From Basidiobolus meristosporus CBS 931.73 (Eukaryota; Fungi; Basidiobolomycota): a stretch of 64,000 nucleotides of DNA. Below, one piece after another: positions 1 to 64,000 of this stretch. The DNA is taken from positions 1 through 64,000 of the forward strand of contig MCFE01000068.1 in assembly GCA_002104905.1 (NCBI GenBank). Direction: 5' to 3'. Below the pieces are notes generated by a model. The model had not been told where the DNA came from, did no database searches, and saw nothing but the letters and a program-made list of their open reading frames with translations. Every line of letters begins with the position of its first letter. The first letter of the stretch is position 1. The translations under genes were made by a program, and so were the position numbers.

Positions 1-1102
1 TGGTGCCTGTAATCACGTGGAGAGGCCATTTTAAATGTCTTTGTATTCATTGTATCATCGTTTCATATTAAGAATATTGCGCATTTTGCTGATTTTTTTC
101 TTGTTAGTTATTGGCCTTTTGGAAGCTATTGAAAATTGTGGCATTTCATAGTCTGAAGGCTACTCGACAAATCTTCAAGGTTTTATGTGCAAAGCACCTG
201 CAGCTTGGCACATACGCTCGTGGCACTTTTCTAGGCATATTTGACATACTTGTCTGAGATTATGGAAAAGTATGCATACCCCTATTCACTGAATAGATCA
301 AATAGTGAATACCACATCACTTGCTAGTTCTCCCAGGTTGATTTAGATATCACCATACCTTCATAGCATAAATAGCCTCCTAGAGCAGTCATATCAGTAC
401 AAGTTCCCTGCAAGAAGCATGCTTTATTATTCCATGTTTTATGCTTTCAGTATGCAATGATATCCTTAATTGCAAGCTGACATAGGACTTGGAACAGATA
501 TGATATCAAGTAAAATCTTGTGTAGATTGGCTCGAAAAAATGTGAAGTACGAAGAATCGGGTGTTGCTATACAGGGTCAAAATCAAAGCCTTCTTGGACA
601 AATATTAGAATAAAATTCAATAAATGTGGATTTAAGGTATGCCTCAGATATCAGTGTGGCAAGATGTGCGAATGAATAGCCATAGAGGCGCGTAATAAAC
701 GAACTGATCACGGAAATCTAGAGCGAGAAGTAGCGTAGATAGAAACAAGTTCAGCACAGTCTAGAGCAAGTTCAACCAAGGCTTTATAGAGTAAGCCGTT
801 TGTCCAAATCCCCTCACAATGGTAGGAATCTAGACTGATGTTGAGTAAATAAGGGATTCACAGAAAACTCAAAGGCCAGAGCACAAATCTAGAGCTATAT
901 ATTACATGGTATTACTCTAGAGCGATTATATAACTAATCCGCTGGTATATATCATTAATCTAGGGTAACGATAGTGAGCTAACGTTGTATCTACGAAAAT
1001 CTTGACCAAAGTCACTGGTCCTTGCGCTTATGTTGTTGATAGCTATTGGTATAACACATCTTAGTAAGGAAATGTCTCGTATCTGACGGATGGAATATCA
1101 AG

Positions 1103-1260
1103 AGATCCTTCCGCACGACCCAATTGGACCATGCTTGCTAATTTCCAATATAGTTTATCTACAGCCACGACTACTTAATGTAGATCCTTCTGCATGACCC
1201 ATTTAGACCATGCTTTGCTAATCTCCGGCAAAGTCTATTTACTTACACAATTACTGAATA
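1103..1260. repeat. Imperfect tandem duplication, 2 x ~79 bp
   Basis: agatccttccgcacgacccaattggaccatgcttgctaat (1103) recurs as agatccttctgcatgacccatttagaccatgctttgctaat (1182). Confidence 0.85.
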
Positions 1261-1274
1261 TACATACACATTTC

Positions 1275-1496
1275 ATGAATATGAACTGTACCAAATTTCA
1301 TGGCCATCCTCAGTCAACGACAATCGGGCCAGGATGACTGCCGCTAGAGGCAATCCTATACTATCATTACATCGAAAGGTTGGCTCAGTTTAAATGTGCA
1401 CGCATCCCTAAAAGAGTGGTCAACGATAAGAGTGCAGGCGCCCACGGCTATTTCAAAGTCATCAAGGCCAAGTTCCTTTCCGAGGTCGGAAAACGC
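1275..1496 (+). pseudogene. Degraded 5' fragment of catalase (third copy relic)
   Basis: Collinear with the first ~250 nt of the catalase CDS (atgaatatga...cagtcaacgacaa...atgactgccg...tatcattacatcga...aaagagtggtc...aaggccaagttcctttccgaggtcggaaa) with indels and substitutions; similarity ends at ~1496. Confidence 0.85.
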
Positions 1497-2466
1497 GTAT
1501 AGTTGATACAAATGCAACTATTGGCTCCACTATCAATATTGCTAGTGCAAACAAAACCTTGGTATATACATAACGCTACGATTACAAGTAACAGGTTAGG
1601 CTAACCAATAGCAATTAAGCATTCAATATAATAGCAAGCCAATCTAAGGTCAGCAATAGTACGTGCAAGAAACCACAGCAATGTAGACTAGACCATAAAC
1701 AGATAGTGTTAATTGGTGGTAGAGATATGGTTGGGCATTTGAATACCACACGCGACAAATATGTACCCACAAGTAACTGCCAAACAAAGCTTGATTTTTA
1801 ATATGGAGATGAATAACTTCGCGAGATAAATCCCCACCGGTCATTAATGAACTGGAGTGTTAATTACCAGTGTCGCCAATATCATAGCAATTGTGTGCAT
1901 ATATTTCTTATCAAGATTTACTTTTGGCGCCGGCCCAATATGCGGTAGTCGAGAGCAGTTTACGATATAGCTAGATAGCAGTTTAACGCACTGCTAACAA
2001 CCTGAGAAATACGGAGTAAATCATTTGTGAAATTCAGCTCGCAGCAGGGGGAATCTAGAACGCTAATGAAAATAAAGTCCTTACGGACTAGTAATCTAGA
2101 GTACGAGTCTAGAGTCAGATGTTACGTAGTATGACTTAGCAGACAGATCAACCTTTTAGTCTAACACCAAAGCATGTAAAATCCACTGAGAAAAACCTTT
2201 GACCAGAAATTCCTTATTCATGGGGAGCAACCTGAGTTAACATTAGTAATTTACTCTAACAAATAAGCTATGCATCTGAATAAGGAAACGCCTCATTCAT
2301 GTCAAGTAATTACCCTGCGTGTCCCAATTAGGCAAAGCTTACTAATCTTTGATCAATCCGTAGATAGAGCTCAATGTGGATGAAATAACGCATTGGGCAT
2401 CAGATTCTGGAAGGCTGGGATGTTACTTAAAGCCTTGTCACACCATCTCATCTCCATCAACCATCC

Positions 2467-3941
2467 ATGAATATGAGCTCTCTACCAAACTCCATGACTA
2501 CCTCCAATGGAGACCCAGTCAACGACAACCAGACCAGTATGACTGCCGGCAGAGGCGGTCCTATGCTGATCCAAGACTATCACTACATCGAGAAGTTGGC
2601 TCATTTCAACCGTGAGCGCATCCCCGAAAGAGTGGTCCATGCCAAGGGTGCGGGGGCCCATGGCTACTTCGAAGTCACCAAGGACATCTCCCACCTGACC
2701 AAGGCCAAGTTCCTTTCCGAGGTCGGAAAGCGCACCCCAGTATTCACCCGCTTCTCGACTGTCGGAGGTGAGAGTGGCTCCTCCGATACTGCTCGTGATC
2801 CACGCGGGTTTGCCGTGAAGTTCTATACCGAAGAAGGCAATTGGGACATGGTTGGCAACAACACCCCAATCTTCTTCATCCGGGATCCTATCAAGTTCCC
2901 TGACTTCATCCATACCCAAAAACGCAACCCAAAGACCCACCTTAAGGACCCAGATGCTTTCTGGGACTTCCTCAGTCTGACCCCCGAGTCCATCCATCAA
3001 ACACTCATCCTGTTCTCAGACCGCGGAACGCCCAAGGGCTTCCGTCACATGAACGGCTACTACGGCCACACACTGAAGCTTGTCAATGAGAAGGGCGAGT
3101 ACAAGTATGTCAAGTGGCACTTCAAGACCGACCAGGGCATCCAGAACTTCACTGAGGAGGAGGCTGTTGCCATGGCCGGTGAGAATCCTGACTATGGAAC
3201 ACAAGATCTGTTTGAAGCCATTGACCAGGGAAATCACCCCTCGTGGACTGTGTATGTTCAGGTGATGGAGCCTGAGCAGGCCGCCACCTACCGCTGGGAC
3301 CCTTCGATATCACCAAGGTATGGCCCCATGGCGACTTCCCACTCCAGGAGGTGGGCAAGATGGTGCTCAACAAGAACCCCGACAACTACTTTGCCGACAC
3401 TGAGCAGGTTGCATTCTCGCCATCGAACATGGTTCCTGGAATTGAGGCCTCAGTCGATAAGATGCTTCAAGGCCGTATGTTCGCCTATCCTGACGCGCAT
3501 CGCTACCGTGTAGGCCCCAACTTCAGCCAGATCCCCATCAACCAGCCTAGATGCCCAGTTTTCCACGGCCAAAGAGACGGGCTGATGACAGTCAATGGAA
3601 ACTTCGGTGGCTTGCCCAACTACGAGCCCAGCAGCATCCATCCTGGGATTCCACAACAGCAACAGGCTCGTGGAGAGCACTATCACAGCGCTGAGAACAT
3701 GGGCAACGTGAGTGGCACCATCGGTCGTCACGTGATGCCTGCAGTTGATGATGACTACGTCCAAGCTGGAATGCTCTATCGGGTACAGCCTGAGGATGCC
3801 AAGCAGCGCATGATCTCCAACATTGTCGGCCATCTGAAGCATGCCAAGGAGTGTATCCAACAGCGCCAGCTGAAGATCTTCTACAAGGCTGATGCCGAAC
3901 TCGGAGCCCGCATCGAAGAAGGGCTTGCAACTTGTGTTTAA
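2467..3941 (+). pseudogene. Monofunctional heme catalase, copy 1, with a 1-bp deletion frameshift at 3300-3302 (pseudogene or assembly error)
   Basis: Nearly identical to 5043..6518; CCC at 3300-3302 versus CCCC at 5876-5879; ORFs 2467..3513 and 3351..3941 give the two halves. Confidence 0.9.
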
Positions 3942-5042
3942 TAATCTATGTGAATAATTTTGAGCTATTGTTTGGTGTAACTTACTTATCAATAATATTG
4001 AATACTGCATATATCAATCGTCTTGAAGTGTATGGCAACTAGAACGCTTATTACCAAGCATTGTTTACCGTTGAAAGAATATAAATACTGAAGATGATAC
4101 GATATGCTCGTTGAAAGGTTTTTTCATATTCGTCTTCTCATTAAGAAATGTTGATTCATGAAAATTGAGACATTAAATGAGAGTACTCGTAAGAATGTAG
4201 CTCTATTGCTTGTATATCAATTTTTGAAGGAAATGCAAGTAATGAAGTTCATGTGCGAGAATTACTATTTTGTATCCAGGCATTACGTGTATGTGTTTTG
4301 TCAAGTTCCTTGCTTACTATTGAGTGCGGTACGAAGTAAATGAAGTTATTTAGAGATAATAGGCTTCATTCCTCCCACAACAACACAACACTAAACTCAT
4401 TCGAGTCAAAAAAGAATAATTCTATTTTTGCCATCTCAATATTGGATCTACTAAGGGTTACTGATTTGTCGAAATTTATTAATTCTATACTTATCATTGA
4501 CGTCTCCTGCCAACAAGTGCCGATTGAACACCAGGCTCACAGTCGATCATTATTGGCAAGATGGACTAACGTTAGACTCGAACCTATGCCGGGGATACTA
4601 TTACCAGACGCTTCATTAATGAGTACGAATGCAGTTCCACCGATTCTTTATAGATAGGGGGTAGTTCTAGCCTGTACGCACTGTTAGTAATATATTGTTG
4701 GCCCCGCCAAGATAGTGTGAATGACATATCTCCAGATTAAAAGCAGACGAATCACGAACTCAGAAACTATTAGTAAGTAGTATCCAAATATGGTCATGAG
4801 CCTAAACATTGAATCTATATGAGGTTAGGTCTCCATCCTAGAAAATCTTACGCAAAGTGTGGCTGAGGAAATACATTATAAGAAAATCTCACTCCTGATC
4901 CAATTAGGGCGTGCTTACTAACATTAGAAATGGCTACTGATAATGCTCGATTTGGATGAAGCAACACCTTGGATATCGGGTTCTCGAAGGTTGGAATGTT
5001 ACTTAAAGCCTTGTCACACCATCTCATCTCCATCAACCATCC

Positions 5043-6518
5043 ATGAATATGAGCTCTCTACCAAACTCCATGACTACCTCCAATGGAGACCCAGTCAACG
5101 ACAACCAGACCAGTATGACTGCCGGCAGAGGCGGTCCTATGCTAATCCAAGACTATCACTACATCGAGAAGTTGGCTCATTTCAACCGTGAGCGCATCCC
5201 CGAAAGAGTGGTCCATGCCAAGGGTGCGGGGGCCCATGGCTACTTCGAAGTCACCAAGGACATCTCCCACCTGACCAAGGCCAAGTTCCTTTCCGAGGTC
5301 GGAAAGCGCACCCCAGTATTCACCCGCTTCTCGACTGTCGGAGGTGAGAGTGGCTCCTCCGATACTGCTCGTGATCCACGCGGGTTTGCCGTGAAGTTCT
5401 ATACCGAAGAAGGCAATTGGGACATGGTTGGCAACAACACCCCAATCTTCTTCATCCGGGATCCTATCAAGTTCCCTGACTTCATCCATACCCAAAAACG
5501 CAACCCAAAGACCCACCTTAAGGACCCAGATGCTTTCTGGGACTTCCTCAGTCTGACCCCCGAGTCCATCCATCAGACACTCATCCTGTTCTCAGACCGC
5601 GGAACTCCCAAGGGCTTCCGTCACATGAACGGCTACTACGGCCACACACTGAAGCTTGTCAATGAGAAGGGCGAGTACAAGTATGTCAAGTGGCACTTCA
5701 AGACCGACCAGGGCATCCAGAACTTCACTGAGGAGGAGGCTGTTGCCATGGCCGGTGAGAATCCCGACTATGGAACACAAGATCTGTTTGAAGCCATTGA
5801 CCAGGGAAATCACCCCTCGTGGACTGTGTATGTTCAGATGATGGAGCCTGAGCAGGCCGCCACCTACCGCTGGGACCCCTTCGATATCACCAAGGTATGG
5901 CCCCATGGCGACTTCCCACTCCAGGAGGTGGGCAAGATGGTGCTCAACAAGAACCCCGACAACTACTTTGCCGACACTGAGCAGGTTGCATTCTCGCCAT
6001 CGAACATGGTTCCTGGAATTGAGGCCTCAGTCGATAAGATGCTTCAAGGCCGTATGTTCGCCTATCCTGACGCGCATCGCTATCGTGTAGGCCCCAACTT
6101 CAGCCAGATCCCCATCAACCAGCCTAGATGCCCAGTTTTCCACGGCCAAAGAGACGGGCTGATGACAGTCAATGGAAACTTCGGTGGCTTGCCCAACTAC
6201 GAGCCCAGCAGCATCCATCCTGGGATTCCACAACAGCAACAGGCTCGTGGAGAGCACTATCACAGCGCTGAGAACATGGGCAACGTGAGTGGCACCATCG
6301 GTCGTCACGTGATGCCTGCAGTTGATGATGACTACGTCCAAGCTGGAATGCTCTATCGGGTACAGCCTGAGGATGCCAAGCAGCGCATGATCTCCAACAT
6401 TGTCGGCCATCTGAAGCATGCCAAGGAGTGTATCCAACAGCGCCAGCTGAAGATCTTCTACAAGGCTGATGCCGAACTCGGAGCCCGCATCGAAGAAGGG
6501 CTTGCAACTCGTGTTTAA
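5043..6518 (+). CDS. Monofunctional small-subunit heme catalase (491 aa, intronless)
   Basis: [13 protein letters not shown] (distal His), [22 protein letters not shown] and [14 protein letters not shown] (proximal Tyr). Confidence 0.97.
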
Positions 6519-7186
6519 TAATCTATGTGAATAATTTTGAGCAATTGTTTGGTGTAACTTACTTATCAATAATATTGAATACTGCATATATCGATCGTCA
6601 TGCAGTGTATGGAAACTAGAACACATGTCACCAATCATTATTCACCATTGCCCGACTTGTAACTTGTATTTTATAGTCAATGTGAGTAAAGTTGGTTACT
6701 GTCCGGTACAAATTTCATATCTCCTATAGTTTTATGCTGAAAACTTTCCAAAAACATACAGTCCGTTTATTCACCATCACTCTAGTTATGGTAACCTGGT
6801 TACTACCACGATCTCCCAATCACCAGTTGGTGCTATTTACTATTGAAAATAGTACATTTTATGCCGATCTACTGACTACACCTTCTCAATTAGCATAAAG
6901 CCTTCATTTGTGGGGTTTGAGTAGTAAGTAATATACAGTGAAATCGAATATTGATTTTGACGCTATCTTCAGCAATCTTTTGAAGAGTGATTTAATCATT
7001 ATAATAAGAACCCCTCCAAATCACTTTGAAATATGATTAAACCATGGTATTTGTTGGTAGTTCTGCAATATCATAGGCATTTAGACACTTGGCACCCTTT
7101 GGGAAATCGTCACCTTCAGCCACTCAATAGCTGAGATATTCGGCTCCAAGGCGCTGACGACAATAAATGCTTTGGGATACTCCAAG

Positions 7187-7660
7187 TCAATATGCAGCCT
7201 TACGAGCAAAGTCCTGAGTCCAGTAATTCCCCTTGGCCGCATAGCCGGAACCCATGTGGGTGTAGTGGGGGTTAAGGATGTTACTGCGATGTCCTGGAGA
7301 GTTCATCCAGCCCCGCATGACCGCTTCAATGCTACCGTAGCCCATGGCAACGTTTTCCCCTAACGCAGTCCATTTGAAGCCAGTCTTGGAGATGCGGGTA
7401 GCCATGGGTCTACCAGGCTCGTTATGAGTCATTTGGCCAACACGGGCTTGGTAGTCTGAATGTTTTTGGGCAGCTCTGATTAAACGATTGTCAAGGCGGA
7501 GGGGAGCTTGACCATTCAGTCGGCGTTGCTTATTCACCAAGCGAAGCATCATTTTCACGTCAGCATTACCAGAGCCAGGAGTGCTAATGGGGGCAGCGAA
7601 GATCAACAACGCCTGTAGAACAAGGAGGGTTAAGCAAATAAGTGTAGTCCAGCTTTTCAT
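7187..7660 (-). CDS. Secreted CAP/SCP (PR-1/YkwD-like) domain protein, 157 aa
   Basis: Signal-peptide-like MKSWTTLICLTLLVLQALLIFA; motifs LVNKQR, AAQKHS, GENVAMG, WMNSPGHRSNIL, YWTQDF; start taken at the ATG at 7660 rather than the upstream in-frame ATG. Confidence 0.93.
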   Translation of the reverse strand: MKSWTTLICLTLLVLQALLIFAAPISTPGSGNADVKMMLRLVNKQRRLNGQAPLRLDNRLIRAAQKHSDYQARVGQMTHNEPGRPMATRISKTGFKWTALGENVAMGYGSIEAVMRGWMNSPGHRSNILNPHYTHMGSGYAAKGNYWTQDFARKAAY

Positions 7661-8528
7661 GTTTCCGGTTATGGAAGGAGAAGAATGATTTTCCATGTCG
7701 GAAAAATGGCCACCTTTATATCTGAGTGGATGTTGCTCAATATGTATCCAGAAGGGAGATGGATAATCGAAGAATGATTGTGTGCTACATGAGCGGAAAG
7801 TGAGTGCATCTACGAGAGCGTTGCCCCTGATATGAAGCATTTTAAGATACTGTCGGGTTCGCTCGCACCCATTTCTTGGACATCTAAATCCATATCAATT
7901 TAAAAAAGAATCACCTGATACACAGATGGTAGTTACTGCTTTTAATGGACTATACCCTGCACTCTCACTTGGGGAAATAATTTCAGTAGATGCTAATCCC
8001 ATAATATCAATAAACAAACCCATGCCCATAAAATTGTTATTCCAGTTTAAGATTACATTATCTACACGTTGTACATAAAGTACATGGCCTCCTCAATTAA
8101 CCACGGAGGTTTTGCGATTCCCGTACAACAGAGTAAATTGGATCTTTTAGAGCAGTGTATATATTAACATTATGCACTGTGTTCAGAGGGTTCATACATT
8201 CAACTTTATTCAAATTCTTAAGTAAATTGATTATGCTGCAGTTGTCCTGGTAGACAACTTACATCTAGACCTGAAATCTAGAACGACGTTATGATTAACA
8301 TATTTGTATCGTAATCAAATCAAGTTTAATTCCAAGACCGAGTATTGTGCGTATTCCAGCTGGTTGGCTGGTTTGTTTGGTATTTCCACGTGCTTGGCGA
8401 TTACTCGAACACTTTATTAGTCCATGTCTAGCAACCTAGACCACACTGGAAGAACAGCGATTGTTTATAAGTCTGTCATGCCGAGCTACTGACACTTAAC
8501 TTTACCTTCAACGCGGTAGATTTTGATT

Positions 8529-10191
8529 ATGTTACATTGGCTTGTTCTTAGTATCATTGTTGTTGCCCTAGCGTATTATTACGTTACCCTAATAAGCTTA
8601 GATCAGCATACCCCTTCAGTTATCATCGTTGGAGGTGGTTTAGCTGGCTTAAGTGCTGCTTTGGAGGCCTATAATTTAGGTGCCAAGGTTACTTTGATCG
8701 AGAAAGAGGCCAACCTTGGCGGTAATTCAGCCAAGGCAACTAGTGGCATTAATGGTGTGCCAACCCGAGTGCAAGCACTCCAAGGAGTGGAGGACACTGT
8801 AGAGAAGTTTGCAAGAGTATTATATGTTTTGAGATTCATGCTTGACATTCACCAAAGCTCACCTACAGTTCTTTTAGGACACTGAAATCTCCGGCGGCAC
8901 TCTGTCAGATATGGAGCTTGTTCAAGTTCTCACTAGCCGTAGCAACGAAGCTGTTGAATGGATTCAGCAATTTACCCAGGGAATGAATCTTAGTGCTTTA
9001 TCTCAGTGCGGGGGACATTCTGAACCTCGCACTCACCGCTTTGCTTCGAAAGAGCCAGGAAAGCCTGCTCTACCGGTAGGCTTCGGCATCATAAAGATGC
9101 TATCCACCCACTTGAGAGGCCAAATCAAGTCAGAAGACACGGAGGAGCCTAGAATTCGCATCCTTACGTCCACTACTGCATATCAACTCATCACGAGCAA
9201 CAAGGGCATGAAGATGAAGGTAGCAGGTGTATCGGTCGTAAAAGATTTAGATGGGAGGAAGGAATACGAGGAGCTGTTGGCTGATGGAGTGATTCTTACT
9301 ACGGGCGGTTATGGTGCCAGTGCATTGATTGAGGACGCATCGAAGTCATTAATCAAAGAATATGCACCTCACGTTGTTGGTCTCCCGACCACTAACGGCG
9401 CTTGGGCGCAAGGAGATGGAGTCCGACTAGCCCGCGATCCCAAGGTGGATGCGGAGTTAATCCATATGGACCAAGTGCAAGTGCATCCCACCGGGTTTGT
9501 CGATCTATCGGATCCAGCTAATCCTACGAAATTCTTAGCACCTGAAGCATTGCGTGGGTATGGCGGCGTATTGATCAATGGAAGGGGCGATCGATTTGTC
9601 AACGAGCTAGGCCCACGGGACTATGTTACTCAGCACATCTTTGAGTTCTGTTCTCCCGAGAAAAATGGGCTGGTTCACCCAAAGCACTTGGAGAATCCTT
9701 TGCCACTCAAGGCCGCGTGCTATATGATTCTTCCGGACAGCGCAGTAGAGTCCTACGACCGTGGGACGGTTGGCTTTTATATGGGGCGTGGACTTATTCA
9801 CAAGGCTGCCAACTTATCCGAACTTTCCGACGAACTCAATCTATCGGTGGAACATCTAACTAAGACGTTGCAGGATTACGACGATAGTCTTCATGGTAAA
9901 CTGACCGATCCGTATGGTAAAACAGTGTTCCCAGGCTCATTTATTGATGGCGGACCATATTATTATGCGGTGATTACACCCAGCATACACTACACCATGG
10001 GTGGTGTGAAGATCAACTCGAACACCCAGGTCCTTCGCTCCGATGGACAGCCGATCCCTGGTTTGTTTGCTGCTGGTGAAGTTACAGGTGGTGTTCATGG
10101 AAAGAATCGATTAGCCGGAAACTCGCTGTTAGAGTGTGTGGTCTATGGCAGAATCTCTGGAGCATCTGCTTTGCGCCCCGAATTCCATTAG
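8529..10191 (+). CDS. OSM1: Soluble-type FAD fumarate reductase / flavocytochrome c (Osm1/Frd1-like) with N-terminal hydrophobic segment; intron 8817..8877
   Basis: GGGLAGLSAA dinucleotide fold, GGNSAKATSGIN, QVHPTG, EALRG, HYTMGG and NRLAGNS catalytic motifs; the GT..AG intron joins the two ORFs in frame. Confidence 0.9.
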
Positions 10192-10511
10192 CCTGTTTGT
10201 ACAATACTGTTTGTATTTTAATATTCATCCAACAATCAGAAGCCAATAAATGGGTCGTCGGCTATTTCTCACACTTCTTGATGACGCCCAGTTCTTAGGA
10301 TTTACATCGTCTTTGTCATGTGACCCAGAGGTTTTCGATGTGACCTTGAGTAAATACACAACACAGTGAGTCATTGTGAATTCCCAAGCCCTTATCCATA
10401 CGATATTAATATCCCACGACTGGCCAAGCAGTATCAAACATCCACCATATAAATAGGCGACAACATTTGCGGATGGCCGACCATAGACTCGGTGTTTAGT
10501 GGAACTAAAAG

Positions 10512-11955
10512 ATGAACATAGCCGAGAAAAGTGTATTGATTCTTGGAGGTGGTTGTTTTGGCCTTTCAGCTGCGATTGAATTGAAGAATCGAGGCTGGAG
10601 TGTCACAGTGCTAGATAGACAACCCATTCCGGCGTCCGACGCGGTAAGTTCTTCCTGAACAGATGAGTGAAGGCTGATTTGAGTACTGATAGCTTTTCTT
10701 TTACAAGGCGAGCACGGATATCAACAAAGCTTTTCGACCAGACTACGGTGGCGATGAGATTTACCAAGCATTATGCATCAAGGCCTACGAAAGATGGAAA
10801 CAATGGAACCAGGAAACTCTAGAGGCGTACCAAGAGAAGGTGTTCCACGAGTGTGGTGTGCTGTTTTTGTGCTATGATAAGATGGGTGAATTTGACAAGA
10901 AATCCATTGCTACTCTCCCGGAGGGCTTCACTCACGTCTATAGAACACCTGAAGAAATAGCCGCGGCTTATCCAACGCTTAGTGAGTCTGGGTTCACAGA
11001 AGGCTATCTCAGCAAATATGCAGGCTGGTTGAATAGCAAATTAGGAATCCAATATGCATGTGACAAGGCCAAGAAGATGGGCGTCAGATTTGTGGAGGGC
11101 GAGACCGCCGGCATGTTCAAAGAGTTCCTGCAAGATAAGTTGGGAAATATCAAAGGTATCATCACACTGGATGGTACCGAGCACTGGGCTGACTTGACAA
11201 TTGTTGCTTCCGGCGCGTGGACTCCTAGCATTGTAGATATGAACGGAATGATGCAAGCCACAGGCCATGCTGTGCTTCAGATAAACATTCCCGAGAGCTT
11301 GCGGCCCAGGTATCGACATGAGGTCCTTCCTGTTATGTTCGCAGATACTACACGCAGTGGTCAGTATTCTCATCCTTATAGCTACCAACGATTGATCTTT
11401 CTTACCAAACCTCGTGTAGGCTTCTATAGCTTTCCTATCAACAAAGATGGAAACTTGAAGATTGCTTGTCATGACCAAGGCTATCTCAATTTCCCAAAAA
11501 ACGATAATCGCGACACCCCTATTTCGTACCCACGTACTTTGGCCACTTCTCCCAAAGATACAGTGCCAATAGACGCAGTCCGTAATTTCCGCTCGTTTAT
11601 ACGAAGCACCTATCCCGAGCTGCGCCATCTAAACATTGCCGCCACCCGAATGTGTTGGTATACAGACTCCTGGGACGGTGATTTTTATATTGATCACGTC
11701 CCTGGACGCCCCGGGCTTTTCGTAGCTACCGGTGGTAGCGGACATGGCTACAAATTTTTGCCCGTTCTCGGCGAAGTGATTGCCGATGCCGTTGAGTTAA
11801 AACGTAGTGAAATCACTGAGAAATTCAAATGGAGAGTCCCCACGGCAACACAAAAAAGAGATGGATTACGTTGCGACGGTGGGAATGCAATGTTGGATGA
11901 CCATCCAATGGCCACACAGAAAGAGCTCGAAGGAGACCAACGTTCCAAGCTGTAG
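10512..11955 (+). CDS. FAD-dependent amine oxidase (fructosyl-amino-acid/sarcosine/L-pipecolate oxidase family), peroxisomal (ends SKL); introns 10644..10707 and 11360..11419
   Basis: GGGCFGLS, spliced DAASTDINK, RMCWYTDSWDGDFYIDHVP, TGGSGHGYKFLP; C-terminal PTS1 SKL. Confidence 0.9.
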
Positions 11956-12344
11956 TCTAATATGAGCAGAGATCCATACTTCCGTGAATGACAGCATAGT
12001 ATGACTGTTTGAATTCTATCAAGCAGTCAAGCCACCGGAAGTAACGTGTGCTTATGAGCATTCATTTATGAAGTGAGAAGTATTGAAATCTTTGGTTACT
12101 CACAGTGTGAGATGTAGGAGACTAAATAAATCACTGTTAATTGCAAACGAATCATCATGAGTAAAACTATCGAGTTTATACCGTATTATATGGGAAATGA
12201 GAGGAGTAAATTGATTAATTTCCCGATCGTTTTTCCATGATAGAAAAATAAAAAAACAATAATAACACGCTTTATACTACTAGTTCACACTTGGTTTAAG
12301 CAAGTTCACTTTTGTACTCTATAACCACCCGTTCTTCACACTCA

Positions 12345-14245
12345 ATGAACGATGCTTTCTGTTTCTCTTTGCTCAAGATCGCCACTGCGCAAATAATCCA
12401 ACAGTCCACAGCATTTGAGCGGATTCACGGTTCCACTTGTTCCACTGTAACCGACGTGCTTGCCCGGTACTTGTCCCTTTTGGGGAGTGTCGCGAAAGAG
12501 TATTCTCACAATGCAAATAGAAGTAAAAGTAACGCTTTAGATGTACTTCAAACGCTTGTCGATCTTGGTGTGGACGTGGATGATTTACATCAGTGGTTTG
12601 AGGAAACGATGGAAGCCAAATCAACCAATGCTCCTAAAACACATAACACCCAGTTAACTTTACAGAGTAAGTGCTTACGAAATTTCCCAATGAGTTCCAT
12701 GAAAATTGGACTGACGCGTTCCCATCTACTTCTTTGAAAATGTAATCTAGACCTATACAGCAATAATTGTATGACTGACCCAGAGGATTGGTTAGTGTAT
12801 GAGTACCGGGAGGTTCCAGAAGGTTTGACTTTATCAAATCAAGAGGAAAGCGGAAGTTCGGATATAGGTAACGCCACAGAAATGGTTTCCGATTTATCTA
12901 GCGAATTTCCAGACTAATTCCCTTTCCAAATGTCTCTTTAGACACAGAAGAACGAGAAGATGCACACCTTGTAGGAGCTGGGGGTTCCTCACCAAACTCT
13001 AAGGAAAAGAATTCCCATTTGAACACAGAATTAGACAATCCAGATTCTCCAACGGAGGCCCATCCTATGGAGGTGGAGCCTACCGGATTTGTGAAAAGCT
13101 CAGAGACCAAAAGCTGCAGCAATGAGGCTGATTCCAAGAGGCCCGGAGAGCCAGAAACAGCAACCAACTCAACCTCGGCTACTCGACCTTTGTATATTCC
13201 TAGTCATCTCCCACCACTTCCAGAAATTCTATCCCCACAAGGAACCGAAGAGCCTGTGGACGCCGCACAGGTCCCAGAAATAACTGGCGCGCAAGTGGCT
13301 GTAGTCTCCAATACGAAGAATGATAGTGACTACAATCCATACACTCACATCATCCCGTTCAACGAATCCAAAATTGCCTCCACTTCAGATGTATCGCTAC
13401 TTTCATCCATTTCACAGATTGGTGATCACACCGAAGAATCGTCATCGAGCACACCTACCACCCCGCTCTTCGACGAGATCTTCCAGAAGGCCTTGGGGTC
13501 TGTTTCATCTCCGAACGAAATGAATGGCTCCGAGTCCAAACCAATCCCGTACTCATACCTAGAACGACGCAGAAAACAAAAAATTCCCGGCATATCATCC
13601 ACCATCTCTCCATACGACACGCTCTTCGGTAATATCTCTACACACCCATCGACCGTGGACCAAATCCTCCACCAAGTGGCCGCTCCCGAGGTACTCTATC
13701 AATATGTTTCTCAGCCGGTGCCAATCTTCCCTGCCCCCGAAATGAGCCATTTCAAAATGCTGAACGGACAGAGCTCGTCCATGCCCCCGCAGACTACCGA
13801 GGTGGACTCGACAGCGCCAACCGAAGCGCCGGTCGTTCCATCCACAAGGGCACGCGAGGACTCCATCAAAGAGCCCGTTGCGAAGAAGATCATCAAGACT
13901 TCTGCCAAAGAGAACGCCAACCATACAATACCAGAGTCCCCCCGCCCCGAAGCCACACGAAGATCCTCCACCCCGAAGATCCGGCTCAAGGTGAGCGTCC
14001 CCACACCACCCCCGCCGCCTGCCGAAGAGCCGGCCACGGCCACGGCACCAGCGCCCGTCCCCGAAACAAGAGGACAAAATGAGGAGGTCATAAATTGTAT
14101 ATGTGTAAACCCTCGGCTGGACGATGGCAACTTCATGATTGCTTGTGATCGGTGCCAGGTATGGTTCCACGGATCCTGCGTGGGGGTCAGCGAGGGAGAC
14201 ATAGTAGACACCTGGTTTTGCCAACGGTGTGTTTCGAAGGGATGA
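12345..14245 (+). CDS. TAF3: TAF3-like TFIID subunit: N-terminal bromodomain-associated histone fold plus C-terminal PHD finger; join(12345..12666,12751..12867,12942..14245), 580 aa
   Basis: MNDAFCFSLLKIATAQII...TDVLARYL...DV histone fold; two GT..AG introns restore a continuous frame; PHD CICVNPRLDDGNFMIACDRCQVWFHGSCVG...WFCQRC. Confidence 0.8.
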
Positions 14246-14283
14246 TCTATCTAACTGTGTGTTTCGAAGGGATGATCCATCTA
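14227..14283. repeat. 30-bp tandem duplication spanning the TAF3 stop codon
   Basis: gtgtgtttcgaagggatgatctatcta (14227) and gtgtgtttcgaagggatgatccatcta (14257). Confidence 0.9.
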
Positions 14284-14498
14284 TTTATTTGCCACTATTT
14301 CGTGTATATTTGAGCAGAGTTTTGATTGACTAGATCACCTCCGCGAATCCTGCGTAGCTATTTGTTTGGATAAACATTGATTGTGTAATTTATTTTAATG
14401 TTCATGTGCCGATAGATCCGTCAACATTGATCCATGCTGCAGCAATAAAATCTCAACCAAACAATTCTATGTACAATGTCTATTTGTTGGTGGTCACG

Positions 14499-16357
<1,859 letters not shown>

Positions 16358-16569
16358 CGCCCTGACTACCCTGTAGAATAACCCGCAAGTGGGACGCTTT
16401 AAGAAAAAAAATTCCGTTCATCTGTTTATTTCCTGTCACATGATCTGGCGGATTCATCTATCTGAATCGCTATGCTTATCGAATGGGATGTGTATTGTGG
16501 ACTAGATGTCAAAAATGGTTGAGATGTGTACAAACGGGCGGTCAGGAATTGGCTGACAGGCAACGGAAA

Positions 16570-18591
16570 TTACATTCGCTCTAGCGGCTTCAACCCGATG
16601 AGGCGTAGCGAGTTGCCCAGTGTGATCCGTGCGGCCTGATATAGGGCCAGTCTGGCCTCAGCCGTCTCTTTCTCGGCGCCCTTGACCCAGAGAGATTCAA
16701 GGGCATGAGATACAGCGTGGCTTAGCCTCAACGCATAGGTCACGACGTTACAGGGCTCCAAGGAGTTCATCAAGCCTCTGACCAACTGTGGATACTGGGA
16801 GATGATCTCAATTAGCTCGATTGCGGGGGGCTCATTCAACGCACTGAAATTCACGTCTGCATTCAGGTCGTGGGGCGGGTCGTGGGATGAATTGCGCTCA
16901 ATGGAGCACAGACGAGCGTGCGCATATTGCAGATAGGGACCGGTGTCACCCTCAAACGAAAACATTCGATTCCAATTGAAGTCATAATTGCGCAACCTGC
17001 GCGCCGACATGTCTTGAACAATGATGGCCGACATGCCGACTATATCGGCAACCTCCTCAGGGTTGGCCATCTTGGAATACTTCAGCTGGTTCTTTTTCAT
17101 ATGCATATGCATCAGTTCTTGGGTTTGGTTCAGGATATCCTCCAAGAACACCACCGTTCCTTTCCGAGTGCTCATTCCGGTGATCATACCGAAATTGACA
17201 TGCTTGAGCGTTTTGGCCCACGGAAAGTCCAACTTCTCCAGCGTTTTGAACAGTTGCTTGATATGGAGGTCCTGCTGGGAGCCGACCACGTAGTACATGG
17301 CGTCGAACTGATACTGCGAATGACGCTCCATGGCCGCGCCAATATCTCTCGTGAGGTACAGTGAGGTCCCGTCACTTTTCTCAACCACGACCTTCCCGAG
17401 CTTTTCGTCGGAAAAGTCGAGGATCTTCGCATTGTTGGAGTCCACTAGCAGCCCTTTCTTTTCCAGCAACTCCCTAGCCATGGCGAGGCCGGCGTTCACC
17501 TGGGATTCGCCGGAATAAACGTCAAACGGCACGTTTAGCCGCGAGTAGGTTTCCTGGTACTTCGCGATGCTCAACTCCCGAAACCTCTTCCACAGGCTCA
17601 AGGCCTCCTCGTCACCTGGGAATACAATTCAGCGATGTGTAGAATGAGATCTTTCAGGGATCGAGGTTACCATCCTCCATTCGCTTGAAATAGCCTCTTG
17701 CTTGCTCATGAATTGAGTCGTCTTCGTTTGCATCGGCCTAGTTGAAGGTTGTTAGCGAGGCCCACGTCTGAACAATCCTCGAGAGGACGATTACATTGAT
17801 TTTGACATAGACGTGGTATAGATGCTTGATTGGATCATGATCCAGCTCGGCCTCTGAGCCATACTTTTCATATCCTACTGCCAGAAGTCCTGGACCGAGA
17901 GAAGCATTAGCCATGCTAGTTGCACCTGCTTGGCTTCACTTACCATATTGTTTTCCCCAGTCACCCAAGTAGTTCATTGCCAGCGTTTTCCAACCGTTGG
18001 CTTTGTGCACATTTCTCACGAAATTCCCGAGGATGGTGCTTCTTAGATGCCCGGCATGGAAAGGCTTGGCAATGTTGGGACTACTAAACTCAACCAAGGC
18101 AAGTTTGTTCTCTCCGCTCGTGTTCTCCCCGAACCTGTCTCTTTCAGTGAGGACTTCTTTCAGAGTCAGATCTCGCAGCTTTGTTTTGGATATGTTAAAG
18201 TTCAGAAAGGGTCCTTGGGGGGAAGCATTCACAATCCAGTCATCTCTCGGGAACTGCGTTGGTACAAAGAAGAAGGGTCAATCGTCTGCTCAATTGTCAG
18301 GTTTCTCACTGGGTGGGCCTGCGCAGAACGTACCTGCTGGCTGAAACGCTGGGCCAACTTGACCGGGTTTTCTGGAAGCTTGAGCTTGGGTAGTGCAAGA
18401 GCGAAATCCCCATGGTCCGATAGTTTCGGTATCTCTAGCAAAGGGCGGATGTTCTCACTTTCGAGCCCCGATAGGTCGGAGACTTTTCTGGATATACGGA
18501 GTTTGAACTCATCCAAGGTGGTCAGGGTTCTCTTGAACTGCACCGGAACCTTGTAGGTTGCGTGAACGCCACTTCGAAGTGCACGATACAT
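16570..18591 (-). CDS. Arginyl-tRNA synthetase (multi-exon) with mitochondrial-presequence-like N-terminus
   Basis: FSSPNIAKPFHAGHLRS (HIGH), NYLGDWGKQ, GTSLYLTRD, GMSTRKG, GDTGPYLQYAHARL, C-terminal PLERM. Confidence 0.95.
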
Positions 18592-18813
18592 TGAGGCTTC
18601 CCAATTAGCTGTCCACTGAGAATTCCTATATATGACGTCCGGTTGATATTGACCAAAAATTTTTCATCATCTCTAGGGAAATTCCAGTCACTTGGGAGAT
18701 CAAGTTTTGTGGTGTGATGCAGCCTAAGCAACACCACGATATATATGTATGTACTGAGATATGGATATAGACAAAGTGGATGGGTTTCGTTTATTACAAT
18801 CTAATGTGCGTGC

Positions 18814-19487
18814 TTAATCGATGACCAATCTCTTTCTGAGATAAGGAGCCTCCTCGGTATCTTTCCGAACCGAGGACTCCAGTGCCTTGGTGGGAACGGG
18901 CTTCTCAATAGTGAATTCGGAGAGACTTTCGGCAGGGGGAGTAGCTTTGGCTTGAGTCACCTGTGGGGTAGTGGCAAAGATTTTTTCATTCCTGCGGATC
19001 TTCTCTAGCCTCTGGACAAGACGACGCTCTTCTCTCGCAATACGCTCTTTGGGCGAGAGCTAGACGGCGGAATAGAGTAGAAGGGTTAACTTGGAACTCG
19101 GGATAGTTAGCGGTGTTGAGAAACTCTTACGTCTTTCTTCTCGCTGCCTGGCTTCTCTTTGGTGAACTGGGTTGGGTCTGGGCTGGGCTTGCGTGTGGCT
19201 CTTCCTCCGTTTCTCTGCTTTTTTTTGTCGTTTTTGACGGGATGCGAGGAGCGTATCAGCTCTTCGAACGATCTTCCTTCTATCTGACGCCTTTCCTTAA
19301 GCCCTGTGCCGTATAGTTTGTTCTGTAGCGAATTTTTGGTTGAGGTGGTGTCGGGCTTCCAACCGTGAAACTTCAGACTATCCGGCACAGTTTTGGTCGA
19401 GGCGAATCTCCAAGTGTGAAATATCACCGGTCTACTTAACACCGTTGTGGACAACCCTGAATATCCAAGACAAGCCAGCTTATTCAT
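18814..19487 (-). CDS. Hypothetical basic protein, possibly mitochondrial; join(19487..19131,19059..18814), ~200 aa
   Basis: Presequence-like N-terminus (…TWRFAST), gtaaga donor and tctag acceptor give an open second exon; no family recognised. Confidence 0.6.
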
Positions 19488-19497
19488 AGCGAAGTAG

Positions 19498-19536
19498 TGT
19501 GTGTATGCGTATGTGTATGTGTATGTGTATGTGTGT
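19498..19536. repeat. (TGTGTA)n-type microsatellite
   Basis: tgtgtgtatgcgtatgtgtatgtgtatgtgtatgtgtgt. Confidence 0.9.
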
Positions 19537-19734
19537 CAAAAAGAGACGGAATCCAAATAAAAATTTCCCTGTGCTATGTGGAAATTTTCCATGTCCTAAT
19601 GGGCGGAGTCGAAAACCAGTTGGCATTCGATTGGAACGAATTAAATCAGTACATGGAAGAAAGGTGACTAGTGTGAGCCGTGTGGGTTTATTCTGGAATA
19701 AATCTGTGGTACTTGAGGCTGCTATACTGATGGC

Positions 19735-20430
19735 TCAATTTCGATGGAGCTTTTGGTACTCATGTAGAGCTTGTCCTATTTCATCAGTCATACGCTTTTG
19801 CAATAATGGGCGATAGCCAAGTGCAAACAAGATCTCGAAAAATACAAAGAAGGGGGCGAATAATAACGCTAAAGGAAAGGTGTGAGCGTGAGGTACAATA
19901 TTAGTGGCCTTGTATACGTTTGTACCTTGCGAAAAGTTGTCCACCAAAGCGGGTGTCTTCTTCTCGAATACTATGTAGGTGAAAAACAGCAATGCCCAGC
20001 AACTCAGGTGAAGGACGAGTGCTACTTGGCTGAAATTAGGGAAGCTGTGCGCGAAGCGAATAGCATAATAGGCCAGCCCAGAGAGAACTGGGAGGAAAAA
20101 GGTCTAAAAAAGAATACTCCGATTGTTACTTCGATATGAAAAGCTTATCATAAGGGAAGTTTTACTTACAGCGGCAAGTGGCTCCAATAGCAAATAGAAC
20201 AAGGTGTATATCCCTATCAATATCCAGGGCCAATCCAGTACCAGCTCCCAACCGTTCAAAGTCTTACTAAAGATTGGTTCGAAATGGAGCGTCAACACCA
20301 AAGCGGTCCAGAGAAGCAAAGGCACACATACAGTATGACAGACTATGTTGATACGATTGGTATGACATTTTCCGTAAGTGACAAACTGTCGTTCGAAATT
20401 CAAAAAATGACTCTCATTGACAGTGGACAT
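19735..20430 (-). CDS. MPO1: Mpo1/DUF962 family membrane dioxygenase (multi-exon)
   Basis: FVTYGKCHTNRINIVCHTVCVP N-terminus and APFFVFFEILFALGYRP C-terminus typical of Mpo1/YGL010w. Confidence 0.85.
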
Positions 20431-20641
20431 GTTATGACCTAACTTCTAGCAAGCTCCATGCGGAAGTCCAAAAGATATGGTGATATTTAAACCAGGCGGA
20501 GTCTAGATCTAAATCGATTTAGCGATTAGAGCCGAGGTTATCCGTGGGAAAATACCTGACGTGGTACCAAATTGAACCCTAGTTTAATGCAGATAATGTT
20601 TATGTTTATTTGAATTGCTTTCTACATTGGATGAGTATGAT

Positions 20642-22404
20642 TTAAGCAACAAGCTTAATTTTGGCTTCCTTGCGAATGGTCTCAGGCGTGAGGTTGAACA
20701 ATTCATCAATCAAGGCAGCACGGAAAGTGCCAGGTCCTTTGACATCAGCTCTAGCGGCAGCTATTTCACCAGCAATCCCCATGCAAAGGAATCTAAATAA
20801 GCTGTTAGCAGGCATTGTGACGAAGAATCAGAATTAGTGCGAACTGTACCCTCCAACGGCAGCAACAAGATAATCGTCTTTGGAGACTGTGAACAACAAA
20901 GGTTAAATAGACTAGCAATATGCTAACAACGATTCGGAAACATCTACCTGCAGCAAGACAAGCGATCACCGAGGTAAGGCAACAACCAGATCCAGTGATG
21001 GCCTCAAGAAGAGGGTGACCGTTTTCGATAGCATAGGTGCGTTTACCGTCCGAGGCGAAGTCAATGGCGCCAGACATGGCTGCCACGATTCCTACGGTTC
21101 CCAGTAAGCTGACGCGTCTACTAACATACTTGAGAAGCTGTAAGGAACTTACTTTCTCTCTCTGCCAATTCAGCAACAATCTCTGCGGCATCTGACAATG
21201 CACCGAGACTATCAACGCCGCGCATTTTGATTTGGCGACCCACCAGAGTGGCCATTTCTCCAGAGTTCCCCTTGACAATGTTGAGATGGAGTTTCTTCAG
21301 CATGCCTCCACAAAATTCCCGACGGAGTGTGGTTGCGCCTGCACCAACTGGATCAAAGACAATAGGGACATTGTGCAAGTTGGCAGATTTGCCTGGACAG
21401 TCATAAGAATTAGAACAAGCCATTCGTCCAAAGGTGTCACCGACCGACTTCGTACCTGCAATGACCATAGTCTCGCCTTGCTTGGGACTAATAGATCCTG
21501 CATTGATTACCAAAGCACCGCTCATCTCAGCCACCTGTGCTACTTCTTCCTGGGCATCGGCCATAATTGGTGATCCACCCATAGCCAACGTGACATTAGC
21601 ATTGTCATTAATCACAACATAATTGGTGATGTGGTGAATCAGAGGATGAGCCTCGCGGAGTCTTGTGAACGTTTCGATCACTTTCTCGATCATATCGTGG
21701 GGCTGCTGAGCGGATGGGGCCGGCTTCTCCAGGATACATTTGAGAGCACCTCGGACCTTTTGAGCCAAACGTTCGGCAGCATTTTTGGGTTCTTTTGAGG
21801 CGATGATTGCTGAAACGAGGGCGACTCCAGCCAGCGATTTCTTTCCAGAGGTTTTGAGCAGTGCACGCTCGATATTGGATTCATCGAGCCCACCGATACA
21901 TACGACTGGAATATCGCTATCGGAAATAACTTCCAATACATGGCGTGCGCCCTCGATCCCCAAGATGTCTCTTTTGATTTCCTTAGTCTGTGTGGGGAAT
22001 ATCGTACCCAAGCCAATATAGTCGGCCCCACGCTTAATAGCATCCTGGCACTCTTCCAGGCAGCTAGCGGTCACTCCAATGATCTTGTCTGGCCCAAGAA
22101 ATTGCCGAGCAAGCTCAATTGGCATGTCATCCTGGCCTATGTGGACGCCTTCGCAGTCAAGCGCCAAAGCGATGTCAATTCTATCGTTGATTAAGAGAGG
22201 CACTCCAGCTTGCTTAGTCAACTGATGGATTTCTCTTCCAACCTCAAGAAACTCTTTGGTTTCAGCGTTCTTCTCACGAAGTTGGACCAAGGTCACGCCA
22301 CCCTTAAGAGCTTCCCGAACGTTATCAACCAAGGAAACCCCTTCAGGAAGGAGTCCGCGATCAGTAACCAGGTACAAAGAGTAATCAACAGTTGGTTTTC
22401 CCAT
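20642..22404 (-). CDS. THI6: Bifunctional thiamine-phosphate synthase / hydroxyethylthiazole kinase (multi-exon)
   Basis: DYSLYLVTDR, QLREK, INDRID, GVHIGQDD (ThiE); HHITNYVV, DPVGAGAT, KGNSGE, ITGSGC, GPGTFRAALIDELF (ThiM). Confidence 0.95.
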
Positions 22405-22648
22405 ATCTAAACAAGCTACCAAGGAGCAAAGGTAAAAGGCCCGAACACTCACTCAGCATGGATTAAATGGGTAGATGCAGCCAAGATGAGAATAGATGAT
22501 TATGGCCCTCCATGTGATTGGAAAATGCTCGATATATCGCATGCCCTACTCTATCCAACATATTTATTAGGTTGGGGCGGACGAAGATCATTCGAACAGA
22601 ATATATGCGGTGATGAAATCAACACATGAAAGATTCGATGACCTTTTG

Positions 22649-22738
22649 TTTGATCTAGCAGAGGTCGTGGGTACGCACCAGGTTTATTTGATCTAGCAGA
22701 GGTCGTGGGTACGCACCAGGTTTATTTGATCTAGCAGA
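22649..22738. repeat. 38-bp tandem repeat, ~2.4 copies
   Basis: tttgatctagcagaggtcgtgggtacgcaccaggttta at 22649 and 22687, partial at 22725. Confidence 0.95.
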
Positions 22739-22740
22739 AG

Positions 22741-23188
22741 TCATCTAGTCTTCACAACTATGGAAGCTAGAAAGATGGGATGTTAAGACATGTAGGCATG
22801 ATACGCCGTGATAATGGCTAGAAACACTCACCGATAATGATCACAAGAAGCAGAAGCACGATGGCTGCAATGATGATTTTCATCTTGAGATTTTTACGCC
22901 ACATACGCTGACGAACATGATTGACACCGCGACGAAACTGCTGCGCTCCAGCCTCAAGGTCATCTATTTTGAAGGGTTAGTTGTCGAGCGGGCATCCACC
23001 ATCCAGAGCTGGTTCGCCTCACCGGCTTTGTCGTTCATCGAATCCAGACACTCTCCGCGCTCCATAACCCGGTTCACGTTTTCTTGCATTATATTAACGA
23101 CATCATCGACTTGTTGCTGAACAAGTTTTGCTTGGTTGACATTCGCGGCGGACCTGCGAGGGGAAGATGGAATTAGAGCCAGGGACAA
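22741..23188 (-). CDS. SNC1: Synaptobrevin/VAMP R-SNARE (Snc1-like); multi-exon, true start codon not resolved
   Basis: VQQQVDDVVNIMQENVNRVMERGE (zero-layer R), spliced DLEAGAQQFRRGVNHVRQRMWRKNLKMKIII plus a TM helix. Confidence 0.88.
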
Positions 23189-23498
23189 GCACGAACCAGA
23201 GGTCAGATACGCACATTATACTATCTGCTACAATAGAGGGCGTAAGGGGTTTAAATCAGAACTGGGTTGGATAATGGCCAGGAATTATGGTTAGATTGTA
23301 ATCTGTCCATTTTAGTGCAAGTGGATAGATGATGGCCATTTTGAGCGTTGTTGCTTGTCCTGCTTTAATGCTGCATTTGAATGAATTTTTGTGAGACATT
23401 CGAAACCGTAATATTTACCCAAGAGTCTCCTTTAATCTATCTACCACAGGATATAAAACCCCCAGTCTGCCTCATCTCCACCAGCCACATCTTCCATC

Positions 23499-23909
23499 AT
23501 GTCACACACAAAAATATCGTTCCCGCTTCATAGTGAGCTCGCAGGCGAAGGAGTAGCCATCGCTATGGATGTCGAAAACAGTGTCCGAGCCATGGATTCA
23601 CTATACAAGACCAATTTCTACCACTGGGTTCGCGATCATCAGAACATCCCATACATCGCCGTGCGCCTGCAAAAGCTGTCGAACGAGGCTGGGTTGAGGC
23701 GTCTAGCGTTGGCTATGCACTGGCTAGCCTCCGGTTGGCCACAGAGCCGCCGTAGATTCCTGTTTCAAAGCATCACATTTGGTTGGGAGGAGAGCAAGTG
23801 CAAGCATCTCGCCAGGGAGCTATTGTTAGCGTGCAACACCTCGGCTTCACGGAAGTCCTGGAAATCAAGCTATAGAGAGGCTAGACCCCTCCACGCCTAC
23901 ACAACCTAA
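23499..23909 (+). CDS. Hypothetical protein, 136 aa
   Basis: Single ATG-initiated ORF with protein-like composition filling the gap between recognised genes; no family recognised. Confidence 0.55.
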   Translation: MSHTKISFPLHSELAGEGVAIAMDVENSVRAMDSLYKTNFYHWVRDHQNIPYIAVRLQKLSNEAGLRRLALAMHWLASGWPQSRRRFLFQSITFGWEESKCKHLARELLLACNTSASRKSWKSSYREARPLHAYTT

Positions 23910-23991
23910 TTATCTTCATGTACGATTTTGTAAAAAGCTCTTGTTGTAAATTGATGTATTCTATATTGCATATGGTGAATAAAATCAGGAA

Positions 23992-24893
<902 letters not shown>

Positions 24894-25197
24894 TTTCAAC
24901 TATGTTTCGGGTGTCTCTAGACACAAGAGCCCTTATGAACGGTCATGCCTGTGGTGTAAAAAAAAGTCCACAAAATTCAATGAATGATTGATCAATAATC
25001 ACGAAAAACGAAGGCTATGAACCATGATGGATTTACCATACGTCATTGTATGATATCTCGCTTGCCAAATATAGCCCTAGTCTTCAACCCTCATTCGAAT
25101 AATCATTCTGTAAATTAAGTTATTTCGCCAAGTCACTGCACCTTCTCAACACGTAGAATCCACCTTTGAATTCTTCCTACTGCCAACACTAGCCACA

Positions 25198-26066
25198 ATG
25201 GAGAGTATCCTTTTACATACACTTACTAGAAGTGGATATTTCCGTCAATGATCTGGTTTTTCTGTCCTTAATCTTTATCCCTGTTTTACTTTGATGATGA
25301 CAGAGAGTCTTTTTCAATTGAAGGTGGGTATCTGCGAACTTTTATGCGGACCGAGTACGACTAACGTTGACTGAATCCTCAGTTCACCGCCAAAACTCTC
25401 CAAAGGCAGGCTAAGAAAGCTAGCAAGGAGGAAACTGCTGAAAAAAACAAGCTAAAGAAGGTATAGAGAGGCCATCTTACAAGGTTGAGTGGGGTTAAAC
25501 CCGGTTGGTAACACTACATATGGAATAGGCGATCCAACAAGGCAATATGGAGGGCGCCCGTATCTATGCAGCCAACGCCATTCGCAAGAAGAACGAATCC
25601 CTGAATTTCTTACGACTCGCCTCCAGAATCGACGCGGTATCTAGTAGAGTTCAGACGGCTGTCACCATGAGAAGAGTACGACAGTTTTACAAACACTTAA
25701 ATTCCACAGAGATTCACGCCTCTCCATTAGGTAACTGGCTCTATGGCGAACGTGGTCAAGGGGATGGACAAAGCGATGGAATCTATGAATCTCGAGAAGA
25801 TTTCGATGGTGATGGACAAGTTTGAATCTCAATTTGAAGATTTGGACGTCCAAACGGAATACATGGAAGGAGCCATGGGAGGCGTTACCACCATGGCTAC
25901 ACCTCAAGAGGAGGTGGATGGCTTGATGCAGCAAGTGGCAGACGAAGCAGGCTTGGAACTTAACCACGAGCTTGGAAATACCCCGTCAGGACTGCTCGAA
26001 AGTCCATCAGGACATAAAGATTACGACGAGCTGACGGAAAGATTGGCCAAACTTAGAAATCCCTAA
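25198..26066 (+). CDS. DID2: ESCRT-III-associated CHMP1/Did2/Vps46 (multi-exon)
   Basis: Spliced MEKSLFQLKFTAK..., [30 protein letters not shown]-terminal [15 protein letters not shown]. Confidence 0.93.
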
Positions 26067-26336
26067 CCCATTCCATAGTCCATAGTTGTCGAGTATTTTA
26101 ACAATGGTTTGTTTGCCCATTTGATTGTATAACTCCCCATCATAAAGAACTTAAAGAACCGCTTCCCAGAACCACAGAATGTTCCATTGTTTTGAAATAA
26201 CATCGATCAGCCAAAAAAGGCCGGATCCATAGTGATAGCATGATCCTTCAACCAACAATATGCAGCTTGGCCACTTCAGTCAACAATATTTAACTTGGGC
26301 TCATCCCACCAACCACTCGAATTGTGTGTTGCCATC

Positions 26337-26904
26337 ATGGTTTTACGTTCGGACGCCGTCTTGAAGATACTAAACTGCATATGCGGGCTGATGATGGGGT
26401 TGAGCGGGATTAGTCTGATTGTCCACGGTGGTGTCCAACCTATCATCACCGGGCTGTATTTAATGTAAGTGGCTTCACCGTCAGGGTACGACTTAAGTCT
26501 AGGGTAGTGATCGTTTTGTAGTGTCTTTGGACTGGCCGTCCTGGCCCTTGAGTTCCGCATTCCGGGCCCCATTTCCAACCAGATGCCGTTTCTTTTCACT
26601 TTCCTGGGGAAAGGGCTCTGCAAGTATCCATACTATGCATTGATTACACGGTAGAGAATACTAACCATGCTCATTTTCAATCCATCCCCCCCTTGCAGTC
26701 TATATATTGTAAGAGCCGCACTCGTACTTGATTCACTTGTGTAATATCTGGCTAATTGATTTCCCTTCTAGCCTTGGATGCATCGCACTCGATAAGCACA
26801 TCCTCAACTTGGTTGCTGGGCTAATAGTAGTTGTAGCTGGTCTCGTCTATGTGTGTCTACATTGCACTTCACTAAAGCCAAACCCTGGAATCTCCCAAGT
26901 GTGA
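26337..26904 (+). CDS. TVP15: TVP15/COPI-associated Golgi membrane protein; join(26337..26464,26522..26619,26699..26708,26772..26904); absent from the ORF track
   Basis: Spliced product MVLRSDAVLKILNCICG...FGLAVLALEF...FLFTFLGKGLFYIFLGCIAL...NLVAGLIVVVAGLVYV; the FLxxFxGxGxFYIFxG motif matches the TVP15 family. Confidence 0.82.
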
Positions 26905-27022
26905 CACTTGCTGATTTATTCATGGTGATGGTTTTCGCACTCCGCTCCGATCGATATCGGCGAATAAAGCATACCTGCATATTGAGTGATGTCTACAAGT
27001 TCAGTGTGGGGTGGAGGCCATG

Positions 27023-28161
27023 TTAAGGGACAGAGCGCTTTCGTCCGATGATTAGTTTGATGAGCTTTTGTATGTGCGCATCCCAACCGACTGTATATAC
27101 ATTTTTGGGCCAGCGCGAAGTCAATCCATGTACCAAAGCGTGGATGACCTGCTCGGAGGTTGGGGCCACTCTAGCTAAATGTTCGATCCGCGTGGACATC
27201 TCATCAAGTCCGTCGATATAATACTTGAGCAATGCGTCATTCAGTTGGTCTGTAAAGATGGTCTCGGCAAGGTCTACAAAATCCTGGGTGTACGTGCATT
27301 TAGGACGGGCCAGCAATGGGATTGAACGAAACCTACCTCGGTGACGATTTTTTGGGATGGGTCATGAATAGCAGACCTGTACACACCTGTGGAGTTGGGC
27401 CTAAGTACCTCTACGAAATAGCTGTTTGTTGACTCAACCTTACCTGGTTCAACCATACAGCTGACGACTCCAACCTGACGCAGCTCATGTTGCCACACCT
27501 CAGAGATGAGATCCACCGTCTTTTTTGTGGGCCCATGGTTTCCTGAATCTCTATAGAGCATCCACTGCGTTATCGAGCCAATATTGATGATTCTACCTTG
27601 ACTCTCACGCAGTGATGGCACCAAAGCTTGAGTAAGTTTGACAACACCAAAGAGTCGAACCTCTAGAGCATGTTTAACATACGCTTGAGAGGCCAGCTCG
27701 TTTGGTAAACAAATATTTAAGCCAGTGTTATTGATGAGAGCAACCAGAGGAAGCTCCATCTCTTTTAGATGATTCACTATGACGTTTCTAGTTTCGACGA
27801 TGGTTGAAGGTGCCGAGAGGTCCACCATGACGGGAAGGATTCGTCCGGCCTTGCCGATTAAGTTTGGCTCGTTTAGTAGAGCCTCCTGAAACAACATTTC
27901 CAAATCTTCCCCCTCCTTTTGATTTCGTATACCAGCTATAACAGTGTATCCTTGTTTTCCCAGGGAAAGTGCTATATCCCTACCTGCTCCACTCCCGGCT
28001 CTTGTGAGCATCACGGCGGGATGAGCCGAGGGAGTCGGGCAATGAACGATCAAAGGCGGTGTACCGTCAAAGAGAAGATAGGCTAATAAGCATTTGATAT
28101 AATGGAGCATGTTGAGACATCCCTCCAAGAGGTAAAGTATGGTAAGAGAGAACGTATTCAT
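27023..28161 (-). CDS. Atypical short-chain dehydrogenase/reductase (retinol/17-beta-HSD-like); 3' exon boundaries uncertain
   Basis: TRAGSGAG (for TGxxxGxG), LINNTG, GRIINIGS, HGPTK (for YxxxK), VEPG, RWPKNVYTVG. Confidence 0.8.
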
Positions 28162-28619
28162 GTGTGGTATTATGGTTATGAGGAAAAAAGAGGAGCCAGC
28201 GACGAATGTATGCTTGTGTTGTGGGGAGATATGGGGCTCAAGGGGTACACAGAATTAGATATTCAGGTGACAATCGTTAGGCAGTGACATGCAGGATTGA
28301 TAGGATTCAATGTCTTCATGAAGCTTGAAACCATCAGTTTCATGAGTAGGTGTAACGTGCGAGGAAGAAACAAGCAGCCATTCGACATCAATTGATGTAT
28401 GAGGCTTGGATGGCTGTAGCAGTAATTGTTAATCATCATGCGCCCAGTGCAAATCATTCGTCGATGATCAATGCATTGCTCGATTCAATCTAACTTATGC
28501 GCGGGTCTTGAAACGAGCGGGCTCTCGTTCAATATAAAGGTGGTGAGAATGGACGTGGTTTGGTATCGTTCGATCAGTTTGCATTTCCAGCTAGTCCTCG
28601 GTTTGTCAGTCCTTTCGCA

Positions 28620-29123
28620 ATGCTCTACAACTGCAAGATGAATCTGCTCCACGGCTCCATGTGCGTGCTGTTGGCTTCCTCTTATTTGGACCAGACTGAG
28701 GCGTTCGTGGCCAAGGGTTCGTCAAGCCATGTGGCCAATATGAACTTCCATCAGCTCTCCAACAGTGGGAGCAACTTCGGAAGGCTTTCAAAACGTGAAC
28801 TAGCTGAGTTAGAGTCTGATATGATGGAGATTAGCAACCTGGGTATCAAAGACTTGACCAATCCTCTGAGTAAAGTATTGGCGAAAACCGGAGTTTCCCT
28901 GGGTACTGTGGCGGTGGCTCTCACGGCGAAGGGGGTATTAACACCACTCGCCAAGCTACTGGGTGGAAGCTACTCAGGTGTATCCAAGCTGGTGAATCCC
29001 CTTACTAGGGCTTTGACCACTGCCATTATCCGAAAGGGAAAGGTTAAGACCTTTAACAATCTTGGTGATAAGAAGGCTGAAGCTCCTGCTGCTGTCGAAG
29101 AATCGGCTGAAGCTGAAGAATAA
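28620..29123 (+). CDS. Small secreted protein with Kex2-type KR site and amphipathic cationic core
   Basis: Intronless ORF after a TATA-like tataaa at ~28534; hydrophobic leader, LSKR site, Leu/Lys/Ala helical repeats. Confidence 0.7.
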   Translation: MLYNCKMNLLHGSMCVLLASSYLDQTEAFVAKGSSSHVANMNFHQLSNSGSNFGRLSKRELAELESDMMEISNLGIKDLTNPLSKVLAKTGVSLGTVAVALTAKGVLTPLAKLLGGSYSGVSKLVNPLTRALTTAIIRKGKVKTFNNLGDKKAEAPAAVEESAEAEE

Positions 29124-29170
29124 TAAAATGCAACTTACGATCCAGAATTGAAATTTATTTATGTGAATAA

Positions 29171-29250
29171 TTTAAGCAATGCTTCCATGGTTCTTTGAGC
29201 TTCAAGCAATGTCTCGATGGACTTTTGAGCTTTAAGCAATGACTTGACAT
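29171..29250. repeat. Imperfect 30-bp tandem repeat, ~2.7 copies, between convergent secreted-protein genes
   Basis: tt(t/c)aagcaatg at 29171, 29201 and 29231; tttgagc closes the first two units. Confidence 0.8.
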
Positions 29251-29266
29251 GTCAGCGAGTTCTGAG

Positions 29267-29542
29267 TTACTGTTTCTTCGCAGTTGCTGAACTACCCGCT
29301 TGGGGGCCAATATTGGCAGGACTGTGCTTGTTGCTTCCCAGAAGTCTATTTAACAGGGTACCCACGAGCGGTATGTAGCGAGTCCCCTTGTGGACGGTAT
29401 CCAACAGCGGTACTAGTAGTTCACTTCGATCATTGCTGTTTTCCTCGTTCTCATGGAGCAGATCTCTACGTACCACCGGGCCTGCCAAGACTTGAGAACA
29501 AACCACCAGGGCGACCAAGGCTTTGACAAGATCTTTCTTCAT
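29267..29542 (-). CDS. Small secreted pro-peptide, 91 aa
   Basis: MKKDLVKALVALVVCSQVLA signal peptide, GPVVRR dibasic site, acidic spacer, amphipathic YIPLVGTLLNRLLG. Confidence 0.7.
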   Translation of the reverse strand: MKKDLVKALVALVVCSQVLAGPVVRRDLLHENEENSNDRSELLVPLLDTVHKGTRYIPLVGTLLNRLLGSNKHSPANIGPQAGSSATAKKQ

Positions 29543-30006
29543 TCTATAGATGGAGGAAATACAGGCTAGGGATATGCGGTCCTCGTCAGCCTCATTTATC
29601 CCATTCCTGTCGTGAAACATGCAACAAATCCCTCACAATAAAATCTCCCGAAGTGAGGAAGAATGGTGCAGGCGAAGGAACTCTATCTGATATCAAACCA
29701 TATTGAAACGGCCGTATGGGTTCATCTGGCTTGTTTATTTCCAGCTGATCATAGGATATCTTTCCCAATGTTGACTGAATGCTGATCATTGGCTGCATTC
29801 AGATGGTGATCATTTCGGTGATCCATATGTGTCCGTTAATTCGATGCTTGGCAACCGTAGGCAGACTATTTTGGATACTAGCCAATCATACCTGGCTCCC
29901 TTATCATTACCCCAATGCTCGCTGAACAACGTATTTTAACGAAACTTTCGGTGGAATAACTTCTTAGCGTTGCTCCTGCATATTCTTCCAGTTGTCCATT
30001 TTCCTC

Positions 30007-31328
<1,322 letters not shown>

Positions 31329-31533
31329 ATTCCCGGGATCTAAGATGGAAATGCTCTCATCTATACCCTTCCAACTGTCGACAAATTTAATGCATATAAA
31401 TAATCTAATTTCACTTTGGAGTTTATTTTCAATTTGTGGCCAAAAATACATCATCCACGACATGTGGAAGGGAATAACTTATAATGGATAGAGATCGGTG
31501 TGTACAGTCTTCGTGGAGATGGTGTGTGTGCGA

Positions 31534-34080
31534 TTAGTCTGCATCCTCGTTACGCAGGATACTCCTGAAGTTAAACGGAGTGTATTTGTATCCGGTGCCT
31601 GCGTAGAATTTGTTGTTGAATTCCACCCAGTGCAAACGCAGGGCGTGCAGGAATGCCGACAACCCCTCCATCACCATTAGGATGCTCACCGTCAACGCAA
31701 ACCACACTGCGAAGCCTGCCCAGATCCCAATGATGTTGATCGGGAAAGCCAGGCCGAGAACGATTTTGAGGGTCATATCCCAGAGCACACTTGACAGCTG
31801 CGCGTGTGCCAGCGACAACGCCCACAGACGTAGATAGGATGCGGTGTTGGAGATACAACCCAAGCAGAATTCAATCGTGTGGATCACTTGATGAATCATG
31901 ATATCGCCGAATTCAAACTCCTCCTCGTCTTGGGCTTCTTCGGTGGATTGGACGATTTCGTGGTCGTTCTTGCTGTCTTCTGGGATTCGGCCTGGATCCT
32001 TGGATCCCTCCGGGTTCTCGTGGTTTGGTTTGAGCTTGTCCTCGTCAGAACTCAGCCCGGTTTCCTCGGAGTTCACCAATATCTCGGCTGGAGCGCTCCT
32101 GTCCTTTTTGCTGTGCTTGTATTTCAGGATGAATGGCTTGGTCAACAGCATCCACGGGATGCATACGACTGCGATGAATATCAGCACTAGCTGGATGGTG
32201 CCCTGACCTGAATACAGCTGATCTTTGGGACTCACACTGCCAGGGCTTAGGAACATGTAAATCAGCATGTTGAGTAAGCTTGGGGGGCTGATCGGCTGGT
32301 TGTTCCAGTTGATCAGCCATTTGTATATTATGCAGATGCAGAGATATCCGAAGATGCACTCCATGAACAGGATCTGAGGGAGGAACTCTGCCCAGATCGC
32401 GTAGCCATGACGGAAATGGACGTGGTTGTAAATGGTTAGGATAATCCCCACCGACATTTGGATCACTCCCAAGATGACCGACATCTTCATCTTGTAGGAG
32501 TTCGTGAAGATCAAGTAGTTGTCCGTTCCATGCCACGCGGAATCCAAGCCAAACGGATAAACCCCAACCGGCCTAGCATCTATGGACTGGCCATTCTGGG
32601 TCGCCGCCGGCCAAGCCCACCCTGAAGGGAATATGGCGAGGGAGCGAGAAAACAGGTCGTTGTAGATGAGTCCGGTGAATATCGAGAAGAGCCCCATAAG
32701 CAGAATGATGTATCTGCCGTTGAACATCATGGCGAATATCTCCCCGCCGTTATATCTGGCCAGCGATTTTTCCTTTAGCACCAGCCATAGGGCGAACGCA
32801 GTCATCAGGACTCCATGGCCCAGATCGCCAAACATCACCGCGAACAGGAAAGGAAAGGTGATCACAGTAAAGAGGCCAGGGTTCACCTCCTGGTACTTGG
32901 CCACGCCATAGGCATCCACGATGTTCTGAAATCCTTGGCTGAACTTGTTGGTACGGTGGAATGTAGGGGGTTCTCGTTTTGTCTGCAGCTGAGTCAGGAT
33001 TGGGTATACGTGCGATCCGGTGCTTTCGGCTGCTTCACGAAGGGAGAGTTGAGCGGAGGGGATGTCGTTCGTGGGACACCAACCCTCGGCTATGAGACAG
33101 CGCCGGTTCTGGTCATAGTTGAACAGATTCATGACGTGATAAATCGCCTTCTCCTTTTTCACCAGCGTCATCCATTCCGACAAATTCCTCGCGATCAGCT
33201 CCAGTTCGGAGCGCCTGGTCTGGTTGGTGTTTTCGAGGATGTTCCGGAGGTCACTTAGCCTGGATTCGATGTCCCGGATCTTCAGGCGTCTCTGCTCGGG
33301 ATTTATGTCGATGGGGTAAAGCGAGGCACCCATGGCCTCGGCGATCTTCCGGATTTTGCTGAGGATTTCCGAGCCGTGTGCGTAGATTACGAACGTCGAC
33401 TTTTCGAGTTGATCCCCGCTTTGCCAGTCCGTCAATGGCTCCGGTATTTCGGATTGATACATGTACAGGTTGCCACGCAGTGACCTCCAAAGAACCCTCT
33501 CGAAGACGTTGATCTTGTTGCGCGGGATGGTTCCCGCCACGAAACCTACAGATGAGACGCTCTGGTTCAATTCGGTCTTGCCCGTCTCAACGTCCGAATC
33601 GGGCTGATCTTGTGCTGGAGCCGGGCACTGAAGAGACCCTATATCTTGGATATTCGCCGAGCCTTCCAGCACATACTTATTCTCGATCAGCTCCTGGTGC
33701 TGCCGCTGCAGGGCGCGGTAGGAGTCGTTGAAGTTGGAAAGTTTGTCCTCGTGTTCACTCAGCTGCTCGGCCAGATCATGGATGTCCCTCCCGGTGATGG
33801 GCTGGTTAGTCCCGGTGCTGTCCGCGTTCATATGGGGGATTTTGATGTTGGACGATTCGCACTGCTCGCTAAAGTTTCGGAGCTGGCGTTCGATATCATT
33901 CAAGCGTCTTATTTCATCACTGAACGACCTTTGGAAGAAGCTAAGGTCTGGGTTTAGATCCCGGAACTGGATGAGGCCACGCTCTCCTAGGTGTGCCACT
34001 GTGGAATGAGAGATCTCGGTTGGGATGAAGAGCTGCACGAGAGACATCTCTTCCGAACGGAACAATGTGGATCGAGCCAT
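31534..34080 (-). CDS. VPH1: V-type ATPase V0 subunit a (848 aa, intronless)
   Basis: FRSEEMSLVQL, FRDLN, PPTFHRTNKF, MFGDLGHG, SNTASYLRLWALSLAH (essential Arg), LRLHWVEF. Confidence 0.97.
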   Translation of the reverse strand: MARSTLFRSEEMSLVQLFIPTEISHSTVAHLGERGLIQFRDLNPDLSFFQRSFSDEIRRLNDIERQLRNFSEQCESSNIKIPHMNADSTGTNQPITGRDIHDLAEQLSEHEDKLSNFNDSYRALQRQHQELIENKYVLEGSANIQDIGSLQCPAPAQDQPDSDVETGKTELNQSVSSVGFVAGTIPRNKINVFERVLWRSLRGNLYMYQSEIPEPLTDWQSGDQLEKSTFVIYAHGSEILSKIRKIAEAMGASLYPIDINPEQRRLKIRDIESRLSDLRNILENTNQTRRSELELIARNLSEWMTLVKKEKAIYHVMNLFNYDQNRRCLIAEGWCPTNDIPSAQLSLREAAESTGSHVYPILTQLQTKREPPTFHRTNKFSQGFQNIVDAYGVAKYQEVNPGLFTVITFPFLFAVMFGDLGHGVLMTAFALWLVLKEKSLARYNGGEIFAMMFNGRYIILLMGLFSIFTGLIYNDLFSRSLAIFPSGWAWPAATQNGQSIDARPVGVYPFGLDSAWHGTDNYLIFTNSYKMKMSVILGVIQMSVGIILTIYNHVHFRHGYAIWAEFLPQILFMECIFGYLCICIIYKWLINWNNQPISPPSLLNMLIYMFLSPGSVSPKDQLYSGQGTIQLVLIFIAVVCIPWMLLTKPFILKYKHSKKDRSAPAEILVNSEETGLSSDEDKLKPNHENPEGSKDPGRIPEDSKNDHEIVQSTEEAQDEEEFEFGDIMIHQVIHTIEFCLGCISNTASYLRLWALSLAHAQLSSVLWDMTLKIVLGLAFPINIIGIWAGFAVWFALTVSILMVMEGLSAFLHALRLHWVEFNNKFYAGTGYKYTPFNFRSILRNEDAD

Positions 34081-34854
34081 AGCGTCGGAGAGGCTCGGAA
34101 AGAAACCGACTAGGTAAAATCGAATAGGAGTTAGTGAGTCGAAAGGTGAGTAATGTCCCGCTTCCTATGCATCAAACGAGGAGGAGGAGGAGGTCAAAAG
34201 GACAGTGTAAGAGAGAGAGAGGGAGGGAGGAAGAAAGATCCAAAGGTATATGATGAATCCTAGTTTGACTGCTGTTTCTGATATCGCGAGGCGAAGGCCC
34301 TGGGTTTTATATTTATTGGGATTGGATATCATATGATACGGACCTAACGCATCCTCTAACAATGGCCTGAGACAGATGGTGCAAGCCGGCTATTCTAACA
34401 ATCAATGCATTACTAAATGAATACTCGCATATTCAGAGTGCGGCTGTTACCGTGCAAGAGAATGGGGGAGAGCCATCAACAATCCCATGCAGTGGATGTA
34501 TAACAATGCCGGGACTCCACCTAATGGTGCATTCCCATCAAGGTGAATGATACCCTTGACGAGGGGCAGTAGGGATGTTCGATGGATACGCCGGCTTTCC
34601 AGGTGATGTGTGACACACCGAACTTCCATCCGGAATGCCAACCCAACCACTCCTCGATCATGTATGAAACTGGCCGAGAATCATCCCAAACCTCTTGAAG
34701 GCCAAACTTAGGGTTAGGATGACTTGCCAACCTTAATCCCACCCCGATGGATATGCATTCCAACTTATCATGAAACGGTCAACGGGCAGTTTGCTTTGTC
34801 GAGCTACTGAGCAATCATGCAGCTTCCGAAGTATCCGGACGAGGCCAGTCAACC

Positions 34855-34894
34855 CCCATCCCCATTCCCATCCTCATCCTCATCCTCATCCTCA
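34855..34894. repeat. Hexamer (CCCATY/CTCATC)n simple repeat
   Basis: cccatccccattcccatcctcatcctcatcctcatcctca. Confidence 0.85.
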
Positions 34895-35204
34895 GTAGAT
34901 AATCGACAATGGATGCGCAGGTAAACGTGCAACCGCAGGTCGATCGGCTGCACATGATCCAGAGCAAGCAAGAGGTTAGACCCGGCTGCAGTCTGATTAA
35001 CAATAGAGTGATTTATCAACTTTTGGGATATCGAATGTACAATACTACGTAGCAATTGTGAGGTTGATCAATACACATTCTGGAGAACCTAAAATCGGAT
35101 TAATCTAATATGGGAATATCATGCCCGCGAAACAAAATGTGGTGGTTGTAGGGCTGGTAGCAAAGGACTATTAGGCGGAGTATTAATTTCGGTGGGTCGT
35201 GGGC

Positions 35205-38200
35205 TCATGTTCGCTTCCAGGTCTCTTCCCCAAGGCACCCCCTTTCGTGGCGCTGCTTTCTAATGATATCTAGTTGCTCCTGGTGCAACGCGGCGTTTTT
35301 CTCTAACCTTTGCTTCGTCTTGCCTTTGATCTCGACCAAGGTTTTGTTCAGGTTGGATGCGTTGCGAAGTTGCTTATCCTTCTGCTGCTTCTCTCGCTTG
35401 TTGTGGCGAGCAATCACCTTCTCCTGGTTCTTGCGGAACCCGGCGGCAATCGGAAGGTAAAGGGACTCGATCCTTTGCTCGATGGCGTTCCGCTTGAGAA
35501 CCGAGTCCGGTGACGAGCTATGATACCACACCAGAAAGTCGTGGATATTGTGGATTTGGGCTCTCTCGTTGCCGTCGTTGTTGATCGAGTCTCCATCCCG
35601 ATAATCCGAATACGACCGGGGCGAGTAATCCTCCGACTCGGGGAAATACATGTCTGAGGTGTCCTCGACCTTCACGGAGAACAACGAGGTGAAAACCTCC
35701 TGATCGTCCAAGATCTTCGCAATCACCTTCCGGTTTTCCTCGATGGCTCCGATCACGCTGACCAGAATCTCTCCGACCAGGGTCTGAAGCTCCCGGTCCG
35801 CACGGTGGAAGATCCGTAGCAGGAACAGGATCCCGTTGGATTCTCGGAACTTGGGCTGATCAGCGATCATTTCGAACGAGAAGTTCTCTATGAACTCCGC
35901 TTGCTCCCCAGAGGCGAACTCCGCCTGAAGCACGTTGATGATGATGCCGTCTCGAATGTTGAACAGCCCCGTCGACTTCATCACCGTGCGGATTGCCGGG
36001 TTGTTTTGGCAGGCAAGGTGGTTGATCGTGCTCACGAAATGCCGGTAGATCTTCGCTGACGAGGGGACGTACTCGTCCAGGTGCTTGTACAGGTAAGTCA
36101 GATTCCTCAGCACATCAGTGGCGGTGTCATGGGCCAGGTAGGGGTTCTTGTCGAAGAATGAAAGGGTGATCTCGACCAACTGGATCTCGAACAGGTCGTT
36201 CTCGGCAACCGCGCCTCTGCTCTTGGATGTCACCGAGTTCTTCCGGGAAATATCGTAGATCATCAGCTTCTGGATGAGCGAGTCGGTGGCGGAGATCATA
36301 CGTGCGTATCCCAGCTTCTCGGGATTGGTGCGGTCTTGGAGGAACGACCGGATCCACTCGGTCCAGTTGTACTCCCACAAGATAGCCATGTTATCGTTGT
36401 GCAGGATTCGCTTGATGTCTACCAAGACCAGGCACAAAAGGTCAAGGTCCGTCACGGATTTGAGGAGATCGAGAGTCAGCCGAATGAATTCCGGGTAGAC
36501 CAGTCGATCGGTGAACTTCAAGTTATGCGTGAAGCTGTCTACACTCGACCGTGGCGACCGTATCCAGGGCCGATCGTTGCCATGCGATTTGGTGCTAGCC
36601 AAGCATTGATAATGGTTGAGCGCTACACCCAGCAAGCAACGGGTGAGCTCTGCAGTGACGGGGAATGGCGCCAGAAACAAGAACATCGCATCGAACACCC
36701 CAAGCTTGGTCATGAGGGAGCGAGTTTGCTTGATATTCGTGCTGATGAGAACACCCATCATTTTAAGAACAGTCACCCGCAGCTTCTCATCTTGGAACTC
36801 CAAGAAGGAAAGCAGCAGCGTCAACCCGCCGATGTTTCGGATCATCTCAACGAAAACAAGGCTATTCGACATGTGCTTGAATACAAGGCCCAACACCTCG
36901 CTCTTCATGTCCAACGACTGCTTCTTCCCGTAGGATAGGAAGTTGATCAATCTTGCCACTTCGTCTGTGGCCATATCGGTCATCATCTTGTCCATGATTC
37001 GCAACGCAAATTGGCGCAGAGGCGAAGGCAGAACATGCAGCAGCTCGAACAGGATGTCTAAGCCACCCATGCTTCTCCAATGCCTCATGTTCTCCGGCAC
37101 GTCAATCAGAAGATCCACTAGCAGTCGAAGTACCGGAAGCTGGACTTGCTCGGGACAATTCATCAGCAGGTCCGAAATCAACAACAGGCAGTCGGAATTG
37201 TTGAAGATGAACTGCTCCTTCTTCCTGGCTCCATCACTGGCCAACTCGAAAAGGGTTTCGAAGTGGTTCCAAGTCAGTTCGCTTGTATAATTGCGAAGGA
37301 TGGAGTACAACACGTTGAATCCCTTTTGCTCGGTGAATCGCTGGAGAAGGTGAGGAGACTTGCACAGCAGGTTTGAGATGATGCGTAAACCAACTAGCTG
37401 CTGCTCCGATCCCATCTCCAAGAAGGGGAAGCAAAGCTGGATGCCACCTACATCAGTGATCACGTCCTTGATGGATTTGGTGGAATGGACTGCGCACCCG
37501 CCCTCGACCTTACACACTATCTTCGTGGGGTCCGGGGATTCCCAGATTTGCTTCATCAGGCTGATATCCGAAGTCGAGGACACGGAGATCTTGTCGGTCT
37601 CGGTGGTTCCGTTTTCGTTGGCATAGATCTGGGGGATTATCGCGACCACCTCTTTGTTCTCGATCCCCTGAGCACGGAAACCTTTGGTGTAACGCGGGCC
37701 TTGGTTGTAGATGCGCTGCGTAACCGACTCATCCCAAAGCCCCTCCATGATGTGGATTGACCCGATCTGGCCACAGAAGTACCCTTTGTGCAGCTTATCC
37801 TGCTCGTTGATACCATCGCCGTAGAGGTGAGATGACAGGGAGGCTCGAGGCTTGACCCCCTTTCTTCCTACCACCAGAACAAACGGCTTCTCCTTTCCAG
37901 TGATCCTGGGATAGTTGAAAGTTCCATAGGATTGGACGAGGTATCCATCGACAAAAAGAGAGGTTCCGTCCCTCGAGTGGACAAACGCGATATGCCGCCA
38001 AACATCGGTTTCGGAGAAGTCGAACCCATCAAATACAAAGTCCTCCGCAGGTAAGGGCCATTGCTGCGTTCTTACGCATAGGCAGTACCGTGCTGACTTA
38101 TCCAGAGCCTTGAAGTAGAGCTCAAAGGTGGTGTTGGGTGCGGAGGGGTCCTCGTAGCAAATGAGTCCAGTCTCCGCATGGAAAAACTCGGTGATCTTTA

Positions 38201-41200
38201 CCCAGCAACTGAAGGTGTACCCAGTCTTCGCACTGGGGAAACGCTCCAACGGGTGCGTACGCAGGCAGCCATCGTACCCGTTGAAGTTGAAAAACCAACA
38301 TGGATCCAGCCTGCGGGAAATACGCTCGATAGCATGCATCATCTGGCGCTGGATTTCATCCATGAACAACGGGTCAAATCGAAACTCGAACTCGTCATGA
38401 TTACGGATGGCAAATGACCCCGAATCGAGCGTGGTAATTGTCCGCTGGTTTGCGCTATCAATGAATCTCCCAAGCATCCCAAATGGATCGAACGCGACAT
38501 TGAAGAGCAAAGTGACCTCGCTGGAAGTGATATTAAAGGAGCCTAAAGCCGGAATCAGGTCTATGTATGGCGGGGGTTCGAGTGCAGACTCGGAGCCCGG
38601 CTCATTGTCCCCTTTCTTCCTGTATCTACCCTTGGAAAAGAGAAGCTCAAGAACATACTGCAAAGCATGGCCTGCGCATAGAAGCTCTTGGTTTCTAGGG
38701 TTGATGCGCATCATATGCTGTAGAAGATTGAAAAGATAGTGGGAATATGCCTCCGTGTCCTGCTCAGCCAGTCGAGTCATGAATTTCACAACCATCATGG
38801 CCGCCTCTGCATCACGAAAAGTGATCTCGCAAAAGTTCCGAACTGGGCTCTTGTCACGTACAATGGAGGTATCCAGCGTGCTTTCTGCCTCACCGTTAGT
38901 TGCAGAGTGAACGGTACTGGAGTTTCGGACGGAGGGGAGGTGGGGCTCTTTCGATTGTTCTTTCTCGTTGAAGGCTTTCTTCGGGTAAGAGCCCGCTAGT
39001 CCGGGGCTTGGACATTGGTTCCGAAGCTGCCGTGCTGAGTCAATGCTCAGCACGGTACGCGAATCCTCCGAGTACACCTTGGCCATCTTAGTCCCAGGCA
39101 GATTCGAATCACGCCTATCGCGATTCAGAGAGGATATGTCACTCTCCGACAGATTGCTGTGAGGGAAGCCATTCGCGAAGAGGCTATTGTTGTCGGGAAT
39201 GTCTGTTCTTGACTGATCGCTGTAGATGCTCGATGGTCTAGAAAGTATGGGACCAACACTATGAGTGCTTTGTTTACTTCTTTGCCGCTTGTGTCCGCTG
39301 CTATCAACACTCTTTTTGTGTAAGCTCCCTCGGCGCTGCTGTACTAATGGCAATGGACACTCGTACAAGAGTGTAGGAACAACCAAATCGGCTACGTAAG
39401 GGAGAACGCAATTGCTAATAGCGAAGGGCTCCTCATCATCAGCATTGGTTTTGAGTGCTTGGAAGACACTACCGAAAGTGGCCACCTCGAGGATGATCTG
39501 ACAACAAGTTTGATCAAGAGGGATTTGTGAAGACAAGACTACTTCTAGGAAGCCTGCGTATCCAAACGTCTCCCCCAGGAAATTCTGTTTACTTTCAAAT
39601 CCAGTGAAGAAGTCCCCGATAGCCACCAACGCAGCCTTGGCAACCTCAGTTTCATCGGTGTGGCTCATGATGGCTAGGAGCACCTCCATCCCTCCGTGCT
39701 CACCAAAATGCCGTTTGGCAGACTCGCTCTTTCGAAAAACCGAGGAAACCACTTTACATAACTTGATTTGCAGCCAAGCATGGCCAGACCGCAAAGAACT
39801 ACCCCGAGGAGCCGGGATTTTCTCGAGAATGCTAGAGTCGTACTCATTCTCACATGTTCTTGCATCGAAAGCCATAGAGTCGGTGACCTCGATGGGGGAT
39901 AGAACAGATTTGAGTAATTTGATCAGCCATTTTATACTCTCTGGCCACTCGACACAGCAGATCAAGCAATCGCGCATCAGCCAGAGTCCGGTGTCAGCAA
40001 GGATCTTTTCACCCTCCTCGACCTCCTGAGCGAGCAACTCGTACATCTCTGCGTCAAGATCCTCGGTAGCGTATCTCGTCAATAGATAAGGACAGATGCT
40101 TGGAAAGATAATTGAATCATTCAATGTTTCAAAGCCTTGCATCATGTCGAAAAGCTCCAGGTTCCGGCTAATAGCGTCGATCAGTAGCCCAACAATTTGA
40201 GAGAGCAACATGTACTGCTCTCGAATCACAACCAAGGTGTGTTGGATATCCCGGGTGTGGGACTCGGGGCTCGCTGGAGGGTTACTCGAATAGTTAAGAG
40301 CTTTCAACTGTGAGTGGGCTGGGCTCTCTGCGGTATGATATATACGGCGTAGCAACTGCAGATAAATATTCAAATACTTCTCATCAATAGCATGGAGCCG
40401 GCAGACCAGATCCGACAGCAAGCGTGACACGCTTTTCAGAATCATGTTGACTAGAATGCTGCGAGTGGGAAGTTCTAGCTCCAGAAGAAGTCGAGAGTAT
40501 TCCTAGAACATCGTCATGAATTGGTGGTTCTTTCTAGAAAGGGTGAAATTGCTTGGCACTCACATGAAGGACGTAATCGCAGTGATCGCTGAGCATTACT
40601 GATATATACTCCAGCAGCTTTATCACGGTATTCAAATACTGGTACAAAGGATCCTCCTCGACCGTCGTCTCTCTTAACTTCGGATCCACGGCAAGATATG
40701 GACGAACTTGGCTCGATTCCTCAGGCAACCCCACCTCTTGTTGGAGCGACTATAAGTTCAATCAGTATATTATTAGGGAAAGATTTACGCATGCATAATT
40801 GATAATTACTAGCGCTTGGACAATGTCGTCTCTGGAAGACCCGGATGAAGCTGCAGAGCTAAGAAGACCCATCAATATGTCGACACCTCCAATTTTCCAT
40901 GCCACGGCAGCATTCAATGGGTTCAGCGAAATGAGGTCCTGGCGCAAACAGTCAGACCACCTGTTGGCTAAGATTCGGAATATGTGAACCACCGACCTGG
41001 ATACATGCCACTGCATGTTTTCTGACTTCAATTCGGGCTGAGGAGACAGCGGCTCTAAACATTAATTCGAAAGCATCATGGTTGCCAACAATCTATTAGG
41101 TTAAGCATCGAATCATAGAAAGGTTAGCTTTCATGCGGCGGCTTCAGAATATCGAGATAACGTACCAAATCTTGATTCCCATCCAATGCTATCGTAAACA

Positions 41201-43245
41201 AGATATTGAAGCAGTCCTAGATATCCAAAAGCAATGAGTGATCCATCGACACCAACTGCCATACCACCAACACTCACTTGCAAGAATACTTCATTTTCAC
41301 CAACGCCGCCACCAATTATCTCGTCAAATACTTTCAGCATCACGGAATATCCGTCCATTCTTCGAAATTCCAATTGGTTCTCAACATTCCGAAATAATAG
41401 TTTACATATGGTCTCGACAACATCGAGCTTGGAGACGAGATTTAACTGAATCGTCGGATGAGAAGCAGCCTCATTAAGTATAGACGTCAATGAACGCAAC
41501 GCGCCTTGGACGCGCATGAACTCCTGCAAATGATAGATCAGTATGAGCAACAAGAGAAACGAGATGGGCCCTCCAACCTTAAGTATGTCCGAGTTGTTAT
41601 TCGCGTCTCCAAGATCATTAAGCGTTTCTGGCAAATGGAAATGGTTAAAGCGCTGGCATGTGGCACCCAGTTTGCAAGATCTTCTTACCAACGCTTCTTT
41701 TATCAACCTCTCTGTTGGTTGTCTCGGTGGTGGCGTCTGAAACGCATTCTATATCTATATGCGTGCACTTTGTTAGGTAGCCAAACTTGGACAGTATTGC
41801 TAGGTGAATGTAGATTTACCATGCTTGGTGGAGAGCCGCTGCATCAATGTGCTCACATCCTCGTTAGATGGTATGAATGCCCTATCGGAACAAATAAGTG
41901 TCTAGAACAAACGCGTAACGGTCTGGAACCAACGATACATACAACAGTGGGGCTTGGGTCGAGCGTTCTTGACTGCCTACTTCGGTGTCTTTGAGTTTAC
42001 ACACTATATTAGCATCCAAAAGCGCGAAACTACACACCGAATAATAAATACCGTCTGAGGGATTACTACTCATTGTGTTGAAAACTCTACCGAGCTCGGA
42101 GATCACAAGTTCCCGGACATCTGAAACAAGATGGGACACCTTTTCTCCCAAGACCCCACCAAAGAAATTGGTGACCTCGGCAGGCATCTGGTCCAACTTG
42201 GCATTGATCTCGTCCATCGAGTCCGAAAGACCCATGTTCTATTGAAAATAGTTAAGTGGCTGCGCTTGGAAAAGTGGCGACGGGGTCATTACCGCTAAGG
42301 ATTCCCCTCGCACTTCAAGCAGATGCTTCATGGTCTTCACAATCTCTGTGGTTAACTCTGGGTCACCCTCAAGTAGTAATCTCAGGATTTTTTTGAACCC
42401 CTGATGCCGACCTGTAGAGCTCTTGTTAGTCGACCGGTTGCTCTTCGTCCCTCCCCCAATGCTCCTGTATTTACCGATCTCTATTTTGTTTCCATCGGTT
42501 TCGCCTAGTGTGCTAATTACTCGTAAAGCCAATTTCTTCGTTTCGGTTGTATTCAACCTTTCTAGCAGCAGTAAAATGCGATTGATCAAGTTGGGTGTGT
42601 TGGCAACTACTTGACGGTACTTCTCTTCCTGGGTTATGAATTAGCTCTGAGCGGAGAGTAGCCGAAGACACACAACCATACGAACCTTTAAAATTAGCTC
42701 GGCCACATTCAGCGCCTTATTAATGAGCTCAGCCAGCCAAGCAACATTTTGGTTGATATTCTCTTTGGTGACCTCGCTTTGTTACTGGTGTAAGTGGATG
42801 AGGAGAGCGAAGGTAACAATGGCCCCAATAACTAACCGATCAATTATGTTGAGCAGATTCATTAATACTTCGGTGCAATCGCCGTAGAGTTTGTCGAGTG
42901 AGAAGTCTTGGGTTAGCATTGCACCGGAAGCGTTCCACTCATTATAAGCGTATTGGAAGGAATCTAAGAAGGCGTTGAGTTTCTGAACCATTAATTCCAT
43001 GTCACTAGAAATTGTTTGAATGCGGTGTAAGATAGTCTATCATGAAGAGGCAGGGAATAGAAGAGGTTGAATATCCTGCCACGTTCCATCGCAGATATGC
43101 TAATGACCGAAACAAGGTAGCAACATGAAGTCGTGAATAAGGTTTTACTCAACTCTTTGTCAGAAACCGATTTGTACTCCTCCCAGCATTTCTGAATTCT
43201 ACGATATGTTTTTCGCATCGCCCATTTCTGGCGGACGGAGTTCAT
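35205..43245 (-). CDS. Very large neurobeachin/LRBA-like ARM + concanavalin-A-like + DUF4704-like scaffold that ends without PH-BEACH-WD40; intron-rich 5' part and one ~5.2-kb terminal exon
   Basis: ConA-like GYTFSCWVK...WRHIAFVH...LFVDG...GQIGSIHI...IYNQGP; DUF4704-like SIKDVITDVGGIQLCFPFLE; repeated GG-x-x-hydrophobic ARM-type motifs; joining the upstream exons (40500-43245) into one gene is inferred from strand and splice signals. Confidence 0.72.
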
Positions 43246-43796
43246 TTTCCCACAATTATATACTTAAGATTAATTGGTAAGTTGTTGAGGCGAGAGGGGG
43301 TACAACACTCAGTACACTAAGCACGTGGGTGATGACAGGTTGTTTTCGTAGTTGGAAATGATAATCTGATGAAAGCGAGTCTGGTCGAAAATTGGGCGTG
43401 TTCTTCTAGCATTCGTCGGCTACTCAGGTGCAGTGAAACAGTATGTAGTCGCCACGATAACACAACGAGACAATACACGGTTCTTCCAGGTATTCGAACG
43501 AATTTGAAAAATAGGGAAGGGAATCTAGGTTATTCAAGATCAAAAATAGCCAAGTATGAGCGTCTCGTGCCAAGCCGGCAATATAGAAAAGGGGTTGGTA
43601 AATAGTAAAGGGGAATAAAAAACAGAGATAAATCAAATGTGTAAATACGGCTAACCTAAATCTACGCTAACTCTTTCCATGATATTAGGATTGCCTCGCT
43701 AACACGTGATAATGATCCTTGTTTTTTCTTGGCTTTTTTGTTGATGACAGTTTGCTGTTTTACGGCATCTTCCTTCCGATAGACACAACATACATC

Positions 43797-44609
43797 ATGG
43801 GTCTACTAACCATCCTAAAAAAGAATAGACAGAAGGAAAAGGAGATGCGTCTGCTGATGCTGTAAAGTAAACCTTCGATTTTCCGCTTTCCGACCCATGC
43901 TTACGAAGTGACCATCACATTTGCCTTTATTGACACTAGTGGTTTAGATAATGCCGGCAAGACGACCATTCTCAAAAGAATTAATGGGGAGGATATAAAC
44001 ACGATCTCTCCCACTTTGGGTTTTAATATTAAGACTCTAGAGCACAGTGGGTACCGTAACGTGTGATTTTGCTCAAATGGAGAATGGAGCTGACCCGACT
44101 CTCCTTAGATTCAAATTAAACATATGGGATGTTGGAGGCCAAAAGTCCATCCGTTCGTACTGGCGTAACTACTTCGAACAAACTGATGGCTTGGTGTGGG
44201 TGGTCGACTCTGCCGATAGATTACGTATGCAAGATTGTAAGAACGAACTAGCTGCTTTGTTAAAGGAAGAGGCATGGAGATCTATGTACATGTAGCTGCT
44301 ATAGTTGTAACACCGTACTAACTTCCATATAGAGGCTTTCCGGTGCCACTCTACTCGTACTTGCCAACAAGCAAGACCTTGCTGGTGCTTTGACAGAACA
44401 AGAGATCAGAGAGGTAGGAACGTGATCCCTGAGATTCATCATATATCACTAGATTCACATGATCACTTCTGCAGGCCCTGGATTTAGACTCTATCCAGGC
44501 ACATCATTGGGCCATTTTAACCTGTAGTGCGGTAACTGGCAAAAACCTTCTGACAGGAATGGATTGGATTGTGAGCGATATAGCCTCCCGCATATACCTT
44601 TTCGAATGA
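43797..44609 (+). CDS. ARL2: ADP-ribosylation factor-like GTPase 2 (Arl2/Cin4/Alp41), multi-exon
   Basis: [52 protein letters not shown]. Confidence 0.96.
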
Positions 44610-45347
44610 ACGCTTAATATTACAATATAAATAATCAGACCGTCCAACAATTTCTTGAATTTGACATTTTGCATAGTAGTATGTACCCATGACTTGAAAC
44701 GCAACAAGAGTGGAATTTCTCAAGCTCCGTGATTAAAACTGGGGTTTATATAAAACCGCTCCCGGCGAATGGAATCCCCAAGGACCCATCAGAACGATAG
44801 GAACAGGGACCTAGTAGCCAAGCGCATATACTCATATGGCATCCTCAGTATGAGGTGAGCAATGCACTCTACTAAACGGTTCATGACGATAACACACCAA
44901 TTGCCATGTATTTATAAAGAGAAAAAAAAACTATCCAGGGGGACCAATTTCACATGGGTATCGAAAATCTCTACCCGAGCAATAGAAAACCGCATTTAAC
45001 CAACCTGATTTAGCTAAGCCAAATTAACAAAGCATTTCATCAAATCGTTTAGTTGCAACCAATTTTCAGGCCCACAATTTATGGCATTCTCCTTCATGAG
45101 CTTTCCCCAAACTTCCCCACACGACCTGACCCTTTACAGATCGATTTCCCCATTCTTTACCTTCGTTCCCCCATCAACTTCTGATGACCCATTCACCTTG
45201 GTCTTTGTAGCCAATAGGAGGGGATTTCATGGGCTGGCCCTGGAACAATCCAACTCTCCTCGCACCCAAAATTTTTGTCCATCAAGATAATATTTCGCTG
45301 AGTTCTTGACGTTCCTTTGTTCTTACAGCTTATTTCCAACTGTAATC

Positions 45348-47025
<1,678 letters not shown>

Positions 47026-47370
47026 ATCTGATCTCCCCCAGCCACACTAACTTTAGCCCCCATATCTCACTCATACTTCTACCACTCGTCATTTTCATTC
47101 CAGTTTACATTCACATCATAAATATATAACGTTTGAAACCTACCATTGGTGATGCTATGTAATTTTTGTATTTTCAACATTTACAAACGGTATTAAACAT
47201 ATCTGACAACGATGGGCCTCGATTTATTTCTTCCGGTCATGATTGATTTCCTCCACTATGTGACAAAGACGGTCGGTTCCTCTCGCTTGCTGGAGAGCCA
47301 CTCATCTACAATTTACAGCGCCGCTGGGGCCGGCTTTGGTTGTACCAACAAGGTCACGAGCACGCACCAA

Positions 47371-48042
47371 TCAGCTCTCTTGTGCTCTGTGCATGAGAAG
47401 ATGGGCTGGGTTTGCTTTGGAGATGTTGGAGAGGTCGTCTTCCCAGCTGAGGGTTTCCACCAGCTCTTCCACATCCTCCAGTCCCTCATGGCTATCTATG
47501 AGGAGGTTGATCGATCTGAACAGGTACGACTGCGCCTGCTCCAGCTGTCGGAGCTGGCCAAGAATCCGATTGTCCACCGACCACACAGATTGTGCGTAGG
47601 ACATGAATGGGATGGCCGTTGGCCGCTTCTCTTGTATGGGCACGGGTCGTATGTCGACCAGCGTATAGTCTCGGGATTTCTCGACCACCTCCAAAGCATA
47701 GTCTGGGGATTTCTCGACCACCCCCAAAGGACTCTGGTCGTTGAGCGATGAGTAAGTCGGGTGGATGGTGGAAGTAAGGGTGGCGTGGCGCTTGACTTGG
47801 TGGAAATACTGCCAGAAGGCTTGAATAAGCCCGGCGGCGAATAGAAGAAGGTCCAGCAGAAGTCGAACGCCCGGTACAGAGTTTATCACCCAGTTGGGCG
47901 TGGTCTCTTCCGTGCGGGTTTGGGTCATTGATGTGGAGATAAACAAGGGAATAATCAGCTCGCGTAAATGTTGGTGAGCTAGGACGGGTAGGTCTTTTAT
48001 ATGGTCTTCAGTAGCGAGACGAGATGTCGTGCCACCTAGCAT
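47371..48042 (-). CDS. Hypothetical protein with a hydrophobic segment and an internal 11-aa repeat
   Basis: 223-aa ORF; 33-nt tandem repeat at 47665/47698 encoding VVEKSPDYALE/VVEKSRDYTLV keeps frame. Confidence 0.55.
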   Translation of the reverse strand: MLGGTTSRLATEDHIKDLPVLAHQHLRELIIPLFISTSMTQTRTEETTPNWVINSVPGVRLLLDLLLFAAGLIQAFWQYFHQVKRHATLTSTIHPTYSSLNDQSPLGVVEKSPDYALEVVEKSRDYTLVDIRPVPIQEKRPTAIPFMSYAQSVWSVDNRILGQLRQLEQAQSYLFRSINLLIDSHEGLEDVEELVETLSWEDDLSNISKANPAHLLMHRAQES

Positions 48043-48212
48043 GGGTACATTGGGGCGGCAACACGAGTGCGAATTGGGAAATATTTAAGTGTTCTACCAT
48101 TGAATTGATGGGACTATTTTAATGGGCGGGAGGGGATTCACGAAACACTGGATGCGTACCGTGATTAGATGGTGTACTTCGATTGATTCGTGGATAAGTT
48201 GAGCAACGCTAA

Positions 48213-48918
48213 TCAGTCTGAGCAGCATCCAAAGCAGTTGGCTAATCCGAGTCGGTCAAACCAGCTCAAAAACTGCCCTTCCGTTTTGTAGACCGGTGTT
48301 GACGGTGCAGAGCTGGAGGGGATAAGGGTGGTGTTCTCGGTAGCATCTTGCTCCGCTCCCTGAGGCGAGTATTTGAGGTCGTTATGCTTCCATAGTAACC
48401 ACAGGCCTTCGTCTACCGCCACCACCTTGGCGGCATCTGGGTCGGCCTCTTCCTCAGAATCGTAGGCTGCGACGTGTTCTTCGTCTAAACAAAGTATTAG
48501 CCAGAGGAAGGTCGTAAGAGAGGCCTCTCCCGTCTACCTGAGCTCTCTTCGTTGCTGGGGATCTTCGGGGTGGATTTGGCTCTTTCATGCAGGAACTCTA
48601 AAATGGAAGTGAGCCTGGTGAATCTCAAGTGGTGCCCCAACCAGCCAACCAATACCAGTTACCTAGTCTTTTAATGTGCTTCTCCTGGTCACTCTGTAAC
48701 CTCCACTTTATCCCTCTTCCATCTGTCCCCTGGTCAAGCAATCCTTCCCAGGCGGACCCCTCGGTCGTTCTCTAAACAGGTCTTCATAAGTATCCAGCCC
48801 AACCAAATCCTTCACGCAGCAAACCTCAAATCACCTGGTTGGCGTCCGGTTGCACCGTTTGGAGTCGCTGGCCAAACAAGTCCTCGCCAGCTGGTGGAAA
48901 GGGAGATTCACTGCACAT
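48213..48918 (-). CDS. Hypothetical multi-exon protein ending in a Cys cluster (CFGCCSD)
   Basis: Four exons can be joined in frame through GT..AG introns (MCSESPFPP...HIKRLEFLHERAK...SWFDRLGLANCFGCCSD); the start may lie further upstream. Confidence 0.55.
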
Positions 48919-49527
48919 GCACCGAATTGAATGAAGTTGCGATCGATTCTCGAATCCCTCCCGGAAAGAGGAGGAAGGGGAATTTATAGATGAATCTCCG
49001 CCCTATTGCGACCCGGATCCATCCCTCTGGTGAGGTGGGTCCACCCGCGCGGGCGATTCCCTCTATTCCGTTTAGTAACAAGGAGGCCACGTAGGATGGA
49101 TCCAGACAACCTTGCTAATTGAACGGAATTCATTTTCTTGTGCCCTTCCCTCGCACCGGGGTCCCGTTCTTTATATGCCTTCTGTACTCTCTTCTCCGAA
49201 ATTTCTAGAAACCCGTCGCCCGTGGTAGCTTCCCTACAATTTCGGGGTGTCCCCACTTGATCGCCAATCATCAACTAGGGATCCCTGTCGATTTTTTGTG
49301 GTCAACTCCATGGCCAAATGGCACTAAGCAACCTAGGTTTCTCCATGATCCATTAGAGGTTTATTCTAACCCATTGCTCTCATATGCAACACATTGGCAG
49401 ATGATATGATCTCCCAGGTTGCTAACATTCCTGTGCCATTTTATTGAGCATCAACTGATCATTAGTTTTGGTGGTCACAACTGTGGTTTAGAAAGCATAT
49501 GTGATGCTCTTACATAATGATGGAAAT

Positions 49528-50225
49528 TGTTGTAGGAGTTTTGGAGATATTGTAAGTGATTGGGGGGGGGGAGCAAGTAGAATGTTTGGTTTTCACTTAA
49601 TGATTTGTTGAATGTAAAAGTAGTACTTACACTTTTACATGGTCTTGGAAATACATACATGTAGAATATGTTTAGGGAGATCTCTAGAACATGTGTACAA
49701 TGTTAGGGGCTGTTTAGACATCTCAATAATTTTTCACATCCTAGATACTCTACATTTTGGAGAGAATATTCTGTTGTGAAAATTTGTAATTCCACCTAAA
49801 TATTTACCTAACTTAGCTGCTTAGATCATTACCTACAAATCTTAGAGAATACTGACCAAATTCCTTATTGGGATTTACTTGGATCATTTTCACCATAACA
49901 TCAGGTACCCTGAACATGAGATTTTTTTCAGTTGTCCACACAGCCATAAGCTTTGTACACATGCTCTTGGGATCTTTCTAAGCATATTCTACATGTTTGT
50001 TTTGCCAAGACCATGTAAAAGTATAAAACCACTTTTACATTCAATAAATTGTTAAGTGAAAGTCACATAATTTACTTGAGCTCCCAATCACTTCAAACAT
50101 CTCCAAAACTCCCACAGTATATTCTAGGTATATCCCCACTAGGAATTTGGCTAGAATTTGCTGAGATCTGCAGACTATGGCTTAGGTGACTAAGCTAAGT
50201 GAACATTTAGTTCTGATCACAATAC
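49528..50225 (-). mobile_element. Antisense Copia-family LTR, interrupted by a solo LTR
   Basis: Begins tgttgtaggagttttggagat (reverse complement of the family LTR 3' end) and resumes after 50124 with gtgactaagctaagtgaacatttag; right end approximate. Confidence 0.75.
49772..50119 (+). mobile_element. Solo LTR (348 bp) with 5-bp target-site duplication TATTC
   Basis: Homologous to LTRs at 50287 and 57406; TATTC at 49767-49771 and 50120-50124. Confidence 0.9.
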
Positions 50226-50286
50226 TTACTACACTCTCACTCAATCTAATATCAATACCAAATAGTCTCAGACATAATCAAAGATA

Positions 50287-53200
50287 TGTTGTAGAAATTT
50301 GTAATTCCACCTAAAGATTCACTTAGCTTAGTCACTTGGATCATTACCTTCAGATCCTAGAGAATACTGACTAAATTCCCAGATGGGATTTATTTAAAGT
50401 GTTTTCACCAAAATATCAGGTGCCCAGAACCTAAAATTTAGATAAGTTGCCAAAACAGCCCCAAACTTAGCACACATGCTCTTGGGATCTTTCTAAGCCT
50501 ATTTTACATGTTTGTTTTGCCAGGACCATGTAAAAGTTTAAATATTACTTTTACATTCAATAAATCATTAAATGAAAGCCACATAATCTACTTATTCTCC
50601 CAATCACTTTCAATACCTCCAAGACTCTTACAGCAGGTTATGAGCCCAAGATGCCACTTTCTGCAATGTCTTCCACCCCTGTTAGAGGAATTTTTCCCTC
50701 TGCTGAAAGGTTGGCTGGATATTACTACCAAGTGTGGAAAGGGAGGTTAAGATGCTGCTACAAGAAAGAGGACTTTGGGGTATTGTCATGGGAGAAGAAT
50801 GCCCTCCTAATGATGCAGGATAGAAAGGCTGAAAGTACCAGAAGAAAGAACAAAGTGTCTTTAACTGAATTACCTTAATGTCAACAACAAATGGCTAATT
50901 AAATGATCAAGAGCAAAAATTGCAAAGAATGCCTGGAAGGCATTAAAAGACACATACCAGTCATGTTCAGCTACTAAGAAATATATCTTAGACAAAAATT
51001 CTTTACTACAAAGATGCTTTCAGGAGAAGAAATGAAAAATCTTATTAACAGAATTACCTCTCTGGCAGACAGGATGGAATCTGTTGGTGTACCAACTGTT
51101 GCAATATTCTGAGGAGTATTGGAAGTGATGTGGAGAACTAGAGGATTTACATGTTATTCACTTGTAGATTTATTGATCAAAAGTATGGTATTTATACTTT
51201 TGATAAAGTAGAGGAAACAAACGTGTAGAGTTTGTTAAGGAAGGTCCCAAGAATATGTGTACAAAGTTTGGGGTCTTTTGGACGACTTTGAGAAAAATAA
51301 TAATCTGGGTACCTGACAATTTGGTGAAAATATTCTAAGTAAATCCCGACAAGAAATCTAGTCAGGACAGAATGCTAATCACAGAATAAGATATATGTGA
51401 CTAAGTTAGCATGAATATTTAGGTGACAATTCAATAATTACAACACTCCCACTCAACAAAATATTCATGAGTAATAAATACATATTGTGAGTGTGCAATC
51501 TGTAATAAGCGTATAAGATTTAACTGTTTTGCATACTGGACTAATATATTATCCAAAGGTGTATGCATTTGTGTTCAACTTAATAGAACAAGTAACTTGG
51601 AATTCAGTATGCATATCTACTTAGTAATATGCCTAAAAATCTGAATGATCTGATCATAATACTAATCATCAACTTTGATCAGTTGTACGGGCTTGAATAA
51701 TAAGCTGAGTCTAATTGACAGATCGTAATAATGGTATATAGCCTCTGGGCTATCCAATGCTTCTTATTTGAGCAAAATTGACCCACTTTTGGTCAAGTTA
51801 AGGTTTTGTCATTTACGGCAGATCTGGAGTTTCCTTATTTCCGGCCAACAGTCTAATCCATTTAGACAACTTCACTGTGTGTCCATATTAGGCTCAGGGA
51901 CAGTTACTTCCATCATATAGATGCTATATGAGGTAAAAAATAGTGACCTACTTTGGGTCAAGTTAAGGTTTTGTCATTTACGCCTGATCCGGATTATCCT
52001 TGTTTCCTGGCACTGTGGCACATATAACATGGCCAAAAAAAAAGAAGGTTTTTGCTCAACTCTGAGCTGGGATGGCCTGCTCCCACTTGAACCACGTCTG
52101 TTTAGTGATTCAGATCCACAAATATGATCTAGAATGGTCATCTTTGTCTTCTTTAAATAGCAATAACTTTCTTTGGACTGATTACTTCATATGCGGTAGA
52201 TTCAAAGTCCATTTGCTTCTTGATTTACCCAGTTTGGTATTGGACAACACCATGGGTTGTTTGGTAGCTATTCTTAGAGTGCTTCTACTGATTTGGATTG
52301 ATACAGCTGCTTTTGTCTTATCAGAATATACTTGTAGAATAGAGATTGGCGCTTTTCCAGAAGTGAGATTCTCCTTAACAAGGGCTTTGATTATCCTTAT
52401 TCTCCTGATAGTTATTTTCAACCTTGAGCTCGGTTTCCAAGGCTAACTGATCTTCTCAGTGTCTTCAGGATCCATAAAAACCATCTGGTTGATCCTTGCA
52501 CCTTTTTCTTTCAGCTCCATAGACAGCAGACATCAAGACTTCTGCACTAAATAATCTGTTCCAATATATACTACAATATCTAACAGATCCTGTTGAAGTT
52601 TCAAGGCTCTTCTGGGGTTTCTAGCTTGAGAACTTCGTACAAGAGGCTCCATAGAACATATCTGCATTGCCAGATAGTCCAAATATGGCCTACATAAGTT
52701 TTGGCACCATTTGGGAAGTACCCTAGTTTGCGGTAGTAGTATTTTCCATTTTTTCTTCTTTTTTTTTTTTTTTTCGCTGATGACCCAGGGATAATTCCTT
52801 TTGTGGGGTGGTTCTGGACTTCCTTGCAGGTGGGACCACGGTGTTTTTGAGCACAAGAGTCTCCATGACATCATTGTTCCAGAATATCTGACTATTTGAG
52901 AGTGAAATAATCAAAATCGGCATCCACTTAGATCATTCATAACTTTTGATAGAGTTGACCAAATTTGATCAAATAAACTGCATTTGATAGCTAGCTTCAT
53001 CAATACTTCGGTATCAGACTCCAATATATCAGTATTTTGAGTTGCAGAACTTGGCGGTGACTTGATCAATCAAAATTCTTCTGATCTGATCCAGAGAGGT
53101 TAAATATCACCAAGTGTTTTCTCCCACTGTAATAAGTGATATATATATAACAAGTATAAAGTACTATGTTATCTTCTGAGTGGCTCTTAGCTGTGTACTG

Positions 53201-56200
53201 ACCAACTGTTGCTTGGTTGTATACTCCAATCAGGCTTGCAATTATATGCTTCACTCCTTTGGCTGGCGGTAGAATCTTCATGAGTTGATTTTGCTAAATT
53301 TGTATAATACTTTCTCCCACTGTTTTGAGACTTAAACAGAGTGATAGCACGTCTAACAGCTCCATATTTAGCTCCTGGTACACTGGTTTCAGTATCAAAA
53401 CACTTGATACAATTATAGCATTCTTCTAATGGATTGTGTAGTACATATCCGTACTCCAGGTGGATATATATGTATTATATATCATTGGGATCCTTACAAT
53501 TCAGGAAGCTTGTTTCTGAGATCTTTTTCCATCAGTAGATAGTCCAGAATGGCGGCTAACAGCTCCAGTATTTGCATTCTCAGCTGTATTTTGAGTGGCA
53601 ACAGATTTTTGGTAAAATCCTCCTCCGGCAATCATTAATAATGATCTATATTTTTTTTTCTTTTGCAATTCAGGATAATATCCTATCCAAAAGCTCGTCT
53701 AACAGTCAATTGGGGTCATATGAATACATATTGCAGTATATTTCATTGTAGATCTGGACCCTCAATTGCTGGAATTACGCAATTTTCTTCAGTAGTGGTA
53801 GAGCACCAACATACTATATTTCTTGACACAATTACATGCCAGTTTGATTGACTCTTCTTCATAACTAACTTGGATAGTTACTGAAGGCATCTTTTAAAGG
53901 CAAGGCCTTCTTCTCCACAGCAATATCCTCATAAACATAGTCCTTTAGCAGCGGTAGTCTTCTTTAACCTTAGCAGAGCAATAGTGCGGAAAGTCTTTCT
54001 CCAGACTAGCAGAAAAGGATCCAAAGCATAGTAGACACCAAGAGGACAGCAAGCTCGGGGCTCATAACCTGTTGCAATATTCTGAGGAGTATTGGAAGTG
54101 ATGTGGAGAACTAGAGGATTTACATGTTATTCACTTGTAGATTTATTGATCAAAAGTATGGTATTTATACTTTTGATAAAGTAGAGGAAACAAACGTGTA
54201 GAGTTTGTTAAGGAAGGTCCCAAGAATATGTGTACAAAGTTTGGGGTCTTTTGGACGACTTTGAGAAAAATAATAATCTGGGTACCTGACAATTTGGTGA
54301 AAATATTCTAAGTAAATCCCGACAAGAAATCTAGTCAGGACAGAATGCTAATCACAGAATAAGATATATGTGACTAAGTTAGCATGAATATTTAGGTGAC
54401 AATTCAATAATTACAACACCAACTACTGATAAGGATGTGATAGTTACCATACTGAATAGCTCAACAGGCATGTTTGAGGGCCTTGTATCAGCCCTAGAGT
54501 CCAGAAGTGAAGATTTGACCTTAAATTATGTATATGGAAGGCTTCTGGACAAAGAATTAAGAAAATCAAGCACCAATAAGAAGGAAGAAGAAAATGCTTT
54601 AATGAGCAATGATAACCAACAAAGGAGGTACCCAATTCCTTACAAAGGCAACAGCAACCTGTTTTGTAACTACTGTAAATGGAAAGGACACACATCAGAC
54701 CAGTGGTTCAAAAAGAGAGATGGTGGGCAGAAAAAGCCTGAATATGGAAATGCTGCACTAACTGAAGATAGAATATCCATATCTGCACTAAATATGGCCA
54801 CAAGCAAGGATTCTCAGATGTGATATATTGACTCTGGAGCATCTCAACAATTTACACACCAAAAAGAACTTTCACCCAATATCAAGAAATTCCAATTAAG
54901 AGGTTTTCATGGGTGACAATAGAACACTTGATGCAGTGGGAGAAGGAACTATCCAAGTAAACCTTAGAAGCAGTGAAGGAAGCCATACACTGACCTTTAA
55001 AGAAGTATTCTTTGTACCAGAAATAGCCAAGAACCCACAATCTGTAAGCAAGGCCACAGTAGAAAGACTCAGTTTCAGCTTTGACATTTCTGGATGCAGG
55101 ATCACTAATCAAAATGGTGCCCATATTGCTTTGGGTATCAGACATCAGAATCTATACATGTTGACTTATATTCCATCATATCTAGAAGCCAATATAAGTA
55201 ACTTAAATGAAGAAACACCAATGCTTTGGCGCAGGAGATTTGGACACATCAATTTTGATTATTTGTGCAAAATGATCAAAGATCTGTTAATTTCTGGAGT
55301 AAAAATTGATCACCCAGCTAATTTGGAGCATTGTGAAGCCTGCATGTATAGGAAACAAGCCAGACAATTGTTCAGGAGCTCTGGGTTAATCATAACTAAG
55401 AAAAGATTAGATCTAACTCACTCAGATCTGTGTGGACCTATGCAAATTTTATTCTTAGGCAGGATGAAGTATCTAATCACTCTAATTGATGATTATACAA
55501 GATATACACAAGTTTACTTCATGGAGGAATAGGAAGAAGCTCTGTCAAAGTTCAGGGAGCTCAAAGCCATGGTGGAGAGAGAAACTGGTGAAAAATCAAA
55601 AAATATGCTCTAACAATGGTGGCAAATATACCTCAAAACTCTCCAACCACTTCTGCAAAATTCATGGGATAAAGCAAGAGACTACTGTACCATACTCCCC
55701 ATAGCAAAATGGAGTAGCAGAATGTACTAACAGATCAATAATTGATATGGCAAGATCTATGATCCATGATCAAAAATCATCCTATAATTTTTGGGTGGAA
55801 TCAGTTGCCACTGCTGTATACCTTAAAAATGGGAGTTATAACAGAGTACTTTGTCAGTCTACTCCATTTGAAGCATGGTATGGGTACAGACCAAGCACCA
55901 AACATCTAAGAATACTTGGGTGTATAGCATATGCCAGGAAACTGCCCAGAAATCAGTCAAAATTTGAGCCAAAAAGTGTAAAATGCATATTTTTGGGTTA
56001 CTGCAATGAGAGTAAAACATATAAACTCTACAATACCAAAGAAACAAGATAATCAAGTCCAGGGATGTGTTGCTTGATGAAAATTCCAAATTTTCACAAA
56101 AAATGCCATCTGATGATGACAAAAATCTGATCTCAAGTCCACCAATTGTCTGGATTGAACCAGAGCAAAACAATGAGAGTTTTTTCACTCCAGAGGACTC

Positions 56201-57405
56201 TAAAATCATGATTCAGCCTGAAGCAATGCCCAGAAATATCCCAGAAGTGATCATTTCAGTATCAAATGCCCAGAGATCCAATTCAACAAGAAATAGTCCA
56301 AATTACCATATCAATGAGGGTACAAACTTAGCCTATGCCTATTCAGTCCATATTGATGGGCCCCAGACTGTAGAAGAGGCCCTAAATAGCCCTCAGACAA
56401 AGTTTAGGAGATTTACAATGACTGAGGAATATCAGGCCCTGATGGAAAATCAAACTTGGGAATTGGTCAAATTACCAATCAACTAAAAATCAATTGGATG
56501 CCGATGGGTCTTCAAGACAAAATACAAGGCTGATGGTAAAATCAAAAGATACAAAGCAAGACTTGTGGCCAAAGGATACTCTCAAACAAAAGGACTTGAC
56601 TATACTGAGACCTTTGCACTGGTGGCAGGTTTAATTCCATCAGATTAATATTGGCTATTGCAGCCAATTATATGTTTTTTATTCATCAAATGGATGTGAA
56701 AACTGCATTTTTGAATGGAGAACTTGATGAGGATGTATACATGGGCCAGTCTGATGAGTTTGTTGACCAAGATAACCCCCATTTGGACTGCAAGCTTAAA
56801 AAGTCTCTATATGGTCTTAAACAATCACCAAGAGCCTGGAATTGCAAGATAGATTCTTATTTGGAATCTTTGAGTATTAAAAGGAGTAATGCTGACCATA
56901 GTATATGCTATAAGTCAGATAGAGCAAATCCAGCTCTATTAGCTCTATATCTGGATGATCTTATTATAGCCACCAACAACCTAGAAACATTGGAACAGAC
57001 TAAATCCAGCCTATCTAAGGAGTTCAAGATGACTGATCTATGAGAACTCAGTTACTACTTAGGGATTAAGTTCTCCATAGACAGAAGTACCCAGACTATT
57101 ACCCTAAGCCAATCCAAGTATATTCAGGATATACTAAAGAAGTACAAAATGGAAGACTGTAAACCAGCAGCTACCCCAATGGAGACAAACCTTAACTTGG
57201 TCAAAACTCAACCAAATCAAGAGAGCTTGGTGCCATCTGAGAGCCATAACTTTCCTTATCAATATATGGTTGGCAGTCAGTTGTATATTAGGCTTAGAAC
57301 CCATCCAGATATCTCATACTCAGTGTGAGTTGTCAGCCAACATAATCAGAACTATGGATCTGATCATATTGCAGCAGTTGAGCAGATTTTTAGATACCTA
57401 AAAGG
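50287..57405 (+). mobile_element. Degenerate Ty1/Copia element B: 5' LTR 50287..50635, PBS 50636..50648, gag-pol with stops and frameshifts, interrupted by elements C and D
   Basis: TG..CA LTR, GGTTATGAGCCC PBS, gag zinc knuckle CNYCKWKGH, integrase DLCGP/DDY, RT HQMDVKTAFLNG/YGLKQSPRAW/YLDD. Confidence 0.92.
51097..54418 (-). mobile_element. Non-autonomous LTR element C (LARD/TRIM-like): identical 349-bp LTRs 51097..51445 and 54070..54418, PBS, PPT, TSD CCAAC, 2.6-kb interior without recognisable pol
   Basis: LTRs identical by eye; ggggctcataacc (reverse-complement PBS) at 54057-54069; ctcccactcaac (reverse-complement PPT) at 51446; CCAAC at 51092-51096 and 54419-54423. Confidence 0.93.
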
Positions 57406-60400
57406 TGTTGTAAAAACTTGTATTTCCACCTAAATATTCACCTAACTTAGTCACTTAGATCATCACCTTCAAATCCTAGAGAATACTTACCAAATTCCTT
57501 GTTGGGATTTACTTAGAATATTTTCACCAAAATACCAGGTACCCAGAACATGAAAATTCTCAAAGTTGTCCAAACAGCCCCAAACTTTGCACACATGGTC
57601 TTGGGACCTTCCTTAACCTATTCTATGTGTTTGTAATGCCAAGACCAGGTAAAAGTATAAATACTACTTTTACATTCAATAAATCATTAAGTGAAAACCA
57701 CATAATCTACTTGTTCTCCCAATCACTTCCAATATCTCCAAGACTCTTACAACAGGTTATGAGCCCTGAGCTGTCACTCTCTGCAATGTCTACTACTGCT
57801 ATTACTGGAATTTTTCCCTCTGCTGAAAAGTTGGATGGATCTAACTACCAAGTGTGGAAGGTGAAGATGATGATGCTGCTACAAGAAAGAGGCCTTTGGG
57901 ATATTGTCATGGGAGAAGAATGCCCTCCTAAAAACATGGGAGAGGAAGCCTTAAAGTACCAGAAGAAAGAACAAAGTGCCTTTAACTGCATTTGCCTTAA
58001 TGTCAAGGACAAATTGCTAATTCAATGCTCAAGAGCAAAAATGGCAAAGAATGCCTGGAAAGCATTAGAGGAAACCTGCCAGTCATGTTCAGCTGCTAAG
58101 AAGATGTATCTGAGACAAAAATTCTTTACTACAAAGATGCTGCCAGGAGAAGAAATGAAAAATCCAATTAACAGAATTACCCTGCTAGTAGATGAGATGG
58201 AATCTGTGGGTGCACCAACTACTGATAAGGATGTGATAATTACCATCCTGAATAGCCTGACAGACAAGTTTCAGGGCCTTGTATCAGCCCTAGAGTCCAG
58301 AACTGAAGATTTGACCTTAAATTAAGTATATGGAAGGCTCCTGGATGAAGAATTAAGATAATCAAGCGCCAATAAGAAGGAAGAAGAAAATGCTTTAATA
58401 AGCAATGATAGCCAACAAAGGAGATACCCAAGACCCTACAAAGGCAACAGCAATCTGTTTTGTAACTACTGCAAAAGGAAAGGACTCACATCAGACCGGT
58501 GTCTCAAAAAGAAAGTTAATCAGCAAAAGAAGCCTGAATATGGAAATGCTGCAACAACTGAAGATAGACAATTTATATCTGCACTAAATATGACCACAAA
58601 CAAGGATTCTCAGACGTGGTATATGGACTCTGGAGCATCTCAACACTTTACACACCAAAAAGTACTTTTTACCCAATATCAAGAAATTCCAATTAAGAAG
58701 GTTTTCATGGGTTACAATAGAACACTTGATGAAGTGGGAGAAGGAACTATCCAAGTAAACCTTAGAAGCAGTGAAGGAAGCCATACATTGACCTTTAAAG
58801 AAGTACTCTATGTATCAGAAATAGCCAAGAACCTACTCTCTGTAAGCGAGGCCACAGCAGAAGGACTCAGTTTCAATTTTGACAATTCTGGATGCAAGAT
58901 CACTGATCAATATGGTGCCCATATTGCTTTGGGCATCAGAGATCAAAATCTATACAAGTTGACTTATATTCCATCATATCTGGAAGCCAATATAAGTAAC
59001 TTAAATGAAGAAACTCCAATGCTTTGGCACAGGAGATTTGGGCACATCAATTTTGATTATTTGCGTAAAATGATCAAAGATCAGATAATTTCTGGAGTGA
59101 AATTTGATCCCCCAGCTAATTTGGAGCACTGTGAAGCCTGCATATATGGGAAACAAGCCAGACAACCGTTCAAGAGCTCTGAGTTAATCAAAACTAAGAA
59201 AAAATTAGATCTAATTCACTCAGATCTGTGTGGACCTATGCAAAATTTATCCTTAGGCAGGATGAAGTATTTAATCACTTTTATTGATAATTATACAAGA
59301 TACACATGGGTATACTTCATGGAGAGAAAGGAAGAAGTTCTGTCTAAGCTCAAGGGGTTTAAAGCCATGGTGGAGAGAGAAACTGGTGAAAAAATCAAGA
59401 AAATACGCTCTGACAATGGTGGAGAATATACCTCAAAACTCTTCATCCACTTCTGCAAAATTCATGGGATAAAGCAAAAGACTACTGTACCATACTCCCC
59501 ACAGCAAAATGGGGTAGCAGAACAAGCTAACAGATTGATAATTGATATGGCAAGATCTATGATCCATGATCAAAAATTATTCTATGATTTTTGGGCGGAA
59601 TCAGTTGCCACTGCTGTATACCTTAAAAATAGGAGTAATAACAGAATACTTCGTAATTCTACTCCATTTGAAGCATGGTATGGATACAGACCAAGTGCAG
59701 AACATCTAAGAATATTTGGGTGTACAGCATATGCCAAAAAACTGGCCAGAAATCAGTCAAAATTTGAGCCAAAAAGTGTCAAATGCATATTTTTGGGCTA
59801 CTGCAATGAGAGTAAGGCATACAGTCTCTACAATACTAAAGCAAAGAAGCTGATCAAGTCCAGGGATGTGTTGTTTGATGAGAATTCAAAGTTCTCACAA
59901 AAAATGACATCAGATGATGACAAAAATTTGATCTCAAGTCCACCAATTGTCAGGATTGAATCAGAGTAAAACAATGAAAATTTTTTCACTCCAGAGGACT
60001 CTACAACCATGGTTCAGCCAAAATCAATTCCCAGGAATATCCCAGAAGTGATCATTCCAGTATCAAATGCCCAGAGATCCAATTGGACAAGAAATAGCCC
60101 AAACTACTATATTAATGAGGGTACAAACTTAGCCTATGCCTATTCAGTCCATATTGATGAGCCCCAGACTGTAAAAGAGGCCCTAAATAGCCCTCAGACA
60201 AAGTTTTGGAGATCTGCAATGACAGAGGAACATCAGGCCCTGATGGAAAATCAAACTTGGGACTTAGTCAAATTACCAATCAACCAAAAATCAATTGGAT
60301 GCAGATGGGTCTTCAAGACAAAAGACTTGTTCCATTGTGCCATTGATCATAGTGCCAGAAAGTGCTGTATATTTTGCTATTAATTTGATATTTTAGGGTC

Positions 60401-61705
60401 ATATGCATGTCAATTTTGATCCCAAATTGGCACTGTATGGCACTATCTGGCACTCTGTGGCATGATCAGGCACCATCTGGCATGCTATGGCACTATTGGG
60501 CACTATGATCAGCTGGAATGATGGAACAAGTCTAAAATACAAGGCTGATGGTACAATTGAAAGATACAAAGCAAGATTTGTAGCAAAAGGATACTCTCAA
60601 ACAAAAGGACTTGACTAAACTGAGACCTTTGCACCGGTAGCCAAGTTTAATTCCATCAGATTAATATTGGCTATTGCAGCCAAATATAAGTTTTTTATTC
60701 ATCAAATGGATGTAAAAACTGCATTTTTGAATGGAGAACTTGATGAGGACATGTATATGGGCCAGCCTGATGGGTTTTCTGACCAAGATAACCCCCATTT
60801 GGTCTGCAAGCTTAAAAAGTCACTATATGGTCTCAAACAATCACCAAGAGCCTGGAATTGCAAGATAGATTCTTATTTGGAATCTTTGAGTTTCAAAAGG
60901 AGTAATGCTGGCTATAGTATATACTATAAGCCAGATAGAGCAAATCTAGTTCTATTAGCTCTATATGTGGATGATCTTATTATAGCCGCCAATAACCTAG
61001 AAACATTGGAAGAGACTAAATCCAGCCGATCTAAGGAGTTCAAGATGTCCGATCTACGAGAACTTAGTTACTACTTAGGGATTAAGTTCTCCATAGACAG
61101 AAGTACCCAGACTATTACCCTAAGCCAATCCAAGTATATTCAAGATATACTAAAGAAGTACAAAATGGAATACTGTAAACCGGCAGCTACCCCAATGGAG
61201 ACAAACCTTAACTTGGTCAAAACTCAACCAAATCAAGAGAACTTGGTGCCATCTGAAAGCCCTGACTTTCCTTATCAATCTATGGTCGGCAGTCTGATGT
61301 ATATTATGCTTGGAACACGTCCAGATATCTCATATTCAGTGGGAGTTGTCAGCCAACATAATCAGAATTATGGATCTGATCATATTGCAGCAGTTGAGCG
61401 GATTTTTAGATACCTAAAAGGAACTGCTGATATCTGCCTAAGATACACTTATAAGGATTCAGAGCAGGATCTTGTGGGATACTCTGATGCTGATTGGGGA
61501 CAAAATTTGGAAGACAGAAGATCCACTGCAGGATACACCTTTCTTTACTGTAAAGGAGCCATTTCATGGAATTCAAGAAAGTAACCAACCGTAGCACTTT
61601 CAACTACAGAGGCAGAATATATGGCAGCCTGTGAAGCTACAAAAGAAGCAATGTGGTTAAGAAAGCTCTTTGCAGATTTAGGCCATCTAGTGCAAAGGCA
61701 AAGGC
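57406..61705 (+). mobile_element. Ty1/Copia element D: LTR 57406..57754, PBS 57755..57768, gag from 57786, protease-integrase 58590..59969, RT and start of RNase H; premature stops; 3'-truncated
   Basis: WYMDSGASQH protease, HxxFGH..CxxC integrase zinc finger, SDNGGEY, NGVAEQANR, YVDD, YSDADWG, AISWNSRK, STTEAEY; inserted at aaagg| in the pol of element B. Confidence 0.93.
60323..60533. mobile_element. 211-bp MITE with 13-bp TIRs and 3-bp AAA TSD, inserted in the RT of element D
   Basis: agacttgttccat ... atggaacaagtct; removing it restores gacaaaatac as in element B (56517-56526); subterminal GGCAC/GTGCC repeats. Confidence 0.88.
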
Positions 61706-61709
61706 ATGG

Positions 61710-62650
61710 TCATACATACCTTCATAGTAGCCTGTGCTTCTTTACTCTTTGTAATATTTGACATTAAATGTATTGGATATGTTTGTGCTTGATTGGAACT
61801 AAGTACAGTACTTTATAGGCTCATAAAATATGTTTGACTGCATGAGCTTCTTTAGACAGTGTATTACTGGAATATACCCAGAGTAAGAACAATTTTCTGC
61901 CACAATGGTGTTGAATTCCTGACAAGTTGGACACTTTGCAATAGTGGCATTTCTGATGTGAATGCCATGCAACTGTTAACACATGCTGGTATTGGGACAG
62001 TCTCTAGGTCATATGTTAGAGCCACATGACAGTTGTCCATCAAAACCATGTACATGGTAAGTTGCATCTCAGGATGATTTTGGCAAGAAGTAGTAGTAAA
62101 TCCTCAAAGCTCCCATCACTGAAATCAGTGGAAATGTGCCACTTTCTAGCCACAACAGCACATCATTCATCAGTAGATGAATTACTGGGCTCACATATAT
62201 CCATAAAGTATCCTTGGTATTTTCTTCCATAGGTGTTGTCATTGTACAATGGGATTTTGCTGGGCTCATGCAGGGTACTGTTGTTGGCACAGATGGGCTC
62301 ATATTCCATCAGTGAGCATGCTTTTTCAGAGCTATCATGCTGCACACCATATTAAGAAGGCTGGGGTGAGCCTAAAGGCATCACACACTCACCTGACTTA
62401 TATTGCAAATGGTGACAAGTACAGCTAGGGGCTGTTATACAAATTTCAACTGCCAGCAATATATGGTTGGTACAGTAGGGACTGGTGAATAGTCAAATAT
62501 GACTTGTGTGGCAAAACACTGGCTGTGATCCTTGTAGTACTTTGTATGCTATCTGCACACTTCATGGCTGAGAGGCTTGCTACAATAGCCACATGGTCTT
62601 TTTCTCTTCTCTTATTGTGTGAAATCAAGGAAGTCTTATCCATGGGGCTA
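61710..62650 (-). mobile_element. Degenerate CACTA/EnSpm-like (Tnp2/Transposase_21-type) transposase fragment
   Basis: YDLETVPIPACVNSCMAFTSE followed by a frameshift to NATIAKCPTCQE resembles the IxxCxNxCxxF...CPxC motif upstream of the Transposase_21 domain; boundaries approximate. Confidence 0.6.
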
Positions 62651-62864
62651 ACAGTTTGTCACTCAACAATGTAACACAGTTATATCACTTTTTGACAATA
62701 CTCATATGAATTTAAGACAGTCTTGTATTTGACACATTGCACCTATATGAATGTAAGATTCAATGATGACCCACCATAGTAAGCATTATTAATAAAGTTG
62801 TGGCACCACATACACATGTATATGTAACACTATTTCCCCATTTGTTTGACTCACTTCCATATAT

Positions 62865-63954
62865 ATGGCGCCAAAAAATAAAGCAAAGTCATCTGGTTCT
62901 CAACCAAACCCCACCACTGACAGCAACAGAAGAATGGTTGGACAACAGCTTGCTTTAACATTCAGTGCAACAAGTGGGGCTACATCCAACAAAGGCCCTG
63001 TGGACAGTGTGCCCATTGAAGGTAATAATGCGGACTCCTCAGGCTCTCAGTCAAGTGGCAATTGAGAACCTCTGTGGAGCCACAAGCTGACCATTATGCT
63101 CAGGCAGATGAGAATGTAGCAAATGCAGTACCCTCAGTTGAAGATCAGCAAGTGGCCATGATAACATCACCACCACCCATGCTAGCAAGTATGTTGTCAG
63201 CTCATACCAAAGCATTAATGAAGCAATTAGGTGCAGTGGCTGATAGGATAGATGCAATGGCCCAGAGAAATCAGGAAGTATTCCAGAAACAGGATGAGTG
63301 GATAATACATGTAGAGCAATCAATATCCCAGGTAGAGAGAGCAGTATCTTTGCTGCAAAAAGGAACTCAAGTAGCTCAATGTCACAGCCAAGAATTGAGC
63401 CATTTCCTGATGTAATAGCAGAGGAACACTGTACAATCTTTGAAGCACAACAACAGTGCCCAAAGATAAAGCCCACAGAAAAACCTATCACAGCATGGGA
63501 GGGAGACAATGTGGTGTTTATACCAAAGCCTAAAAATCAAAAGACATTGAAGATCTGTGAAGCCATTGAGTGCAATAATGAAGAGTGGGCTAATATACAA
63601 GAGGCCATCAGAAGTCTAGCATGCCATCACCTTAAGGCCAGCATACCATGGGACCATCAGGAACTCAAGGCCAAGCAGAATGCACTTGACTTGTTCCATG
63701 AGCATTATCCTGGATTCAAATGGGCAAATGGACTTTGGGCCAGCATTGGTATGCTAAGAAAGTATCTTAAGAATAGCAGAAACTATCAAAGGCAGAAGAA
63801 CAAGGGTGCCATGGCTAAAAACCAGCAGCTTCCTCAAGAGCCCTTCACAAGGAGGGCTGAAAGCTCCAGACAAGCATCAAAGAGATGTCAGGCAGCTGGA
63901 AGAGTGCCAATTAAGGACAAGCAGGCAGACATGGATGCACCAGCACAACATTAA
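62865..63954 (+). pseudogene. Frameshifted transposon-associated second ORF (coiled coil plus helical domain), divergent from the transposase fragment
   Basis: Overlapping ORFs 62865/63062/63298 in CpG-free DNA; EEWANIQEAIRSLACHHL...PWDHQ...W...MLRKYLKNSR resembles accessory ORFs of fungal DNA transposons. Confidence 0.5.
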
Positions 63955-64000
63955 TCAAGGAAAAAGCAAAGTACCATTCAAGAAGCACCCAGTCAAAGTA

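What the first reader, a model, noticed from the sequence alone, without database searches (positions are those of the whole stretch)
12345..14245. Fungal TAF3 with a metazoan-style H3K4me3-reader PHD finger
Seen: three exons join a TAF3-type histone fold to a C-terminal PHD, DDGNFMIACDRCQVWFHGSCVG. It aligns closely with the human TAF3 PHD (DDGSPMIGCDDCDDWYHWPCVG) and keeps the cage Met and Trp. Established: metazoan TAF3 anchors TFIID to H3K4me3 through this PHD, and budding-yeast Taf3 lacks it. Inference: direct TFIID-H3K4me3 reading may predate the animal-fungal split and have been lost in Dikarya. A YIPSHLPPLP motif reminiscent of TAF8-C is also present, so TAF3 versus TAF8 identity needs testing.
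Basis: partly seen in the sequence, partly recalled or inferred. Interest (0 to 1): 0.7.

Follow-up and report, generated by a model that had tools for sequence, protein, structure and literature searches.

The report
Basidiobolus TAF3 with C-terminal PHD finger
This is a real three-exon gene for the TFIID subunit TAF3 of the early-diverging fungus Basidiobolus meristosporus, carrying a histone-reader-type PHD finger, but TAF3 with a PHD in early fungi and its loss in Dikarya was already published in 2019, so it is an ordinary new member of a known kind.

Summary
Exons 12345-12666, 12751-12867 and 12942-14245 (+) give a 580-aa protein. It is identical to the annotated hypothetical protein K493DRAFT_298313 of Basidiobolus meristosporus CBS 931.73. 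[quoted passage not shown]

TAF3 rather than TAF8 is supported:
- There is no TAF8_C domain; only its first nine residues, the IPxxLPxLP motif, are present.
- A profile of the fungal family hits human TAF3 (77 bits) ahead of TAF8 (62 bits).
- The histone fold sits in a well-supported fungal clade. That clade holds PHD-bearing proteins of Mucoromycota, Glomeromycotina, Mortierellomycotina and a chytrid, plus PHD-less Basidiomycota proteins.

The evolutionary inference (a PHD on opisthokont-ancestor TAF3, lost in Dikarya) is already in Antonova et al. 2019, Genes Dev (PMC6672047).

"Metazoan-style" is only partly right:
- The finger keeps the equivalents of TAF3 D877, M882 and W891.
- All 28 fungal-type fingers lack the W868 cage wall.
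- They have a CxC, not CxxC, first zinc knuckle.
- They score closer to BPTF, PHF2 and CFP1 than to TAF3.

H3K4me2/3 reading through a minimal one-Trp cage, as in MLL5, is plausible but untested. No RNA data were available, and no Basidiobolus TAF8 paralogue could be retrieved. Interest is low.

The parts
12345..12666 (+). Exon 1 (residues 1-107 plus 1 nt). It encodes the Bromo_TP histone fold, residues 4-80 = nt 12354-12584.
   Evidence: One search gives the model. One search gives Pfam PF07524 at E 1.6e-13. One search shows identity to the annotated P0001.
12667..12750 (+). Intron 1: 84 nt, phase 1, GTAAGT...TAG, with a CTGAC branch-site consensus.
   Evidence: B. ranarum L001 has an intron at the same position and phase (72 nt).
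12751..12867 (+). Exon 2 (residues 108-146), holding the conserved YxYxxVPE segment that follows the histone fold.
   Evidence: The alignment to the Benjaminiella orthologue runs through residues 1-131, across the exon 1/2 junction.
12868..12941 (+). Intron 2: 74 nt, phase 1, GTAACG...TAG, with a CTAAT branch site. Retaining it gives an in-frame stop at 12915-12917.
   Evidence: This intron is absent from the B. ranarum gene model, whose ORF is continuous here.
12942..14245 (+). Exon 3 (residues 147-580 plus the stop): a Ser/Pro/Glu/Thr-rich linker, the IP motif, the NPYTHIIPF motif and the PHD.
13196..13222 (+). IPSHLPPLP motif (residues 232-240). It equals the first nine positions of the TAF8_C domain and is shared by TAF3-like and TAF8 proteins. 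The HTY continuation seen in TAF8 is missing.
   Evidence: One search shows the motif in nearly all relatives. One search aligns it to human TAF8 HIPSHFPEFP. One search shows Pfam TAF8_C starting at this motif in P0150. Searches find no TAF8_C hit in P0001.
13334..13360 (+). NPYTHIIPF motif (residues 278-286), a second short conserved linear motif of the fungal TAF3-like family. Its role is unknown.
   Evidence: One search shows the match in Benjaminiella. One search finds it in 10 of the fungal rows by strict pattern.
14096..14230 (+). PHD finger (C532-C576, C4HC3) ending 4 residues before the C-terminus. Candidate methyl-lysine pocket residues are D540 (14120-14122), M545 (14135-14137) and W554 (14162-14164). 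I530/N531 stand where TAF3 has W868.
   Evidence: Pfam PHD, PHD_2, PHD_5. (PDB relatives). (conservation). (TAF3 cage residues from PMC12238850).

Best explanation
The locus is the single-copy TAF3 gene of Basidiobolus meristosporus. The protein most likely enters TFIID through its N-terminal histone fold, which in TAF3, TAF8 and SPT7 pairs with TAF10; this step is inferred from the family. A long disordered Ser/Pro-rich linker carries two short conserved motifs, IPxxLPxLP (inherited from the TAF8-like ancestor) and NPYTHIIPF. The C-terminal PHD finger most likely binds the H3 N-terminal tail with K4 di- or trimethylated and so helps tether TFIID to active promoters. That reading would use a reduced pocket of one Trp (W554), one Met (M545) and one Asp (D540), without the second aromatic wall of animal TAF3. 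It may therefore be weaker, or less me3-selective, as in MLL5.

Shown here: the gene structure, the domain content, membership of the fungal TAF3-like clade, conservation of the pocket residues, and absence of the PHD in the Basidiomycota relatives examined.

Inferred: TAF10 pairing, TFIID incorporation and histone-mark specificity. My confidence is about 0.85 for TAF3 identity and about 0.55 for H3K4me2/3 reading.
For: - Gene model: it equals the annotated protein.
- Domains: Bromo_TP and PHD by Pfam.
- Exhaustive HMMER with the histone-fold profile: the top ~35 representatives almost all share histone fold, IP motif and extreme C-terminal PHD. They come from Mucorales, Umbelopsis, Endogonales, Mortierellomycotina, Glomeromycotina, Calcarisporiella and the chytrid Rhizophlyctis. 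One is already named 'TFIID subunit 3' (Apophysomyces).
- Atlas: the nearest cluster has 83 members with Bromo_TP+PHD, mostly Mucoromycota; next come arthropod TAF3 clusters.
- Family profile A5: human TAF3 at 76.7 bits (E 9e-21, residues 1-86 on 1-86) against TAF8 at 62 bits.
- HFD tree: a 98% SH-aLRT split separates the fungal TAF3-like clade from TAF8_C-bearing proteins. The AU test does not reject all TAF3-like rows, sea-urchin TAF3 included, forming one clade (p 0.68; the constrained tree is 6.1 lnL better).
- PHD: all eight zinc ligands are invariant, as are D540, M545 and W554. These match TAF3 cage residues D877, M882 and W891 (PMC12238850). All the closest solved relatives are H3K4me readers.
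- MLL5 shows that a one-Trp pocket binds H3K4me2/3 at about 16 uM (PMC3793974).
- Synteny and intron 1 are conserved in B. ranarum.
Against: - The single Basidiobolus histone fold scores slightly better against human TAF8 (33.9 bits) than against TAF3 (26.7 bits).
- In the free tree, metazoan TAF3 sits on the TAF8 side of the main split.
- No separate TAF8 (Bromo_TP+TAF8_C) of Basidiobolus could be retrieved. The searches were exhausted and the word search returned only plant and algal TAF8s.
- The W868-equivalent cage wall is missing, and the finger resembles BPTF and PHF2 more than TAF3.
- No transcript evidence was available.
- The fold search of the predicted PHD was not significant (pLDDT 73; best hit BPTF at E 0.46).
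Confidence: 0.75

Rival explanations
1. The protein is TAF3, but its PHD is not an H3K4me3 reader. With only one aromatic wall it may bind unmodified H3, H3K4me2 and me3 equally and weakly, or a non-histone ligand.
For: I530/N531 replace TAF3 W868, and L539 stands at the BPTF Y17 position. No fungal-type finger has an aromatic residue before the first Cys: 0 of 28. The fold model gave no usable pocket geometry.
Against: W554, M545 and D540 are invariant across phyla. All top solved relatives are K4me readers. MLL5, with one Trp, one Met and an Asp/His, binds H3K4me2/3.
Confidence: 0.3
2. The fungal and animal TAF3 PHD fingers were acquired independently, as convergent C-terminal fusions of different PHD subtypes. 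On this view they were not inherited from one opisthokont TAF3.
For: The first knuckle is CxC in 28 of 28 fungal-type fingers and CxxC in both animal ones. The fungal profile scores BPTF 61, PHF2 61 and CFP1 58 bits against TAF3 43 bits. Fungal against sea-urchin PHD aligns only 40 residues at 45% identity and skips the first knuckle. Metazoan TAF3 HFDs do not join the fungal clade in the free tree. Antonova et al. concede that the single-origin model rests on domain architecture alone and that no holozoan TAF3 is in their tree.
Against: In both lineages the PHD has the same position at the extreme C-terminus of the same paralogue, which is most parsimoniously one event. The Asp-Met-Trp pocket triad is shared. 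The AU test allows TAF3 monophyly. Fifty-residue domains carry little phylogenetic signal.
Confidence: 0.25
3. The protein is TAF8, or an undifferentiated TAF3/TAF8-like protein, that happens to carry a PHD.
For: By single-sequence phmmer the best hit is human TAF8 (E 3.5e-7 against 5.9e-5 for TAF3). The IPSHLPPLP motif matches the start of TAF8_C. No Basidiobolus TAF8 was found here.
Against: There is no TAF8_C by Pfam or by a purpose-built HMM. The family profile prefers TAF3 by about 15 bits. A 98%-supported split separates it from all 28 TAF8_C-bearing rows. The IP motif is common to TAF3-like proteins, and human TAF3 has an IPDYLPP stretch in the same region. The histone fold starts at residue 1 as in TAF3, while in human TAF8 the aligned stretch starts at about residue 35.
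Confidence: 0.07
4. The model is a gene-prediction artefact: the histone fold and the PHD belong to two neighbouring genes or transcripts.
For: There are no RNA data. Intron 2 lies in a poorly conserved segment and is absent in B. ranarum.
Against: In B. ranarum a single ORF runs from just after the histone fold to the PHD, with only intron 1. The same architecture recurs in at least 28 representative clusters from several fungal phyla and in animals. The splice and branch signals are canonical. The reading frame stays open from the start of exon 3 at 12942, and no ATG occurs in that frame before M187.
Confidence: 0.03

Closest known systems
TAF3 of Mucoromycotina (e.g. Mucor circinelloides), as described by Antonova et al. 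2019 (PMC6672047)
   Same: An N-terminal Bromo_TP histone fold plus a C-terminal PHD. It belongs to the same fungal clade. Compared with the Benjaminiella orthologue, PHD identity is 65% and HFD identity 34%. The published reading is also the same: an ancestral PHD, lost in Dikarya.
   Different: A different lineage: Basidiobolus (Zoopagomycota sensu lato) was not sampled in that paper. The linker is longer before the IP motif, which starts at residue 232 against about 155-185. It has DDG rather than DYG ahead of the pocket Met.
Human and other metazoan TAF3 (PDB 2K17, 5C13; TFIID structures 7EDX and others)
   Same: The histone fold lies at residues 1-86, and the fungal family profile's best PDB hit is TAF3. 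The PHD is at the C-terminus. The pocket residues D877, M882 and W891 have equivalents D540, M545 and W554.
   Different: There is no W868 equivalent. The first zinc knuckle is CxC, not CxxC. Identity is only 45% over 40 residues to sea-urchin TAF3. The protein is much shorter (580 against 929 aa). In the free HFD tree animal TAF3 does not join the fungal clade.
Dikarya Taf3 (S. cerevisiae Taf3/Taf47; Basidiomycota Bromo_TP proteins P0043 and P0075)
   Same: Orthologous histone fold and IP motif, in the same clade in the tree.
   Different: The Dikarya proteins have no PHD: Pfam finds Bromo_TP only in P0043 and P0075. For yeast this is per Gangloff 2001, cited in PMC6672047.
TAF8
   Same: A Bromo_TP histone fold that pairs with TAF10, and the IPxxLPxFP motif.
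   Different: TAF8 continues into ..D.HTY.. and the rest of TAF8_C (PF10406) and has no PHD. This protein lacks TAF8_C and has a PHD.
BPTF, PHF2, PHF8, CFP1, DIDO1 and MLL5 PHD fingers (H3K4me readers with a CxC first knuckle)
   Same: These are the closest solved sequences to the finger: BPTF at E 3e-13 for the single sequence and 5e-16 for the profile. They share the CxC knuckle and an FMI.CD.C..W.HG.CVG-type core. MLL5 shares the one-Trp minimal pocket.
   Different: They sit in unrelated host proteins. BPTF has a four-aromatic cage (Y10, Y17, Y23, W32); here only the Trp is aromatic (alignment).

Membership tests
TAF3 (TFIID subunit 3) | N-terminal Bromo_TP-type histone fold | tested here: met
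   PF07524 at residues 4-80, E 1.6e-13, 50.8 bits against a cutoff of 24.6.
TAF3 (TFIID subunit 3) | Histone fold closer to TAF3 than to TAF8 or SPT7 | tested here: met
   The fungal family profile A5 scores human TAF3 at 76.7 bits, TAF8 at 62.1 and SPT7 at about 25. A 98% SH-aLRT split separates the clade from all TAF8_C-bearing rows. Caveat: the single sequence slightly prefers human TAF8.
TAF3 (TFIID subunit 3) | Monophyly of fungal and metazoan TAF3 histone folds | tested here: inconclusive
   The free tree puts the sea-urchin TAF3 group on the TAF8 side, in an unresolved polytomy. The AU test does not reject one TAF3 clade (p 0.68). Only 106 columns were available.
TAF3 (TFIID subunit 3) | C-terminal PHD finger (in lineages outside Dikarya) | tested here: met
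   PF00628 at E 4.7e-9. The C4HC3 ligands run from 532 to 576, ending 4 residues before the C-terminus.
TAF3 (TFIID subunit 3) | A distinct TAF8 paralogue in the same genome | tested here: inconclusive
   The word-index search with a 25-sequence TAF8 alignment returned only plant and algal TAF8s. The exhaustive list was cut at 150 rows.
TAF3 (TFIID subunit 3) | Heterodimer with TAF10 and incorporation into TFIID | not testable with these tools
   This needs co-purification or co-expression.
TAF8 | TAF8_C domain (PF10406) after the histone fold | tested here: not met
   There is no PF10406 hit even at E<=1. An HMM built from 12 TAF8 C-regions also gave no hit. Only the first nine residues (IPSHLPPLP) are present; the control P0150 scores 68 bits.
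SPT7 / SUPT7L | Bromodomain plus an internal histone fold in a large SAGA subunit | tested here: not met
   There is no bromodomain. The yeast SPT7 chain scores only E 0.29.
H3K4me3-reading PHD finger | C4HC3 zinc ligands | tested here: met
   All eight ligands are present and invariant in 14 orthologues.
H3K4me3-reading PHD finger | Conserved Trp wall (TAF3 W891 / BPTF W32) and Met floor (TAF3 M882) | tested here: met
   W554 and M545 are invariant. The cage definition comes from PMC12238850.
H3K4me3-reading PHD finger | Second aromatic wall before the first Cys (TAF3 W868 / BPTF Y10) | tested here: not met
   I530 and N531 stand there. At position -1, the 28 fungal-type fingers have N, R, K, D or E; at -2 they have I, V or T; none is aromatic.
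H3K4me3-reading PHD finger | Preferential binding of H3K4me3 peptide | not testable with these tools
   This needs ITC, a pull-down or an array. The predicted model (pLDDT 73) gave no significant structural match.

The most novel reading that the evidence does not exclude
The PHD finger of fungal TAF3 is a subtype distinct from the animal TAF3 finger. It has a CxC first knuckle, a BPTF/PHF2-like core and a pocket with a single Trp. Either it was fused to TAF3 independently in fungi, or it has diverged to read H3K4 methylation with a different affinity or state preference. If so, coupling of TFIID to H3K4 methylation arose, or was retuned, more than once.
Probability: 0.25. Interest if true: 0.45.

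Novelty: new member of a known kind. Interest (0 to 1): 0.2.

Why it matters
It adds Basidiobolus, and from the survey here also Glomeromycotina, Mortierellomycotina, Endogonales, Calcarisporiella and a chytrid, to the lineages in which TAF3 keeps a PHD. This firms up the published picture that the PHD was lost on the way to Dikarya. The one point that goes beyond the literature is that all fungal-type TAF3 fingers share a reduced, one-Trp pocket and a CxC knuckle. This means their histone-mark specificity, and their common origin with the animal finger, should be tested rather than assumed. Neither point is surprising to a TFIID specialist.

Tried and rejected
- RNA evidence: the look-up of sequencing runs listed no RNA run.
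- Word-index protein searches reached only Basidiobolus and one Mucorales orthologue. With a TAF8 alignment they reached only plant and algal TAF8s. The Basidiobolus TAF8 paralogue was therefore not found.
- Earlier scan notes on this genome hold nothing on TAF8 or TFIID.
- AlphaFold of the PHD gave pLDDT 73, and the Foldseek PDB search gave no significant match; the top rows were BPTF at E 0.46. This was uninformative, as expected for a small zinc domain modelled without zinc.
- SPT7 identity was rejected: there is no bromodomain and the match is E 0.29.
- I considered a PHD-domain phylogeny against other reader families but did not run it.

Full report
**1. Observation.** Reading the window and splicing 12345-12666, 12751-12867 and 12942-14245 gives a 1743-nt CDS of 580 codons.
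- Both introns are phase 1 with canonical GT..AG ends and CTRAY-like branch sites.
- Retaining intron 2 would meet an in-frame stop at 12915-12917.
- The product is identical, residue for residue, to the annotated hypothetical protein K493DRAFT_298313 of Basidiobolus meristosporus CBS 931.73 (P0001).
- Pfam finds Bromo_TP at residues 4-80 (E 1.6e-13) and PHD, PHD_2 and PHD_5 at residues 532-576 (E 4.7e-9). It finds no TAF8_C even at E<=1.

**2. Support for the gene model without RNA.** No RNA run could be listed, so I used comparative evidence.
- The B. ranarum orthologue (P0002) is 67% identical over exon 3 and 74% over the full-length alignment.
- It lies in the same gene order: a DAO-family oxidoreductase upstream and a cap guanine-N2 methyltransferase (Tgs1-like) downstream on the other strand.
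- It has intron 1 at exactly the same codon and phase.
- It has no intron 2. There, one uninterrupted exon runs from just after the histone fold to the PHD.
- The Benjaminiella orthologue aligns across the exon 1/2 junction.
- Separate transcripts for fold and finger are therefore very unlikely.

**3. Relatives.** An exhaustive HMMER search with a profile of the first 135 residues found 716 proteins at E<=1e-3.
- The top ~35 almost all share three features: an N-terminal fold, an IPxYFPxFP-type motif, and a PHD within 1-11 residues of the C-terminus.
- Their names place them in Mucorales, Umbelopsis, Endogonales (Jimgerdemannia), Mortierellomycotina, Glomeromycotina (Ambispora, Paraglomus, Gigaspora), Calcarisporiella and the chytrid Rhizophlyctis rosea.
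- The Apophysomyces member is already named 'transcription initiation factor TFIID subunit 3'.
- Basidiomycota representatives (Tilletiaria, Paramarasmius) have the fold and the IP motif but no PHD.
- Some Mucoromycota carry an extra PHD-less paralogue: Mycotypha P0019 beside P0006, Ambispora P0030 beside P0023, and Rhizopus P0009.
- The ESM Atlas agrees. The nearest cluster has 83 Bromo_TP+PHD proteins, mostly Mucoromycota, followed by arthropod TAF3 clusters.

**4. TAF3 or TAF8?** The evidence was mixed at first and then settled on TAF3.
- Taken alone, the Basidiobolus fold scores slightly better on human TAF8 (33.9 bits) than on TAF3 (26.7 bits).
- A profile of 25 fungal family members reverses this: human TAF3 76.7 bits (E 9e-21, residues 1-86 on 1-86), TAF8 62 bits, SPT7 about 25 bits.
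- A tree of 75 histone folds, classed by their C-terminal content, has a 98% SH-aLRT split. On one side are 44 fungal rows, with or without PHD. On the other are all 28 TAF8_C-bearing rows plus three rows of the sea-urchin TAF3 group (two with a PHD, one without), the latter in an unresolved polytomy.
- An AU test does not reject a single clade of all TAF3-like rows (p 0.68). The constrained tree is even 6.1 log-likelihood units better than the quick free tree.
In the Heterostelium TAF8 control the domain starts exactly there.
- It aligns to human TAF8 HIPSHFPEFP.
- The motif is common to TAF3-like proteins too. TAF8 proteins continue with D.HTY and about 40 more conserved residues, which neither Pfam nor a purpose-built HMM finds here.
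- It is best read as a relic of the TAF8-like ancestor.
- The one gap is that I could not retrieve a separate Basidiobolus TAF8.

**5. The PHD.** All eight zinc ligands are present.
- Across 14 orthologues from four fungal groups, the invariant residues include D540, F544, M545, W554 and W571.
- The TAF3 methyl-lysine cage is D877, M882, W868 and W891 (PMC12238850).
- In the alignment with sea-urchin TAF3, three cage residues have equivalents: D540, M545 and W554.
- The fourth, W868, corresponds to I530/N531.
- None of the 28 fungal-type fingers has an aromatic residue at either position before the first Cys.
- All 28 have a CxC first knuckle, whereas both animal TAF3 fingers have CxxC.
- In the Protein Data Bank the finger's nearest sequences are BPTF (E 3e-13), PHF2, MLL5, CFP1 and DIDO1. 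TAF3 comes about 22nd, at 1.4e-7, and aligns only from the DDG segment onward.
- A family profile gives the same order: BPTF 61 bits, TAF3 43 bits.
- Identity to sea-urchin TAF3 is 45% over 40 residues.
- All these relatives are H3K4me readers, so the class assignment is sound, but 'metazoan-style' is an overstatement.
- MLL5 shows that a pocket with one Trp, one Met and an Asp/His binds H3K4me2 and me3 at about 16 uM (PMC3793974).
- I therefore expect H3K4me2/3 binding, possibly weaker than in animal TAF3. This is inference.
- A structure prediction (pLDDT 73) and a fold search added nothing.

**6. Comparison with the literature.**
- They state that TAF3 arose from a TAF8 duplication in the opisthokont ancestor and acquired a PHD.
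[quoted passage not shown] M. circinelloides) and was lost in later-branching fungi, mainly Dikarya.
- They also note that this rests on domain architecture rather than on the gene tree, and that no holozoan TAF3 was in their tree.
- Basidiobolus and other Zoopagomycota are not mentioned.
- So the locus is a new member of a described kind.
- The only increment here is a wider taxon list, plus the observation that the fungal fingers form their own subtype.

**7. Verdict.** This is a real gene, correctly delimited.
- TAF3 identity is well supported (about 0.85).
- The evolutionary story is already known.
- Interest is low (0.2).
- The most novel reading still open is independent acquisition, or retuned specificity, of the fungal finger (probability about 0.25).

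Noticed in passing
window 14223-14283: A 30-bp unit is tandemly duplicated (2.0 copies, 93% match). It spans the last seven codons, the stop codon of the TAF3 gene and the start of its 3' UTR. The C-terminal residues after the last zinc ligand differ between B. meristosporus (VSKG) and B. ranarum (APYRT).
   Followed up: partly
window 10840-11955 (+) and 14499-16112 (-); L001 1-772 and 3985-4929: The flanking genes are a DAO-family FAD oxidoreductase and a Tgs1-like RNA cap guanine-N2 methyltransferase with a long Ser/Glu-rich N-terminal half. The same order and orientation are kept in B. ranarum.
   Followed up: partly
window 12868-12941 versus L001: Intron 2 of the B. meristosporus gene has no counterpart in the B. 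ranarum gene model, where the ORF is continuous. This is either intron gain or loss between two congeners, or a difference in annotation.
   Followed up: partly
window 13334-13360 (residues 278-286): The short motif NP[YF]TH[IVL][IV]P[FY] is conserved between Basidiobolus, several Mucorales and Actinomortierella, about 40-80 residues after the IP motif. It has no Pfam family and no known partner.
   Followed up: partly
P0019/P0006 (Mycotypha), P0030/P0023 (Ambispora), P0009 (Rhizopus): Several Mucoromycota and Glomeromycotina carry a second, PHD-less TAF3-like paralogue beside the PHD-bearing one. PHD loss has therefore happened repeatedly, not only on the Dikarya stem.
   Followed up: no
P0028 (Bifiguratus adelaidae, 1331 aa): The TAF3-like histone fold starts at residue 296 of a protein that UniRef names 'EXPERA domain-containing'. 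This is probably a fused gene model of two neighbouring genes.
   Followed up: no

Follow-up and report, generated by a model that had tools for sequence, protein, structure and literature searches.

BEACH-domain-containing proteins (BDCPs), such as NBEA, LRBA, NBEAL1/2, WDFY3/Alfy, LYST and yeast Bph1, are sorting factors relevant to disease. They are giant cytosolic proteins in which a ConA-like/LamG sandwich lies within an armadillo/HEAT solenoid, and the Pfam families Arm_4, Laminin_G_3 and DUF4704 follow one another in that order. A motif of the 'ER..W' kind may stand ahead of the PH domain. To our knowledge, the PH-BEACH-WD40 part is always present in typical BDCPs, and no function has been assigned to the N-terminal two-thirds of BEACH proteins. 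The tail of CTLA4 is bound by the PH-BEACH unit, not by the N-terminal part, and NSMAF is a PH/GRAM-PH-BEACH-WD40 protein with neither solenoid nor ConA domain (PMC11554844). Small BDCPs of this NSMAF/FAN type belong to the same module superfamily and are evidence that a BDCP's two halves can occur separately.

The gene described here lies in a window of 64 000 nucleotides (the whole stretch of DNA analysed; positions 1 to 64,000 of contig MCFE01000068.1) from Basidiobolus meristosporus CBS 931.73. Its protein shares the size, the embedded sandwich and the Pfam order of the large BDCPs; unlike them, it lacks DUF4800, a PH-like domain, BEACH and the WD40 propeller, and terminates in a family-specific solenoid segment and a 100-residue basic helix. 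It is the mirror image of the NSMAF/FAN type, the solenoid and ConA parts alone. We consider it very likely that this is an intact gene of the expressed type, coding for a cytosolic protein of ~2367 residues that is homologous to the BDCP N-terminal module and belongs to a separate, old, BEACH-less family.

Gene model and domain layout

The deposited model, K493DRAFT_334919 (P0001), has 2335 aa and begins at 43000. P0001 was placed on the DNA by exact matching, which gives exon boundaries accurate to within one codon. The deposited 3' end is correct; at the other end the model evidently begins 32 residues late, without the first exon. The B. ranarum N-terminus matches 43245-43108 (tblastn), and the N-terminal motif of exon 1 is common to the relatives P0002, P0005, P0008, P0022 and P0041. 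The intron after exon 1 (43153..43005, GT..AG) splices to 43004; together with the motif kept across the family, it bears out the start originally placed at 43245. The features of the gene are as follows (aa numbers are those of P0001).

35205..43245, minus strand: entire gene of 15 exons and about 2367 codons
43154..43245, minus strand: exon 1; conserved basic N-terminal helix (MNSVRQKWAMRKTYRRIQKCWEEYK...), absent from the deposited model
35205..40445, minus strand: ORF of 1746 codons; C-terminus ...HERGCLGEETWKRT, then stop
39333..43004, minus strand: N-terminal all-helical ARM/HEAT-type solenoid; aa 1-960; exons 2-14 and the beginning of exon 15
38850..39329, minus strand: Ser/Pro-rich disordered linker; aa 962-1121; pLDDT <35, without secondary structure
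38313..38849, minus strand: Arm_4-like helical repeats running into the ConA-like domain; aa 1122-1300; helices in the AlphaFold models
37638..38297, minus strand: ConA-like/laminin-G beta-sandwich; aa 1306-1525; AlphaFold strands
35676..37448, minus strand: armadillo-repeat solenoid including Pfam DUF4704; aa 1589-2179; pLDDT mostly >90
35556..35666, minus strand: acidic disordered linker; aa 2183-2219; pLDDT <50
35211..35510, minus strand: C-terminal basic helix of 100 residues; aa 2235-2334; AlphaFold H986-1085, pLDDT 87-96

The N-terminal solenoid (AlphaFold model mf550617385e7, pTM 0.69) is interrupted by several disordered loops, and Foldseek relates it to beta-catenin and other ARM solenoids. 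Weak Pfam matches to ARM_ARMC5/Arm occur in the same region of the relatives. The Ser/Pro-rich linker has the highest dN of its exon (0.205). Arm_4 scores 25.0 bits in the Basidiobolus protein against a cut-off of 27 bits, and 30.2 bits in the relative P0041.

The domains originally read from the terminal exon are recovered by Pfam. Laminin_G_3 matches ORF aa 734-857, about nt 37875-38246 (E 1.2e-7; 32 bits, cut-off 27.6), and the modelled sandwich, at 38297-37638, falls near the ~37700-38230 first proposed; its Foldseek neighbours are pentraxin, the PAPP-A LamG domain and neurexin LNS. DUF4704 is stronger (E 2.1e-18 in the ORF; 65.8 bits, cut-off 22.9), and conservation across the family peaks at residues 2060-2089 of this solenoid. 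After the LamG domain the AlphaFold model is purely helical. The AlphaFold models (pLDDT 82 and pTM 0.70; pTM 0.69) contain the solenoid, one beta-sandwich, the terminal helix and nothing else. Matches to V-ATPase_H_C (17-22.5 bits, cut-off 27.2) were rejected as sub-threshold and inside ARM-type repeats.

The acidic linker varies in length between relatives. The helix that follows is conserved up to its final residues in the alignment of relatives and has the lowest dN (0.026). A charged coiled coil had been proposed to end at 35205; one long charged helix (38% charged residues) is indeed found there, but its heptad pattern is weak, so dimerization through it would be a guess. The C-terminal 390-436 residues match no known family (Pfam at E<=10, PDB sequence search) and have no convincing Atlas neighbour.

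The protein family and its relation to BEACH proteins

An exhaustive phmmer search found 280 relatives in all. Among the matches listed, they come from non-Dikarya fungi, Amoebozoa, Rhizaria, Discoba and Metamonada, and include B. ranarum K7432_001370, Piromyces BCR36DRAFT_585219, Heterostelium PPL_09493 and Plasmodiophora PBRA_004975. Alignments run from query residue ~5 to ~2333, leaving 0-20 residues unaligned in the majority of full-length members, and the family tree (FastTree) is compatible with vertical descent. In databases the members are labelled 'DUF4704 domain-containing protein'; we found no published account of a BEACH-less family in the literature.

The absence of BEACH motifs noted in the original prediction is upheld by Pfam. 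Neither the ORF nor P0001 matches Beach (PF02138) at E<=0.1, and no such fold occurs in the AlphaFold models. PH_BEACH (PF14844) is not matched even at E<=10 in the C-terminal 390 residues of seven members, and a profile search against PDB did not recover the solved PH-BEACH chains. No WD40 is found by Pfam in the ORF or P0001, the protein terminating in a single helix. The Pfam scan of relatives covered seven long matches in full, and the tails of listed matches of at least 1000 aa with at least 389 residues beyond the aligned region; none of these proteins carries BEACH, PH or WD40. Judged from these sequences, the proteins form an old, separate eukaryotic family whose C-terminus is a conserved long basic helix where typical BDCPs have PH-BEACH-WD40. 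The suggestion of a BEACH-less family member thus stands, as the Arm_4/ConA-like/DUF4704 architecture and the native end are conserved in distant eukaryotes.

On the basis of Pfam profile matches and fold, the family shares its ancestry with the N-terminal module of BDCPs (solenoid, ConA-like, solenoid). The ConA-like/LamG domain is embedded in an alpha-solenoid in the order Arm_4, Laminin_G_3, DUF4704. The last two families also pass their cut-offs in relatives belonging to several supergroups, and matches to Arm_4 and Neurobeachin (sub-cut-off) sit upstream of them, as in BDCPs. In the Atlas, the closest folds belong to Ascomycota clusters of 'Alfy-like' Arm_4+LamG proteins; no BDCP chain came out of the PDB sequence and Foldseek searches.

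One alternative is that the module acts in trans with a separate PH-BEACH-WD40 protein (a small BDCP of the NSMAF/FAN type), as an ancient two-gene BDCP. Since small BDCPs lacking solenoid and ConA domain exist (PMC11554844), the complementary half is already a known kind of protein, and the modelled terminal helices, conserved in the family, may be able to dock such a partner. However, no BEACH gene adjoins the family gene in two Basidiobolus species, Piromyces, Mortierella, Heterostelium or Plasmodiophora, and we regard this arrangement as unlikely.

Another is that the family has no specific relation to BEACH proteins: an ARM-repeat protein would have gained a LamG domain, and the DUF4704 match would reflect generic armadillo similarity. 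The family profile over the DUF4704 region strongly matches canonical ARM proteins (designed ARM proteins, ODAD2, importin-alpha, Vac8), there is no BEACH protein among the scanned members of the best 150 of 280 phmmer matches, and the tail matches no family of BDCP type. ARM repeats also give cross-matches to many families. Beta-catenin, importin-alpha, Vac8 and ODAD2/ARMC4 do have regular ARM repeats like those of the DUF4704 region and the N-terminal part (sequence profile, Foldseek), but these scaffolds are far smaller, with no embedded LamG and no collinear similarity beyond the repeats. Moreover, up to four BDCP-associated Pfam families occur across members in BDCP order, the generic Arm model scores below DUF4704, and fragments of BDCPs are the best neighbours in the Atlas, by feature as well as by fold. 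An independent origin is therefore quite improbable, and homology to the BDCP module is preferred.

The native stop codon and its surroundings

35205..35207, minus strand: native stop codon; ends of relatives 0-18 residues away
34081..35204, no strand: intergenic region; 3' flank of the gene, and VPH1 promoter and 5' leader
31534..34080, minus strand: V-ATPase a-subunit gene (VPH1/STV1 type), separate from the feature; Pfam V_ATPase_I 1082 bits

The distance from stop to VPH1, first estimated at ~1.1 kb, is 1124 bp, which leaves no room for a WD40 propeller. There is no hidden exon in 34081..35204, whose sole open frame in the gene's orientation has 80 codons. DNA similarity to B. ranarum halts exactly at the stop codon, and the intergenic region is unconserved between the two species save for 34283-34532, where the similarity is frame-independent. 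The relatives from B. ranarum, Piromyces, Amoebozoa, Rhizaria and Discoba can be aligned with the protein over their full length and share its C-terminus; the proposed check in other early-diverging fungi thus gave the same stopping point, to within a few residues, in B. ranarum and Piromyces. With a dN of 0.03-0.2 and saturated dS, the gene shows the substitution pattern of strong purifying selection.

An artefact (a misjoined assembly, an incomplete gene model, or an ordinary BEACH protein that was recently cut short or became a pseudogene in this lineage) might be suspected from the constancy of PH-BEACH-WD40 in typical BDCPs and the closeness of the next gene, but is extremely improbable: it is contradicted by the stop shared with family members of other phyla and supergroups (several of them transcriptome ORFs marked complete), by the identical gene-VPH1 junction and stop in the independent B. 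ranarum assembly and by the lack of an adjoining BEACH gene in the five other genomes examined, and constraint on the protein is strongest in the C-terminal helix. No Ns and no break in composition are present, which, with the shared junction, also argues against an assembly break near 35100. The common C-terminus in fungi, Amoebozoa, Rhizaria and Discoba and the absence of a BEACH neighbour in the five other genomes examined likewise speak against half of a locally or recently split gene, the other form of the original prediction.

The original prediction pointed to the neighbouring V-ATPase a-subunit gene. A functional meaning of the VPH1 neighbourhood is not supported: among the genomes examined, B. 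ranarum alone has it too, and Piromyces, Mortierella, Heterostelium and Plasmodiophora do not. The upstream ATP-synt_ab gene (45688-47025) was rejected as a V-ATPase subunit and is the mitochondrial F1 beta subunit. The Arf-like neighbour gene is of the ARL2 type.

Possible function, origin and significance

The protein may be a large scaffold of the armadillo type that offers peptide-binding grooves and a ConA-like face, and its basic terminal helices could serve association with a partner, with a membrane or with itself. By analogy with its BEACH-bearing cousins, its place of work is probably endomembrane traffic. The PH-BEACH unit for cargo tails is missing, so it would not be a BDCP-type cargo adaptor on its own. 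As to origin, the family could be the free-standing ancestor that was fused to PH-BEACH-WD40, or an equally old trans partner of small BEACH proteins, lost in animals, Dikarya and plants; we think this scenario rather unlikely. The loss would explain why the family was never studied.

For annotation, the lesson is that the deposited Basidiobolus model is right at its 3' end and lacks its first exon. The family bears on the origin of the BDCP architecture: two older proteins may have been fused, or the BEACH end may have been lost. A constrained, multi-supergroup family of the N-terminal part alone implies that this module can work by itself, and offers a simpler system in which to find its binding partners, with a dictyostelid member available (Heterostelium).

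Gene structure and genomic neighbourhood

The gene K493DRAFT_334919 lies on the minus strand (43245-35205). A single unbroken frame runs from 40445 to the stop codon at 35205-35207, with the C-terminal end ...HERGCLGEETWKRT. A word-based search of protein records returned the product as a hypothetical protein of Basidiobolus meristosporus CBS 931.73 filed under K493DRAFT_334919 (P0001, the deposited protein, 2335 aa). By exact matching, P0001 maps to 14 exons of the window, from 43000 to 35208, with short introns of about 50-75 nt. The deposited model is too short at the 5' end, where a first exon (43154-43245, minus strand) is absent. The B. ranarum orthologue has 32 extra N-terminal residues matching the window at 43245-43108; the exon opens with an ATG at 43245 and is followed by a 149-nt intron (43153-43005) with a GT donor and an AG acceptor, after which the frame continues at 43004. 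Its residues form a basic motif (..KW....K.Y.R.QK.W.EY..) common to relatives P0005, P0008, P0022 and P0041. From these signals the true start is predicted to be ATG 43245, as the original prediction had it, adding 32 family-conserved residues. All protein analyses were run on P0001 (2335 aa); exon 1 of the 2367-residue joined product was considered by reference only.

The Pfam scan of the minus-strand ORF gave Laminin_G_3 (E 1.2e-7) and DUF4704 ('Neurobeachin/BDCP alpha-solenoid region', E 2.1e-18), both above the curated cut-offs, and nothing similar to PH_BEACH, Beach or WD40. The 1124 bp between the stop and VPH1 contain no Ns, are of even base composition and carry only an 80-codon ORF on the gene strand. 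Every element first observed (domains, stop, gap, VPH1, no BEACH) was thus recovered in place by ORF and Pfam analysis. A weak V-ATPase_H_C match (P0001 aa 818-868, window about 39610-39760, minus strand; 17 bits, 22.5 in B. ranarum, cut-off 27.2) most likely reflects generic ARM/HEAT similarity, with no tie to the adjoining V-ATPase gene.

Genes flanking K493DRAFT_334919
45688-47025, plus strand: mitochondrial F1 ATP synthase beta subunit gene (ATP2), upstream
about 43600-44400 (ORF piece 44047-44295), plus strand: ARL2-type Arf-like GTPase gene, head-to-head with the gene under study
34080-31534, minus strand: VPH1, V-ATPase a-subunit (Pfam, 1082 bits), next gene downstream

The order ATP2 - ARL2-like GTPase - gene - VPH1 is common to B. 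meristosporus and B. ranarum and was not found in Piromyces, Mortierella, Heterostelium or Plasmodiophora, nor was a BEACH gene found beside the family member in these four genera. There is therefore no evidence that the gene is half of a local split, as had been suggested, and no functional meaning of the VPH1 adjacency is supported. A V-ATPase gene cluster is likewise rejected, because the order is limited to Basidiobolus and the upstream ATPase gene is the F1 beta subunit, not a V-ATPase subunit; this gene (45688-47025) also has an ATP-synt_VA_C match that could mislead toward such a cluster. The head-to-head ARL2 arrangement, with its short shared upstream region, is kept in B. ranarum (contig L001, 1625-2435 versus 3012). 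Two single observations concern other contigs: in Plasmodiophora (L005) a PROPPIN/WD40 gene (17011-18462) begins 240 bp past the family member, a candidate association in one lineage, and in Mortierella claussenii (L003, 26106-26642) a 178-residue ORF with a Cas12f1-like_TNB (TnpB/Fanzor-type) match lies near the contig end.

The C-terminal end

Four independent lines of evidence indicate that the stop is real. First, relatives from B. ranarum, two Piromyces species and several environmental sequences align with P0001 to residue 2331-2335 and then end within 0-18 residues, so that the truncation recurs at the same place in other early-diverging fungi, a check named at the outset. Most long matches of the exhaustive search are collinear with P0001 over roughly residues 5-2333, and the final 390 residues align well, the terminal ER..LG...W included. 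Second, some of these relatives are transcriptome-assembly ORFs marked complete (Pharyngomonas, GILJ01007613) and Trinity ORFs (Pyxidicula, Stygiella). Third, in B. ranarum, whose contig was assembled independently, the gene is likewise followed by VPH1. Nucleotide similarity between the two species stops exactly at the stop codon (window 35205; L001 11096); beyond it the sequences resemble each other again at just two places, a non-coding block of 250 bp (34283-34532) and the VPH1 ATG, and this comparison revealed no conserved hidden exon. Fourth, synonymous sites are saturated between these species while dN is 0.03-0.2, the most constrained segment being the C-terminal helix (dN 0.026). A misjoin, a truncated model and a recent pseudogenising truncation are therefore excluded.

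The block at 34283-34532, about 72-76% identical to B. ranarum, precedes the VPH1 ATG by 200-450 bp and probably represents the promoter or 5' leader of VPH1. A (GATGAG)n-like microsatellite is also present, at about 34850-34900. Some relatives from Glomeromycota, Piptocephalis, Mortierella and the environment (P0004, P0011, P0050 and environmental P0052; also P0013 and P0014) align only to about residue 2091, where most end; they either have no terminal helix or have a last exon missed in the gene models.

A family without BEACH

An exhaustive HMMER scan with residues 1250-2335 against 1.84 billion representative proteins (E<=0.001) found only 280 relatives; BEACH proteins in eukaryotes are far more numerous. 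Seven long matches in full, and the tails of every listed match of at least 1000 aa with at least 389 residues past the aligned region, were scanned with Pfam: no BEACH, PH_BEACH or WD40 was found in this set, and for the first eight matches the precomputed Pfam lists contain no BEACH either. In several scanned relatives Laminin_G_3 and DUF4704 again exceed their cut-offs, and Arm_4 or Neurobeachin matches precede them. With the C-terminal end common to distant groups, the proposal of a BEACH-less family member is borne out.

Named members of the family (about 25 of the 280 matches; most environmental matches are nameless)
Non-Dikarya fungi: Basidiobolus (2 species), Piromyces (2), Paraglomus, Entrophospora, Mortierella, Actinomortierella, Piptocephalis
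Amoebozoa: Heterostelium, Pyxidicula
Rhizaria: Plasmodiophora, Papus
Discoba: Pharyngomonas, Stygiella
Metamonada: Paratrimastix

No animal, plant or Dikarya protein occurs among these named matches; as the listing covered 150 of the 280, absence from those groups is provisional. In a FastTree phylogeny of 34 members the fungi cluster, with Amoebozoa adjacent and Rhizaria and Discoba further out; this topology would be predicted by vertical descent, several branches being long and weakly supported. Paratrimastix pyriformis P0116 has a putative class-3 lipase domain (aa 2056-2121) about 1000 residues past the shared region, an oddity of a single lineage.

AlphaFold models from family alignments cover residues 1-1200 (pLDDT 68.6, pTM 0.69) and 1250-2335 (pLDDT 82, pTM 0.70).

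Predicted anatomy of P0001 (AlphaFold)
1-960: all-helical solenoid with disordered loops
962-1121: disordered Ser/Pro-rich linker, 160 residues
1122-1300: helical repeats, Arm_4-like
1306-1525: beta-sandwich
1589-2179: regular armadillo solenoid
2183-2219: acidic disordered stretch
2235-2334: single 100-residue helix

By Foldseek the sandwich resembles pentraxins, PAPP-A LamG modules and neurexin LNS, and the solenoids resemble ODAD2, Vac8 and beta-catenin; designed and natural ARM proteins are strongly matched by the family profile. In the Atlas, the top-ranking neighbours by fold are 'Alfy-like' clusters from Ascomycota (with Arm_4 and Laminin_G_3), and the neighbours by feature are DUF4704/Neurobeachin/LRBA clusters. 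The last 400 or so residues matched no Pfam family, PDB sequence or convincing Atlas cluster. The end, earlier described as a charged coiled coil, is a charged helix (38% charged, net basic); the coiled-coil label is not secure, because the heptad pattern is weak.

Relation to BEACH proteins and possible role

All typical human BEACH-domain-containing proteins (BDCPs) combine a solenoid, a ConA-like domain and PH-BEACH-WD40 (Pankiv et al. 2024, PMC11554844). P0001 has their N-terminal architecture but none of the defining C-terminal features; it is a BEACH-less relative of the BDCP N-terminal module, not to be filed as a BDCP. We hold these statements of identity and family with high confidence. 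Members are labelled only 'hypothetical' or 'DUF4704 domain-containing protein' in databases, and no account of such a BEACH-less family turned up in full-text literature searches, so that the family, though related to a known module, is apparently undescribed.

The CTLA4 cytosolic tail is bound by the PH-BEACH assembly and not by the N-terminal fragment (Pankiv et al. 2024, PMC11554844); the BEACH-less family would therefore be unable to select cargo in the BDCP manner. That P0001 instead docks a separate PH-BEACH-WD40 protein, as first imagined, seems improbable. A role as trafficking scaffold is proposed tentatively. The protein would most likely act as a large scaffold of the armadillo type, with endomembrane traffic as the probable setting, and its ARM grooves, ConA-like face and conserved basic terminal helices may bind partners, membranes or the protein itself.
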